Source of the DNA: Eledone cirrhosa
Lineage: Eukaryota
NCBI GenBank assembly: GCA_964016885.1
Contig: OZ024743.1
Coordinates: forward strand, 262,942,001 to 263,006,000
Length of the DNA: 64,000 nucleotides
Direction: 5' to 3'
Shown here piece by piece: positions 1 to 64,000 of this stretch. The first letter of the stretch is position 1; each line of letters begins with the position of its first letter. Made by a program: the position numbers and the translations under genes. The notes under the pieces were generated by a model, which did not search any database, was not told where the DNA came from, and saw only the letters and a program-made list of their open reading frames with translations.

Positions 1-362
1 CAGTCCTTCGGAACAACCCCATTCTGTATGACTTGGTTTACTATCCGGGTGACCATGGTGTATCCCACCGTTCCAGAGGCCTTCAGCATCTCAGCGACTA
101 TTTCCGAAGGCCCAGCCGCCTTACCCGTCTTCATATCTTTGATCACCTTACTTATTATACTACCTTCAACTAACACTGCTGGTCCCTCTATTGGATCGAT
201 CTGGGGGAGACTATCCTTCTCCCATTTATTCTCCTCATTTAGTAGCCTCTCGTAGTGACACTTCCAAGCGACCTTCTTATCAGCGTCAGTGATGGCGAGT
301 ACGCCATCATCATTTAGTACACACTTCTCCCCAACAATATCACGGTCTTCCCTTGACACATT
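1..362 (-). mobile_element. RTE-clade LINE fragment (region upstream of the RT core)
   Basis: Minus strand encodes IKDMKTGKAAGPSEIVAEMLKA and WKCHYERLLNEEN, typical of LINE ORF2 before the RT domain. Confidence 0.8.
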
Positions 363-904
363 GCCTATATATATATATATACATCTGTATTATTGCTACC
401 TTAGGCATTGAATTGGCAGTATTAGAAGTGAGTCGGATGCCATGCTTTGCAGCACAGACTTACGGTCCTTTGCAGTTTGAGTTCAAATCCCATGGAAGTT
501 AACTTTGCCTTTCATCCATACAGGGTCGATAAAATAAAGCACCAATAATCCACTGGGATAATTGCTGGCCTTGTGCCAAAAGTAGAAACAATTATATATA
601 TTTAAATAAATCCAGCAATTTAAATAAATACTTACACCTCATTACCTGGACCAATTGATTTTGACCCCTGAAAATATCTGCCAATTACAAGTAGAAATTG
701 ATTATTAGCAAATCAGGACCAGGGGTACTTCTCAAGAAGTAGTTCCAATAATAGCCAAAAATTCTCATCATGTCTATACTAAGGTGAAGCCGTGTTTGAT
801 AGTAGCTGATAAGAATAGGCTATTAGGGAGGTTTGGTGGAAGGATGCTAAAAATAGCAGCACTTCGCTCAGCCAATCAGAACAACTCAACCCATCAAATC
901 ACGG

Positions 905-1623
905 TATCAAGAAAGGCAGACTGTATGATGCGTGTATACGAACAGCAATGTTACATGGTAGTGAGACCTGGGCGCTGTCTGTGGAATACCTGCATGCTCC
1001 AATGGATGTGTAATAGTAATATACGCAAACGGCAAAGCATAGAGTCTGAGCATAAGAGGAATCAAATGCTGTATGCAGGAGAGGCAGTTGCGTTGGTATG
1101 AACATGTGATACGTATGAAGGATGACAGCTGCATAAAAAGGTGCAGAGCATTAGAAGTCGATGGAAACCGCGGAGTGGGGAGACCCAAGAAGACCTGCGA
1201 TGAGGTGGTAAAAGCCGACCTTACCCAATTACACCTCTCAAAGGTGATGAGACATGACTGTGACCTCTGGCGTCACGCAGTAATACAGAAGACCCGACCC
1301 CCCACGGGTACAAGCCGAAGCTGAAGCATATAGACAATATGCCCCCACACCCTCCCACTGCAAAGTGGTTGTGGAGGTGCCACGGCAAAAAAGCACCCAG
1401 TCCACACTGTAAAGTGGACGTGTAGGCACCACGGACAAAAAGCACCCAGCACCCACTGTAAATGAGGTTGGTGTTAGGAAGGGCATCCAGCTGTAGAAAT
1501 CAAGCCAGAATCAGTTCCCTTATGAGCAAGGCATGGTCAGCCGACCGGCTACTGCCCACAACAGGACAACCCGTCTAACCCATGCTAGCGTGGAAGAACG
1601 GACGTAAAACGGTGATGATGATG
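905..1623 (+). mobile_element. 5'-truncated RTE LINE 3' end (ORF2 C-terminus, 3' UTR, (GAT)n tail)
   Basis: Highly similar to 13670-14420, with deletions and frameshifts. Confidence 0.9.
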
Positions 1624-2079
1624 AAACATTGGTATTATTTTCTATCTTCATATTATGTCAAAAACTGAGTGTGCTATTTCAAAGACTAGGGGGGAAAAAA
1701 GAAGAAAGGTGCCTTCTTATGGGCTAAATTTGTTGATTCTGGATTTGTACATATCTTTTTTCCAATTATATTTAAAAACAGTCTGAAGTTTAGTCTGTGC
1801 CAAGAGTCTCGAAAATCAGTGGCAGACTTTATTTGGTCCTAGTGCCAGTATCTATTTATCAGTTGTTCACACCAATTGACTTTATTTGGTCTTAGTTTTA
1901 GTTGGTGTCATGCTGCAAAGCAGAGAAACCAGAAAAGTACTGTTGTCATCATTATTTTTGCTTTCCATTATGACATGGATTGGATGGGTCCTTACTGTCC
2001 ATGATTAGGTTAGAGAAACATGTCATGTTTATGTTCCATATTTTGGCATGATTCCTATAGCTGAATGCTCCTTTTAATA

Positions 2080-2375
2080 CCAACCACTTTACAGTGTGTA
2101 CTTGGTGCACTTTAACATAATACCAGGATCACCATGTTACAGAGTGTACTGGGTGTATTTTAACATGGCACCAGTGCTGCCACTTTACAGAATACTTGGT
2201 GCATTTTAACATGGCACCAACATTATCACTGTACAGAGTGTACTGGATGTACTTTATTACGGCACCAACTAAAACTAAAACTTTATAGGGTGTACTGGAT
2301 GCATTTTAACATGACACCAGTGCTCCCACTTTACAGAGTGTATTGGGTGTATTTTAACATGGCACCAGTGCTAGA
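2080..2375 (-). repeat. Tandem array of about 43-bp units (CCACTTTACAGAGTGTACTGGGTGCATTTTAACATGGCACCAGTG-like), about 7 copies
   Basis: Visible periodicity. The unit resembles the reverse complement of the internal repeat of the RTE/SINE 3' UTR. Confidence 0.75.
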
Positions 2376-4214
2376 GAGGTTGTCATGTATAACAAGCAGC
2401 TACATTTCCTCCACATCAAACCCTACAGCTGAGCTTTCCAAACATTTCACATTGACTTTTTAAAAATAAAATTTTTCACAACATATTTATTTCAATAGTG
2501 AAATAAATAATGGAACATGTATATGAGAAGAGACAATTTAACGAGCTTGAATGCTGAGTTGTCAGATCAATAATATACTTTTTAGCTAAGTATTCATAAA
2601 ATATCAGATTTGATTTAATTTTGCAATACATCTTGCGATTGTTGGTAACACTTTTTCCACACACAGTTAAGAAACTTCTGTCCTGTAGTCATAAAAAAAA
2701 TGAAAGAAAAAGGAACTTATTGACTTATGTACTCTTATAAACACTTAATAAAAGCTGTGATGGTCACAGCTGGAATTGTCATCGATAATGTTTACTCAAT
2801 CAAGGCTCAATAATAACAGAAGCATTTTTATAAAATAGTGTTTTGTTTGAAAGCTACCACAGTGTGAATTGGGTAGTAAATGTTAAAAATATGACAATAT
2901 CATATTTTTAACAAGGTGTTACCTTGCAGTTCTTTATAAGTCCTTATATTTCAGGATAAAACCCCTTCTTCAAAAACATTAAGAGAAGAAACTAGTTTGG
3001 AGCTGTATATTTTTTTGTCACTCTTGAACTGCCATTTTTGAAATTTAAAAGTTGTGGGGTTTTTTTTTAACACAGGAAATAGTGATATGTGATTTATGTT
3101 CTGACCTAAGCTATTGTATATTTTTTAAAAGGAATGAAGTGTTGTACTGTGTATGTCTATGTTGTTTATCACCTGTTAGATCTATGATAAAAAGGGTTTC
3201 AACCATGACTACATTATCCAATGTCTCCCCTTTTATTTTGAGATGGTTGCCTGTATTTCTAACAGATCAAATGGCCATTTAGAGATTCTCTTGTTAGGAA
3301 GGGTATCCAGCTGTAGAAACCAAGCCAAAATACAGGTCTGTATAAGCAAAATGTGGTCTCCTGACCCGACATGTCTCAACAGAACTCGTCTAACCCATGA
3401 TAATGATGATAATATATATTTATATGATACTTTCTCTTATTTTCATTCTTTGTTATATCTGTATCATTGTCAGTACTGAGATTCTTCAATCTTAAGTTGG
3501 TTGTTGAGTGTTAAAGTAGCACCTGACTTCACCCATGTCAGAAAGTGAAGGAAATTCTAACATGTTTGCCAATCACATGTTCTCTCTTTCTAAATTATTT
3601 TCAGTTTTTAATTCAAAGCATATTAGATAACAGCATATCTAAATACATTTTCACATGCTGTGATTTAAAACATTGCAGATGAGAATACTTGACTGCTAGT
3701 TTGAAAGGTCATTTTGTTTGTATATTACAATGTGTCAATGACAAATATAAACTGTCAAATATCTGTCTAACTGGAAGTAAATAGGTCCCATGGGAGGAAG
3801 GTACAACTCAGTGCTGTAAGAAGCAGTGGCAGGGATGTGAGTTAGTGGTAGATTCAGTAAAGGCAGTGTTATAGTTTTCACTTCTGAGTATCATACATTG
3901 TAAGGTGAGCTAGTGGTAGATTGTGTATTGTCCAAATATGAGAAACATCATACTCTTTTATGTGTTCCAGCAGACAGGCTAAGGCTATGCAGGGGCACCA
4001 CCATTATAATAATAATGAAAATTGTGTACAGTGCTCAGATGATGCACAACAACTCATCAAAAGTGCATGTAAAGTACATAGAATAATGTACACATGTCAG
4101 GAAAGTGAATAGTGTATAAGTCATGATATCCACACAGACACACACGTGTGTATCTGTATGGAGGGGGAATATCAGGTGTAGTGTTGGCGAAGAGTCTACA
4201 TTTTAATATTCTTC

Positions 4215-4515
4215 AATACTTCTTTATTGAGTAAATTTTTTTTTTATGCAGCTATCATTCTTTCCAACTAAATTAAGTATATATGTGCGTGAGTTTTCTT
4301 CTCTTTCTTTTAATTTTGAATTTTGATTGGCCACCTTCTTAGTGGCAAAGTTTTGTTGTTCCTTGGAGTGTAAGAATGCTTTACAGATTTTGCAGGTTCC
4401 TGATATGGCCATTTGTAGCTTATGGATTAAGGAGCTACATTCTTTCACCAAAAATCTAAGCTCAGTCATAGTTTGGTTCAGGTGGCTTAGTAAATATCCT
4501 GTAGCTCCACTAATG
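4215..4515 (-). mobile_element. R4/Dong-like (RLE endonuclease) non-LTR element C-terminal fragment
   Basis: LIHKLQ..ISGTCKICKAFL resembles the C-terminus LVRKLQVQSINGTVKICKTF of the copy at 24377. Confidence 0.6.
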
Positions 4516-6492
4516 ACAGGTGTGTGTGTGTGTGTTGAGACTTGATCTCAAAAGGTGTGCGTGTGTTGAGACTTGATCACAAATGAGATGGTAAAGGAAC
4601 ATGACAAGTGGCTGAAAGCTGTGCTGGAGAAGTCTTGTTGAACCCATGCAAGCATGGAAAAGTAGATGGTAAACATGAGGATGATGGTGATATATATCTA
4701 TACATACATGCATGAATATATAAATTCACCCAGTCTACCCTGTAACGTGGTAGTGTTGGTGTCAAAAGAAAAAGGCTCCGAGTACACACTACATGGTGGT
4801 TGGCATTAAAATGGGCATCCAGCCATAGAAAAGTAAGCTAAAAACAGCTATGTGTAAGATGGAATTACCTGACCTGTCTGGCCTCATAATGTGACAGCCT
4901 GTCTAACCCATTGCAAGCATGGAAAATAGACATTAACAGTGATGATAATGATTTCTACTATAGGCACAAGGCCAGCAATTTCTTGGGGGCAGGGAAAGTC
5001 GATTAAATCGACCACAGTACATTACTAGTGCTTTATTTTATCACCCCCATAAGGAAGGCAAAACTAACCTCGGCAGGATTTGAACTCAGAACGCAAAGGG
5101 CCATAACTCTATGCTGCAAAGTATGGTTTCTGACGCTATACCGATACTGCCTATCCACCGGAAGGAAAATGAGATAATGTACATAAGATGAGAAATATAA
5201 AATTAAATAGGAGAGAAAGATAGATAGATAGACATACATACATACAGATAGATAGAGAGAAAGAGAAAAAAAAAAGAGGTATGTAGATTTTAAAGATGAA
5301 ATGGCTTATGTTTATAAAACGGAAGTAAAATATTTTTAGATGGGGTATAAAAAGTTTGTTCTTTGCAAGGTGAATATATTTGGAGTCTGTAATTGAATGG
5401 TGAAATCGAAAATATGCCTGTTGGTCAAAATATACTGTATATCACATTTTGTAAAGCAGCATGATGTCTCCTGTTGTTGTTTTTTTAATCTAACGATGTT
5501 AAGATTTCTTTTATCCTTATGCTATGTGAGAGTCTTCTATTATTCTTTGGGACACAAATATTTCTGTAACAATCATAGCTTTGTTAATTGAATGATTTAC
5601 ATTATTTTGAGAAAGAATCAAACAAGATAAGAGGCAGAGTCGGAACATCAGATAGAATGCTTTGAGGAATTTGTTTTGGGTCTCTACGCTTCTCTGGGTT
5701 CAACTTTTCCTTTCATCTTTTTGAGGAGGATGAAAGAAGAACCAGTCTGGTACTGGGGTCGATTCTCCCTCCACATCTCTTTCTGACTTCCTATCTATCT
5801 AGCTCTTCTCTAGAAGAAATCAGCTATGTTTAGACATCACAAGGAGATATGGATCTATACGTACATACAACCAAGATAGCTATGGCTATATGTCCGTCTT
5901 AACGGCAGCTACTTTTGTGTCTTATTTCTCAAAAGTCGTGAGAGTGAATTTAAAACTGGAAACATTGATTATATCTTGCATGAGACGTTGGTGGTTATCT
6001 CCCTTACATCTTTATGATAAGTAGGCAATGTCAGCGAAGATAGAATAACTGTTTACTTTTAGAAACAAAATTTAAGGAAAAAAAAAGATAATGATGATAA
6101 TAACTTATAAGTCCACAGAGAACAATATATCTACCAAGGAAATGGAGAAATTATCGAAACATAGTAACCCCCCCCCCCCAAAAAAAAATGTGTTGAATCA
6201 GCTTACTTTAAGCTAACATATTTTACACACACACACACACATATGTGTGTATAAATATAAATACAGTTACACACATACATAGACACACTCACATATGAAG
6301 CATTGCAAATGTTGCAATCAAAGAACGCTGCCCCCTCCTTTCATTGTCCAACACAAATTTTCCCTTCTTTTTTAAAGTCTCAATTCGTCTTATCTTTCAT
6401 ATCTTTTCTACCCATTACTCAGGCAGATATAATTATATTTTTTTCTGTATAAGAATTCAGTATGAACTCAAACATGTAAATCTCTATTATAG

Positions 6493-6550
6493 AGTTGGAT
6501 TTGCTGCAGAATTAATTGCAAGATGGGTTGGTGAAAGAACGGATATTCAG
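6493..6550 (+). CDS. TUSC3: TUSC3/MAGT1-like (OST3/OST6 family) exon, end of the thioredoxin-like luminal domain: (R)VGFAAELIARWVGERTDIQ
   Basis: tattatag acceptor and CAG|gtaaat donor. The peptide resembles the family motif RIGFAAEQLAKWIADRTDV and ends in phase 0, in frame with the next exon. The symbol is family-level: TUSC3 vs MAGT1 cannot be resolved for an invertebrate co-orthologue. Confidence 0.88.
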
Positions 6551-6747
6551 GTAAATTTCTGAAATATTCTAAGCATCTTTTTATTGTTTATCTTTTTAGA
6601 TTTATCTTTTGATTTTAATTTGTAATATGCATTCCTGCTGAAATATTAAGAATTATAATTAAAAATCTGAAGTTAAGAAATGGTATATAGTAAGTTTAAA
6701 GATTGTCACCTGCTAGAAAAGCTTATTTAGGTGTATTATTTTAAAAG

Positions 6748-7140
6748 GGGCGGTGGATTGGCCGTATCGGTAGAGGGTCTGATGCCATGCTTTGCAGCAA
6801 AGAGTTACGGCCCTTTATGATCTGAGTTCAAATCCCACCGAGGTTAACTTTGTCTTTCATCCTTACGGGATCGATAAAATAAAGTACCAGTAATACACTC
6901 GGATAATTGCTGGCCTTGTGCCAAATGTAGAAACAATTATTTTAAAAGTGGCGGTGTATTGGCAGTATTGGTAGAGGGTCGGACGCCATGCTTTGCAGCA
7001 AAGAGTTACGGCCCTTGCCATTCTGAGTTCAAATCCCGCTGAGGTTAACTTTGCCTTTCATCCTTACGGGGTCGATAAAATAAAGTACCAGTAGTGCACT
7101 GGGTAATTTCTGGCCTTGTGCCAAAAGTAGAAACAATTAT
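6748..7140 (+). mobile_element. Two tandem copies of a tRNA-derived SINE (MetaSINE-like central domain)
   Basis: A-box TGGCAGTATTGG, B-box GAGTTCAAATCC, conserved GCCTTTCATCCTTACGGGGTCGATAAAATAAAGTACC core. Further copies at about 405-590, 4950-5160(-), 8330-8540, 18610-18730, 20960-21146(-), 33410-33515, 33828-34035, 37455-37845, 38790-38968(-), 49927-50130, 58800-59020. The superfamily name is from memory. Confidence 0.85.
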
Positions 7141-10100
7141 TTTAAAAATAGCTCTATCAATTCCAGTAACATAACAGAGAATATGATAATATATATATAT
7201 ATATTATCATCACCATTTAACCTGGGAAGGCAGGTCCTCTGTATTACTGCATAATGCCAGAGATCATGATCCTGTGTCATCACCTTTGAGGGGTGTAATT
7301 GTGCAAGGTCAGCTTTTATTATCCCATACCAGTGTGTGTTTACGTATAATATACAAAAATCCTATATATATTATATATATATTATTACTCATAAGATGGC
7401 AAATTGGTAGTAGTTGTTTTAGCTCTTTGCAAATTACAAAGTTGAAGGAAATTTTGAATTTCCATTACTGATCTTTGAAAATATCTAATATTCTCATGTT
7501 TAATAGGAAAACAACTCAACATCCCTTTGTTTGTTTGACTTTTTGACTGCAATTTTTTGTTGGGATTTCACTGGAATAATTGCAAATGTCTTATTTTCAA
7601 TTATCTTTGACAAGAGCTGTGGATTGGCAGAATCATTAGAGAATCAAACAAAATGTTATGTGTTCTGGTTCTTTACTTTCTGAGATCAAAGCTGCTGATA
7701 TCTATTTTACCTTTTAAGTGGCAAGTAGGGTGGCATTATCAGATTCACCATACTCGAGTGTATCTATTTTCAGGCTGTAAAGTTGTTAGCAATCTAACAT
7801 TCAATACAAGTAAAGGTTTTGCCATTATCAATGGTTCTCAAGTTAAAACAACTACCTTATTTATTTTACTTTTCCTAATGTAAATGTTGTGTCATGTAAC
7901 ATTCCTATCAGAAAAAGGAAAACAAATTGCAATGTTAATTCCAGTTCTGTTATTTTGATGTTAAACTGCCTGAAACCACTCTCAGTTCTTTGATACAAAA
8001 CTATTTATTTTAAAGTGTTAAGGTTTTTCTAAAATGCTTCCATCATAATTTTATGCAAGAAACTTTGTTAATTTGGTCCAAACACCAGCTTAATAATGAG
8101 GAAATTAGTTATTTTACTAAATCCCTCCAAATTCTTGATTATTAAAAAAATTATTTGAAATTCATAGGTGGTGTCTTTCATTAGAAATATGGTAACAAAA
8201 AAGTTAAACATACAGAGATAAAATATCTTAAAAGAGATTGATGTTATTGAAATTATCATACCCTGTCAAAGTATATGACCCTTAATTTGTGGCCTTATGC
8301 CAATGCTTAAAATTATTATTATTAAAAATGTAAACTGGCAGTAATGGTAGCGCGTTGGATGACATGCTTTGCAGCATAGAGTTACAGTCCTTTACATTCT
8401 GCATGTAAATTCCACTGAGGTTAGCTTTGGTTTTTTTTCATCCTTACGGGGTAAAGTACCAGTAACATACTGGAGTCATTTTAATCGACTTTCCCCTCCC
8501 CAAAAATAATTGGCTTTGTGCCAAATGTAGAAACTATTATTAAAAGATGGAATTACATTACTGATTTTCTTTTTATATTCATCATTATTTAAAAATCGGA
8601 ACTGCTAACTGGTTAACTTTGGTAATTACCATATCAATAATTATAATTATAGTATTCAATTTTTTTCGTTTGTTTTAAATATATCTTGTTCTTAATTTGG
8701 TGAACATTTTGATTTTGTAATGGATGTTTCTTACAAATATGAAGTAGAGAGTGAAATCTTTTTTTTTTTTTTAATGAATAAAGCAAATTAGAACAAGCAG
8801 TTATGTATCTTGCACATGAGCACAACACAAGGGTTTCCATTCCTTTTCTTTCAGTTTACCCTGTGGTGACATTTTGAAACTAAATTTACCTCCACCCTGT
8901 TTAGTAATTTGGGTTTACACCTCTACCATAATGCAGCAGCTGATAAAGGGGATACTTTAAAATTCACTTACTTATGAAAAAACTAATGATGAACAGATAC
9001 CACTGGTACTATTGCCAAATACAGTATTCAATATGGACACAGTGCTCATTGAAACTCCTAGATTGTTAAAATTAAAATGTTGGAACGAAATAGAAAACAA
9101 ATTAGTATTTTAACAAATAAAATGAACCTACCTCAGATGGTTCTTAATTATATTTAAAATATATGCATACAAATTCAGAGTCAGAAAAATCACTCTCTGC
9201 ATAAAATTAACTTAATTTTGAGAACTCTTATCCATTATCTCATATCCATTGTTTTTTTTAAATTTATGAATTGGAAGTGATGTGGAGAATTTGTTGCTTC
9301 CGTTTAAAAAAATTCCATTGGTCTACACATGTGTATAACAGAAACCTCATGGGTTACTGTATGGTTATTTAAGCAATCCAAGAAGATAGTTTTCCCTGTC
9401 TTATTTGCATTAAGTGTTTTGAATAAAAAGATATATGTTTTTTGGGCTTGCTCCATTGGATCTATAATATTAACCTGAGGGTAAGGAGGAGCATGAGTGA
9501 TCTTAGACAGACAACAACTAATTATTGAAGACATCAGCTGGTGTGTGCAGGAATGACAAGAAACAGCTGTGATGGTATGGTCAGTAGTTGCTGATTAAAA
9601 ACTGTTATGTGCTGCCAGTGGAAGATACCTAAGAAACAGGGAGATGAGGGAGGAACTGTTAGAATTAGATCTCAAGATGTGGAATATCACAGATAAAATT
9701 AAAAACTGGTAAATATACTGTAGAATAAATCTTTTCAAGCAGCTCTGTTTGAGTACTCAGTCTGACAACCCAATCAACCATTGCTAGCAGGGTGTTAAAT
9801 GATGATGATGACATGTTGAAATAGAATGTTAAAAAAATGATAAAAGATTTTTTTCCTCCCTTCTAAATAATTTCTTTAAAAACTGTTTTTGAAAGCTATC
9901 ATAATGACTGCAAATGTTAAAAATATAATAAAGATGTTGGGATGTTACTTTGCAGTTCTTTATAGGGCCTTATATTTTGGGAAAAAATGGCAGCTTAAGA
10001 ATGCCCCCAAAATATACAACTCTGAACTACTAGTTTCATCTATTAATCTTTTGATGAAGGGATTTTTATCCCAATATATAAGGACCTATAATAAACTGCA

Positions 10101-10272
10101 AGGTAACATCCCAACATTGTTATCATATTTTTAACATTTACCATCGAATTCATGTTGAGGTAGCCTTCAAACAAAACACTATTTTCTACACTTTACACAG
10201 TTCTTCAAGCAAATTACAATACTTTCTTAAACTCTGTTACACTTATATTTGTTTTGTTTTTTTCTTTTAAAG

Positions 10273-10413
10273 ATTCGAGTATTCCGTCCACCCAATTACT
10301 CTGGAACCTTGGCTGTTGCGTTACTTTTTTCTCTCGTTGGTGGTCTGTTATATTTAAAAAGAAATAATTTAGACTTTTTGTATAACAAAACATCATGGGG
10401 AATTGGAGCTATG
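10273..10413 (+). CDS. TUSC3: TUSC3/MAGT1-like exon ('5', 141 nt): [47 protein letters not shown] (TM1)
   Basis: Polypyrimidine tract plus aag acceptor, ATG|gtaagt donor, phase 0-0. Near-identical to the family [11 protein letters not shown]...VGGLLYL.RNNL motif. Confidence 0.96.
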
Positions 10414-10471
10414 GTAAGTTTTGTTATTGTTGATGTCTTCATTTATAGTTGTATTTCTATACATATTCTAT

Positions 10472-10820
10472 GAGACACATGGCTTAGTGGTTAGAGCATT
10501 GGCCTTGCAATCGAAAGGTTGTGAGTTCAATTCTCAGACCGGGTGATGTGTTGTTTCCTTGAGCAAGACACTTTATTTCACATTGCTCCAGTTTACTCAG
10601 CTGTAGAAATGAGATGATAGGGACTGGGGTCCCTATCATTCCACTGCAAAGTGGTCGTGGAGGTGCCACGGAAAAAAAGCACCCAGCACTCACTGTCAAT
10701 GAGGTTGGTGTTAGGAAGGGCATCCAGCTGTAGAAATCGAGCCAGAATCAGTTCCCGTCCCACCCTTGCAAGCAGGGAAAAGCGGATGTAAAATGAAATG
10801 ATGATGCTGATGATGATGAT
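10472..10820 (+). mobile_element. tRNA-derived SINE (CORE-like body) with RTE-derived 3' end and (GAT)n tail
   Basis: TGGCTTAGTGG A-box, GAGTTCAATTC B-box, CCTTGAGCAAGACACTT body. The 3' half matches the RTE 3' UTR at 14150-14300. Near-identical inverted copies at about 21690-22020 and 17990-18275; relatives at about 32150-32480 and 47550-47830. Confidence 0.85.
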
Positions 10821-12467
10821 TCTCACTAGCTGGTTACATATACAGCTGGAACTTGTTCCTAAAACATATTTGCACAATTTGCTATGAATTTCTCAAGGAG
10901 AAAACCCAAACATTCTTCAGCTGGGTGTTGTGTTCTTGAGCAACATACTTTATTTCATGTTGCTCTACCTGCCAGAAGTTGTGCCCAGCAGATAATATCA
11001 GCAAGGGAAAGATCAATGGATGCATTGTTTTTGCAGTTTGACCTGATGATCGATATATTTTGTTTCTTTTTCATACTACAGTTTCTGGTAGCCTTAAGAG
11101 ACACCTGTGGAGTCACCTGCTTAGTTTTGTTTTCATGGCATTTAGTATGTGTGAGAGAAGTACTCCTCTTGGTTAGAATGCTAAGCCAAACTCAGCTAAC
11201 ATTCTCCAATAACCTGGTATCTCTCTTTGATAGTTAATGCAAGACATGCTGCCACTCAACGGAACATATATAGTAGATGGGCTGGTAATCCAAGGCTATA
11301 TTGATTAAGCTGTCTTGGTTCTAGAGATGTCCCTGCGTTTTACATGTTACACTACTCTGCACCCATCCTTCATCTATTTATCACACAACATTTTCTTGTT
11401 ACATTATATTCACATATCACATGTCCTATTGGCCTTCTTTATCAAATGTCATCATCCAGTTTTTTTGTTTGTTTTTGTTTTATTGGGTAGTAAGGAGGAA
11501 GTGGATGTAGCGAATTGGCAGAATGTTTCATAGAATGCTTTGTGGTGTTTGTTCTGGTTTGTGTTCAAATCCTGCCACGGTCAATTTTACTTTTCATCCT
11601 TTTGAGATCAATAAATAGAGTATGTGTCATGTACTGGGGTCGTTTATTTTATGTCTCTTTCTCACATCATCTCTATCACTCCTTCTCTTGAAGAAATCAG
11701 TTGTGTTTAGATCTGGAGAAGAGGTGGCCTCTGCCAGGGATTTAAAAAAATGCCAAAGAAATGCTTTATGTCACTATGGAACCCCCATGACTCCATCAGG
11801 AGATACAAGTTAAAGCAAAACAAGAAGGAAGAGCTGTCTTTATGACTTTTTTATTTGTAGGAGGGAGAGAGAAAAATGTTCTCAAACTGCAGATTTAGTT
11901 TGAATGCGTGTGTGACAGTGGACTCTGCTAAAGACATCTAAGGATCAGGAGAGGGTGTTAAATCTACCACCTATGTAGGCCACAGTAGGATTTGAATTAA
12001 AAATGTAAGTTCTGTACGAGCGAGACATGGTCTCCCGACCAATCTTGCCTCAAGAGGGACAAAACCGTCCAACCCATGCTAGCGTGGAAGATGGACGTTA
12101 AACGATGATGATGATGGAGGAGCAAGAATAAATACTGTAAAGCATCCTTGCCAATACTGTAATGATTCCACTGGTCCACTGCTCTAGATTGACTCTTTAA
12201 CAGCCATGAAGGATACAAGTTGACTTCAGTTGGATTTGAACTTAGAAGACAGTACAGCAAGGCATTTCATCCAGCTTTCTAAAGCCTCGACCAGTCCACC
12301 AACCACCTGTTGAATTGTTTTAATATATCACATACCGTCCCTCTTCTTATTTATCCTATGTCATATATCATTATATCACCATATTGTTTATCCCATAGCT
12401 ATGTTAATGTTCCCAGCTGAAGATTGCTTCTAATATTCCAATATTTTTCATCTTTTTCTCTTTCCAG

Positions 12468-12557
12468 ATCATTATATTTGCAATGACATCAGGTCAGATG
12501 TGGAATCATATCCGAGGACCTCCATTCATGCATAGAAATCCACACACAGGTCAAATG
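12468..12557 (+). CDS. TUSC3: TUSC3/MAGT1-like exon ('6', 90 nt): [30 protein letters not shown]
   Basis: tctttttctctttccag acceptor and ATG|gtaaga U2 donor. Carries the [12 protein letters not shown] signature of the OST3/OST6 family. Confidence 0.97.
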
Positions 12558-12780
12558 GTAAGACTGTTTATTTTAGCCTGTTTTTGTGTATTTCCAAAAC
12601 TAAAATAATTAGAACATAATTTTGCTAACTTGGTTTGTTCGTTTTTTTTTCTTTTTTTTTATATAGTTGCCTTAATTGAAGCCATCAATATCAAACTGTA
12701 ATACTTTCTCCTTTTTTTTTTTTAGAAGAAATATTTGAAACAGTTTACAGCTGTTACATTTGTTCTTATATTTATTCAAG

Positions 12781-14419
12781 CAATTGGGTTTGTTCCAGGG
12801 AAAGGCACCACTGATGCGCTCTTCCTTGTGAGGCAATTACAGGAAAAGTACCTAGCTAAAAGTAAGCCACTCTACTTGGCATTTGTCGACCTTGAGAAAG
12901 CCTTTGACAGAGTTCCACGTGCAGTAATCTGGTGGGCTCTTAGAAAACTAGGAGTAGATGAATGGCTTGTGAAAGCGGTACAAGCCATGTATAGGGGAGC
13001 AGTCAGCAAAGTTAGGATTGGCAATGAGTATAGCGAGGAATTTAGCGTACAGGTTGGGGTCCACCAGGGCTCTGTTCTTAGCCCTCTCCTGTTCATCATA
13101 GTCCTGCAGGCAATAACGGAGGAGTTTAAGACCGGATGCCCATGGGAACTCCTGTATGCTGATGACCTCGCACTCATAGCTGAATCTATGGTAGAACTAG
13201 AGAATAAATTCCAAACCTGGAAGCAGGGACTAGAGAGAAAGGGCCTCAAAGTCAACATGACAAAGACTAAGGTCCTTATAAGTAGACGAGAAAACAGAAC
13301 CCAGATCCCCTCAGGGAAATGGCCTTGCTCAGTATGTAGGAAAGGTGTAGGTAGGAACTCCATCCTTTGCCCCAAATGCAAACAATGGGTACACAAGAGA
13401 TGTAGCGGGATCTCAGGAAGCTTAATTAAGAATGTAGGATTCACATGCAGCAGCTGTGCTGAAACAGCAAGCAAACAGCCACAGGAAACAAGTACCACCA
13501 ATCTCTGGGAGGGCCCTGTAGAAACAGTAGACAGCTTCTGCTACCTAGGTGACCGAATTAGCAACGGAGGTGGGTGCTCAGAAAGTACAATAACTAGGGT
13601 AAGAACGGGATGGAAGAAGTTTAGGGAACTACTACCACTGCTAGCTGCAAAAGGCTTCTCCCTCAGAATGAAAGGCAGACTGTATGATGCGTGTATCCGA
13701 ACAGCGATGTTGCATGGTAGTGAGACCTGGGCGCTGAAGGTGGAAGACTTACGTAGATTAGAGAGAAACGAAGCCTGCATGCTCCGATGGATGTGTAACA
13801 GTAATATACGTGAACGACAAAGCATAAATGAATTGAGAGAGAGACTGAGCATAAGAGGAATCAAATGCTGCGTGCAGGAGAGGCGGTTACGCTGGTATGG
13901 ACATGTGATGCGTATGAAGGATGACAGCTGCATAAAAAGGTGCAGAGCACTAGAAGTTGATGGAAACCGCGGAGTGGGGAGACCCAAGATGACTTGGGAT
14001 GAGGTGATAAAAGCCGACCTTACCCAACTACACCTCTCAAAGTCAATGACACACGACCGTGACTTCTGGCGTCACGCAGTAATACAGGGTACCCGACCTC
14101 CCATGGGTACATGCTGAAGCATATAAACAATATGCCCCCCCCCCCCACCGCAAGGTGGTCGTGGAGGTGCCACGGCAAAAAAGCACCCAGCCCACACTGT
14201 AAAGTGGACGTGTAGGCGCCACGAAAAAGCACCCAGCACTCACTGTAAATGAGGTTGGTGTTAGGAAGGGCATCCAGCTGTAGAAATCAAGCCAGATCAG
14301 TTCCTGTATGAGCAAGGCATGGTCAGCCGACCAGACACTGCCCACAACAGGACAACCCGTCTAACCCATGCTAGCGTGGAAGAACGGACGTAAAACGGTG
14401 ATGATGATGATGATGATGA
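12781..14419 (+). mobile_element. 5'-truncated, young RTE-clade LINE: uninterrupted RT ORF to 14117, 3' UTR, (GAT)n tail
   Basis: RT motifs FVDLEKAFDRV, GVHQGSVLSPLLF, LYADD, FCYLG, and C-terminal RRLRWYGHV and RGVGRPKMTW. The endonuclease domain is missing, so the ORF-track start at 12735 is flanking DNA. Confidence 0.96.
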
Positions 14420-15342
14420 ATCTTTTTACATCTCAAATTCTCTTATCCACTTCAGTGCATCTGCATCTGCTAAAGATTGAACCCCCCTCCCATATAATAT
14501 TAGAAACTAGAAACTGCTTAACTCTTAACATCATGTACTACATCAAACCACATTAACAAAACATTTTTCAAAAATACAAAATAGTACTATAACTATACTG
14601 CATTAAAATTCACTTTAGTTTATTGCAAATTTTCACAATGATTTGTCTTCTAGTGAAGATACTGTCAAAATTTGAATTAACAAATCCATTTAAAAATATT
14701 TTCTGCTAAATCATTACAGAATGTTAAGAGGTAAACTATTAGAATTTAGTTGTTTGTTGCTTTATTAGTGTTGGATTTTGAACTGTTCACTACTTAGACT
14801 TTTACTTATTTAAATAGTTGAGTTTTCTTTTAGTTCTAGCAAATGTGTACAGATTTAGAATTACAAAACAGAAATCAGTAAAAGAAAATTATTGGAAAAT
14901 GCTAGAATATTAGAATTTAAAATATTGACCATTTTACTTTTTAAATACTATTTTAAATTTGAAAATATCTTTTCCAAATAAAACAATTTAACATTAGCGA
15001 ATCTCTATGATTTGTTCAGAGACTGTATTGTATATGTGTGACAAAAAACTGATACCTAATAGTATTTATATATACTATGACAAAAAGCACCCAGCCTTCA
15101 CTCTAAAGTGGTTGTGTAGGTGTCACAACAAAAATCACCCAGCCCATGCTATAAAGTGGTTGTGTAGGTGTCACAACAAAATCACCCAGCCCAAGCTGTA
15201 AAGTGGTTGTGTAAGTGTCACAACAAAAAGCACCTAGTCTACATTGTAAAGAGGTCATGTAGGTATCATGACAAAAAGCAACCAGCACACACTGTAAATG
15301 TGGTTGGTGTTAGAAAGGGCATCCAGCTGTAGAAACCATATA

Positions 15343-16882
15343 AACCTTTGACAGAGTCCCCCGCTCCATTATCTGGTGGACTCTTAGAAAACTAGGTGTT
15401 GATGAATGGCTTGTGAGAGCTATACAAGCCATCTATAAAGAAACAGTCAGCAAGGTTAGAATTAACAACGAATATAGTGAAGAATTTAGCGTAAAAGTTG
15501 TTCATCAGGGCTCTGTCTTTAGCACCCTCCTATTTATTATTGCCCTTCAAGCTATAACAGGAGTTCAAGACCGGCTGCCCATGGGAACTTCTATATGCAG
15601 ATGATCTAACGCTCATAGCTGAATCGATGGCTGAACTAGAGAAGAAATTCCAAACAGAAGCATGGCCTAGAATCAAAAGACCTTAAAGTTAACTTGTTTA
15701 AGACTAAAGTTCTAGTATGTAGGAAGGAAAATAGGGCACTGGTCCCCTCTGGGAAATGGCCATGCTCATTGTGTAGGAAAGGAGTAGGCAGAAACTCCAT
15801 TTTATGTCCCAAATGCAAAGTATGGGTGCATAAACGATGTAGTGGGATCACAGGTAAGCTAACTAAGAACATAGATTTTATATCTGGCCGGTGCTCAGGT
15901 GCAATAAGTAGCAAGTGCCCACAGGATACTAGCTCCTTCCATTGCCCAGATGGTTCTATAGAAATAGTGGACACCTTCCGTTACCTGGGTGACAAAATCA
16001 GCAGAGGTGGAGGGTGCTCTGAAAGTACAGTAGCCAGAGTCAGAACGGGATGGAAAAAGTTCACAGAGCTTATACCACTATTGGCCGCTAAAGTTTCTCT
16101 CTAAAAATGAAAGGCAGACTGTATGATGCCTGCATACGAACAGCAATGTTACATGGCAGTGAGACATGGGCATTGTGTGCAGAGGATCTGCGCAGACTGT
16201 AGAGGAACAAAGCTTGCATGCTCTGCTGGATGTGTAATAGTAGTATACGTCAACGGCAAAGCATAAATGAACTAAGTGAGAAATTAGGAATAAGAGGGAT
16301 CAGATGCTGTTTACTCGAGAGAAGACTACGTTGGTATGGTCACGTGATGCGCATGAAAGACGACAGCAGAAAAACCTGGGACGATTTGATAAATTCCGAC
16401 CTTACACACTTACACCTCTCTAAGACAATGTCACTGGACCGAGATTTTTGGTGCTACGCAGTAATACAGAAGACCCGCCTTGCCTATGTACAAAGCGAAA
16501 CCTACAGTCAGTAGGCACATCTTAACCAAAAATACACCCCCATCCCATTACCCCTACTCCCACCCCCATCAACACCACTCCTTTCTCTGTAAAGTTATGT
16601 TGGTACCACAACATCCAGTCCTAAATAAATGAGGTCGTGTAGGTGTCACGACAAAAAAACATGCAATCCATGCTGTAATGTGGCCGTGTAGGTAACACGG
16701 TAAAAACCTCCCAGTCCACACTGTAAACGTGGTTGGTGTTAGGAAGGGCATCCAGCCGTAGAAAACCTGCCAGTCAGTCCTATATGAGCAACACAACCAA
16801 TCTTGCTTCAAGTGGGACAATTCCCGTCTAAACCCATGCTAGCATGGAAGATAGACGTTAAACGATGATGATGATGATGATG
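15343..16882 (+). mobile_element. Degraded RTE LINE copy (related subfamily), preceded by a 3'-UTR repeat fragment at about 15075-15340
   Basis: Frameshifted RT motifs, the Cys/His finger, and a (GAT)n tail. Confidence 0.92.
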
Positions 16883-16920
16883 GTGGTAGAAAAGAATATA
16901 TATATATAACCCCCCCCCCC

Positions 16921-16977
<57 letters not shown>

Positions 16978-17016
16978 CACTCACACATGTATATATATAT
17001 ATATATACACTCACAC

Positions 17017-17072
<56 letters not shown>

Positions 17073-17945
17073 ATGTATATATATGATGAATACTATTACG
17101 ATTTAAAACAAAAGTGAATATAGTGCTGTGTGTGTGTGTTTAAAATGGCTATCTTGATTCTGCCTCGAAACAATTGTTTCAGTTTACAGATACAACCTTA
17201 GAAGAAGTTATTTAAGAAGCAAGTGCAAGGCTGCAATTCTATAATGAAATGTAGAGGTGCATTTCCCCAAAATTATAATAGATATAATTGTAGCCATCTA
17301 TTATAAACTGTATTTAATTGTATATGAACTCTCTAACCTTGATACAGCACATCTCAGGATAAGAATCTGCTGCCTGCAAAATGGTTTTCGTTTGTTGTTT
17401 TTATATTTATATTAGTAATTATTACCAGCAATTGAGAACAAGTTGGAATAGAAAGAGAGTGAGAGAGAGAGGGTGTAACTAAAAGGCAATAATTTGGACA
17501 AATCATTTCCCTAACTAGAGCACAAAATTGATGTCGTTTTTGTGTATTTGGTAGTAATAATAATGATCATATTCCATACATAAAACATATACTTATACAT
17601 AATATTGATCGTTTTGATATATAACTAACTAACATGTACACAGGAACCAAACTACCACTGTCATCACCTCCATCTCTCCTGCTCTCCTCATCTCTCATAA
17701 TAATGATTGTGAATGGAAGGAGAGAGAGAAACCATTTAATTTACTTATCCTAAAGTCTGCCCTAGTTATTACTGATCTTCACCTTACTGCATTTAGTCAT
17801 AAAATAGAACAAACGTCTCTCATGTATTCACATGTAGCTACATGTGTGTGGTGTGTGTATACACACACACATACATATATACTTGAAGCAATTTAAGAAA
17901 GTATGATATAGACACACTTACAGACATACTTAGATGCATATATAT

Positions 17946-17987
<42 letters not shown>

Positions 17988-17989
17988 AG

Positions 17990-18022
<33 letters not shown>

Positions 18023-19305
18023 TTTAAGTCCGCTTTTCCCTGCTTGCAAGGGTGGGACGGGAACTGATTCTGGCTTGATTTCTACAGCTGGATGCCCTTC
18101 CTAACACCAACCTCATTTACAGTGAGTGCTGGGTGCTTTTTTTCCGTGGCGCCTACACATCCACTTTACAGTGGAATGATAGGGACCCCCAATCCCTATC
18201 ATCTCATTTCTACAGCTGAGTAAACTGGAGCAATGTGAAATAAAGTGTCTTGCTCAAGGAAACAACACATCACCTATATATATATAGTTATGCATTCACA
18301 CACATGTTTAAATAAATGTTGATCTAAGAAATCGTTAAGAGGTTTATTTGTTGAATAAAATTCTGAATAGTGTTTGTTATAATCAATATTATCTCCTGAT
18401 GTCGTGTCCATTCAGCTATAAGAGACGAGAGTCACTAGGAATTCAATATTACTTTTAACAAAAAAAAAAAAGAAATAATTAACAATAGACCAAAAGCAAG
18501 TTGAAAATATATTTAATTTAAAAAAAAATGATTAATGGCAACAAATTATCTCCTGGTGTCATGTCTATCCAGCTATGTGAAAAGTGGGTCAATAAACATT
18601 CAGTAGAGTTACGTACCTTTACGGTCTGCACCGAGGTTAACTTTGCCTTTCATCCTTACGGGGTTGATAAAATAAAGTACAAGTAATGCACTGGGATATT
18701 TGCTTGTCTTGTGCTAAAAGTAGAACCAATTATTCAAAAATAAAATCAACAAACAAAAACTTCCAGTAACTATAGACCAAAACAAATTGAAAATACACTC
18801 CAATATATATATATATATATTTAAAAAAAAAACTCATCTGCTATAATAGATTCATGTTTATGTTGTTGCTCTTTTTCTTTTAATTTTTTTTTTCATTTTT
18901 TGTATTTGTAAATTTTAGTGTTTTCTATTCTATTTTCAATAATTAACTGCATGTGTAGCAAAATCATCTTTTCAATGCATAGAACTTGAAACAATATTCT
19001 TTTAATTTTATTTTGTATTCTATCAGCAGATTGATATATATGTATTTTTCGTTATTTTTTGTTGTGGTTTATATTATTACTATTACTGTTGTTAAATCAT
19101 TATAAAGAAATGTTGTCCTAATATTGCCAAAAGATTGTAAAACACACTTTGGTTTTTACTTCAGTATATCTATATAAATAATTTAGCTGGCAATCATTGA
19201 TTAGCCAACAGTTAAAAATATAAATATAAGTTGTCAAAGTTCTTTCATCACACATTTCTGTGACCTCTTCAGTGATTATCGCTGTTTCCTCCCATTGTTT
19301 CTACA

Positions 19306-19855
19306 ACATAGCATAGGAGAGAGGATAGATGAACACTGGAGTGAACTAAAAGGACAAAAAGACAATTCAATACTATATGAACACACCAGACTAAAACATG
19401 ATGGTAAAATAGACAAAAGAGAAGTTAAAATAATATCTAAGCATAGAAATGACTCGACACTTAGACAAGCTAGGGAGGCTACAGAAATAGAATTAAGAAA
19501 ACCTAGGCTGATCAGAAAACATGAGTGGAATAGCAACAACCATACACAAACACACTAGTGGCCAAAGATAGAATATAAATATACACAGTTGCAGTAACAA
19601 CACACACACACAAACACACTAGTGACCAAAGATAGATTATAAACACATAAACACATGCAGACTCAGACACGAGCACACACCAAACAGAATACACACACAG
19701 AAATGCATGCGCAAACAGTGACAATAAAAAAAAAGTGAGTGTGTTTTACTATTTTTTTGGCAATATTAGGACATGACCTTCTCCAAATATAACAATATCT
19801 GTTTCAACACATGGTTTCATATAAAAAAAACCTTGTAAAACAAATACATTGCTGT
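19306..19855 (+). mobile_element. Penelope-like element 3' fragment (GIY-YIG C-terminus and tail)
   Basis: SIGERIDEHWSELKG...EATEIELRKPRL matches 55590-55820. The tail at 19758-19850 matches 56290-56390. Confidence 0.85.
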
Positions 19856-19869
19856 ATAAAGAAATTATC

Positions 19870-19900
19870 ATCAGTAATAGTAATAGTAGTAGCAACAGCT

Positions 19901-19931
<31 letters not shown>

Positions 19932-20052
19932 CAGCAGCAGCAGCAACAGCTGAAGTAGTAGTAGCAGCAGCAGCAGCAGCAACAGCTGAAGTAGTAGTAG
20001 TAGCAGCAGCAACAACAACAACAACAACAACAGCAGCTGTAGTAGTAGTAGT
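19870..20052. repeat. (GTA)n/(GCA)n/(ACA)n compound microsatellite
   Basis: Direct inspection. It explains the poly-V/A/L/T ORFs in the track. Confidence 0.95.
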
Positions 20053-22399
20053 GACAATAAGGTTGTGATGTGGCAAAAACTGAATGCTGGATTAGATGAC
20101 ATATAGTTATGCCCCTTTAGTCTCTACCACTTGGTGTGTGTATAGTTATTTCCCTTTAGATAGTGATTTCAAATCAGGTCGGGGCTGATTTTACTATAAT
20201 ACTGCATGGCCATATATAGTATAGTGTAAGACGTGCTATATAGTATAGTATTGAACATTGTGCTATATAGTATAATGTGGTTCACAATACTATATAGTAT
20301 AGTGTGTGACACTGTACTTATATAGCATGTTATTGTACTAAATACTTTATGGTATATCATTGAATTAAATACTCTGTAGGATAGTGTCTGACGTGATATT
20401 ACATAGTATAGTGTTTGATTAAATACTATATGGTATAGTGTTGGACACAATATTATGTTGTATAGTATCGGATACAATACATATATAGTATGGTGTCAGA
20501 CTACATACTATATAGTAAAGTGTCAGTTTACAGAATCTGGTAAACTGAGATAATTGAAGAGACTCTTCTGCTTGACGACATAATCCCTTAGTATTTTTTC
20601 CATAGTTATTTCCCTTTGAAAGTAAAGGTTACTTTCATTTTGTGTTCAAAGCAAATCAATAGTCGATGTATGCTGGTACTAAGTTGTGAATATGTGTTTA
20701 ATGGATAGATGTTCGATTTTTGAGCATTTCCACCTTGAAATATTTGGCCTGTATCAGTAACAATTATTAAAGGGGTTTAAACCTGCAATGGACTGATGTC
20801 CTGTTCAGGGAGTATGCTTGTACTCTCATTTGCTTAACACCAAGGAAACATAGGAGCAGGACATGGTCCAACAACCCACCTACAAGTATGGTAACTTGGA
20901 ATATGAACCAATTCAGACCACGACAGTTTGTCCAACCCATGCCCAACAGACGTAAAATAATAATTGTTTCTACTTTAGGCACAAGGCCAGCAATTACCCA
21001 GTGCATTACTGGTACTCTATTTTATCGACCCCGTAAGGATGAAAGGCAAAGTCAACCTCGGCGGGATTTGAACTCAGATCGTAAAGGGACGTAACTATGC
21101 TGGAAAGCATGGCGTCCGACCCTCTACCAATACTGCCAATCCACCGAATAATAATGATGAATGTGTGTGTGTGTTACAGTACACCGCCGCCATTATGATT
21201 TTATCAGTTATATTGGCAATTTATTTAATGCTTCTTCACACAGTAGGGTCTATTGAGGGAGATGGAGAGTGGATTCAATAATGTGTGTATGTGTAGGTTT
21301 CACTGGTTTAATAATTGGCTAATTTTGTTCAAACAAATACATCTGTTTCAACACTGATTAAATTTCACATCAATTACCATGCCAAACACATGAAAGAAAT
21401 GTATGTATATATGGCAGGTGGCTGTTGACCGCTACTGGTAACGTGTAACCCAGTGCAACTTGTATGGTTTGCATGGTTGGGTCATTGGCAACTAAATCAG
21501 CATTCTCACTAAATTTGCTTGAAAATCACCCTGGTGGTTGGTGATTTCTTTTTCTCAATTCTTTTTTGGGCACCCTGTGGGATGACAGACATACATACAT
21601 ACATTTTTGTGTGTGTTTGTCAAAGGACATCGAAACTCATGAGAGTCAATGGCCATTCAAATGTGTATATACACTTCATTTCATCATTTTTCATTTCATT
21701 TTACGTCTGCTTTTTCCCTGCTTGCAAGGGTGGGACGGTAACTGATTCTGGCTTGATTTCTACAGCTGGATACCCTTCCTAACACCAACCTCATTTACAG
21801 TGAGTGCTGGGTGCTTTTTTGCCGTGGCGCCTACACGACCACTTTGCAGTGGAATGATAGGGAACCCAGTCCCTATCATCTCATTTCTACAGCTGAGTAA
21901 ACTGGAGCAATGTGAAATAAAGTGTCTTGCTCAAGGAAACAACACATCACCCGGTCTGAGAATTGAACTCACAACCTTTCGATTGCAAGGCCAATGCTCT
22001 AACTATTAAGCCATGTGCCTTGTACACTTGTACATAAATATTTCTCTCTCTCCCTCTCTCTCTCTATTTACATGTCTTTATAAATGTACATGAAAAGATG
22101 ATGCTCATACTTGAAAACTGCAGTGTTTGTGTTCTCTAGTCATACTGCTTTGTTTTTGTTTGTTGTTACCTTAATGGCTTCAAACATTTACATCACACAA
22201 GCATTTGTCACTATAAAATGTAATTTCCAGCAACTTGTTTGTGCTCATATTTTTTCTCTCTCCCTACCCAATGCAGTTTTGGGGTAGAGAAAGGGGGTGG
22301 CAGGGTTTTCAGAGGTGAGCTGGGAGATGAGGCTTAAATGTTGTAACACCACTCAGTTTGGGTGTAGGGTGGAGGGGGGCTAAGTGAGTTAGCCACCCT

Positions 22400-23272
22400 G
22401 CTTCTGCTGCATACATTCCATTTGCGTGGGAAGATGAGTTCTTTGTATTACGTTATGTCACCAGTTTCCTTTGTCTTGGATTACCCCCTTTGTGAGGTTT
22501 AGCTGCACGAAGTCAGCCTTCACCACATCATCCCATCTTTTTCTAGGTCTTCCCCTTCCAAGGGTTCCTTTTACTTTAAGCGCCCTGCATTTATCCATGC
22601 AGCTGTCATTCTTCATACAAATCACATAGCCATACCATTATAGTCTCCTCTCCTACATACTGCACCTGATGCTTCTTATGCCCAGTTTTTCTCTCAGCTC
22701 ATTGATACTTCATTACACATGTATACTACTATTAACATCCATCAGAGCATGCTCACCTCATTTCTTTCCAATCTTCCTAAGTCCTCCGCACACAAAGCTC
22801 AAGTCTCACTACCATGTAGCATTGCCGTTCACACGCAAGCAACATAGTCTCCCATTCACTCTGAGGGAGTGATGCCTTGTAGCTAGCAGTGGTCATAGCT
22901 CCCTGAACTTTTTCCAACCAGTCCTTACTCTGGCTGCTGTACTTTCAGACCCCCTCCTATTTCTGCTAATTTAGTTCCCTAAGTAGCAGATACTGTTGAC
23001 TATTTCTAGGGAGCACTCTGAACATTTAATAAGGCTCGTTTCCTGTGTGCACTTGTTGCATACACCTCCTGTGCATTGGCTACATACACAGCCTACATTC
23101 TTTGCTAGTCTGTCTGCAATCCCACTAAATCTTTTGTGTACCCTGAGCCTACATTTTATACATAAGATGGAATTTCTGCCTACTCCTTTCCTGCATACTG
23201 AGCAAGACCATTTCCCTGAAGGAATCAATACTTTTCTTTTTTACTTATTAGGGATTTTGGTCTTTGCTAATT
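22400..23272 (-). mobile_element. Degraded RTE LINE 3' portion, antisense
   Basis: SGKWSCSVCRKGVGRNSILC...CYLG on the minus strand, with stops and frameshifts. Confidence 0.9.
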
Positions 23273-24159
23273 GATATTGCAATAACTTTTTCAGTGACTT
23301 TCATAACCAGGTCCATCAATTTAATGCCTCTGTAGATAGACATACACACACATGTGTATGTGTAATACTGAAGTATTTAAACAATATATTAGAAATTCAT
23401 ATGTACCAGAATAAAGTTTTTTTTTAATGATGTGTTGTATAATCATTTCTTTCATTATATAGAGAACTGCTCAAACTAACAGCATTTTTTTCTAATCTAT
23501 GATAACTGTGCATCTTCATCTTATAACTAAAAATTGTGTTAATAATTTTTAATATTTATTCTAAATGATTTGTTCACCTGTCTGTGTTATATATGTTATG
23601 AAATAATTGATTTCAGAATTAATTGCTAAACAATTTTTTTTTCTCATAAAATGAAATGTTCTAATAATCTTGAATCAGTTTATTTTTGTTATTGATTTTA
23701 TAAATTAATTAAATAAATTCTATTTACAACAAAAGAAAATATCTGAAAATATTATACTGATTCTTCTCTATTCAGTTTAACGGTTTTATTTTTGTTTGTT
23801 TATAACTACAAGTAATTAGATGTTAATTAAGATTACATCATTTATAAAGAAATTCCCTTTAAAATTTGAAATATTGAAGAATGTTGTACTCAACTCTTTA
23901 TCACATCAAAATTCGCAGAGTATAATAACAGTATTAGAGTAGCAGAAACACATTTCTGAACTAAGCATATTTTTATGGTTTTATCTGGTCAAAGGTGACC
24001 ATACCTGGTTGTAAATATCAGAAATATTTATACTGAGGAGCCAGGGGTTGCCAGCCCAATTTCATGAAAAGTAGAGCAAAATCTTCAAAATGTAATGGAT
24101 TTAGTTGAAAAATATCCCCACACACAATTTTGCTAGTAAATGTGTGTGCGTGTGTGTTC

Positions 24160-25790
24160 TTCTGGTTTTATAATTTCACAAAGTTTTACCAATAGAGAGA
24201 GAGTCGGTTTCTAACATAGACACAAGACTCTCTCATTTGAATTTACACAACATCAACTAGGTAGATATGTATGTATGCATGTGTGGATATGGATGTTATT
24301 GTGTGTATGTGTATGTTTTGAGTTGTACGTGTGCATGTGTATATGCTTTGTATCTGTACATGTGTATATGCAGTTATTAGATGCAAAATTTTTGGAATGT
24401 TTTACATATTTTTACTGTTCCATTAATGGATTGTACTTGTAGTTTCCTAACTAGTTGTGTTCTTTCTGTTCCTGTGAAGCCTAGCTTCTCAAGATTTGTA
24501 TTGAGGCAGTTACTAACATATCCCAGTGCCCCAATAATCACAGGCATAAATCTGAAGGTGTAATCAGGGTGGAGTATCTGCAGATTTCTCATCAGTTCTG
24601 CATAAATATTCTCTTTTTCACTAATCTTTGATATTATATTGGCATCTGCTGGGCAGCTAATTTCCACTACTGTGCATGTTTTCTTCTCCCTGTCCCATAT
24701 CATAATACCTGGTCTGTTATACCTGCATTTTATTGGGGGGTTTTTACTAGAAGATTCCACCAGTACTTTTTCATATTATGTACATGGATGTCTTCCACAT
24801 TGTTGTAGCTTTTAATGTGTTTATTATTGGGGCTATCTTTTTTACGAACTGCATTGTACAGTGTTTTGGCCACTACATCATGCCTCATAGGTAGATAGTA
24901 CCGCGATGACATCTTTGGACAGCTGCTGATGACATGGGTGATATCCTCGATGTTAGTTCTGCAGAGTCTGCACTTGTTATCACATCTAGGTGTTTTGCCT
25001 GCATCCCGATCTCTTTTGTGAATCAGGTATTTCGTGCTAATCTCCTGTTCTTGGATTGCAAAAGCGTATCCTTCAAAGTGGGAGCCAATATAGCGGTTGT
25101 TGGTCCAAGATAGACTACTTTCCTTATCTATACTACTCTCACTCTGGAGCTTCCTGGCAACATCCATGCATGATTTTTTGCTGATAGGCATGCAGTTTTT
25201 CATCCATGGATTCACTGCGATACTGCTGAGCGACATCCCTGGGTGTGAGTTTTTGATTATCACACAGGGAATATCTCTCAAGGAGTTCCTTCCCAACTCT
25301 CATGATCTTATCTGTTTCATGCAGATAGAGTTGCTCGAGAAACGGGCTCCTACGCTTCGAGGTTCGTAGATGCGACATTGAAATGTTGTCTGGACTGATG
25401 TTAGGCCTCTGCCTCCCTGCTTACGTTTCAAGTAAAGGCGGTCTATGTTGATGTGGAAGTTTCCGGTGTTGTTCAGTATTTTTCGAGTTCCAACATCAAC
25501 TGCTCGGATTTCGTCTATCGTCCAATTGAGTATTCCAAACGTTGGTGTTAGGACAGGCACAGCAAACACATTGTGAGCCACTGTTTTGTTTTGCGCAGAG
25601 CGTTCCGATGACCAGATCTTTCTTAATCGGGTGTAGTATTCCCTGGTTATGCGTTCTTTATTACAGATACCATTATAGGATATGTTCTCATCTATCCCCA
25701 ATATCTGTAGCAGTCCTCATCAGATATCGGTGAAACAGTTAGACCATTGATGACAATGTTGCTAAATTGGGTTGTTGTTTTTCCCTGCTG
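24160..25790 (-). mobile_element. 5'-truncated R4/Dong-like non-LTR retrotransposon (RT C-terminus, CCHC knuckle, RLE endonuclease), frameshifted
   Basis: RLYLKRKQGGRGL, CRLC....EDITHVISSC, RHDVVAK, and RP(G/D)IMIWD...VVEISCP. Flanked by TA/TG microsatellites. The 3' boundary is approximate. Confidence 0.88.
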
Positions 25791-25821
<31 letters not shown>

Positions 25822-27297
25822 GTATGTATATATATGTATAATGTTTTGTAGGCCAGTTATAATTTACTGAGTTGATAATTTTAATATAACCATGAACATG
25901 GTTCTTAAAAATTGAAAATTAAAATTTCAATGTAGCATAAAAATTGTAAAAAATAATATAATACACTAGTTGTGATCCCATTTGGAAAACTTGGAGTAGC
26001 CCCTGCCAACTCTGCACAAGTGGACTGTTAGGTCAGAAATTAGTGGCTGGAGGATAGTTTGACCTGTCATCGTCATTTTAATGTCTACTTTCCCTGCTAG
26101 CAAGGGTTATACAGGTCCATATGGACCAAGTCAGTACTGAAGTGGAGCTACTGATCTCCCAGGCAGATCAAGGACCTGTGTCTCACTTATGTACTGTCTC
26201 ACATTCCATTGACTGCTCAGGAGAGGTCGTCATGCCTTTGACGCAACTGAGAGTCCTCGCAACCCCTTTTTTTTGGGGGGGGGGGGGGGGGGGGCAAGAT
26301 TTCTACAACTGGATGCCCTTCCTATCACCAACAACTTTACAGTATGTACTAGTTGCGTTTATCATGTAAATCATTAACATTAGGGAGGTTATCATGTCTG
26401 ACATAACTGGAGGGTTCTCCTGACCGTTTGTCTGGCAAGTTTTCTATCACCAACCACTTTATAGTATGTACCGGGTGTCTTTTTTGTGTAAATCACCAAC
26501 ACTAGAGAGGTTGCCATGTCCTTGACACAACTGAAGGGTCCTCCTGACCTTGTGTCTGGTAAGCTTATATATATATATATACATACATATATATATATAT
26601 AATCTATAGCAATGAGGTTATAGGAAATATATTCACTATATTCTTGGTTGGTCCTATTACTCACTGAGATATGGTTTGAGCGTATAAGCATGCACATGGC
26701 TGTCCCGGACCTCAAGGTTTCTGTGAGCGCAGACTGCTTCAACAAGTGCATTTGTGATTTATCTTTCACCGTGGCTCCACCATGCATATATGCAGGCCCA
26801 ATTCTGCATTGCTTCTTCAGCTGGAAATAACTCTTCCATAGCGAGAGAGGGCAAAGCCATCTATCCAGCTATGGCGTCAACATTCCATACAGTGAGATCG
26901 AACTTGGGACCTAATGATTGCATAGCAAACTCCTTCCTTACCCATTTGGCTGTGCTGCATCTACATGGCAAGCTATATATATGTTTTAAACATAAATATA
27001 TTTTGGTTCTCTAAATATTCTAGTTTTCTTGCTGTGTTGGTGTAAATTTAGAAATATTTGATCGATAATTAATATATCACCATTATGCCTTCATTGTTAA
27101 CGTGTATTCTCCTGAAATTTAAGACTTAAAGATGGTGATTCCTTTTTAAAAGATAGTAAAACGTTTCCTTGGGGTTAATATCTAGCTACAATAGTGTGTA
27201 GGCTGAGAAACAATGCTTTTGTTTTGATAGTAGCTGTTGTGTAATCCTGTTTTGCCATCTCCCTCTGGACAGTTGTTATCTCTAACAATGTGTATTT

Positions 27298-27752
27298 CTT
27301 CTTCCCCTCCTCTACCTCCTCTGTCTCTACCTCCTCCTCTCTGCCTCTTCCTCCTCAGCTTCCTCCTCCTCTGCTTCCTCCTCTGCCTCTTTCTCCTCCT
27401 CCTCTGCCTCCTCCACCTCTTCCTCTCCCTCCTCCACCTCTGCCTCTTCCTCTCCCTCCTCCACCTCTGCCTCTTCCTCTCCCTCCTCCACCTCTGCCTC
27501 TTCCTCTTCCACCTCTTCCTCTCCCTCTTCCACCTCTTCCTCTCCCTCCTCCACCTCTGCCTCTTCCTCCTCTCCTCCTCCTCTGCCTCTGCCTCCTCTC
27601 CACCTCTGCCTCTTCCTCCTCTCCCTCCTCCACCTCTGCCTCCTCTGCCTCCTCTTACTCCCTGCACGTCCTCCTCCCCCGCCTCTTCCTCCCCCGCCTC
27701 TTCCTCCTCCGCCTCTTCCTCCTCTACTTGCACCACCCCTCTTCCTCCTCTT
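27298..27752. repeat. Polypyrimidine (CCT/CT)-rich low-complexity tandem repeat
   Basis: CCTCCACCTCTGCCTCTTCCTCTC-type units. Source of the spurious Pro/Glu/Arg-rich ORFs. Confidence 0.95.
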
Positions 27753-28122
27753 CCATTTTGCCATCAAATTATCCAATACCACAAAACTGCAGTTTAATGA
27801 ACATTTCTGTACAAATGAATCCCACATTCCTCTCACATTATTCTCTTTATTTTTAGCATTTTTTCTGTTATTGTATTCTTACGTTTTCTTTTTAAACCTA
27901 TTGTATTTTCACTTTATCTTCAACTTTTCAGTAAGTTAGCAGTAATTTTCTGTTAGACAGACTAGATGTGTGTGTAGGGTCAAGGCTATATGGTTCAATA
28001 AGACCACAGCTTAATGTCTAAAACAAAGTTTAGAATCTATAATCTTGTGTTTCATAGTTAAACATTTGAAACCCATTTACACAGTATCTTTTTATACTGA
28101 TGATATATTTGCCCGTTTCCAT

Positions 28123-28161
<39 letters not shown>

Positions 28162-28615
28162 GTAGCAAAGTTAGCAACAAGTTAAAATACACCGTAGTTA
28201 TTAGCTGTCAAAATGGATATACACAATTTCAACCCCTAACAACCGGTCTATTCAGGGTGACATTATAACATGACAACCAAATACTGTCCTGGAGTATTTA
28301 AAGGACCAAAGCAAAATAGGATTTAGGTGGAATTACGTATTAAGTCAGACCTTATGTGATGAACAGAGTCAGTTAGACTTAAAGAGACAAAGCCAAATAC
28401 AGAGCTATTGATGTGCAGAGAGGAAAGTGTGAGCTTGTAACAGCTAGAAGTAGATGGTATGAAATACATCGAAACAAAAGACTGAAACAGTAGTTACATG
28501 AAGGGAGGAGTAATGTCACAGTAAAATTAGTGCAGCAATAAAAGAAGAGGAAGGGAGTTGTATGTGTCACAGATAATGCTGCAAAATTGGCAACAAGTAA
28601 TCATACGTTGTGGCC

Positions 28616-28659
<44 letters not shown>

Positions 28660-28671
28660 CACACATAGAGA

Positions 28672-28881
28672 GAGAGTATCAAAAAGAATCACTCATTTTT
28701 ATCAACAATTTTTACAAATGGTCATTGTGTAAATAACTTTATAAAAAGTTATAAAAGTTATAGAAATAGAATAAAACTTTATATTCAGACATGTATTGTA
28801 CAACTTACTGTATGATTTATATGATCATTTGTTTAAAAAATATAGCCGTTTGAAATATAACCTTTTTTGATACACCCTGTA
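28672..28881. mobile_element. Tc1/mariner-type MITE
   Basis: Right end TTTTTGATACACCCTG-TA, with a partial inverted match GTATCAAAAAG at the left end. A similar mariner-like remnant lies at about 31958-32133. Confidence 0.6.
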
Positions 28882-29111
28882 TATATGAGATAGAGATAGA
28901 CATGGCGATTTAATTGGCAGGGTTGTTAGAGCATAGGACAAGATGTTTTGTGGTATTTGTTCTGTCTCTCTGCACCTGTTCAAATTTTGTTTCAGTCAAC
29001 TTTGTCTTATCATCGTTTTGGAGGTCAATAAACAAAGTACCAGCGGGATGAGATGCCTTGTGGTAGCTGTTCTGCCTCTTTGTATTTACTTTCATATATA
29101 TATATATATAT

Positions 29112-29784
29112 AACGAAGGAAATGTGGTAAGGAACCAGGTGGACCATAACGCACCAAAGTACTCAATACTTGGGGTAGTAGAGTGGTAGTCTCTTTAGTA
29201 TTTTGGCCCCATTTGTTGACCTGTCACCGTATGATTTACGTACTTATACCTCTTAAAAGGGTCCTTGCCTATTCCATCCCACCTAGTTCATTTACTTATT
29301 TCGTTATTTCTTTATTTCTTTCTTTACTTCTTTCTTTCTTTATTTATTCATTTATCTAGCCTAACAATAGCTAGAGACTTAGGTCGTAGAACTTGCTTTA
29401 CTTTTTTCTTTACACTTATTCGCTTTTCTTCACTCTCAGTATTTTTTCTTTCATATATATTTTTACCCCTCATTGTTCTACCTACCGTTCCGACTTCCTC
29501 CCCAGTATCTTCTTTGACCTCATGCCCAGCTGTAGCTGGCACTACCAACGCTTGATTGGGTCTACCCCACCCCCTCCCCTCTTTCTCCTACTGGCAAGTT
29601 TAGCCACCATCTCCCCTACTAATTTGCAATCACAGAATTACTACTGACTTTTGACAATCACTTTGACCATATATGGAATTACCCCTTGAGAAGATCGGCT
29701 ATTTAAATACCAGGATAAATTTTCATTTAGTCCAGAATTAGCCGTCGAAACGGCTTGAGCTCAGCCGTCGGGGTCTTACTGGTT

Positions 29785-29787
<3 letters not shown>
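29112..29787. mobile_element. Non-coding hammerhead-bearing insertion in a (TA)n array (Penelope terminal repeat or retrozyme-like)
   Basis: Bounded on both sides by (TA)n and contains the hammerhead. Shares GTACTCAATACTTG..TAGTAGAGT and GAGCTCAGCCGTCGGGGTC motifs with fragments at about 41480-41560 and 42355-42420 (opposite strand). Confidence 0.55.
29681..29774 (+). ncRNA. Type I hammerhead ribozyme, U3-A8 core variant
   Basis: Stem I ACCCC/GGGGT; core TTGAGAA; stem II GA(T)CGGCTA...TAGCCGTC; GAAA; stem III CGGCT-TGAGCTC-AGCCG; GUC triplet with predicted cleavage after 29769. Confidence 0.78.
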
Positions 29788-29837
<50 letters not shown>

Positions 29838-31362
29838 CTTTGATAACTTTCAGCCAGTATTGGCACCACCTGTAAGTAAATACAAAAAGATGGTTCTACA
29901 TTTCCATATTTTAGCTTATTAAATAACATCTGTTATGCCCATTTCAGAAGCATTAGATAAAGATTACAAAAGCCCCACACATCATTGTCAGACAGAAGTT
30001 AATAACGTATGTGATATGCTGACTATGGGACATGATATTGGTTATCCAAAATATGGTGGATTGCTTTAGCTTGATTACTCCATAATTCATTGATTACAAT
30101 GAAAAAATTCAATGGTGACAATCAACTAACATTGATTTTAAAACAATTATATATATGCATATATTATGGAGAACCTTGATACTTATGAAATGTTAATGAT
30201 TGCTATATCATTACTGGTGTTGCTCAGTACTTCTAATAAAAATTCAAGGCCTCTTGACTCAGATCTACAAGGTAGAAATAGGCACCATGGATAGGATAGC
30301 TCTCTGCTAAAACAGTTAGAGGGCATTCTGTATATGGCTGGAGAGTGTTTGATTAGCTTGCTACATTGAACTGTGTTATTTCTGAGGAGTATTGTAATTA
30401 CCAATTGCATTGTTAATTAAATTCTTGGTGTATCTATCTTATTGCTGAATCACCAATTAATTAAGAAATCAGTATAACACTTTGACACTTCATAAATATG
30501 TGACGCCATTGAAATCTTTCATAGGAAGAAAAAACAGCAAAACAATTGAGTCATTTATATTCAAGGACATTCAATCAAGTAGTTCCTCCCTAACAACTCA
30601 ACATCTGGGGACGTCATTCTGATACACTCTTGAGTAATATCTCACTGACACAATAATTGCAGTTGTTAGTTTGATTTGTATCAGTTTTATGAACTATTCC
30701 AGACACTTTTATAATGCCCTGAATGATAGGTTAACTACAATAGATTTGATTGGTGGCATTTTTAGAACTCACTGAAGGCACTTTTATAGTGTCTCTCTGA
30801 CACATTAACTGCAGCTGGTTTGATAAGTGTTCATTTTATAACTCATTGAAAGAATAATTTCTGAGTTTAGCATAGTTCAGTTATTGCCAATTTTCTGTTT
30901 ACTCAAAAGTCACTCCAGATCAAATACAAATATGTTAGTACATTTTTGCATCGTTAAAAAGAAATGTATTATTTGGTTGTTTAGTCAATTGAATATCCTC
31001 TCTGTAAATCAAAGGTCTGACCTTGATACATTGTGTCACATTAATTTGTCTGAGAATTATATTTAGGGTACATATGTCAGTGGAGTACTCAACCACTTAG
31101 ATGATGTTAATTTAGTTTGTTAAACAATTGAATGCTCATCATTGAAACCTTTGGTAGACCACTTATGTATGTGCCAGTCCTTCTACAATTTGTATTTGTA
31201 AATCTACCTGTGTGTGAACATTTTCTAGCCAGTATCCTGTATCGATCGTGTGTGTGTGTGTATATATATATATATAGTAATAATAATAAATTTGAAGACT
31301 AAAATCCAAAGAGGGCTCGATAAGGATAAATATATATCAAATATATAAGAACTGTAGAGCAA

Positions 31363-31512
31363 ATATTTATTAAAATAACAGATTAAAGTTTAAGCAAAGA
31401 ATAGCTGCTTTCACCCTGAACGGGATCTTCTGAAACAAGTTTCAGAAGATCCCGTTAAGGGTGAAAGCAGTGATTCTTTGCTTAAACTTTAATCTGTTAT
31501 TTTAATAAATAT
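31363..31512. repeat. Near-perfect palindrome, about 74-bp arms, 2-nt loop
   Basis: 31363-31436 is the reverse complement of 31439-31512 with few mismatches. A third partial copy lies at about 31541-31598. Confidence 0.92.
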
Positions 31513-32647
31513 ATATATATATATATATATATATTATTAGCACAGATTAAAGTTTAAGCAAAGAAACGCTGCTTTCACCCTATTACAGGATCTTCCGATA
31601 TATATATATATAATGTGCATACAGCTATGTTTGTGAAGGTCTCTTTTAACATGTTGCTTACTACAACCATTTACCTATTCAACAACAAAAGACCTTGTTG
31701 TCTTAAACTGATTAATATTCCTCCTCTCTTCCTTTCCATCTTAACTATACTTTTATAACTCTGATTCTCTTCTACACACACACACACACACTCACACACT
31801 CACACACACACACACTCTCTCTCTCTTCTTGAGCCTTTTCTCTTCCAGATATACACAATTACTGATTCTTTGCTATTTCCTATCATTTTTTACTGTGTCT
31901 TCATAATTATGGACTAAGGATGAACAAACGTTTTCTTAGTTTTTTTATTCATATATATACGAAGGGGGCCTGACTATGAAATAGACTTGTGAAATCTTGC
32001 ATGCATTAATTTCAACTCTTCTTATTGATAACAGCATTGTTTCTTTTCAGGGTCTATATTGAAAAATTATCCTTGTTTGGTCATTCCATGAGATATCATG
32101 GTCAGCTTATGAACTTTTCAGCTTACCCTTGTACTCTGAAATATATAGTGAAGGCGCATGGTTTAGTGGTTAGAGCATTGGGCTTACAATCATGAGTTTG
32201 TGAGTTCGATTCCAAGACCTGGTGATGCATTGTGACCTTGAGCAAGACACTTTATTTCACTCAACTGTAGAACTGTGTTGTGACATCACTGGTACCAAGC
32301 TGTATTGGCCTTTGCCTTTCCCTTGAACAACATCGGTGACATGGAGAGGGAAGATTGATATGCATGGGTGATTGTTGGTCTCCCACAAACAACCTTACCC
32401 AGACTTGTGCCTCAGAAGGCAAACTTTCTAGGTGCAAATCCCATGGTCATTTATGAGTGAAGTAGGGGTCTTTACTCTTTTATATATATGTATACACACA
32501 CATTCACTTATACAAAGATTTTGTTCCAGTACAGATCAATTTGTTGGATATTTTTAATCAACTTATTTAAATTATTTTTCTCTCTAAATGTAATTTTAGC
32601 TATCAACTGCATTCCTTAAATGAGCCATAAATATTTTTGCATTGCAG

Positions 32648-32711
32648 CATTATATCCATGGTAGCAGTCAGGGCCAGTTTGTAGTGGAGACTTATTTAGT
32701 TATGTGCCTGA
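32648..32711 (+). CDS. TUSC3: TUSC3/MAGT1-like exon '7a' (64 nt, canonical version): HYIHGSSQGQFVVETYLVMCL+A
   Basis: tttttgcattgcag acceptor. Donor GTATCCTTT (32712-32720) is the U12 5' splice-site consensus. Carries the YIHGSSQ.QFV.E motif; phase 0-1. Confidence 0.95.
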
Positions 32712-32720
32712 GTATCCTTT
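32712..32720 (+). promoter_or_regulatory. U12 (minor spliceosome) 5' splice site GTATCCTTT after exon 7a
   Basis: Exact match to the RTATCCTTT consensus at the exon boundary predicted from protein homology. Confidence 0.92.
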
Positions 32721-35700
32721 TTTGTTAAGTTTGTTGATCACCTGTTGCTGACATTAACATTGTGATGATGTTCCTCCTGCTGATAATTACCCTGTTATTA
32801 TATAATTGATGTGTATGTGTGTATCTCTCTTTCTTTCTCTCTTTATATATATATATATATATATATGTGTTATGTATTTTCCTGTCCCACCCAGTCTCTG
32901 ACATATAAAAACCTTTTCTTTTCACTGTAATTTATTGCAAAAGTTTTGTTTTTCTCTAGCTGAAATATTTTCTATGCCACAGACTGCAATGTACATAACC
33001 AGATTTAATACATTTACATTATCATTGTCATTCATTATTATTCCCATTGTTTTATTGTTATTGTTTCTCAATAACAAGCAGTATTTTTTCTGTTAATCTT
33101 TTATTACTTTGGATACAACAGGCAACACATTCAGAGCAAAATATAAGAAGGTGGAGTTGACTTGTCTGAGAAATGTTGTAAATATATGCTAGAGCATGTT
33201 TCACTTTTTATATGGGCCACACCTGATCTAGCAAGCTTGTTTAGGACAGCAATGAGCAAAAGGTCATGATGATATTACAAATTCATCTAAATTTGCAAGC
33301 TTAAGTATAACACAATAACTTTAGCTAACGTTTCAACTCCAGTAGAAGACAAGCCCTATATTAAAATTAAATGGGCCTTAGTCGACTTCATTATAATTAT
33401 ATAACAAAATCCGCCAAGGTTAACTTTGCCTTTCATCCTTACGGGGTCGATAAAATAAAGTACCAGTAATGCACTGGGTAATTGCTGGCCTTGTGCCAAA
33501 AGTAGAAACAATTATAATTATATAACAAAATCCAAGATCAATAAAAGAAATTGCCAATCAAATACTAGGATCAATTTAATGGACTTTCTCTGCTAACCTT
33601 GGGCCAAAATTAGAAAGCAATAATTATATAACAAAATGTTATAATCACACCAAAAAAATGTATTTTGATATATAAAGCCATGGGGCTTAGTGGTTAGGTT
33701 TGATTGTTAATCACTTTGGCATAAAAAATATGCTTGTTGCATAAAATGTTCTATCAATTGTTTTGATTGAAAACCATCATTCCTTTATTGAAATTATTAT
33801 TACCGTTATTTTATTATTATTATTAAGGGCGGTGGATTGGCAGTATCGGTAGAGCATCGGACACCCTGTTTCGCGGCAGAGAGTTATGGCCCTTTACGCT
33901 CTGAGTTCAAATCCTACCGAGGTTAGCTTTGCCTTTCATCCTTACGGGGGTCGATAAAATTAAGTACTGGGGTCGATTTAATTGACTTTCCCCTCCCCAA
34001 AAATTGCTGGCCTTGTGCCTATAGTAGAAATCATTATCATTATTATTGTTGTTGTTGTTCAAATACTGCCATGGATAGCTTTGCCTTTCATTCTTTCAGG
34101 GTCAATAAAATAAAGTGCCAGTAATGAACTGGAGTCGATTTAATCGATTCCTGTCCCCATAAATTGTTGGCCTTGTGCCTAAATCAGAAACTATTATTAT
34201 GTTGTTGTTGTTTTTATTATTATTATTATTATTATTATTAGTTTTCATATTATTATTGTTATATAAACAGGATGATGATGAATTCTATTTACTAAAAAAA
34301 AAAATCTTTCAAAGTTTTATTGATATATTGACATTTCTTATTTGTATTTTGTTTTCTTGAAATATGTTGGAAATAGCATGGATTCATTATTTTCACTTTT
34401 ATATTTTGCCAACTAGTCAATTTTTTTTTCATTTGCGGAAACAAAGGGAAAGCTATTTGAGTATCATCTCTATTATCATGATTATTATCTCGGGTCAGTT
34501 GGTGTGGATATTTCAGTCTCCTCTTCTCACACCATTGTACAGTTTCTATAAATGAAGTCTGATTTATACTTCAGTAATATCCACAGTAGAACCTGGTTGA
34601 AGGTACACATGTGTGCTTGTGTTTGTTTGTTTGTTTGTTTGTGTGTGTGTGTGTGTGTGTAAAGATATATATATTGTATATCTGTCAGTTGTATTTGAAA
34701 CTGGTGGAGCTCAAGTGTATTGTGCTCTCACTCTTAACAGCAATTCCTGGCTTAGATGCTGCAAGAAATTCTTCAGCTGACATGCGTTGTAAGGAAAAAG
34801 CTTACGAACCATTATGTGTACGACTCCAGGGTGGGTTATCATCATTGTCCTCTAATTGGATACTGTCATCACCATTATCATCACCATTATCATCGTCTCA
34901 TGTAATTTATTATCAGTGTGAATATATTAAATTAAATGACATTAAAACATGGTGTATTGTGCAGACAGATTATATTCTGATAGTGCTAAATTTTTCAGGT
35001 TAATCTGAAAGTTGATTTACTGATTTAAGAGAGAGTGTATAACAGTTGTTATGTGCTATGGAATTCATGTTACATTTTGTATATTTGCTTTTTAATCCTT
35101 ATTTGATTTGAAAATTGAAGATACGTCATTAAATCTGCACATAATTGAAAAAACAAAAAACACTTTAGCATAGATATCACATAATGTTATCAATCATGTC
35201 ACCACTCTTCTACTCTTTGATTGATTTTATTGGCTAGAGCTTGCATGTTTTACTCTTGTAGAATTAGCATGCATTGTCTTTTGTTCATGTTGAATGGTTC
35301 TTAACATATAAATAAATAGTTGGATGTCTTTATTACACACACACACACACAAACAAACACAGTCTGCTAGCTTCTGCCTGTACTGAAATTAGTTTTTCTT
35401 TCAAAGACATACTTCTTCCAAGACCAACAAATTGACTCATCTGAAATTGTGAATTCTTTTTCTTATTTTTCTGTTACTACTATTATCATAATTGTGGTAT
35501 GTTGAAAGTTTTTCTTCCAATTCACCCACTTCCACAGTTGACCAATTTAGTAGAGAGAAGGAAATATAAAAAAATACCTGTTACTTTTTATTTTTTCCTT
35601 ACACCACCATCTACTCTCTTCTAGTACAAGCTTCTTCACTATTTCTTTTGTACTTATTTTCTTTTATTTGTCATCAGTTTAGATATTTCAGTTGTAACTT

Positions 35701-36477
35701 TATGTAATAAATTGTCTACAGACAGAAAGTATATTTTTATGTTGTAAAATCTTGTCAAAACATGTTACTTAAAGTTTCAAATAAATACAAATGGGGAATA
35801 TGTAATGCATTGGTGTTAAAATGAAATAATACAGTCACTGAGCTTGAAATCATCATACATATCTTGACTATCCATCACATATGATGGAAGTGGCATCTTT
35901 TTTGTCTGCAGAGAACTCTGGGATAAAAGTTACAGTATAAAGGAAATGACTCTGGGTAAATTAGCCAACATGAGTGTCCATTGTAAAATGTTTCCTTTCT
36001 TATGACATCTGGAAACACTGTGTATAAAATAAAAATAATCAAAATGAAATAAATTAATTTAAATCAAATTACATTTAACAAGAAAAAAAATTACTGGTAA
36101 AGTGACAAAATGATATTGCCAGGTGTAACTAACATTAGATTATAAGCTGTTCAAACAAAAAATGTCAGGACAAGGGGCACATCCCTTTACCATAGACCCT
36201 CATATCAGCTAATCCCTCTTGAGCCATCTTTCCTTACCCCAGAGTTCTCCATGAACAGAAAAAGTCACGTCTATCACATATATTGACAGATAGTCAAGAT
36301 ATGTCCAGCAATTTTATGCTTAGTGGCAGTCCTGCATTATTCCAAAATTATTACATTGAGTTCATCTGAAATTTTAAGTAACATGTGTTGACAAGGTTAT
36401 ACACTGAAAATATGAAAAAAACTATTTTAGTTTTTATAATATTGTGTGCCTTTCTTTGTTATGACACTTGTTCAAAT

Positions 36478-36513
<36 letters not shown>

Positions 36514-37139
36514 TCTGTAATTCTTTAAAATATCCATCTATATAATTTTTTTTTGCTGAAATAAATGTTTGGATTTAAGAATCCTTTGTTCACTCATCTC
36601 CTCCATCAATAATAGAATTAGTATTGTTTGAGAGAGAAAAAAGTTTGTTTTCTTGATTGTTTACATAATTGATTCTAGTCTCAACTCTCTATTTTTTCTA
36701 CTTTTACTTTCACTTTCAATGGTTATGCTGCTTTTTTTTTTTCTTCTTTTCCTCTCTAATATCTTAGCATTGAAATAGATTCTGATCTCCTTCACTCACT
36801 TTTTTGTTGATTTTTTTTTGCTTGGTTTCACTATTATATATTGATCTGATATTTTAATTTATTTGTATATGGCTTCTTGCTGATGTTTACTATTTATTTC
36901 TCCATACAAAGGGGATGTAAAGGGGGGTATTATCTATGGTATTTAAAAAAAATACCCCTCCTTTATTTACTCCCTCACTCTTCTTGTTCTTCTCTTTTTC
37001 TGTCCCCCACCCTCGCATGTATTAACTTTTTACCCAATCTTCTGTTTTGGCACATTTTAGATATTGTTTTTATCATATCTCATCGTTGATATTTTTGTAT
37101 ATTGAAACCTTTCTTTGTTGAATTTCTTTTATTTTTCAG

Positions 37140-37203
37140 CAGTTCATCATTCCATCATTTGAACTGCAGTTTGTTGCTGAGTCATATATTGTGTTTTTTA
37201 ACT
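37140..37203 (+). CDS. TUSC3: Duplicated alternative exon '7b' (64 nt): QFIIPSFELQFVAESYIVFFN+T, putatively mutually exclusive with 7a
   Basis: Long polypyrimidine tract plus cag acceptor (CAGCAG tandem). Same length and phases (0-1) as 7a. QFVAESYIV aligns gap-free with QFVVETYLV. Donor GTATCTTTT (37204-37212) is U12-like with one mismatch. No transcript evidence is available. Confidence 0.8.
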
Positions 37204-37212
37204 GTATCTTTT
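37204..37212 (+). promoter_or_regulatory. U12-like 5' splice site GTATCTTTT after exon 7b
   Basis: One mismatch (+6 C>T) from the U12 consensus, a poor match to U2 GTRAGT, and the same position relative to the exon as in 7a. Confidence 0.75.
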
Positions 37213-39182
37213 CAGTTGCTCTCTTTTGTCTTTTGATTTTTTTTCTGTTTTTTTTTTGTTTTTTTTTTCTGCCTCAGCTCAAACCTCTCCTATACTGCAC
37301 CCCCCCCCCCCCCCCCCCTCACCATTTTATTTTGTTATCAAAAACTTAAATTTCTGTCTTCAGGTATCCTCACTGTCTTTTACTGTTCTTATGACATTCA
37401 ACTTATATATCCATCATTCTTTGCAATTATTATTATTTTGATTATTATTATTAGAGCAGTGGATTGGCAGTATCGGTAGGACATCGGATAACATGCTTTG
37501 TGGCATATATTTACGATCATTTACATTTTAAATTCAGATCTTGCCGAGGTTAGCTTTGTTTTTCATCCTTTCAGGGTCAATAAAATAAAGTACCAGTAAT
37601 GCACTGAGGTTGATTTAACTGTCTTTTCCCATCCCCTAAAATTGTTGGCCTTATGCCTAAATCAGAAACCATCATTATTATTATTGGCATGCTTTGACGT
37701 ATAGAGTTACGGCCCTTGCCATTCTGAGTTCAAATCCCGCCGAGGTTAACTTTGCCTTTCATCCTTACGGGGTCGATAAAATAAAGTACCAGTAATGCAC
37801 TGGGTAATTGCTGGCCTTGTGCCTAACGTAGAAACAATTATTATTATTATTGGCAATGAGTTAACAAAATCGTTAGAGCATTGGTCAAATATCTTCTAGT
37901 ATTTCTTCCAGCTATTTATATTCTAAGTTGAAATGCTGCCAGGATCAACTTTGTTTTTCATCCTTCTGGGGGTACTGGATGTGAAATAAAGTACATGCCA
38001 AGGACTGGGGTCAATTTAATCGCTCCCACCTCCTTCCATGTGTCTAAATTCGAAATCATTTTTATTTTTATTAGGTAGTGGATTGGCAGAATCATGAGGT
38101 AGTGCTGGTTCCATGATGAAAAGCACCAAACCCACTCTGTAAAGTTGTGTTGGTGCCATGATGAAAAGCTCCCAGTGCACCCTGTGAGATGGTAGTGCTG
38201 GTGTCATGACAAAAAGCAACCAGTGCACCTTGTAAGGTGGCATAGCTGGAGTCATAATAAAATGCTTCCAATACGTGCTCTAATGGGGTTGGCATTAGGA
38301 ATAGCATTCAACCATAGAAACCAAGCCAAAATGGAGTTTACGAGCAGGACATGGTCACCTCACCAGTCTAGCCTCAGCATGTGACAACCTGTTTAACCAA
38401 ATGGTGATTATGATTATGATGGTGATTAGAGTATTGGACAAAATACCTTGCAGTTTTTGTTTGTGCTCTTTATGTTCTAAGTCCTGCCACAATTTAATTG
38501 ACTAGCTCCTCCCCATTTCTGGGTTTGTGTCTATGTTAGAAATTATTGTTATTGAGTGGTAAAAGTATTAGCATGCCTAGCCAAATGCCCTATGGTGTGA
38601 AGTTATTCTGTTTACATTCTGTGTTTAAATCCTGGTACCTTATTAAATCAACTCTGGAAGGATGGAAGGTAAAGTTAATTTCAGTAGGATTTGAACTCAG
38701 AATGAATGTTAAATGTTGTAACTAAATATGTTTCGATATTTTGTTTGATGCTCCAATGATTTTGGCAATCCACTACACTAATAATAATAATGGGTTCTAC
38801 TTTTGGCACAAGGCCAGCAATTACCCAGTGCATTACTGGTACTTTATTTTATCGACTCCGTAAGGATGAAAGGCAAAGTTAACCTCGGCGGGATTTGAAC
38901 TCAGAATGGCAAGAGCCGTAACTCTATGCGTCAAAGCATGGCGTCCGACCCTCTACCAATACTGCCAAAATAATGATTTCATTTATTGGTCACAATGATA
39001 ATAATAATAGCAACAACATAATCTTTGTTTAGGTTCCTATGAATGATTATTTCAGTCTGTTGCCTGTATTTTGTTTGCCATGCCTCCAAATATGAAGTAA
39101 TTGTTTGGTTATCTCTTTCTTCTTCTCTCTCTCCTCTTTCCTTCTATCACTCTTTCTCTATTTCTCTCTCTGTATATGTGTG

Positions 39183-39220
<38 letters not shown>

Positions 39221-40313
39221 TTCTTTTTTCTCAACTTGATAATACAAAATAGTGAGAAGGTAACTTAGGCTTAAGTGTAGTAGATCAGTTTCCAAAAGCC
39301 AAGAAGTGTTTTACACCCATAATGTATATTCAGCATTTCTGTTAGGCCTTTTAAAAGCTTTGAGAATTTGAGTAAATACACCTATATTGAGAGTATATTT
39401 CTGTTTATTTTATCCTCACCCATTTTTTTCTGTGAGTTTTTGAAACAAACTAAAATGAAGCTGCATCATATTCAGTTTTTGATTTTGTTATCTTCCTGAT
39501 GTCTAATTGTTATTGGCAATAGAGTATACATAGTTCCATTTTAGGAACTAATTTTGGACCTGTGACATGGTTCTATGGCTAGACACACTTCTTACCACTA
39601 ACCATTTTCCACAGTGGTCCCTAGCACTAGAGGTGTTGTTAGTGTCCACAACAAAGACAAAAGAGTCCTCTTTACCCTACATTGTCCCATGTCACCTACA
39701 CTTGAGGGATTGTTTTGTTCCTTACTAGGCTAAAGGATCTTTTTCACTTGATGTAGTCGTCATTGTTCTAAGGCAAACGTGATTGAAAGTTCCAAGTAAA
39801 TCCTTCTCATATTTAAATTAGAATTTTCACTGGAATCTAATTACATGATACTGTGATGTTTCAATGAGTTAAACTACCTTCAGAGTTACGTAAAAGAACT
39901 TTTAGTATTACCGATAAGTATTATTTAGTTAGTTTACTAGAAACCCCTTCTAAATTCTTGGTTATTTAAAAAAATTATTGAAAGTCACTTAAGCAGTCTT
40001 TTCTTGTTTAGAAACTGGTTTATGATAGGGTTAGAGATATATATTTTGAATAGACATTGGTTATTCTAGATATATACAATTTACTTAAAATTGCACATAT
40101 GCATCATCATCATTATATGTATGTGTGAATATGTATGTATTATACATATATATGCATATGTGTGTGTGAAGTGTTTTTCCATTGAAATTATTATGTTTGT
40201 CTGTTAACATTGGAATTAACCTTTTCATTACCATATTGTTAATAAAATACATTGCTTGAGATTTTTGGAGGGATTTGTTAAAATAACTAACTTTTTCATT
40301 ATTAAACTGGTGA

Positions 40314-41906
40314 TTAACCCCTTGCCCCTCTAACTATGAGTATAGTTGTGACATTAAATTGTCAATGAAAGTCAAAGCACGCTGTCAATCATTTGTTTAC
40401 ATTTGACATTCGTAGTTGAATCACGAATATAGGCATTGTACGAGAGGTGATGTAAATGTGATGTAAATGTAAAATACTCAGTGGTTAGATGAATTAGGAA
40501 ACTATTTTTAGTTTTAACCAATCAGAGAATGTTTTATAAATAAATTTTGAATATAAGAGTATGTTGCAAATAATTATTCCCTTTTTGAGAGAGACAGAGT
40601 GACATGTTTTTATATCGAGCATATATATCAACAAATATGGCATCAGAAAGTGAAAATGATGTTGATAGATTCAGAAGAAATCTTGGGCCAGTAAATATTT
40701 TAGATTTTGAGAACAAAGAGCTAGATTTTTTTCTTTCAAATATTTAATAAGCATTTGTTCAATAAGCTGGTGGTTGGAACAAACAAATATTCTGAAATAA
40801 AAGGCCCTGATCAAAAATGGCGAAACACAACTGCGTTGGAAATGAGGGCCTATATTGTGTTTCAGATAGTGATGGAAGTTGTTTCTGTCCCTATTCAGGA
40901 CATGTATTTTTTAAAAGATAATTCATTCTGGTCGACAGGGAGGAGGGAATTGTTTACAAGGGCCAGACTGGACAAACTGAACCAGTATTTCCATATTCCA
41001 AATGTCACCCAGAATCCAGCATGTGGTCAGGTTCATTCTGAACCTGACCCATCAACTTATTGGGGACTATTCCTATAAAAGGAGAGTGCCTTTGGAAGAA
41101 ATTCCCCAGGTTCAAGGTGCTATGCACTGGCCTTGTAGACTTAGGGGAAAAGATAATTTGCAAGCAGTGTTCCAAACAAAATATTAGAAGGGAACCAAAA
41201 ACAGCTTGTGAGCAATGCAAGGTAAATCTCTGTATTAACTGTTTCAAGCCCTATTATCTGGAACATTTCCCTTAAAGGTATGTGTATGTTGATACTTACA
41301 GGTAATTTTTTTTTTTTTCATGTTTTTGCTTACATTTTATTATATTAAATTGGTGCATCCATAGTTTGCATTTGGGGCAGAGGATGGAATTTCTACCTAC
41401 ACCTTTCCTACATACTGAGCAGGGCCATTTCCCTAAGGGGGATCTGGGTTCTATAATATATATATATATATTATAAAGAGTCGGGACCCCGATGGTTGAG
41501 CTCTTGCTGACTCTTTTTAATATAACCATACTCTACTATCCCAAGTATTGAGTACTCTATAATGACATTTTTTGGAATATCCTTTAGAAAATTCACTTTT
41601 GAATTTTCACTGAAAATGTCATGCTATCTTAATAATTTATAAACTTAGAGCAATTTTGGTATGGTCATGTTAAAAAACTATCGATTATCACAATTTTGAT
41701 TAGGGAGGTAGTGTCAAAACAAAAGGAGGTTAGTGTCAAATACTAAGGGAAATAACCATATATGAACACAAGTACAACAAGGGAAAAATTATAACATAGA
41801 TTAACTAATTTCCCTATAAAAGTGATGGAAGGTTTTTAGATAAATAAATAGCTTTGCACTAGAGAATCGTGTGCAATTACAGGTGACTTAGTATTAAAAG
41901 AGTTAA
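40314..41906 (+). mobile_element. Internally deleted piggyBac-like DNA transposon relic
   Basis: TTAA-CCC start and GAG-TTAA end. N-terminal transposase motifs (TNKY...W...T..EMRAYI...R.R.DKLNQYFH) abut a C-terminal Cys-rich domain (CKQC...CEQCKVNLC..CF), with no DDD catalytic region. A short antisense RTE fragment is inserted at about 41352-41450. Confidence 0.8.
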
Positions 41907-42439
41907 ATTATATGAATTATTTTTCACTTTCCAAAAATAATGACTGCTGTGTGTTACTTGATTGCAAAACTATTATTTCTAATTGCATACTTGTCATCAA
42001 CATTTACTTCAAATCATTATTTAACACAATATGTAACATGATATGTCTATACAATTCTATAGTTATTGGTGTGGTGTTGCATGTACAGAAGCTTTTCTTT
42101 TGTATTGAAATGAAATACCATTGATAAGGAAATTGGCTAATTAAGGATATTGCTAAATGCTTTTATGGCAGATATAAACAGGCATGGGCCTACAGTTTAG
42201 AAGGTTCTTAGTCACATTGTTTTATTTTAATTTCAGTTCTGTTACTTGTAAATACATCTTGTACACTGCACATACATGTATATACTCATAACCTATTCAT
42301 AGATCATATATGCTTATATATGATTGCTAAAATACTTAATGAACATATATATATATAAGCTGAGCTCTTGTTGTTTCAACAGCTAATTACTCTACTATCT
42401 CAAGTATCGAGTGTTCTTCTGAATAATGGTCTTACTAAT

Positions 42440-42665
42440 TTAACGCTTTAGCATTCACATTACTCTATATATACTATTATATTTTCATGGTAAAGGCTTT
42501 ACCTCGCATAATTATCTCACATAATATCGAATCTATGAGATTTTGACAGTATTTATTTTGAGAACAATACCTTAACATCAGTTTGAGCGACCAGTTACAG
42601 CCAGTTTCAACAGACAGGTAGAGAATTCTGGCCAGTTTTGGCCGGTTTGAACATTAAAGAGTTAA
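42440..42665. mobile_element. TTAA-flanked MITE (piggyBac-type); second copy at about 63731-63954
   Basis: TTAA-CGCTTTAGCATTCA...TGAACATTAAAGAG-TTAA. The internal sequence is clearly shared between the two copies. Confidence 0.75.
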
Positions 42666-45600
42666 AACTTGTAAAATCCTAATCTATCTATCTGTCTTTC
42701 TATCTCGCTCTCTCTCTATATATACAATTCTATCAGGCGTTAATGTCCATAATATATATAACCTAAGCTAGTGTGGAAAAGTGGATGTTAAATGATGATG
42801 ATGGGTGTGTGTGTGTATGTATATGTATATATATGTTTCTGTAGTTAAATAGTTTGCTTTGTAGCCACACGCCTTCAGGTTCAGGACCACTGTATGATGC
42901 CACAATTGTCTTCCATGAAAGCTTGCTGTTAAACAATGCTTTGCAAGTGAAATGTGGAAGCCCATTGTATATGTGTGTATGAGTATGTCTTTGTTTGCAT
43001 TTACTGTTTCTTTATGTTCTGTAACTTAGCAGTTTGGCAAGACAGGATTGATAAAAATAAGTACTAGACTTGAAAAAATATGTACTGAGGTTGATATGAT
43101 TGACTAAATACCCTACAGCTAGTGCCCCAGTATGACCACTGTCTAATGATGAAACAAATAAAATAATAATTATAAATACACACATTATATGACTTTATAT
43201 CTTGTGGCAAATGCTCTAAGGATTGAAACTAAAGTGTTTTATTGGATGGATGGACTTATTTCTGTGTTAAATTTTAGTTTTTCACTCATCATTCCAAGAT
43301 TGCTGAGTTACCCAATTCTATGTCCATGTAAGTTTCCTGGTGAATTCTATGTCCATGTAAGTTTCCTGGTGATATACGATGATTGGACTTTTGTGCTTCA
43401 TTGGCATGTATTTATTTGTTCATGGAAACTGGCAAGTTTTTCTTGTAACATCAAGCCAGAATCTTTTGCTGGCTTCATAGATTTTCTATTTAATGGATGT
43501 AAAATGTAGAATTCTCAATCACCTGTCTTGCTATCAAATACTGTTACTTTTCAAATGTTACTTTTGTATCATCTGTGATATCTTTTCTCTGTGATCCTGA
43601 TACTGTAAAATCTTTTTCTTTTCCATTGTCGGTAGGGTCACTTTCTTTTTACAGACATTTTAACAGTGACAAATACAATTACTAGTAACTGATATATATT
43701 CAGAGCAAAGCCATTGAGTGAATGGAAACACCACTGATATTATCATGTCTTTATCCCTTTCATGGTTGTATTTCAGTTAATTAATGAAGAATTTTGAGGG
43801 TTATCACTCTCTCTTCTGGAGACAGATGGGTACCTACACATATGTTACTATGGTGCCCTTCTATCAGGAGTTACATGTCTATAATATATACATGCATGTC
43901 AACATATGATTCTTTTATGAAATTACATTGGAAATTTTTAATTCAAATAACATCCCTTTAAAATGGGTGGTTTTGTTCCATAGATACAAAGTCAGTTTTG
44001 AGTGGGTTGGTATCAAAAGGGTTAAATCTTTCAGCATATTGCTCATTTTTCTGTTGAAATTATTTTAATACTGTTTATAGTGATTGACTGACATCAAACT
44101 AGTGGACTGACCAACTCATGGGACTTTGGATAACCATTAGCAAAGTATGTAATCAATGTTAATAACGCCACTTTGATGTACCATTTTTACATGTTCCTCG
44201 GAAATTCAAATTCGCTTTTAATTAGTGGAAACAAAAGACAAAATCGTAGCACTAGTATTATTGTAGAGTTCAAGATACACACACTGTAGATAACTGAATT
44301 TTAATGAGACCATGAGATCTTGTTTGGATAATCCGAAATTCAAATAATTGAAGTTTGGATATTGGAATTACAGAAAATAGATGTTTGACTGTATATACAT
44401 GTTTGTGTATTTATATATATGGATCTATTTATGTTTGTGTATGCATGTATGTGTACAAAATGTTTTTGTGCATGTGCTGTATTACTATTGTATCTGTTTT
44501 AAGTGTGATTTACACATTTCCAAGACATGATTGCCAAAATTATTCACTTCCATTTATTTACTAATTTTCCCAAATCAGTGCTATTTATTGCTGTGTTTGA
44601 TGTATGACAGCACTTTTGAGTTGATCATTAGATTTCCTAGCTCTGTGGTGGTAGTAGTAGTAGTAGTAGCAGCAGCAGTAGCAACACTAATATTAGCAGC
44701 AACAGTAGTAGTAGCAGTAGTAACAGTACTAGCTGGTGGTGCTCAACTGTCATATCTGAGTAGTTGTTTCTCCTACTGGTAGTCAATCATATCAGTATGG
44801 CTTCTGTTTTTCCACATTGAACGTCAGATAGTGTGGAAGATTTTATTTTCCTTTATATGAGTTATTAGTAGCTGTACCCGACTTTGCTCAGGTTTATTAA
44901 TACTTAAAACAATACAAGCACATGGAATTTACTATAATTTGGATGATTTGCTTTAAAAAGTAGCTGACAATCTTTAGTAGGTTTGGGAATATTGATTCAC
45001 TCAGAATTGTTTCATCCAAGCAGTTGACAAAAATGCACAAAATATCAACAAACAAATATAGAACTTAAAATATCTTACTATTATGTATTATAATTTTCCT
45101 CTCACTGTCGTTGATTGCCTCTGAAGTTAACTATTTACACAATAGTCTTTGTGTTTTCCCTTCCTGAAATTGGTTGGCTCTGGGACTATGTTGTTGCTCA
45201 GATGATTAACTTTGAACTGCATTGTGGCCCAGTCTGCTGCTTTCAAAACTCGTACTGTCACACACCTTGTTTTCTTTTGGAGACATAATGTCACTCAGCT
45301 GGTTGCCTATGTTCTTCTGTTACCATCTTATTGATTCCAAGGTGCTAACAATTCTACCACACCTCTCTCCCATCTCTGCTGTGCTGTAGTTTATATTCTA
45401 CTGTATACTCAACTAGTCTATATAGGCATTTGTCAGCTACCTCCTATTAGCTGTCTGGTGACTTTATTGTAAACCCTAATCGTAAAAAGAGGTGGCAAAT
45501 TGGCAGAGTCGTTAGAACATCGGATAGAATGCTTTGTATTCATTCTGGCTCTCTGCACCCTGAGTTCAAATCCTACCAAGGTCAACTTTGCTTTTCATCC

Positions 45601-46168
45601 TTTCAAGGTCAATAAAAAAGTACCAATCCAATACTAGGGTTGATTCTTCCTCTACATCTCTGTCACTACCTCTCATTCTCTGGAAGAAATCAGCTGTTTT
45701 CAGACTTGGAGAGGAGATGGGCTTGCCAGGTTTTAACAGTTCCCAGGAAATGGGTTAAAGATTAAGAATAGTAAAAAATGAAAAAAAAAAAAGATTTCAT
45801 GGTGAAATACAAAAGAAAGATTAGCTATGAAATGATTTAATGACACTATTTTTCATAGATATAGAAATGATTTAAAGAAGCATTATTTCATTACAGGATA
45901 TTGCATTATATACTGTTGCTTTGAAGATGCAGTATTGTTTCTGCATTATTATTGTAACTGTTTCTTGTTTTGTTTTTTCTTTAAATTCATAATAATTACC
46001 CAAACTCTCATCAGCTATTTGTCTGTGTAAATTGATCTGTGCCAGATCACTTGCTTTTTTGATTTAAAGAAGTAGCTTTCTATACTTTTGAGTATTATAT
46101 AAGTAGGAATTTTCATGAGATATTGCGTGTGTGTATATGTATGTGCGTGTGTGTGTAGAAGCAGAAGC

Positions 46169-46292
46169 TTCTCCAATTAAAAAATATAATCCCTAATATC
46201 CAGATTCACATAATTCCCTATGAAGAGTGCATACTCTTCATAGGGAATTATGTGAATCTGGATATTAGGGATTATATTTTTTAATTGGAGAA
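46169..46292. repeat. Perfect palindrome, 60-bp arms, 4-nt loop (GCAT)
   Basis: 46169-46228 is the reverse complement of 46233-46292. Confidence 0.95.
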
Positions 46293-46591
46293 AGGGTAGT
46301 GTTGTTAAAAATTATTATAGTTTGAAGTATCTGAATTTTTTTTGGATTTTGTGCTTGCAGGATATTATTAGTTCTTGTCTTTTATTAATAGATTCATTCG
46401 AAATTTTATTTAATGATGATTTGATATTGTTAAGTTTACATTTATTAATAGCTTCCACTAATGAAGTCATATTCACCAATTTACTGTGTTTAAATGAGTG
46501 TGAATGAAAATAAAATCGTTTTTTGAAAGAAATAGCTGCTGCTCCTTTATAAGTCTGTGTACTGTTTTTCATAATGAGTTAACATTGATAT

Positions 46592-47075
46592 ACTGGGATG
46601 AGCTGATAAACTCCGACCTCACACACTTACACCTCTCCAAGACAATGTCACTGGACCGAGACCTTTGGCGGTACTCAGTAACAGAGAAGACCCGCCTTGC
46701 CAGTAGGCATCTCTAACAAAATACACCCCGTCCCGCCACCACCCCCACCCCATCCACACCACCCCGTTCTATGTAAAGTTATGTTGGTGCCGCGCCATCC
46801 AGGCCGAAACAAATGAGATCGTGTAGGTGTCACGACAAAAAAACACACAGTCCACGCTGTAATGTGGCCGTGTAGGCAACACGGTAAAAGCCTCCCAGAC
46901 CCACACTGTAAATGTGGTTGGTGTTAGGAAGGGCATCCAACTGTAGAAAACCTGCCAGACAGTCCTATGCGAGCAAGACAATCACTCTTGCCTCAAGTGG
47001 GACTACCCCCGTCCAAACCCATGCAAGCGTGGAACACGGACGTTAAACGTTGATGATGATGATAATGATGATGAT
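46592..47075 (+). mobile_element. RTE LINE 3' end (same subfamily as 16375-16882); shorter 3' ends at about 51157-51462 and 52863-53148
   Basis: WDELINSDLTHLHLSKTMSLDRDLWR, the 3' UTR and a (GAT)n tail. Confidence 0.9.
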
Positions 47076-47122
47076 ACTACGCTGTTAATTAAACAATTTC
47101 CCTTAAGCGGGCAGTTTATATA

Positions 47123-47189
<67 letters not shown>

Positions 47190-47882
47190 ATATATATATA
47201 TATATATATGGAAATGACTTCTACAAGACTAGAACAGTTTCATTCGTATAATTTCATACAAATAAAACAGTTCTTGTCCTTTAGAAGTTTATATATAATA
47301 AATATGCCTACTGAGTATTTTTTTTAAATGTTGTTACTTTCCCGACACTATTCGGGAATATATATATATATATTACTAAAATGAATGAAGATGCCATGTC
47401 TGAGAAATTACAGACATGCGCCATATTGCCTGTAATGAAAGCTCAAGGATGAATTCCGTGAATTCCGAGTTCTTTATACAAATTCAAGAGTGAATGACAT
47501 ATATAGAAATATATCAAACAACTATTATCTCCTGTGTATTGTTTAAGTGGAGGCATGTGGCCTAGTGATAAGGGTGTTGGACTTACGATCATTATGTCAT
47601 GGGTTTGATTCCTGGGCTGAGTTGCATGTTGTGTTCTTGAGCAAAACACTTCATTTCACATTGCTCTAGTTTACTCAGCTGTAAATGAGTACCAGCAATA
47701 GCTGGCGGTTTAACCCTGCGATGGATTGGCATCCTGTCCAGGGAAATCTTGTACTCTGTTGTTTCACGCCATGAAACCAGGATAAGCACCAGTCTAATGA
47801 GCCTTCTGGCTTAAAATAGTCTTTTAGACTTAGACTGTATTGTTTGATATATTTCTATATATGTCATTATCTCTTGAATTTA

Positions 47883-47942
<60 letters not shown>

Positions 47943-49212
47943 ACATGCAAGCACACACATATATATATGTATGAATACTATTGAATTGCATAGTAATTTC
48001 ATCTTTAGAATCACCAAAGATAGTAAACTATTTCTGATGCTTCAAAAGATGAAATTGTAGTTAAATAGCATTCTCAAATTTATTCAATGTTATCCTTCAT
48101 TTACTTAATTATTACTCTACTTCTAGTATTGAATACTTTTAAATCATTGTTGGTTGCCTGTATATTGTACAATTATATATATATATATATATATATAAAT
48201 ATATATGTATGTATCTATTTACTTATATAAATATATATGTGTGTATGTGTATATATAAAATGAAGAGAACCAAGGTTTTCAAATTAAATCCATTTTTAAT
48301 ATCTACAATCATTTCTATACAGGTGAAAGCTTACATGCAAATGTAAATGAGTCAATCAGAAACAATTAACAATTATTTACACATTACACAAATACCTGGA
48401 TATCATAGGAATATAAAAAGGGTTTGAATTTAACCAAATACATATATCTAGAACATAGGCATTATCAAATGTTGAATATAGGCAAACATTTGAAGAACAC
48501 AAGCAAAGCAGGGTAGAAGTATAAAGTGCTAAATAAGATGACAAAGTCATTGGTGTTAGTAAAATAACACACAGACAAAGAAGCAAAATAGCCCTGAGGC
48601 CACAAAAGTAATTAGTGTTTGCATTAATAGATATGCAATAAATAGCTAATAACATACTTATTACTATTATTCAGGTTCCTCATTCCAATGTAAAGGAAGA
48701 TCAGAAGTAGAAAATATAATACACATTGATAATAGCAGGCATTCTGAGTTATTATATATTTATATATATATAATAATAATAATAATAATAGTAACAAAAT
48801 TAAGCTATTGAATAGGACCGACACAGCTTCGGTCGTTTTCTCATTCAATAATTTAATTAAATCTGTATTAATAAGATACAAACCCAAGAAAATTAGTGTG
48901 CGCACTTATATGTTAATTAGGGAGAAAAATGATTTTGTGTGGGTAGAAAATTTGATTTTCTGGCTTCAGACCAATGCATTAGTTTCTGTGACTCCATCTA
49001 TCTATATATATATAGGCCAGAGATGCAGATCCCTGGCCTGTCTGGGAGATCAGTAGCCCTGCTTCAGTACTAACTTAGGTAGATCTGTCCAATCTTGCTA
49101 GCAGGGCAAGTGGACATTAAGACAATAAGATGATATATAAAAATATAGAAGATATTCAACTTGGGTTCCTTTTATGCAATTCTGACTTCAATAAATTCCA
49201 AAGCTGCATGTT

Positions 49213-49243
<31 letters not shown>

Positions 49244-49793
49244 GTACATATATGCACGTATAACACACACATATATATATATTGTATTACATGATAATGG
49301 AATATTTGTATACAGAGAGAGAATGTCAACTGAAAATTAAGATTGAAACTGAGAAACTTAGTGGTGTAGAGAAGCCTCAGGTTTAGATAAGTGGATATAT
49401 ATATATTCTGTTTACATTGGATGGTTTAACTAATAGGTAGCCGGGTTTGTGATCCAATCATTCCAATTATCAGACTGTGATGCAATAAGCAAAAGCACTC
49501 AACGTTATGCATATCATTCATCATATATATGGTATCATGGTTGGTAGAGGAATGGAATTAAAATACTTCAATGAAAATATAAGAAGGCTAGGTTCCAATA
49601 TTTTCCTGGACTGATGCATAATTACATAATACATATGTAGTTATACAACATCAAAAGAAGATATTTGGAATCCAACATTCTTATATTTTCATTGAAATAT
49701 ATATATATATAATATGCATGCGTGTTCCTTTATCACAATTTTACAACCTTTTTCTTTTTAAGTTTGTTTGTGTAACATTTTCCCTGTGTTAAA

Positions 49794-49811
49794 TCCTTAA
49801 CATTGCCTTAG
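49794..49811 (+). promoter_or_regulatory. U12 branch point TCCTTAAC plus AG acceptor of exon 8
   Basis: TCCTTAAC at 49794-49801 puts the branch A 11-12 nt upstream of the 3' splice site, with no long polypyrimidine tract in between. This is classic GT-AG U12 geometry. Confidence 0.92.
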
Positions 49812-49886
49812 ATGTTGCTGTTGTGATAGGTTTCATTCTACTTAATGAAGCTAATAATTTAAAAGGAGATCCAGGCAAGAAAAGAA
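49812..49886 (+). CDS. TUSC3: TUSC3/MAGT1-like exon '8' (75 nt): (N/Y)VAVVIGFILLNEANNLKGDPGKKR+A
   Basis: U12-type acceptor TCCTTAAC-attgccttAG and A|gtaagt donor; phase 1-1. Matches the family G..LLNEA...KGD.GKRR pattern. Confidence 0.94.
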
Positions 49887-51873
49887 GTAAGTAGAATCCT
49901 CTTTATTTATTCATATTTATTTAGATAGGCAGTATCGGTAGAGAGTCGGACACCATGCCTTGCAGCATAGAGTTACGGCCCTTTATGATCTGTGTTCAAA
50001 TCCTGCTGAGGTTAACTTTGCCTTTCATCCTTACGGGGTCGATAACATAAAGTACCAGTAACGCACTGGGGTCGATTTAATCGACTTTCCCCTCCTCCAA
50101 AATTGCTGGCTTTGTGCTTATATAAGAAACCATTTATTCATATTTATTTAGATAAGAGTTATTTAACAGATGTTCTAGATGAAATATTCGGGATTACTTA
50201 TGTGGGGATTTAACAACATCTCTTTACATTCTAAATTCAAATCTTTCCATGGGTGATTTGCCTTTAAATCTCTAGGGTTGGTAAAATAGTACCAGTTAAG
50301 TATTGCGGTGATATTAATTAACTATTGTTTCCAGACCCACCAAAAAATGTATGACCTTGTGTCAAAGTTAGAAATGATTTTTTTTTATAAACATTAATTT
50401 TAATGTTTGGCATATATAGATATATGTATGAATATACATGCATGTGCGCACACACACGTTTTCAAAATGTTTATTTACTAAACATACCATATATCTTTAG
50501 ATATACAAAATTCACATACATGTATGTATACAACTATGCCGAAGCTAAATTTTAATTCTACTTTTAAGTTGAGCCAACTTATACAGCTTCATATGCAAAT
50601 GAGGTAAACCCGCCCACATGCATAGGTGAAAATACTATATATTTTCGCCTATTTCAAGTTCCAACAGAAAACAAGAGGATGCACTGTACTCATGAGAGCC
50701 GGAAGCTTGAAATGCATTGATAGTTATCCTCCGCTGCTTCTGCTGGAACCTGCTAGATGGCACTGGGTGTCGGCCTTTCAATTCATAGCTGGACTTTCAA
50801 AATGTTTATTTACTAAACATACCGTATATCTTTAGATATACAAAATTCACAGGCATGTATGTATACAGCCATGCCGAAGCTAAATTTTAAATCATCATCA
50901 TCATCGTTTAACGTCCATCTTCCACGCTTGCAATATATATATATATATGTATAAGAAAATGAGGTTTTTTTTTTTTTAAATGAAAAAAATACGAGATGTC
51001 CTACACAAGTGAAAGTATAAGGAAAAGAAATCGAAAATGTAACTGGAGTCTTTTTAAGAATATTTATTTGTTTCCTTTACCAGTTTTACAGTTCTTATGC
51101 TTTTCAAAAGTAGAATTGAGATGGAGGGTTTGTGGTTTTTATATATATATATATATAGGCAACACAGTAAAAACCTCCCAGTCCCACACTGTAAATGTGT
51201 TTGGTATTAGGAAGGGCATCCAGCTGTAGAAAACCCGCCAGACAGTCCACGCTCTAAATGTGGCCGTGTAGGCAACATGGTAAAAACCTCCCAGCCCCAC
51301 ACTGTAAATGTGGTTGGTGTTAGGAAGGGCATCCAGCTGTAGAAAACCCGCCAGACAGTCCTATGCGAGCAAGACAACCACTCTTGCCTCAAGTGGGAAA
51401 ACTCCCGTCCAAACCCATGCAAGCGTGGAACATGGACGTTAAACGATGATGATGATGATGATTTATTTATATGTATGCAAAATGCAAACAAATAACAAAG
51501 CAAATGACACAGTACCATATACTAGTTTTATGCTTGATATAGTAGGAAAAGTGTCTTAATGTTGCAGATGCTAGTCTTTCATGAGAAATTAAAGAAATAG
51601 AAAGATAGATGAGAGTGGGCAGTGGCAGAAACAGAAAAAAAAATTTCTTTGAGAAAAGACAGGTCTATTCAAGTCGCTATCTCTTGGAAAACTGTAGAAT
51701 CTGGCATTGGTGTATAAGAAGTCCAGCTGGTTATGTTTTAAAAGGCGGTGATTAAAGTTGAAAAGGAAAAAAATATTGTTTTGTATACAGAGCATGTAAA
51801 CTGAAGTTTTATGGAGCTTTGTACTAAGAAACATTGATATATATTTTACATGTATTGATTAAACCTCAAATTA

Positions 51874-51944
<71 letters not shown>

Positions 51945-52188
51945 AAAAATACAGTGCTTATACATCAACATACTGCTCTGCTTACTAATGTGCACGTATT
52001 CAGCTTTATAAAATTTTCCAAAAGACATGCAGGAGGCTGGCAGTTTTAAAGAGCCACTGTCAAAAACACAATTCACTTTTAAATAGTCAGGAATGCCTTC
52101 CTTTGACACGTGTCAAAGTAGAGAGAGAGAGACCCACACAAACCCATACATACAGACATAATTTTGTGTGTGTGTATGTGTATATATA

Positions 52189-52242
<54 letters not shown>

Positions 52243-52472
52243 GTATTTATGAAATTACCTGATGTTGTGTTATTAAGCGATACACAATTTGAATTAATTA
52301 TGGTTGTCCTCTCTCACTCAATGAAACAAGTAATGAATTTGAATCAGAGTGCATTCTTTTAGAATTTAGTGGGGGCACAAATAAAATATCAAAGTAAACC
52401 TATATAGAAATAGCTGTTGCTTCACTATCATTTGCTATTACCTTTTACCAAAACCATGTCTTTTATTTTCAG

Positions 52473-52563
52473 TTATGGCATTGGTAGGAGTTGGCTGTGT
52501 GGCCTTCTTTTTCAGCTTGTTGTTGTCCATTTTCCGTTCCAAGTACCATGGTTATCCTTATAG
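52473..52563 (+). CDS. TUSC3: TUSC3/MAGT1-like exon '9' (91 nt): (I)[29 protein letters not shown]+AG (last TM)
   Basis: ttttattttcag acceptor and AG|gtatgt donor. Carries the [18 protein letters not shown] signature. Confidence 0.97.
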
Positions 52564-53286
52564 GTATGTACCACAGCATTGTTTGTCTTTGTTGATGTGT
52601 TTTTTTTTTTTAGCAAGCTAAAGAATATGTACTATGTTTCATGTTTTTGTTTTTTATTAAGATACATTTTTTTTCATTTCAACCTCTTAGTAATTGGAAT
52701 GGTTTTGTAATTTTGAAGAGATCAGAATGAGATTTTACATTTCACGATTAAAATTAGAACGAAAACTAAGAGATTTCTCTCCTTACTTTGGGTGAAATTA
52801 AATTAATTGCAACAAATGATGCACTATGCTTTCATAGAAGACTCAGCTTTGAGTATATATATACACTGTAAATGTGGTTGGTGTTAGGAAGGGCATCCAG
52901 CTGTAAAAAACCCGCCAGACAGTCCACGCTGTAATGTGGCCGTGTAGGCAACACGGTAAAAACCTCCCAGCCCCACACTGTAAATGTGGTTGGTGTTAGG
53001 AAGGGCATCCAACTGTAGAAAACCCGCCAGACAGTCCTATGCGAGCAAGACAACCACTCTTGCCTCAAGTGGGAAAACCCCCGTCCAAACCCATGCAAGC
53101 GTGGAACACGGACGCTAAACCTGATGATGATGATGATGATGATGATGATATATAGAGGGTGGTCCATGTTTGGTTTGCTGAATTTAGAGGGTGGGCCAGA
53201 GGTTGGTTTATCTCATGAGTGTAGGTTGGTGTTCAGTTTAGGGTGTTTGCTACGTGTCTTATAGACTGATTGGCGAAATAACAGTG

Positions 53287-53324
<38 letters not shown>

Positions 53325-53457
53325 TATAATTTTTATAATGTGTTAACCAACTAGAGTTGTCCAATCGACACTCCAACCAGTTAACAGTGATACTAATAGA
53401 ATAAAGCACTTAATGATGTGTACAAATCCAAATTCGTTGTGCTAGTTCAAAGCAGTA

Positions 53458-53903
53458 TATACAGACAGAACAGTAAATATTAGCAAAGGTCATATGAAGT
53501 TGTGCATAAATTTATTCAGCTATTATACATATTTTGTTGAGGCTGATTAGATGGTGTGATTTCCACATAGCTAATGGCCTGGGTTCATCAGATAGCAATA
53601 AAGGTTAAAAACAAGCAACTTCTAAATTTTTTTGATACAAGGGGCTGGCATATAGCCTCTTGCCATTAAGCTAGATGGCCAGCTTAATAGCAACAGGTTT
53701 TATGCTGGCCCCTTGTATTGAAAAAATTTAGAAGATGCTTGTTTTTATTTTTGATCTCTTATTGCTATCTGATACACCTAGGCCATCAGCTATTTGGAAA
53801 TCACACCACCTAGTCGTCGACCCCAGCAAAATATGTATAATAGCTGAATAAATTTATGCACAACTTCATTGGCCTTTGCTAATATTTACTGATTTACTGT
53901 TCT

Positions 53904-53910
<7 letters not shown>
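53458..53910. repeat. Long imperfect inverted repeat (foldback/MITE-like), arms about 215 bp
   Basis: Arms pair around a short loop at about 53673-53680 (ATTAAGCT...AGCTTAAT). Confidence 0.88.
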
Positions 53911-53954
<44 letters not shown>

Positions 53955-53957
<3 letters not shown>

Positions 53958-56390
53958 GAGGGTCATATTTGTGTAATATTGCCAGAATTAATAACAGAAC
54001 ACACTCACTGTTTGGTTGGTATGCGGAGCAAATATAGCAAATATAGCTAGCAACTACAGGATCTCCTACTTCCTCTCAATGGTTATACGCCCCATAATCA
54101 AGATGTCCCCAGATGTATGTGACAGTACAGAGGACCTCCTCAGCAGAATCAGTGAGTGCAACAAAAACAGGAACCTATCCAACTGCATAATAGGCAGTAT
54201 GGATGTGGTATCACTGTACTCATCCATTAACATTGATTTTGCTGTGGAAAAATGTGTGGAGATGATCATTGAGAGTGAGGTGGAGTTCTGCGACGTCGAC
54301 ACAGACGAACTGGGCCTCCTACTTAGACTTACCTACGACACTGACTACTTAGACGTTTCTGCCCAGTAGACCCATAAGAGGTAGACACCCCCACCATAAC
54401 CTCAATGGCTAAAAAGACTCCCATAGGAAGGTGGATTGGGTGGACCAAACCTATACAGACCCCCCAAAACAATGATCAGGTAAGAAAAATTGTCGCACAT
54501 GCAATAGGGGCTAGTATCAAAACTACCCTAAAGGGCCACATATTCAAGTTCAACGAGAAGATCTACACCCAAAATGAGGGAGCAGCCATTGGCGTCAGCA
54601 TAGCTGGTGACGTTGCCAACCTTTTTATGGTATGGTGGGAAAGGAGACTTAAAGATCTCCTTGATGGGAGCTCCATAGACATCATCATGTACTCTCGTTA
54701 CGTAGACGATATCAATATAGTTATAAGAACATCCCCACAAGAAAGCACGAACAAGTTTGATTTAGAACGTAGCACAATGGAAAGCATCCAGCAGATAGTT
54801 AATTCCATACACCAGAGTATAACTGTAACTATCAACTACCCTTCCAAACACCCTAACAATAGACTACCTGTATTAGACACGGAACTCTGGATTAACACTA
54901 TAGACGAGAGAGCCCAAATTCTCCACTCACACTATGCTAAACCCATGGCCTCCAAATACCTGATACTCAAAAACTCAGCAATGTCCAATAGTGCTAAGTT
55001 TAATATTCTGATCGCAGACTTGGTACGAGTGATGAAGAACGTGTCCCGCATGTGCGACCCAACTGAAATGGAAAAACACATCCAACACTTCATCAAATGC
55101 ATGCAGTTCTCTGGCTACAACCAAAGAGACAGAATCAGAGTATACGAAGGAGCCACGGAGAAGTATAAGACCCTCATAGAACTGGACATGAAAGGAATTT
55201 GCCCATTATACAGGAGCAAATTATGGAATAGCTTAGATAGGGCTAGACATAAGATAGGGAAAGCCACCTCATGGTACGACAACCAGAGATACCAGAGTGT
55301 CATGTTTGTGGACGCTACCCTGGAGGGAAATGAGCTAACCAGTGTAGAAAAGCGCTGAGAAAGACCCACTTAAAGATTAAGGTGGTAGAAAAGCCAGGAA
55401 CCACCATAAAATCCCTGATCAGCAAAACCTACCCTTTTAAGAAAACCCACTGTACTAATAGGAAATGTATCATATGTAAAGTAAACCCCCGGATAAACTG
55501 TAAAACTAGAAACGTAGTCTATAGCAAAAGATGAACAGAGGGTACTTGCAGAAACATGACAACAACATACATAGGCGAGACAGCTCGTAGCATAGGTGAA
55601 AGGATAGACCAACACTGGGGGGAACTAAAAGGACGAAAAAACAGTTCAGTACTATACGAACATGCCAGACAACAACATGACGGTAACATAGACAACATAG
55701 AAATTAGAATAATATCTAAACATAGAAATGACCCAGCAGATAAGCAAATCAGAGAGGCCAGTGAAATAGAACTTAGAAGGCCAAGGCTAAACAGAAAAAA
55801 TGAATGGAATAACAACAACACCCAAACAAACAACACTGACCTAAGAGAAGTATAAATAAATAAATAAATACATATACAAGCACAATAACAACAAACATAT
55901 ATAAACACACACTAGTAAAGATAGAATACATTAACCAATACACAGTCACCCAAACATGAACACACATCAAACAAAACACTATACACACACGCAAACGCAT
56001 GCGCAAAGAAGACAAAAAAAACAAAACAAATAAATAAATATATAAACAGACTAAATAAAGATGGCGTAGACATACGATGCAACGGGAGGAAACAATAGCA
56101 CCACTGACGATGTTACAGATGTGCAACGAAAGAACCTTGATAGACTATATATATGTGTTTGTGTCTATATTGTATCTGTATTTTTGACCGTTGGTCAGTC
56201 AATGGCAACATTGAGGACCGAATAAATTAAATTAACCGATATAAAAGACAAAAGCGAAAACCAACCAAACAGTGTGTTCTGCTATTAATTCTGGCAATAT
56301 TACACAAATATGACCCTCCCCAAGTATAACAATATTTGTTTCGACACACGATTTCATATCAAAACCTCGCAAAACTAATTCATCGCCGTT
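53955..56390 (+). mobile_element. 5'-truncated Penelope-like element (RT, Cys-rich linker, GIY-YIG endonuclease; Neptune-like), frameshifted
   Basis: SMDVVSLY, QNEGAAIGV, SRYVDD, LPVLD, CTNRKCIIC linker, YIGETARSIGERIDQH. Inserted in (TA)n. 53955-54020 is an inverted copy of 56260-56321. Confidence 0.92.
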
Positions 56391-57359
56391 ATATATATAT
56401 ATATATGGATGGGGAGGGGGGGATTGGTGGTAGCTCAGTGCTTCAAACAAAAATGATTGGTTTAATGGCAACTTATAAAATTTCTCACAAATGAAGGGTA
56501 TGTGAAATAAATTTAATCCCATGTAGTTTTAAGAAGTATTGTAGCTGACTAATATATTGGTTGTCTTTTAGAACAGCTGTAAAACTGCAATCAAACCTTG
56601 ATTTATGATTAAAGCCATTAGCTATTGCAAGAGATTGTTATCTTCTAGACAAACAAGGCATTAAATGAGGATTTTCAGTCCACCTGCAGTAATTCATGAT
56701 CCTGAATCAATAAATTCAAGAAAATATTCTTGTAACTTAATGATTTCTTAGATAATAAGTTGTAGATATTAAAAATCAGTCCATAGATATTATCTGGTAA
56801 ATATGAGACAGTTATTGTCTTTAAGAATCCTCGTTCTATAAGTTTTTTTTTATACTTATGAAATGTATGCTAGAGGGCAGTGGATTGCCAGTCATTAGAT
56901 TGTCAGACAAAATACTTTGTTGTAATTAGTAATGGCTTTCTATAATCTGAGTTCAAAATCCTGCCCAGGTCAGCTTTGCCTTTCCTTATTCTGAGGTTCT
57001 ATAAAAAAAAAAAAGTACCAGTAAAGTACTAGGGTTGATATAATCGACTTTATACCCCAATTGTTAGCCTTGTCCAATTTTAGAAAGAATTATTAAATAT
57101 ATTCTAAAGGGATTCGATATATTCTTGTTTTAGCGTAGGCACCGTCATAGTACCAAGCTCCTAGCAATCTGAAATTGTGTAACACCACTTCAGTTCACAG
57201 TTTGAGTCACTTTGGAAAAGGTCGAACGTTACAATAAATACCCTCCACTCTCTTCAAAATTATTGATTGTTACTTCCTAAAAATTCTGCAATATACAATG
57301 AAGATATTGATTTACCAATGTTACTGTGACAGATGGTGTTTATAAAATAGCATAATTAT

Positions 57360-57400
<41 letters not shown>

Positions 57401-57729
57401 GTGGACACGTGATGTCAATAATGGCAACAAAAATATTGAATGTATTTATTACTTGGTTTTGGGTTCAGTCCTCTATTGCATGTATCTTTTAGTAATAGCC
57501 TCTAGTTAACCAATGACTTGTAAGGGAAATCTGGTAGATAGAAATTGTGCGGAAGCCCATCGTATATGTTTGTATGTGTGTGTTTATGTTTACTGTTTGT
57601 TGAAATGCTAAGTTATGGGACATAAATAGAAATCAGTAAAATAAGTAGCAGATTTGGACAAAACAAATACTGGGGCTGATATGTTTGACTACCTCTCTTG
57701 AAGGTGGTGCATTGAAATTAGTAAAAAAC

Positions 57730-58301
57730 AAATATGTGAAAGAGCACACTAAAGAATAGAAAGCTACTGGAGTAAAGTGAATTCCTATTTTGAAAAGAAT
57801 GCACAGTAGTAGAAAAGATATTCAAGCAAAACTTTCTGTGACCTCTGTAGTGCTATTACAGGTCAATACATGACGTGGGCCCCTATTCAGTCAATAATGA
57901 TGGTAATAGCATTGAATGTATTTCATTTTTGGAGTCCAAGGTTGGTGTGCCACATATATATATATATATGTATACCGTCTATGATGATATATATATATTA
58001 TATCATCATCATTATCATCATATAATGTGAATTTTCCACGCTAGCATGGGTTAGACGGTATACATATATATATATATATGGCACACCAACCTTGGACTCC
58101 AAAAATGAAATACATTCAATGCTATTACCATCATTATTGACTGAATAGGGGCCCACATCATGTATTGACCTGTAATAGCACTACAGAGGTCACAGAAAGT
58201 TTTGCTTGAATATCTTTTCTACTACTGTGCATTCTTTTCAAAATGGGAATTCACTTTACTCCAGTAGCTTTCTATTCTTTAGTATGCCCTTTCACATATT
58301 T
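57730..58301. repeat. Near-perfect inverted duplication (about 250-bp arms) around an antisense RTE 3' tip
   Basis: 57730-57981 vs 58052-58301. The spacer contains CATCATCAT...TTCCACGCTAGCATGGGTTAGACGG. Confidence 0.93.
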
Positions 58302-58355
58302 TTATCAACAAAGCACAAATAAATGTTTTACCATCTTAAGAGTTATCTTAATGTG

Positions 58356-58556
58356 AATTATAGGATTTCTCTTATGCAAACCATTAACTTACCAAAGAAC
58401 AAATTTATCAGTTTGTATGATCAGGCTATATATAAATATCATCATATATATATACGAGGAGATGACGAAGGACCGTGAGAAGTGGAGAGATGCTGTGCTG
58501 AATAGGACCCGTCCAACCCTTGCAAGCAGGGAAAAGTGGACGTAAAATGATGATGA

Positions 58557-58598
<42 letters not shown>

Positions 58599-58682
58599 AT
58601 ATTTATATATACCCTGATAATACAAACTGATAAATTTGTTCTTTGATAAGTTAATGGTTTGCATAAGAGAAATCCTATAATT
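58356..58682. repeat. Inverted duplication (about 98-bp arms) around a sense LINE/SINE 3' end
   Basis: 58356-58454 vs 58585-58682. The spacer is an RTE-type 3' end with a (GAT)n tail running into (TA)n. Confidence 0.9.
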
Positions 58683-60287
58683 TATGTTGACTATGGACAT
58701 GTGGCAGTGATTAAAGATAAGAATAATATTTTAATCATGTATTTCTAGGATATGATTATATGAATGTTCAGGAATATACAAACACATATAGCATATCTAG
58801 GGAAGTAGATTGGCAGTATTGGTAGAGTGTTGGACGATATGCTTTGTGGCATATAGTTACATCCCTTTGCATTCTGAGTTCCTTTCTCGCTGAGGTTAGC
58901 TTTGCCTTTCATATGTGGTCAATAAAATAAAGTACCAGTTATGCATTGGAGTCAATTTTATCAACTTTCCCCTTCCCTTCAAATTGCTGACCTTATGTCA
59001 AAAGTAGAAACAATTATTATTATTAAAATGCTTTGTAGGATTTAGTTAACAGCTTTCTGCATTCTGAGTTCAAATCCTGCTGAGGTCAACTTTTCATCCT
59101 TGGTTGATAAAATAAAGTACCTGTTAAGTACTGGGGTTGATATAATTAACTTTCTCTTTCTCCCAAATTGCTGGCCATTGCTACAAAGAATTATTATTGT
59201 TATTGACTACGAATGAGGAAGCCACTCTCTTTTTGGGCTCTGGAATTTCTGAGCGAAAATGTATTGTTCCTAAATGGAGGTTTGTTGTCAGTCTCGTAGA
59301 GAAGCTCACCTTCTCCTCCTTGGTGAGGTTTTCCATTTCTTTTATTCCCACACACCCCTCTAGAGGGAGGAGAATCATTTCCAGTAATTTTGTGACTTGA
59401 AAATTTTCATTTTTCTTGAGAGAGAAAAAAAAAGATGGATATGTTTGTCAAAATAATGTTTGACAGGACAATTGGTGTTTGGAAGGGTGCTCTACTATAG
59501 AAACCATGCTAAATATGGAAGATATGAACAAGATGAAGACTTGCAAACTTGCCTCATCTTAGACTCAGAAAGTAAAAACAGGCGAGAAAACATAAGTAGA
59601 AAATAGAGGAAAGGCTGGGGAGAGAGAGAGAGAAGCATCACTGGCACTTTAGTTGAGCCCATTGATAGTAATGATAATTGTGAAAAATGCAGCAGAGGCT
59701 AGGGAAAATAATGTTAGTGTTAATACAATGTGTTAAAACTATTTACAGCAATAATAACAGCAGCAGCAGCAAGTACAATAATAGTTAGAATAGGTTAATG
59801 CTGTGTTAATACAATGTATTAAGAAAACTATTGACAGCAACAAGTACAATAATAGTATTAATACAATAAGTTAAATATACTATTTACAACAGCAACAGAT
59901 AAAGACAGGCCAGAACTTTATTTCACATGTCTGCACACTACTATGTGTGCCATATACCTTATGGTACCAGTACTCAAGAGATCATCATGCCCTTGACACA
60001 CAGTTTTCTCTATCCTATTTTTGGCAAGTTTTCTCTGGCTGGATGCCCTTCCTATCACTAACCACTTTACAGAGTGTACCGAGTGCATTTTATCCTTTCA
60101 CCAACACCAAAAAGATTATTGTATCCTTGACATAACTGATGAATCCTCTCAATATTTTTTTTTTTTTTTGGCATGGTTTCTATAGCTGGTTTCCTTTCCT
60201 ATCACTAACCACCCTTTCTCTTTCTATCACCAACCACCCTACAAGGTCTGCTATTTATATATATATATATATATTTTATCTTTTCAG

Positions 60288-60303
60288 TTTCCTGTTCAAG
60301 TAA
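60288..60303 (+). CDS. TUSC3: TUSC3/MAGT1-like terminal coding exon: (S)FLFK*
   Basis: ttttatcttttcag|T TTC CTG TTC AAG TAA completes the phase-2 Ser codon and gives the family C-terminus GYPYSFLxK. Several AATAAA follow (about 60395 and 60542-60590). Confidence 0.85.
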
Positions 60304-60709
60304 GCAAACAAACTCTTCAAATAGGGGTTTGCTAGGTATGCTAGTGTTGGCTACTTCTTTCAAATCAGGCTGCTGTGAAAGTGGGGGAAAAACAAATAAA
60401 GCAAGCATTCTGTATTTTTCTAATGAAGCTTTTACAGGATATGCACATTGAAAACGTTCTTTTTTTTTTCGTCTACATTTTGTTGTCTCCTGTTTTTGAA
60501 TTCATAAAAAATATCATTTCCAAAATACTAAAAAAAACTAAAAATAAAAATAAAATAAAAAACATAGTGGTTTATTAAAAAAAAATAAATGTAAAAAAAA
60601 CAAAAAAAAACATTAATAGCCACTATCATATTTGTTGATAACATTTGTTTTATTTTGACTTTTTCTGTTTTCTTGTTTAATTTTATCCCCTCCTTGCATG
60701 ACCACCACA

Positions 60710-61475
60710 GTCACACCATAGCAATCACATTTATTACATCATCACCATGTCACCATACTCACCACCACATTATAACCATCACCACTATCACACAATCTCA
60801 CCATAACCATTACCACCATCTCACCATAGCCATCACCACCACCTCACCATAACCATCATCACTATCTCACCATAGCCATCGCCACTATCACACCACCACC
60901 ACCTCACCATAATCATCACCATCTCACCATAGCCATCGCCACTATTACACCACCACCATCTCACCATAGCCATCACCACCATCGCACCATAACTATCACC
61001 ATTATCACACCACCAACACCTCCACCACCACCATTATCACACCATAACCATCACCATTATCACACCACCACCACCATACCATAACTATCACCATTATCAC
61101 ACCACCACCACACCATAACCATCATCATTATCACACCACCACCACCCCATAACCATCATCATTATCACACCACCACACCATAACTATCATCATTATCACA
61201 CCACCACACCATCACCATTATCACACCACCACCACCACACCATAACTATCATCATTATCACACCACCACCACACCATAACTATCATCATTATCGCACCAC
61301 CACACCACCACCACCACAACCACACCATAACTATCATCATTATCACACCACCACTACACCATAACTATCATCATTATCGCACCACCACACCACCACCACC
61401 ACAACCACACCATAACTATCATTATCACACCACCACCATCACACCATAACCGCCACCACTACGACAACCCCACCA
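60710..61475. repeat. CAC/CAT-rich degenerate minisatellite
   Basis: ACCATAACTATCATCATTATCACACCACC-like units. Confidence 0.93.
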
Positions 61476-61984
61476 CTTAGAATAGACTTATATTGCGTTC
61501 CATGTATAAATGGCTGAGTGATTCACAAACATGTCTACCATTAACAATTCTCTGAAATTCAGTGTGACTCAGTATGTGCCAAAGATGGCCCTTTAAATTG
61601 TAGGTATAGTCAATCTGACGGACTTCCTAACAGTTTCTGTCTACGCACTTTCACTTACCAGGCATGGGTTGATCTGAAGTTATAATAATTGACACATAGC
61701 CTGGATACCATACATAGCCAAGATTGCATCCATAACCATACCATCACCCCACAACTATGATCATTGTCATTATCTACCAGCACCTTCTCTGTCACCACCT
61801 CAGCAGCATCACCACAATCTCCCCAGGAACAGTACCAGCACCACTACCATTATCTCACTGTCCTTCACCACCAGTGCCATCAACACCATCACTACCACCT
61901 TTACCACTACCATCACTATCATCAGCACAATTATCACCACCATCACCAATACTACTACTGACATCAACGCTATCACAACCACCA

Positions 61985-63075
61985 TTACCACTGCCTTCAA
62001 CAAAATTATCACCATCACTGCCATCAACATAATTATTACCACCAACACCACCACTGCCATCAACATAATTATTACCACCAACACCACCACTGCCATCAAC
62101 ATAATTGCCACCACCAACACCACCACTGCCATCAACATAATTGCCAACACCACCACTGCCATCAACATAATTGCCAACACCACCACTGCCATCAACATAA
62201 TTGCCACCACCAACACCACCACTGCCATCAACATAATTATTACCACCACCACCACCACTGCCATCAACATAATTATTACCACCAACACCACCACTGCCAT
62301 CAACATAATTGCCACCACCAACACCACCACTGCCATCAACATAATTATTACCGCCAACACCACCACTGCCATCAACATAATTGCCACCACCAACACCACC
62401 ACTGCCATCAACATAATTATTACCACCAACACCACCACTGCCATCAACATAATTGCCACCACCAACACCACCACTGCCATCAACAGAATTATTACCGCCA
62501 ACACCACCACTGCCATCAACATAATTGCCACCACCAACACCACCACTGCCATCAACATAATTGCCACCACCAACACCACCACTGCCATCAACATAATTAT
62601 TACCACCAACACCACCACTGCCATCAACATAATTGCCACCACCAACACCACCACTGCCATCAACATAATTACACCACCACCAACACCACCACTGCCATCA
62701 ACATAATTATTACTGCCAACACCACCACTGCCATCAACATAATTATTACCACCAACACCACTACTGCCTTCAACAAAATTGCCACCAACACCACCACTGC
62801 CAACACCACCACTGCCATCAACATAATTATTACCACCAACACCACCACTGCCATTAACATAATTATTACCACCAACACCACCACTGCCATTAACGAATTG
62901 CCACCACCAACACCACCACTGCCATCAACATAATTGCTACCACCACCACTGCCATCAAGACAATTGCCATCACCAACACCACCACAGCCATCAACATAAC
63001 TATCACCACCACCACTATTACTATCAACCCAATTACCATCACCACTATTACTGACATCAACACAATTATCACCAC
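61985..63075. repeat. 33-bp minisatellite (ACCACCAACACCACCACTGCCATCAACATAATT-type unit), degenerate edges from about 61740
   Basis: 11-codon periodicity, visible as the (MLMAVVVLVVAI)n ORF. Confidence 0.95.
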
Positions 63076-63488
63076 CCACTACTAATAGGTGACTATGCTC
63101 TCTTGTTATTTATACTTGGAAATATAATCATGATTATTTTTTTTCTCTTTAAGCATCTTTGTAAGTTGTTTTGTTTTTATAAATCCGGATATCCTCGTTT
63201 TATTCTTGAAACTACATCCAGGCCAGCTTTGCCTTTCATCCTTTTAAGGCCAACAAAACGTACCTGGCCTCGTGCCTTTGTTAGAAACTGATTGTTATTG
63301 AACGAAAGGCTTTGAAATATTTCTTTCTTACATTCTGAGTTCAAATCCTGCCAAGATCAATTTAGCCTTTCATCCTTTAAGGGTAGACAAAATAAAGTAC
63401 CAGTCAAGTACTGAGGTTGATTTAATCAACATTCCTCTGCACCAAAATGACTGGTCTTCTGTCTAAAGTAGAAATCATTATCATCACA

Positions 63489-63685
63489 TTAACCCTTTCA
63501 TTACCATATTTATAATGAAATACACTAAAATAATTATTTCATTATCAAGATAGTATTTGTAATATAATTTAACAAAAGGTTCTTATGTCAAATTATACTG
63601 GAAGATTTTAATGAAAATAGGAAACCTATGGTTTTGTTTTATAGAATCAGAGGTGGTTTTGAGTGGCTTGGTATCAAAAGGGTTA
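63489..63685. mobile_element. TTAA-flanked MITE with CCCTTT..TACCA terminal inverted repeats
   Basis: TTAA-CCCTTTCATTACCA...TGGTATCAAAAGGG-TTAA. Matching left and right halves also occur at about 40216-40313 and 43900-44025. Confidence 0.75.
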
Positions 63686-64000
63686 AAAGGGGGTAGTTTG
63701 ACAGAATTGGTAGAGTAGGGGATAAAATACTTTCACTCTTCAGTATTTATATTATATATACTATTATATTTTCGCAGTAAAGGCTTTTTCTGACATAATG
63801 TCTCACATAATATTGAATCTGCGAGATTTTGATATTATTTATTTTGAGAATAATACCTTAACATAAGTATGAGAGGCCGGTTACAGCTGGTTTGAACAGA
63901 AAGAGGTGAGAGAATTCTGGTCAGATACAGCCGGTTTAAAGGCTAAAGGGTTAATGGTTGTAGTTTGACAGACTTGGTAGTATAGTGGATAAAATACTTT

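Follow-up and report, generated by a model that had tools for sequence, protein, structure and literature searches.

The OST3/OST6 (TUSC3/MAGT1-like) gene of the octopod Eledone cirrhosa contains two duplicate exons of 64 nt, 7a and 7b, between the same neighbouring exons. As judged from the layout of the splice sites, an incompatibility between the major and the minor spliceosome probably locks this pair, so that a major acceptor and a minor donor on each copy block both the joining of the two exons and the skipping of both. The analysis covered a window of 64,000 nt (contig OZ024743.1, positions 262,942,001 to 263,006,000), to which all coordinates below refer, and all features lie on its forward (+) strand.

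The gene and its paired exons

The identity of the gene proposed in the first-pass annotation holds, based on a Pfam OST3_OST6 match and full-length likeness to MAGT1, TUSC3 and Ost3; MAGT1 chain 6S7T_H was matched with E 1.4e-134. One locus in the E. cirrhosa genome scored above the family cut-off. The protein has a thioredoxin-like domain with a CxxC motif (CTVC in locus L003), and the predicted model of a relative (P0121) shows four C-terminal membrane helices. Six upstream coding exons were located and the signal-peptide exon is not among them, hence 7a and 7b are at least the eighth coding exons, and their numbering in the first-pass annotation is kept here as a name only. The constitutive exons include one at 6493-6550 with a major-type donor (supported by tblastn with Octopus proteins, its boundaries and U1 pairing), one at 10273-10413 covering the region of helix TM1 (98% identity to cephalopod TUSC3-like proteins), the common upstream "exon 6" at 12468-12557, the common downstream "exon 8" at 49812-49886, one at 52473-52563 encoding helix TM4, and the last exon, whose coding part including the stop lies at 60288-60303.

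Exon 7a (32648-32711) is the family-typical version, the canonical segment of most relatives, and exon 7b (37140-37203) is a diverged duplicate. Both are, as described earlier, 64 nt long and of equal phase, and each is preceded by a CAG acceptor; the acceptor of 7b is a tandem CAGCAG, of which the 64-nt form is the one observed. The copies share 30 of 64 nucleotides and 8 of 21 amino acids, and in a six-frame scan 7b was the best non-self match of 7a with a score of 31, the next being 30. Sequence likeness alone is thus weak, and the case for homology is made by length, phase, splice signals and transcripts. The two strands of the window together contain seven GTATC[CT]TT sites, and only those of 7a and 7b have an AG exactly 64 nt upstream. 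No third copy was found among the 49 sites resembling donors in the interval from exon 6 to exon 8, as resemblance to any exon-7 peptide was confined to 7a, 7b and their shortened sub-forms. Peptides of the cuttlefish, bivalve and acorn worm type matched only 7a/7b or noise, which rules out a third exon copy in the window.

Transcript contigs were compared for 7 of 24 runs, the organism differing between runs. An unbroken 122-nt contig running from exon 6 through 7b into exon 8 was present in both X15 and X13, from two organisms and two studies, with the last 27 nt of exon 6 and the first 30 nt of exon 8 (1 difference) as flanks, which is below the 31-nt bridge threshold on each side. Coverage of 7a was scored in X15, X24, X1 and X3 and was found in all four; in X15 both exons were well covered, in the other three only 7a, which lies within long contigs of X1 and X3. 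Exon 7b was thus present in 2 of the 7 runs, both from relatives of the window's species; it was not seen in the contigs of X24, X1, X3, X8 and X11, which gives no proof of absence, X24 being the sole compared run of the likely own species, other runs of which contain nearly all of the window. Isoforms with 7a and with 7b are annotated in O. vulgaris, O. sinensis and O. bimaculoides, and all six members of the Octopus protein cluster carry exactly one of the two exons, three each. The nucleotide sequence of 7b differs at 2 and 5 of 65 positions in two relatives, and its peptide by 1-3 residues among four octopods. The contigs and annotated isoforms bear out that each copy is spliced alone into mRNA, with the evidence for 7b coming from relatives only. 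The idea that 7b is a dead duplicate, which the first-pass annotation had considered, is ruled out by its spliced position between exons 6 and 8 in two relatives and its conservation in three Octopus species.

Splice signals and the choice of exon

Minor donors were called by consensus and snRNA pairing. Exon 7a is followed by a consensus minor (U12-type) donor, GTATCCTTT (32712-32720), which pairs with U11 and U6atac and does not differ from the donor in TUSC3 of human and mouse, and 7b by the variant GTATCTTTT (37204-37212), with a C to T change at +6. Pairs were counted in a fixed register in place of unconstrained duplex folding between the donors and the ends of the snRNAs, which was uninformative in that exon 6 equalled 7a on U11 in another register. 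Counted in this way, five ordinary donors form 7-9 Watson-Crick pairs with U1, compared to 4 for 7a and 5 for 7b, and only the 7a and 7b donors pair at all six positions +4 to +9 of U11 and U6atac, the +6 position of 7b forming a G-U wobble with both. The mouse and human minor-intron table contains GTATCTTT 35 times versus 722 times for GTATCCTT (PMC6717393), so that 7b carries a recognised minor variant, and the earlier assignment of U12-type donors to both copies stands. Exon 6 has a major donor, GTAAGA, with 7 Watson-Crick pairs to U1 and 1 to U11, as had been proposed. Also confirmed was the clear minor branch point before exon 8, where ATCCTTAAC, with its branch A at -13, and a TAG acceptor occupy 49793-49811; the 8-mer TCCTTAAC at 49794-49801 is the sole copy on either strand of the window. 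The genome contains U11, U12 and U6atac genes above the Rfam cut-off, and the host therefore has a minor spliceosome.

The major-type acceptors that had been assigned to both copies held up clearly for 7b and with less force for 7a. The pyrimidine tract before 7b has 45 C/T in 66 positions, and the best match to a U12 branch point is 5 of 8; 7a has a weak tract (37 of 66) and an off-position minor-branch-point-like motif, TTCCTTAAA (32612-32620). This motif forms 7 of 8 pairs with the genome's own U12, and its branch A lies at -30, versus -13 at exon 8, which falls outside the optimum of 11-13 nt from the acceptor for minor branch points (PMC3584512). Between the two copies lies a hybrid intron of 4,428 nt (32712-37139) with a minor donor and a major acceptor. 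With the major donor of exon 6, the minor donors of 7a and 7b and the minor branch point of exon 8, the arrangement is that of the JNK genes, as the first-pass annotation had recognised.

That annotation also suggested that the ratio of the isoforms might be set by the level of the minor spliceosome, acting within the same lock on a strong 7a and a weak 7b donor. The +6 change does turn a G-C into a G-U pair with U11 and U6atac, and in WDFY1 an identical change made the donor weaker (PMC1874599). However, human HARS has the closely similar ACT/GTATCTTTC, which still reaches a score of 83.6 versus 88-91 for the 12-mer of 7a, the stronger major acceptor belongs to 7b, and in JNK2 the choice is made by the pyrimidine tract of the hybrid intron together with Nova (PMC1874599), which makes a control by minor-spliceosome level rather unlikely. 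Counts of Nova-type YCAY motifs near 7a and 7b were at background level.

The exchanged protein segment and the wrong products

In a model of the 7b isoform, based on an 84-row alignment with a mean pLDDT of 76, the exon corresponds to residues 259-280, which form the second strand of a hairpin, a loop (pLDDT 55-69) and the start of helix 267-295; a single-sequence fold, with a pLDDT of 42, was unusable. The exon is accordingly predicted to encode a luminal loop and the start of helix 3 of a putative STT3-facing module, and helices of Ost3 are known to pack on Stt3 (PMC7226087). Within the exon, residues Q268 and E272 show no variation across all 84 aligned proteins, among which are four alternative forms. 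A column table of 90 "canonical" exons is uninformative on conservation at positions 2-5 and 7, which were fixed by the selection pattern.

Splicing of 7b could act as an off-switch, giving an in-frame message whose protein is unstable or left out of the complex. The H-G-S-S-Q-G signature is lost in 7b, the loop of which is also more hydrophobic, and the bivalve alternative is shorter and still more diverged. Against this, 7b keeps the length, the frame and the invariant Q and E, it varies little between relatives as described above, and at two of the positions that distinguish 7b from 7a the residue of yeast Ost3 is F. We consider an off-switch improbable.

Messages composed of 6-7a-8 and 6-7b-8 can be read to the normal stop, and early stops were computed when both exons are joined or neither is used, in agreement with the expected frame shift of 64 nt. 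These premature stops precede the last junction by 207 nt in the case of double inclusion and by 151 nt in the case of skipping, so that decay alone could hide both products. None was seen among the joints listed (15 of 573) or in the 7b contigs, with the proviso that contigs lose rare forms. The exclusivity might then be apparent only, with all four products being spliced, nonsense-mediated decay removing the two frameshifted ones, and the minor signals being inherited bystanders. Both stops indeed lie over 50 nt upstream of the last junction, frame-breaking exons occur in 60% of human clusters (PMC5740500), and a major donor can be joined to the AG that ends a minor intron, as documented for MAPK12 (PMC8329584) and for WDFY1, where this followed a +6 C-to-U change as in 7b (PMC1874599). 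Because of such cross-type use, the earlier statement that exactly one exon must be chosen is too strong for skipping, although the frame and the layout on which it was built hold. For double inclusion, the donor of 7a fits the minor type perfectly and forms 4 pairs with U1, the 5 of 8 match before 7b is no usable minor branch point, and a JNK hybrid intron of this kind "cannot be properly spliced" (PMC1874599), which leaves decay alone with a small probability.

A choice enforced by competing RNA pairings (docker/selector) or steric hindrance is very improbable, since in a comparison with 12 crude shuffles per flank pair only 2 of 8 pairs, both involving the region before 7a (against the flank of exon 6 or of exon 8), were slightly above all shuffles, the flanks of 7b did not exceed the shuffles against either region, arguing against a shared docker, and the 4,428 nt between 7a and 7b are too large a distance for steric hindrance.

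The spliceosome lock would have arisen when an ancestral exon, preceded by a major and followed by a minor intron, was duplicated in tandem and left a hybrid intron that is poorly removed by either spliceosome. Nonsense-mediated decay would clear leaked frameshifted messages, and, as in JNK2, factors that vary with sample or tissue might select the exon, mostly through competition between the two major acceptors. The swap would exchange the luminal loop and the first half of helix TM3 in a membrane module packed on the catalytic STT3, and one gene may thereby supply two forms of oligosaccharyltransferase that differ in activity, comparable to yeast Ost3 and Ost6, whose complexes show an approximately fivefold difference in turnover that is attributed by hypothesis to the membrane domain (PMC8191290).

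Recurrence in other lineages and known systems

The donor 12-mer TGA/GTATCCTTT is the listed minor-intron donor of human and mouse TUSC3 (PMC6717393 supplement), and gene models that read through the donor into [S/R/C]-I-L, which fits GTATCCT, were found in three oyster records, Elysia and an annelid, and likewise in Saccoglossus, amphioxus, Nematostella and cuttlefish. These comparisons mark the minor intron as ancestral. Among 30 non-vertebrate protein clusters examined, 5 contained pairs of isoforms whose sole difference is the exon-7 segment; they come from cuttlefish, scallop, mussels and, probably, acorn worms, and protein models are the basis for splice sites and exon order there. The cuttlefish gene model P0127, a model and not a transcript, carries both copies in frame. 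This recurrence of a second version, which the first-pass annotation did not mention, is likely new. Exon 7b matches the cuttlefish copy at 9-11 of 21 residues, and each matches ordinary bivalve exons likewise at 9-11 of 21, and the bivalve copy matches 7b and the cuttlefish copy at 4-5 of 19. The dissimilar alternative sequences suggest repeated duplication of the same exon, although a comparison of 19-21 residues does not decide between one and several origins. Tentatively, this exon could be a hot spot, flanked by a major and an ancestral minor intron so that tandem copies are exclusive from birth, where octopods, cuttlefish, scallops/mussels and acorn worms each gained a tissue-chosen second form that changes glycosylation output, by splicing rather than by two genes as in yeast and vertebrates.

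The lock appears to be of a known kind, to go by the layout of JNK and TMEM87. Human clusters locked by major/minor incompatibility number five (0.79%) in PMC5740500, which names them in its Appendix Fig. S18, and this could bear on novelty; only a handful of such pairs is in print, JNK and TMEM87 by name. In the portion of the open-licence literature covered, no paper was found that describes paired exons for TUSC3/MAGT1/OST3 or such a layout in cephalopods. The octopod pair would add an invertebrate locked case that is backed by transcripts, in a glycosylation gene of housekeeping type for which no account of alternative splicing at this exon was found, and suggests that oligosaccharyltransferase is naturally tuned at a stretch of 22 residues. 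Recurrence in up to four lineages also raises the idea that exons beside minor introns are enriched for tandem duplicates, as would be expected because tandem copies start out exclusive.

A close parallel is formed by exons 6a/6b (7a/7b) of vertebrate MAPK8/9/10, also a duplicated exon with a major intron upstream, a minor intron downstream and a hybrid intron between (PMC1874599; PMC3584512), for which an origin by duplication was proposed already (PMC1874599). In both, the downstream copy has the stronger pyrimidine tract. JNK belongs to another gene family and phylum, whereas the octopod exons, being 64 nt, also shift the frame of both wrong products, the downstream donor is a +6 variant, and it is 7a, the exon behind the weaker tract, that occurred in the larger number of compared runs. 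Exons 11/11a of TMEM87A/B likewise have interlocked major and minor sites, with one tissue-dependent exon per message (PMC6717393; PMC8329584), but these mammalian exons are 72 nt and frame-neutral, in an unrelated protein. Human and mouse TUSC3 and MAGT1, of the same family, are listed minor-intron genes (PMC6717393 supplement; PMC7507305), each with a single minor intron on the list; the literature searched gave no exon pair for them, and vertebrates have these two paralogous genes versus one locus in the E. cirrhosa genome. Yeast Ost3 and Ost6 are likewise two interchangeable forms of one subunit, one per complex (PMC8191290); they arose by gene duplication and differ along their whole length, whereas the octopod pair shares the thioredoxin-like domain and changes 22 residues.

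Exon pair, reading frame and transcripts

Three of the 12 Pfam OST3_OST6 matches listed for the genome were above the cut-off, all from one locus, the gene in the window. Its exon at 10273-10413 shows 98% identity with TUSC3-like proteins of Octopus, Argonauta and cuttlefish, and the match between an Octopus relative and human MAGT1 (6S7T_H) has an E value of 1.4e-134; these matches suggest that the window derives from an octopod. As the first-pass annotation had described, two alternative 64-nt exons, 7a (32648-32711) and 7b (37140-37203), lie on the + strand between exon 6 (12468-12557, donor GTAAGA) and exon 8 (49812-49886), which is preceded by TCCTTAAC, the sole copy in the window. Both are preceded by CAG, and their donors are GTATCCTTT and GTATCTTTT, respectively. 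Their direct identity is low (30/64 nt, 8/21 residues). GTATC[CT]TT occurs at seven sites on both strands of the window, and an AG 64 nt upstream is found at only two, 7a and 7b. Either exon alone keeps the frame open as far as the normal stop at 60303, while including both gives a stop within 7b, 207 nt upstream of the last junction, and skipping both a stop within exon 8, 151 nt upstream of it, in agreement with the earlier claim of a frame shift.

The transcript check covered seven of the 24 listed runs, as contigs throughout. Exon 7a was covered in all four runs compared with it (X24, X1, X3 and X15) and 7b in two of the seven, X15 (organism G) and X13 (organism F), both from relatives. 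Each of these contains one 122-nt contig on 37139-37203, with two (X15) and five (X13) differences. The 27 letters preceding 7b are, judged by eye, the end of exon 6 (27/27 in X15, 26/27 in X13), and the 30 letters behind it match the start of exon 8 (29/30); both flanks fall short of the bridge threshold of 31 letters. The contigs look exactly as a two-path bubble would, and contain the predicted junctions from exon 6 to 7b and from 7b to exon 8. Depth in X15 was 78 on 7b and roughly 71 on 7a, the latter a rough value from a bin mean. X24, likely from Eledone cirrhosa itself and the only run compared from the organism whose other runs cover 97% of the query, contained only 7a. A join of 7a to 7b was seen in none of the 15 joints shown (573 in all); rare forms are lost from contigs, and decay would remove this product. 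The possibility that 7b is a dead duplicate was contradicted by its presence in X15, X13 and three Octopus species. The pair is almost certainly real and used one exon at a time.

The 7b acceptor is a tandem CAGCAG (37137-37142), and a 61-nt form without the first glutamine would stay in frame; transcripts contained the 64-nt form only. At 49813-49818 exon 8 has a Val codon in the window, Ala or Gly in Octopus, Argonauta and cuttlefish proteins, and an Ala codon in X13 and X15. A second donor lies 4 nt past the exon 8 donor (49887-49894, GTAA followed by GTAG), and the shifted C-terminal frame expected from such a donor is present in O. sinensis isoforms X3/X4.

Splice-site types

Matches above the cut-off in the genome numbered two for U11, one for U12 and 15 for U6atac, the last (on contigs C9, C4, C12 and others) likely mostly pseudogenes. 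U1 is also present, with tandem arrays of ~2.67 kb period at C2:180973544-180995099 and on C1128. In a fixed register, the five ordinary donors of the gene form 7-9 Watson-Crick pairs with U1, compared to four for 7a and five for 7b, and only 7a and 7b pair completely with U11 and U6atac over +4 to +9, the 7b donor with a G-U pair to both at +6. The 7a donor, TGA followed by GTATCCTTT, is identical to the TUSC3 minor donor tabulated for human and mouse, and TUSC3 and MAGT1 are named among minor-intron genes (PMC7507305). Among the matching rows of the mouse and human minor-intron table (PMC6717393, supplement file 1), GTATCTTT occurs 35 times versus 722 for GTATCCTT, and the supplement gives the human HARS minor donor, ACT followed by GTATCTTTC, a score of 83.6. 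The branch point before exon 8 forms 7/8 pairs with U12 and places its A at -13, inside the 11-13 nt optimum reported for minor introns (PMC3584512). The proposed U12 donors and branch point were borne out by consensus and snRNA pairing.

The best U12 branch-point match before 7b was just 5/8. Of the major-type acceptors claimed for both exons, the AG held in each, but the pyrimidine tract of 7a is weak, and a minor-branch-like motif lies at -30. This motif, TTCCTTAAA (32612-32620), contains TCCTTAA, whose only other occurrence on the + strand of the window is at the branch point of exon 8. Upstream of this motif the genome has no coding exon that ends in a minor donor; the cuttlefish model places such an exon upstream of 7a. 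Located 160 nt past the 7b donor, 37345-37372 consists of a pyrimidine run, CAG and GTATCCTCAC, a major-type acceptor abutting a minor-like donor; it is unique in the genome, pairs partially with U1 (6) and U6atac (4), and has the shape of a candidate zero-length (recursive) splice site or spare donor. The hybrid intron also carries an abundant interspersed repeat (33400-34160), for which each run contained thousands of matching contigs.

Age, recurrence and the encoded segment

Of the 12 protein models listed, nine (three oysters, Elysia, an annelid, Saccoglossus, amphioxus, Nematostella and cuttlefish) read through the exon 7 donor as S, R or C followed by I-L, consistent with GTATCCT; two of the rest lack the exon that follows, and the last is an ordinary form that the pattern overlooked. 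Because these models fit GTATCCT across such animals and the human and mouse TUSC3 donor is identical to that of 7a, the minor intron likely predates bilaterians.

Second versions outside the window are known from protein models and isoform records. Isoform pairs differing solely within the 22-residue exon 7 segment occurred in five of the 30 clusters of relatives. The Octopus cluster (O. vulgaris, O. sinensis and O. bimaculoides) has three members with 7a and three with 7b. The cuttlefish cluster has another second version, also in two assembly-derived proteins and, in one gene model, upstream of the ordinary copy. The second versions of the scallop Pecten maximus (X2) and the mussels (Mytilus trossulus X3, XP_076118153) are two residues shorter, with 10/19 in common between them. 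Pairs are also recorded for two species that are likely acorn worms, P0056 of Saccoglossus being a match to one of the versions. No such pair was found in the remaining 25 clusters, an absence weakened by annotation gaps; these clusters cover gastropods, oysters (15 listed of 20 members), other bivalves, amphioxus, chelicerates, sea anemones and a ribbon worm, besides further and single-member clusters. Because second versions are not closer to one another than to ordinary exons, and copy order differs between octopus and cuttlefish, two origins (molluscs and acorn worms) are likely and four possible; a single old molluscan origin is also possible.

A model of P0121, a relative's 7b isoform, was built on an 84-row alignment biased to the ordinary fold, and its pLDDT averages 76, with 55-69 in the loop. 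In this model the segment is predicted to supply the second strand of the hairpin that follows helix TM2, then a loop, and then the first half of helix 267-295. Both Q268 and E272 are conserved without exception across the 84 rows. From the known family topology we take the loop to be luminal. The cuttlefish second version (P0003, P0005, P0129) has an N-x-S sequon in this predicted luminal loop, and that isoform might itself be glycosylated. Three helices of Ost3 are reported to pack on Stt3, and MAGT1 to bind STT3B (PMC7226087, PMC10859629); in yeast, turnover differs about fivefold between the Ost3 and Ost6 complexes, which has been attributed by proposal to the membrane domain (PMC8191290). 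Exchanging 7a for 7b may alter enzyme output.

Exon choice and comparison with JNK

Published cases of exclusivity through major/minor incompatibility are JNK, TMEM87 and five human clusters (PMC5740500, PMC6717393, PMC3584512, PMC6865273), and tandem duplication of exons is known to recur (PMC3342872). Both isoforms of the present gene occur in automatic annotations. Within the open-licence literature covered, no description of an exon pair in the TUSC3/MAGT1/OST3 family was found; the recurrence across lineages is new.

The reading we consider probable is that a JNK-type lock would prevent joining both exons or neither, that decay would back it up by clearing wrong products, and that the choice would be made at the two major acceptors. 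The suggestion that the level of the minor spliceosome sets the 7a:7b ratio seems unlikely to us. For JNK2, the pyrimidine tract of the hybrid intron together with Nova is reported to decide, and a duplication origin was proposed (PMC1874599). In WDFY1, a +6 C-to-U change weakened a minor donor and let cryptic major donors take its AG (PMC1874599), and similar leakage is described for MAPK12 (PMC8329584).
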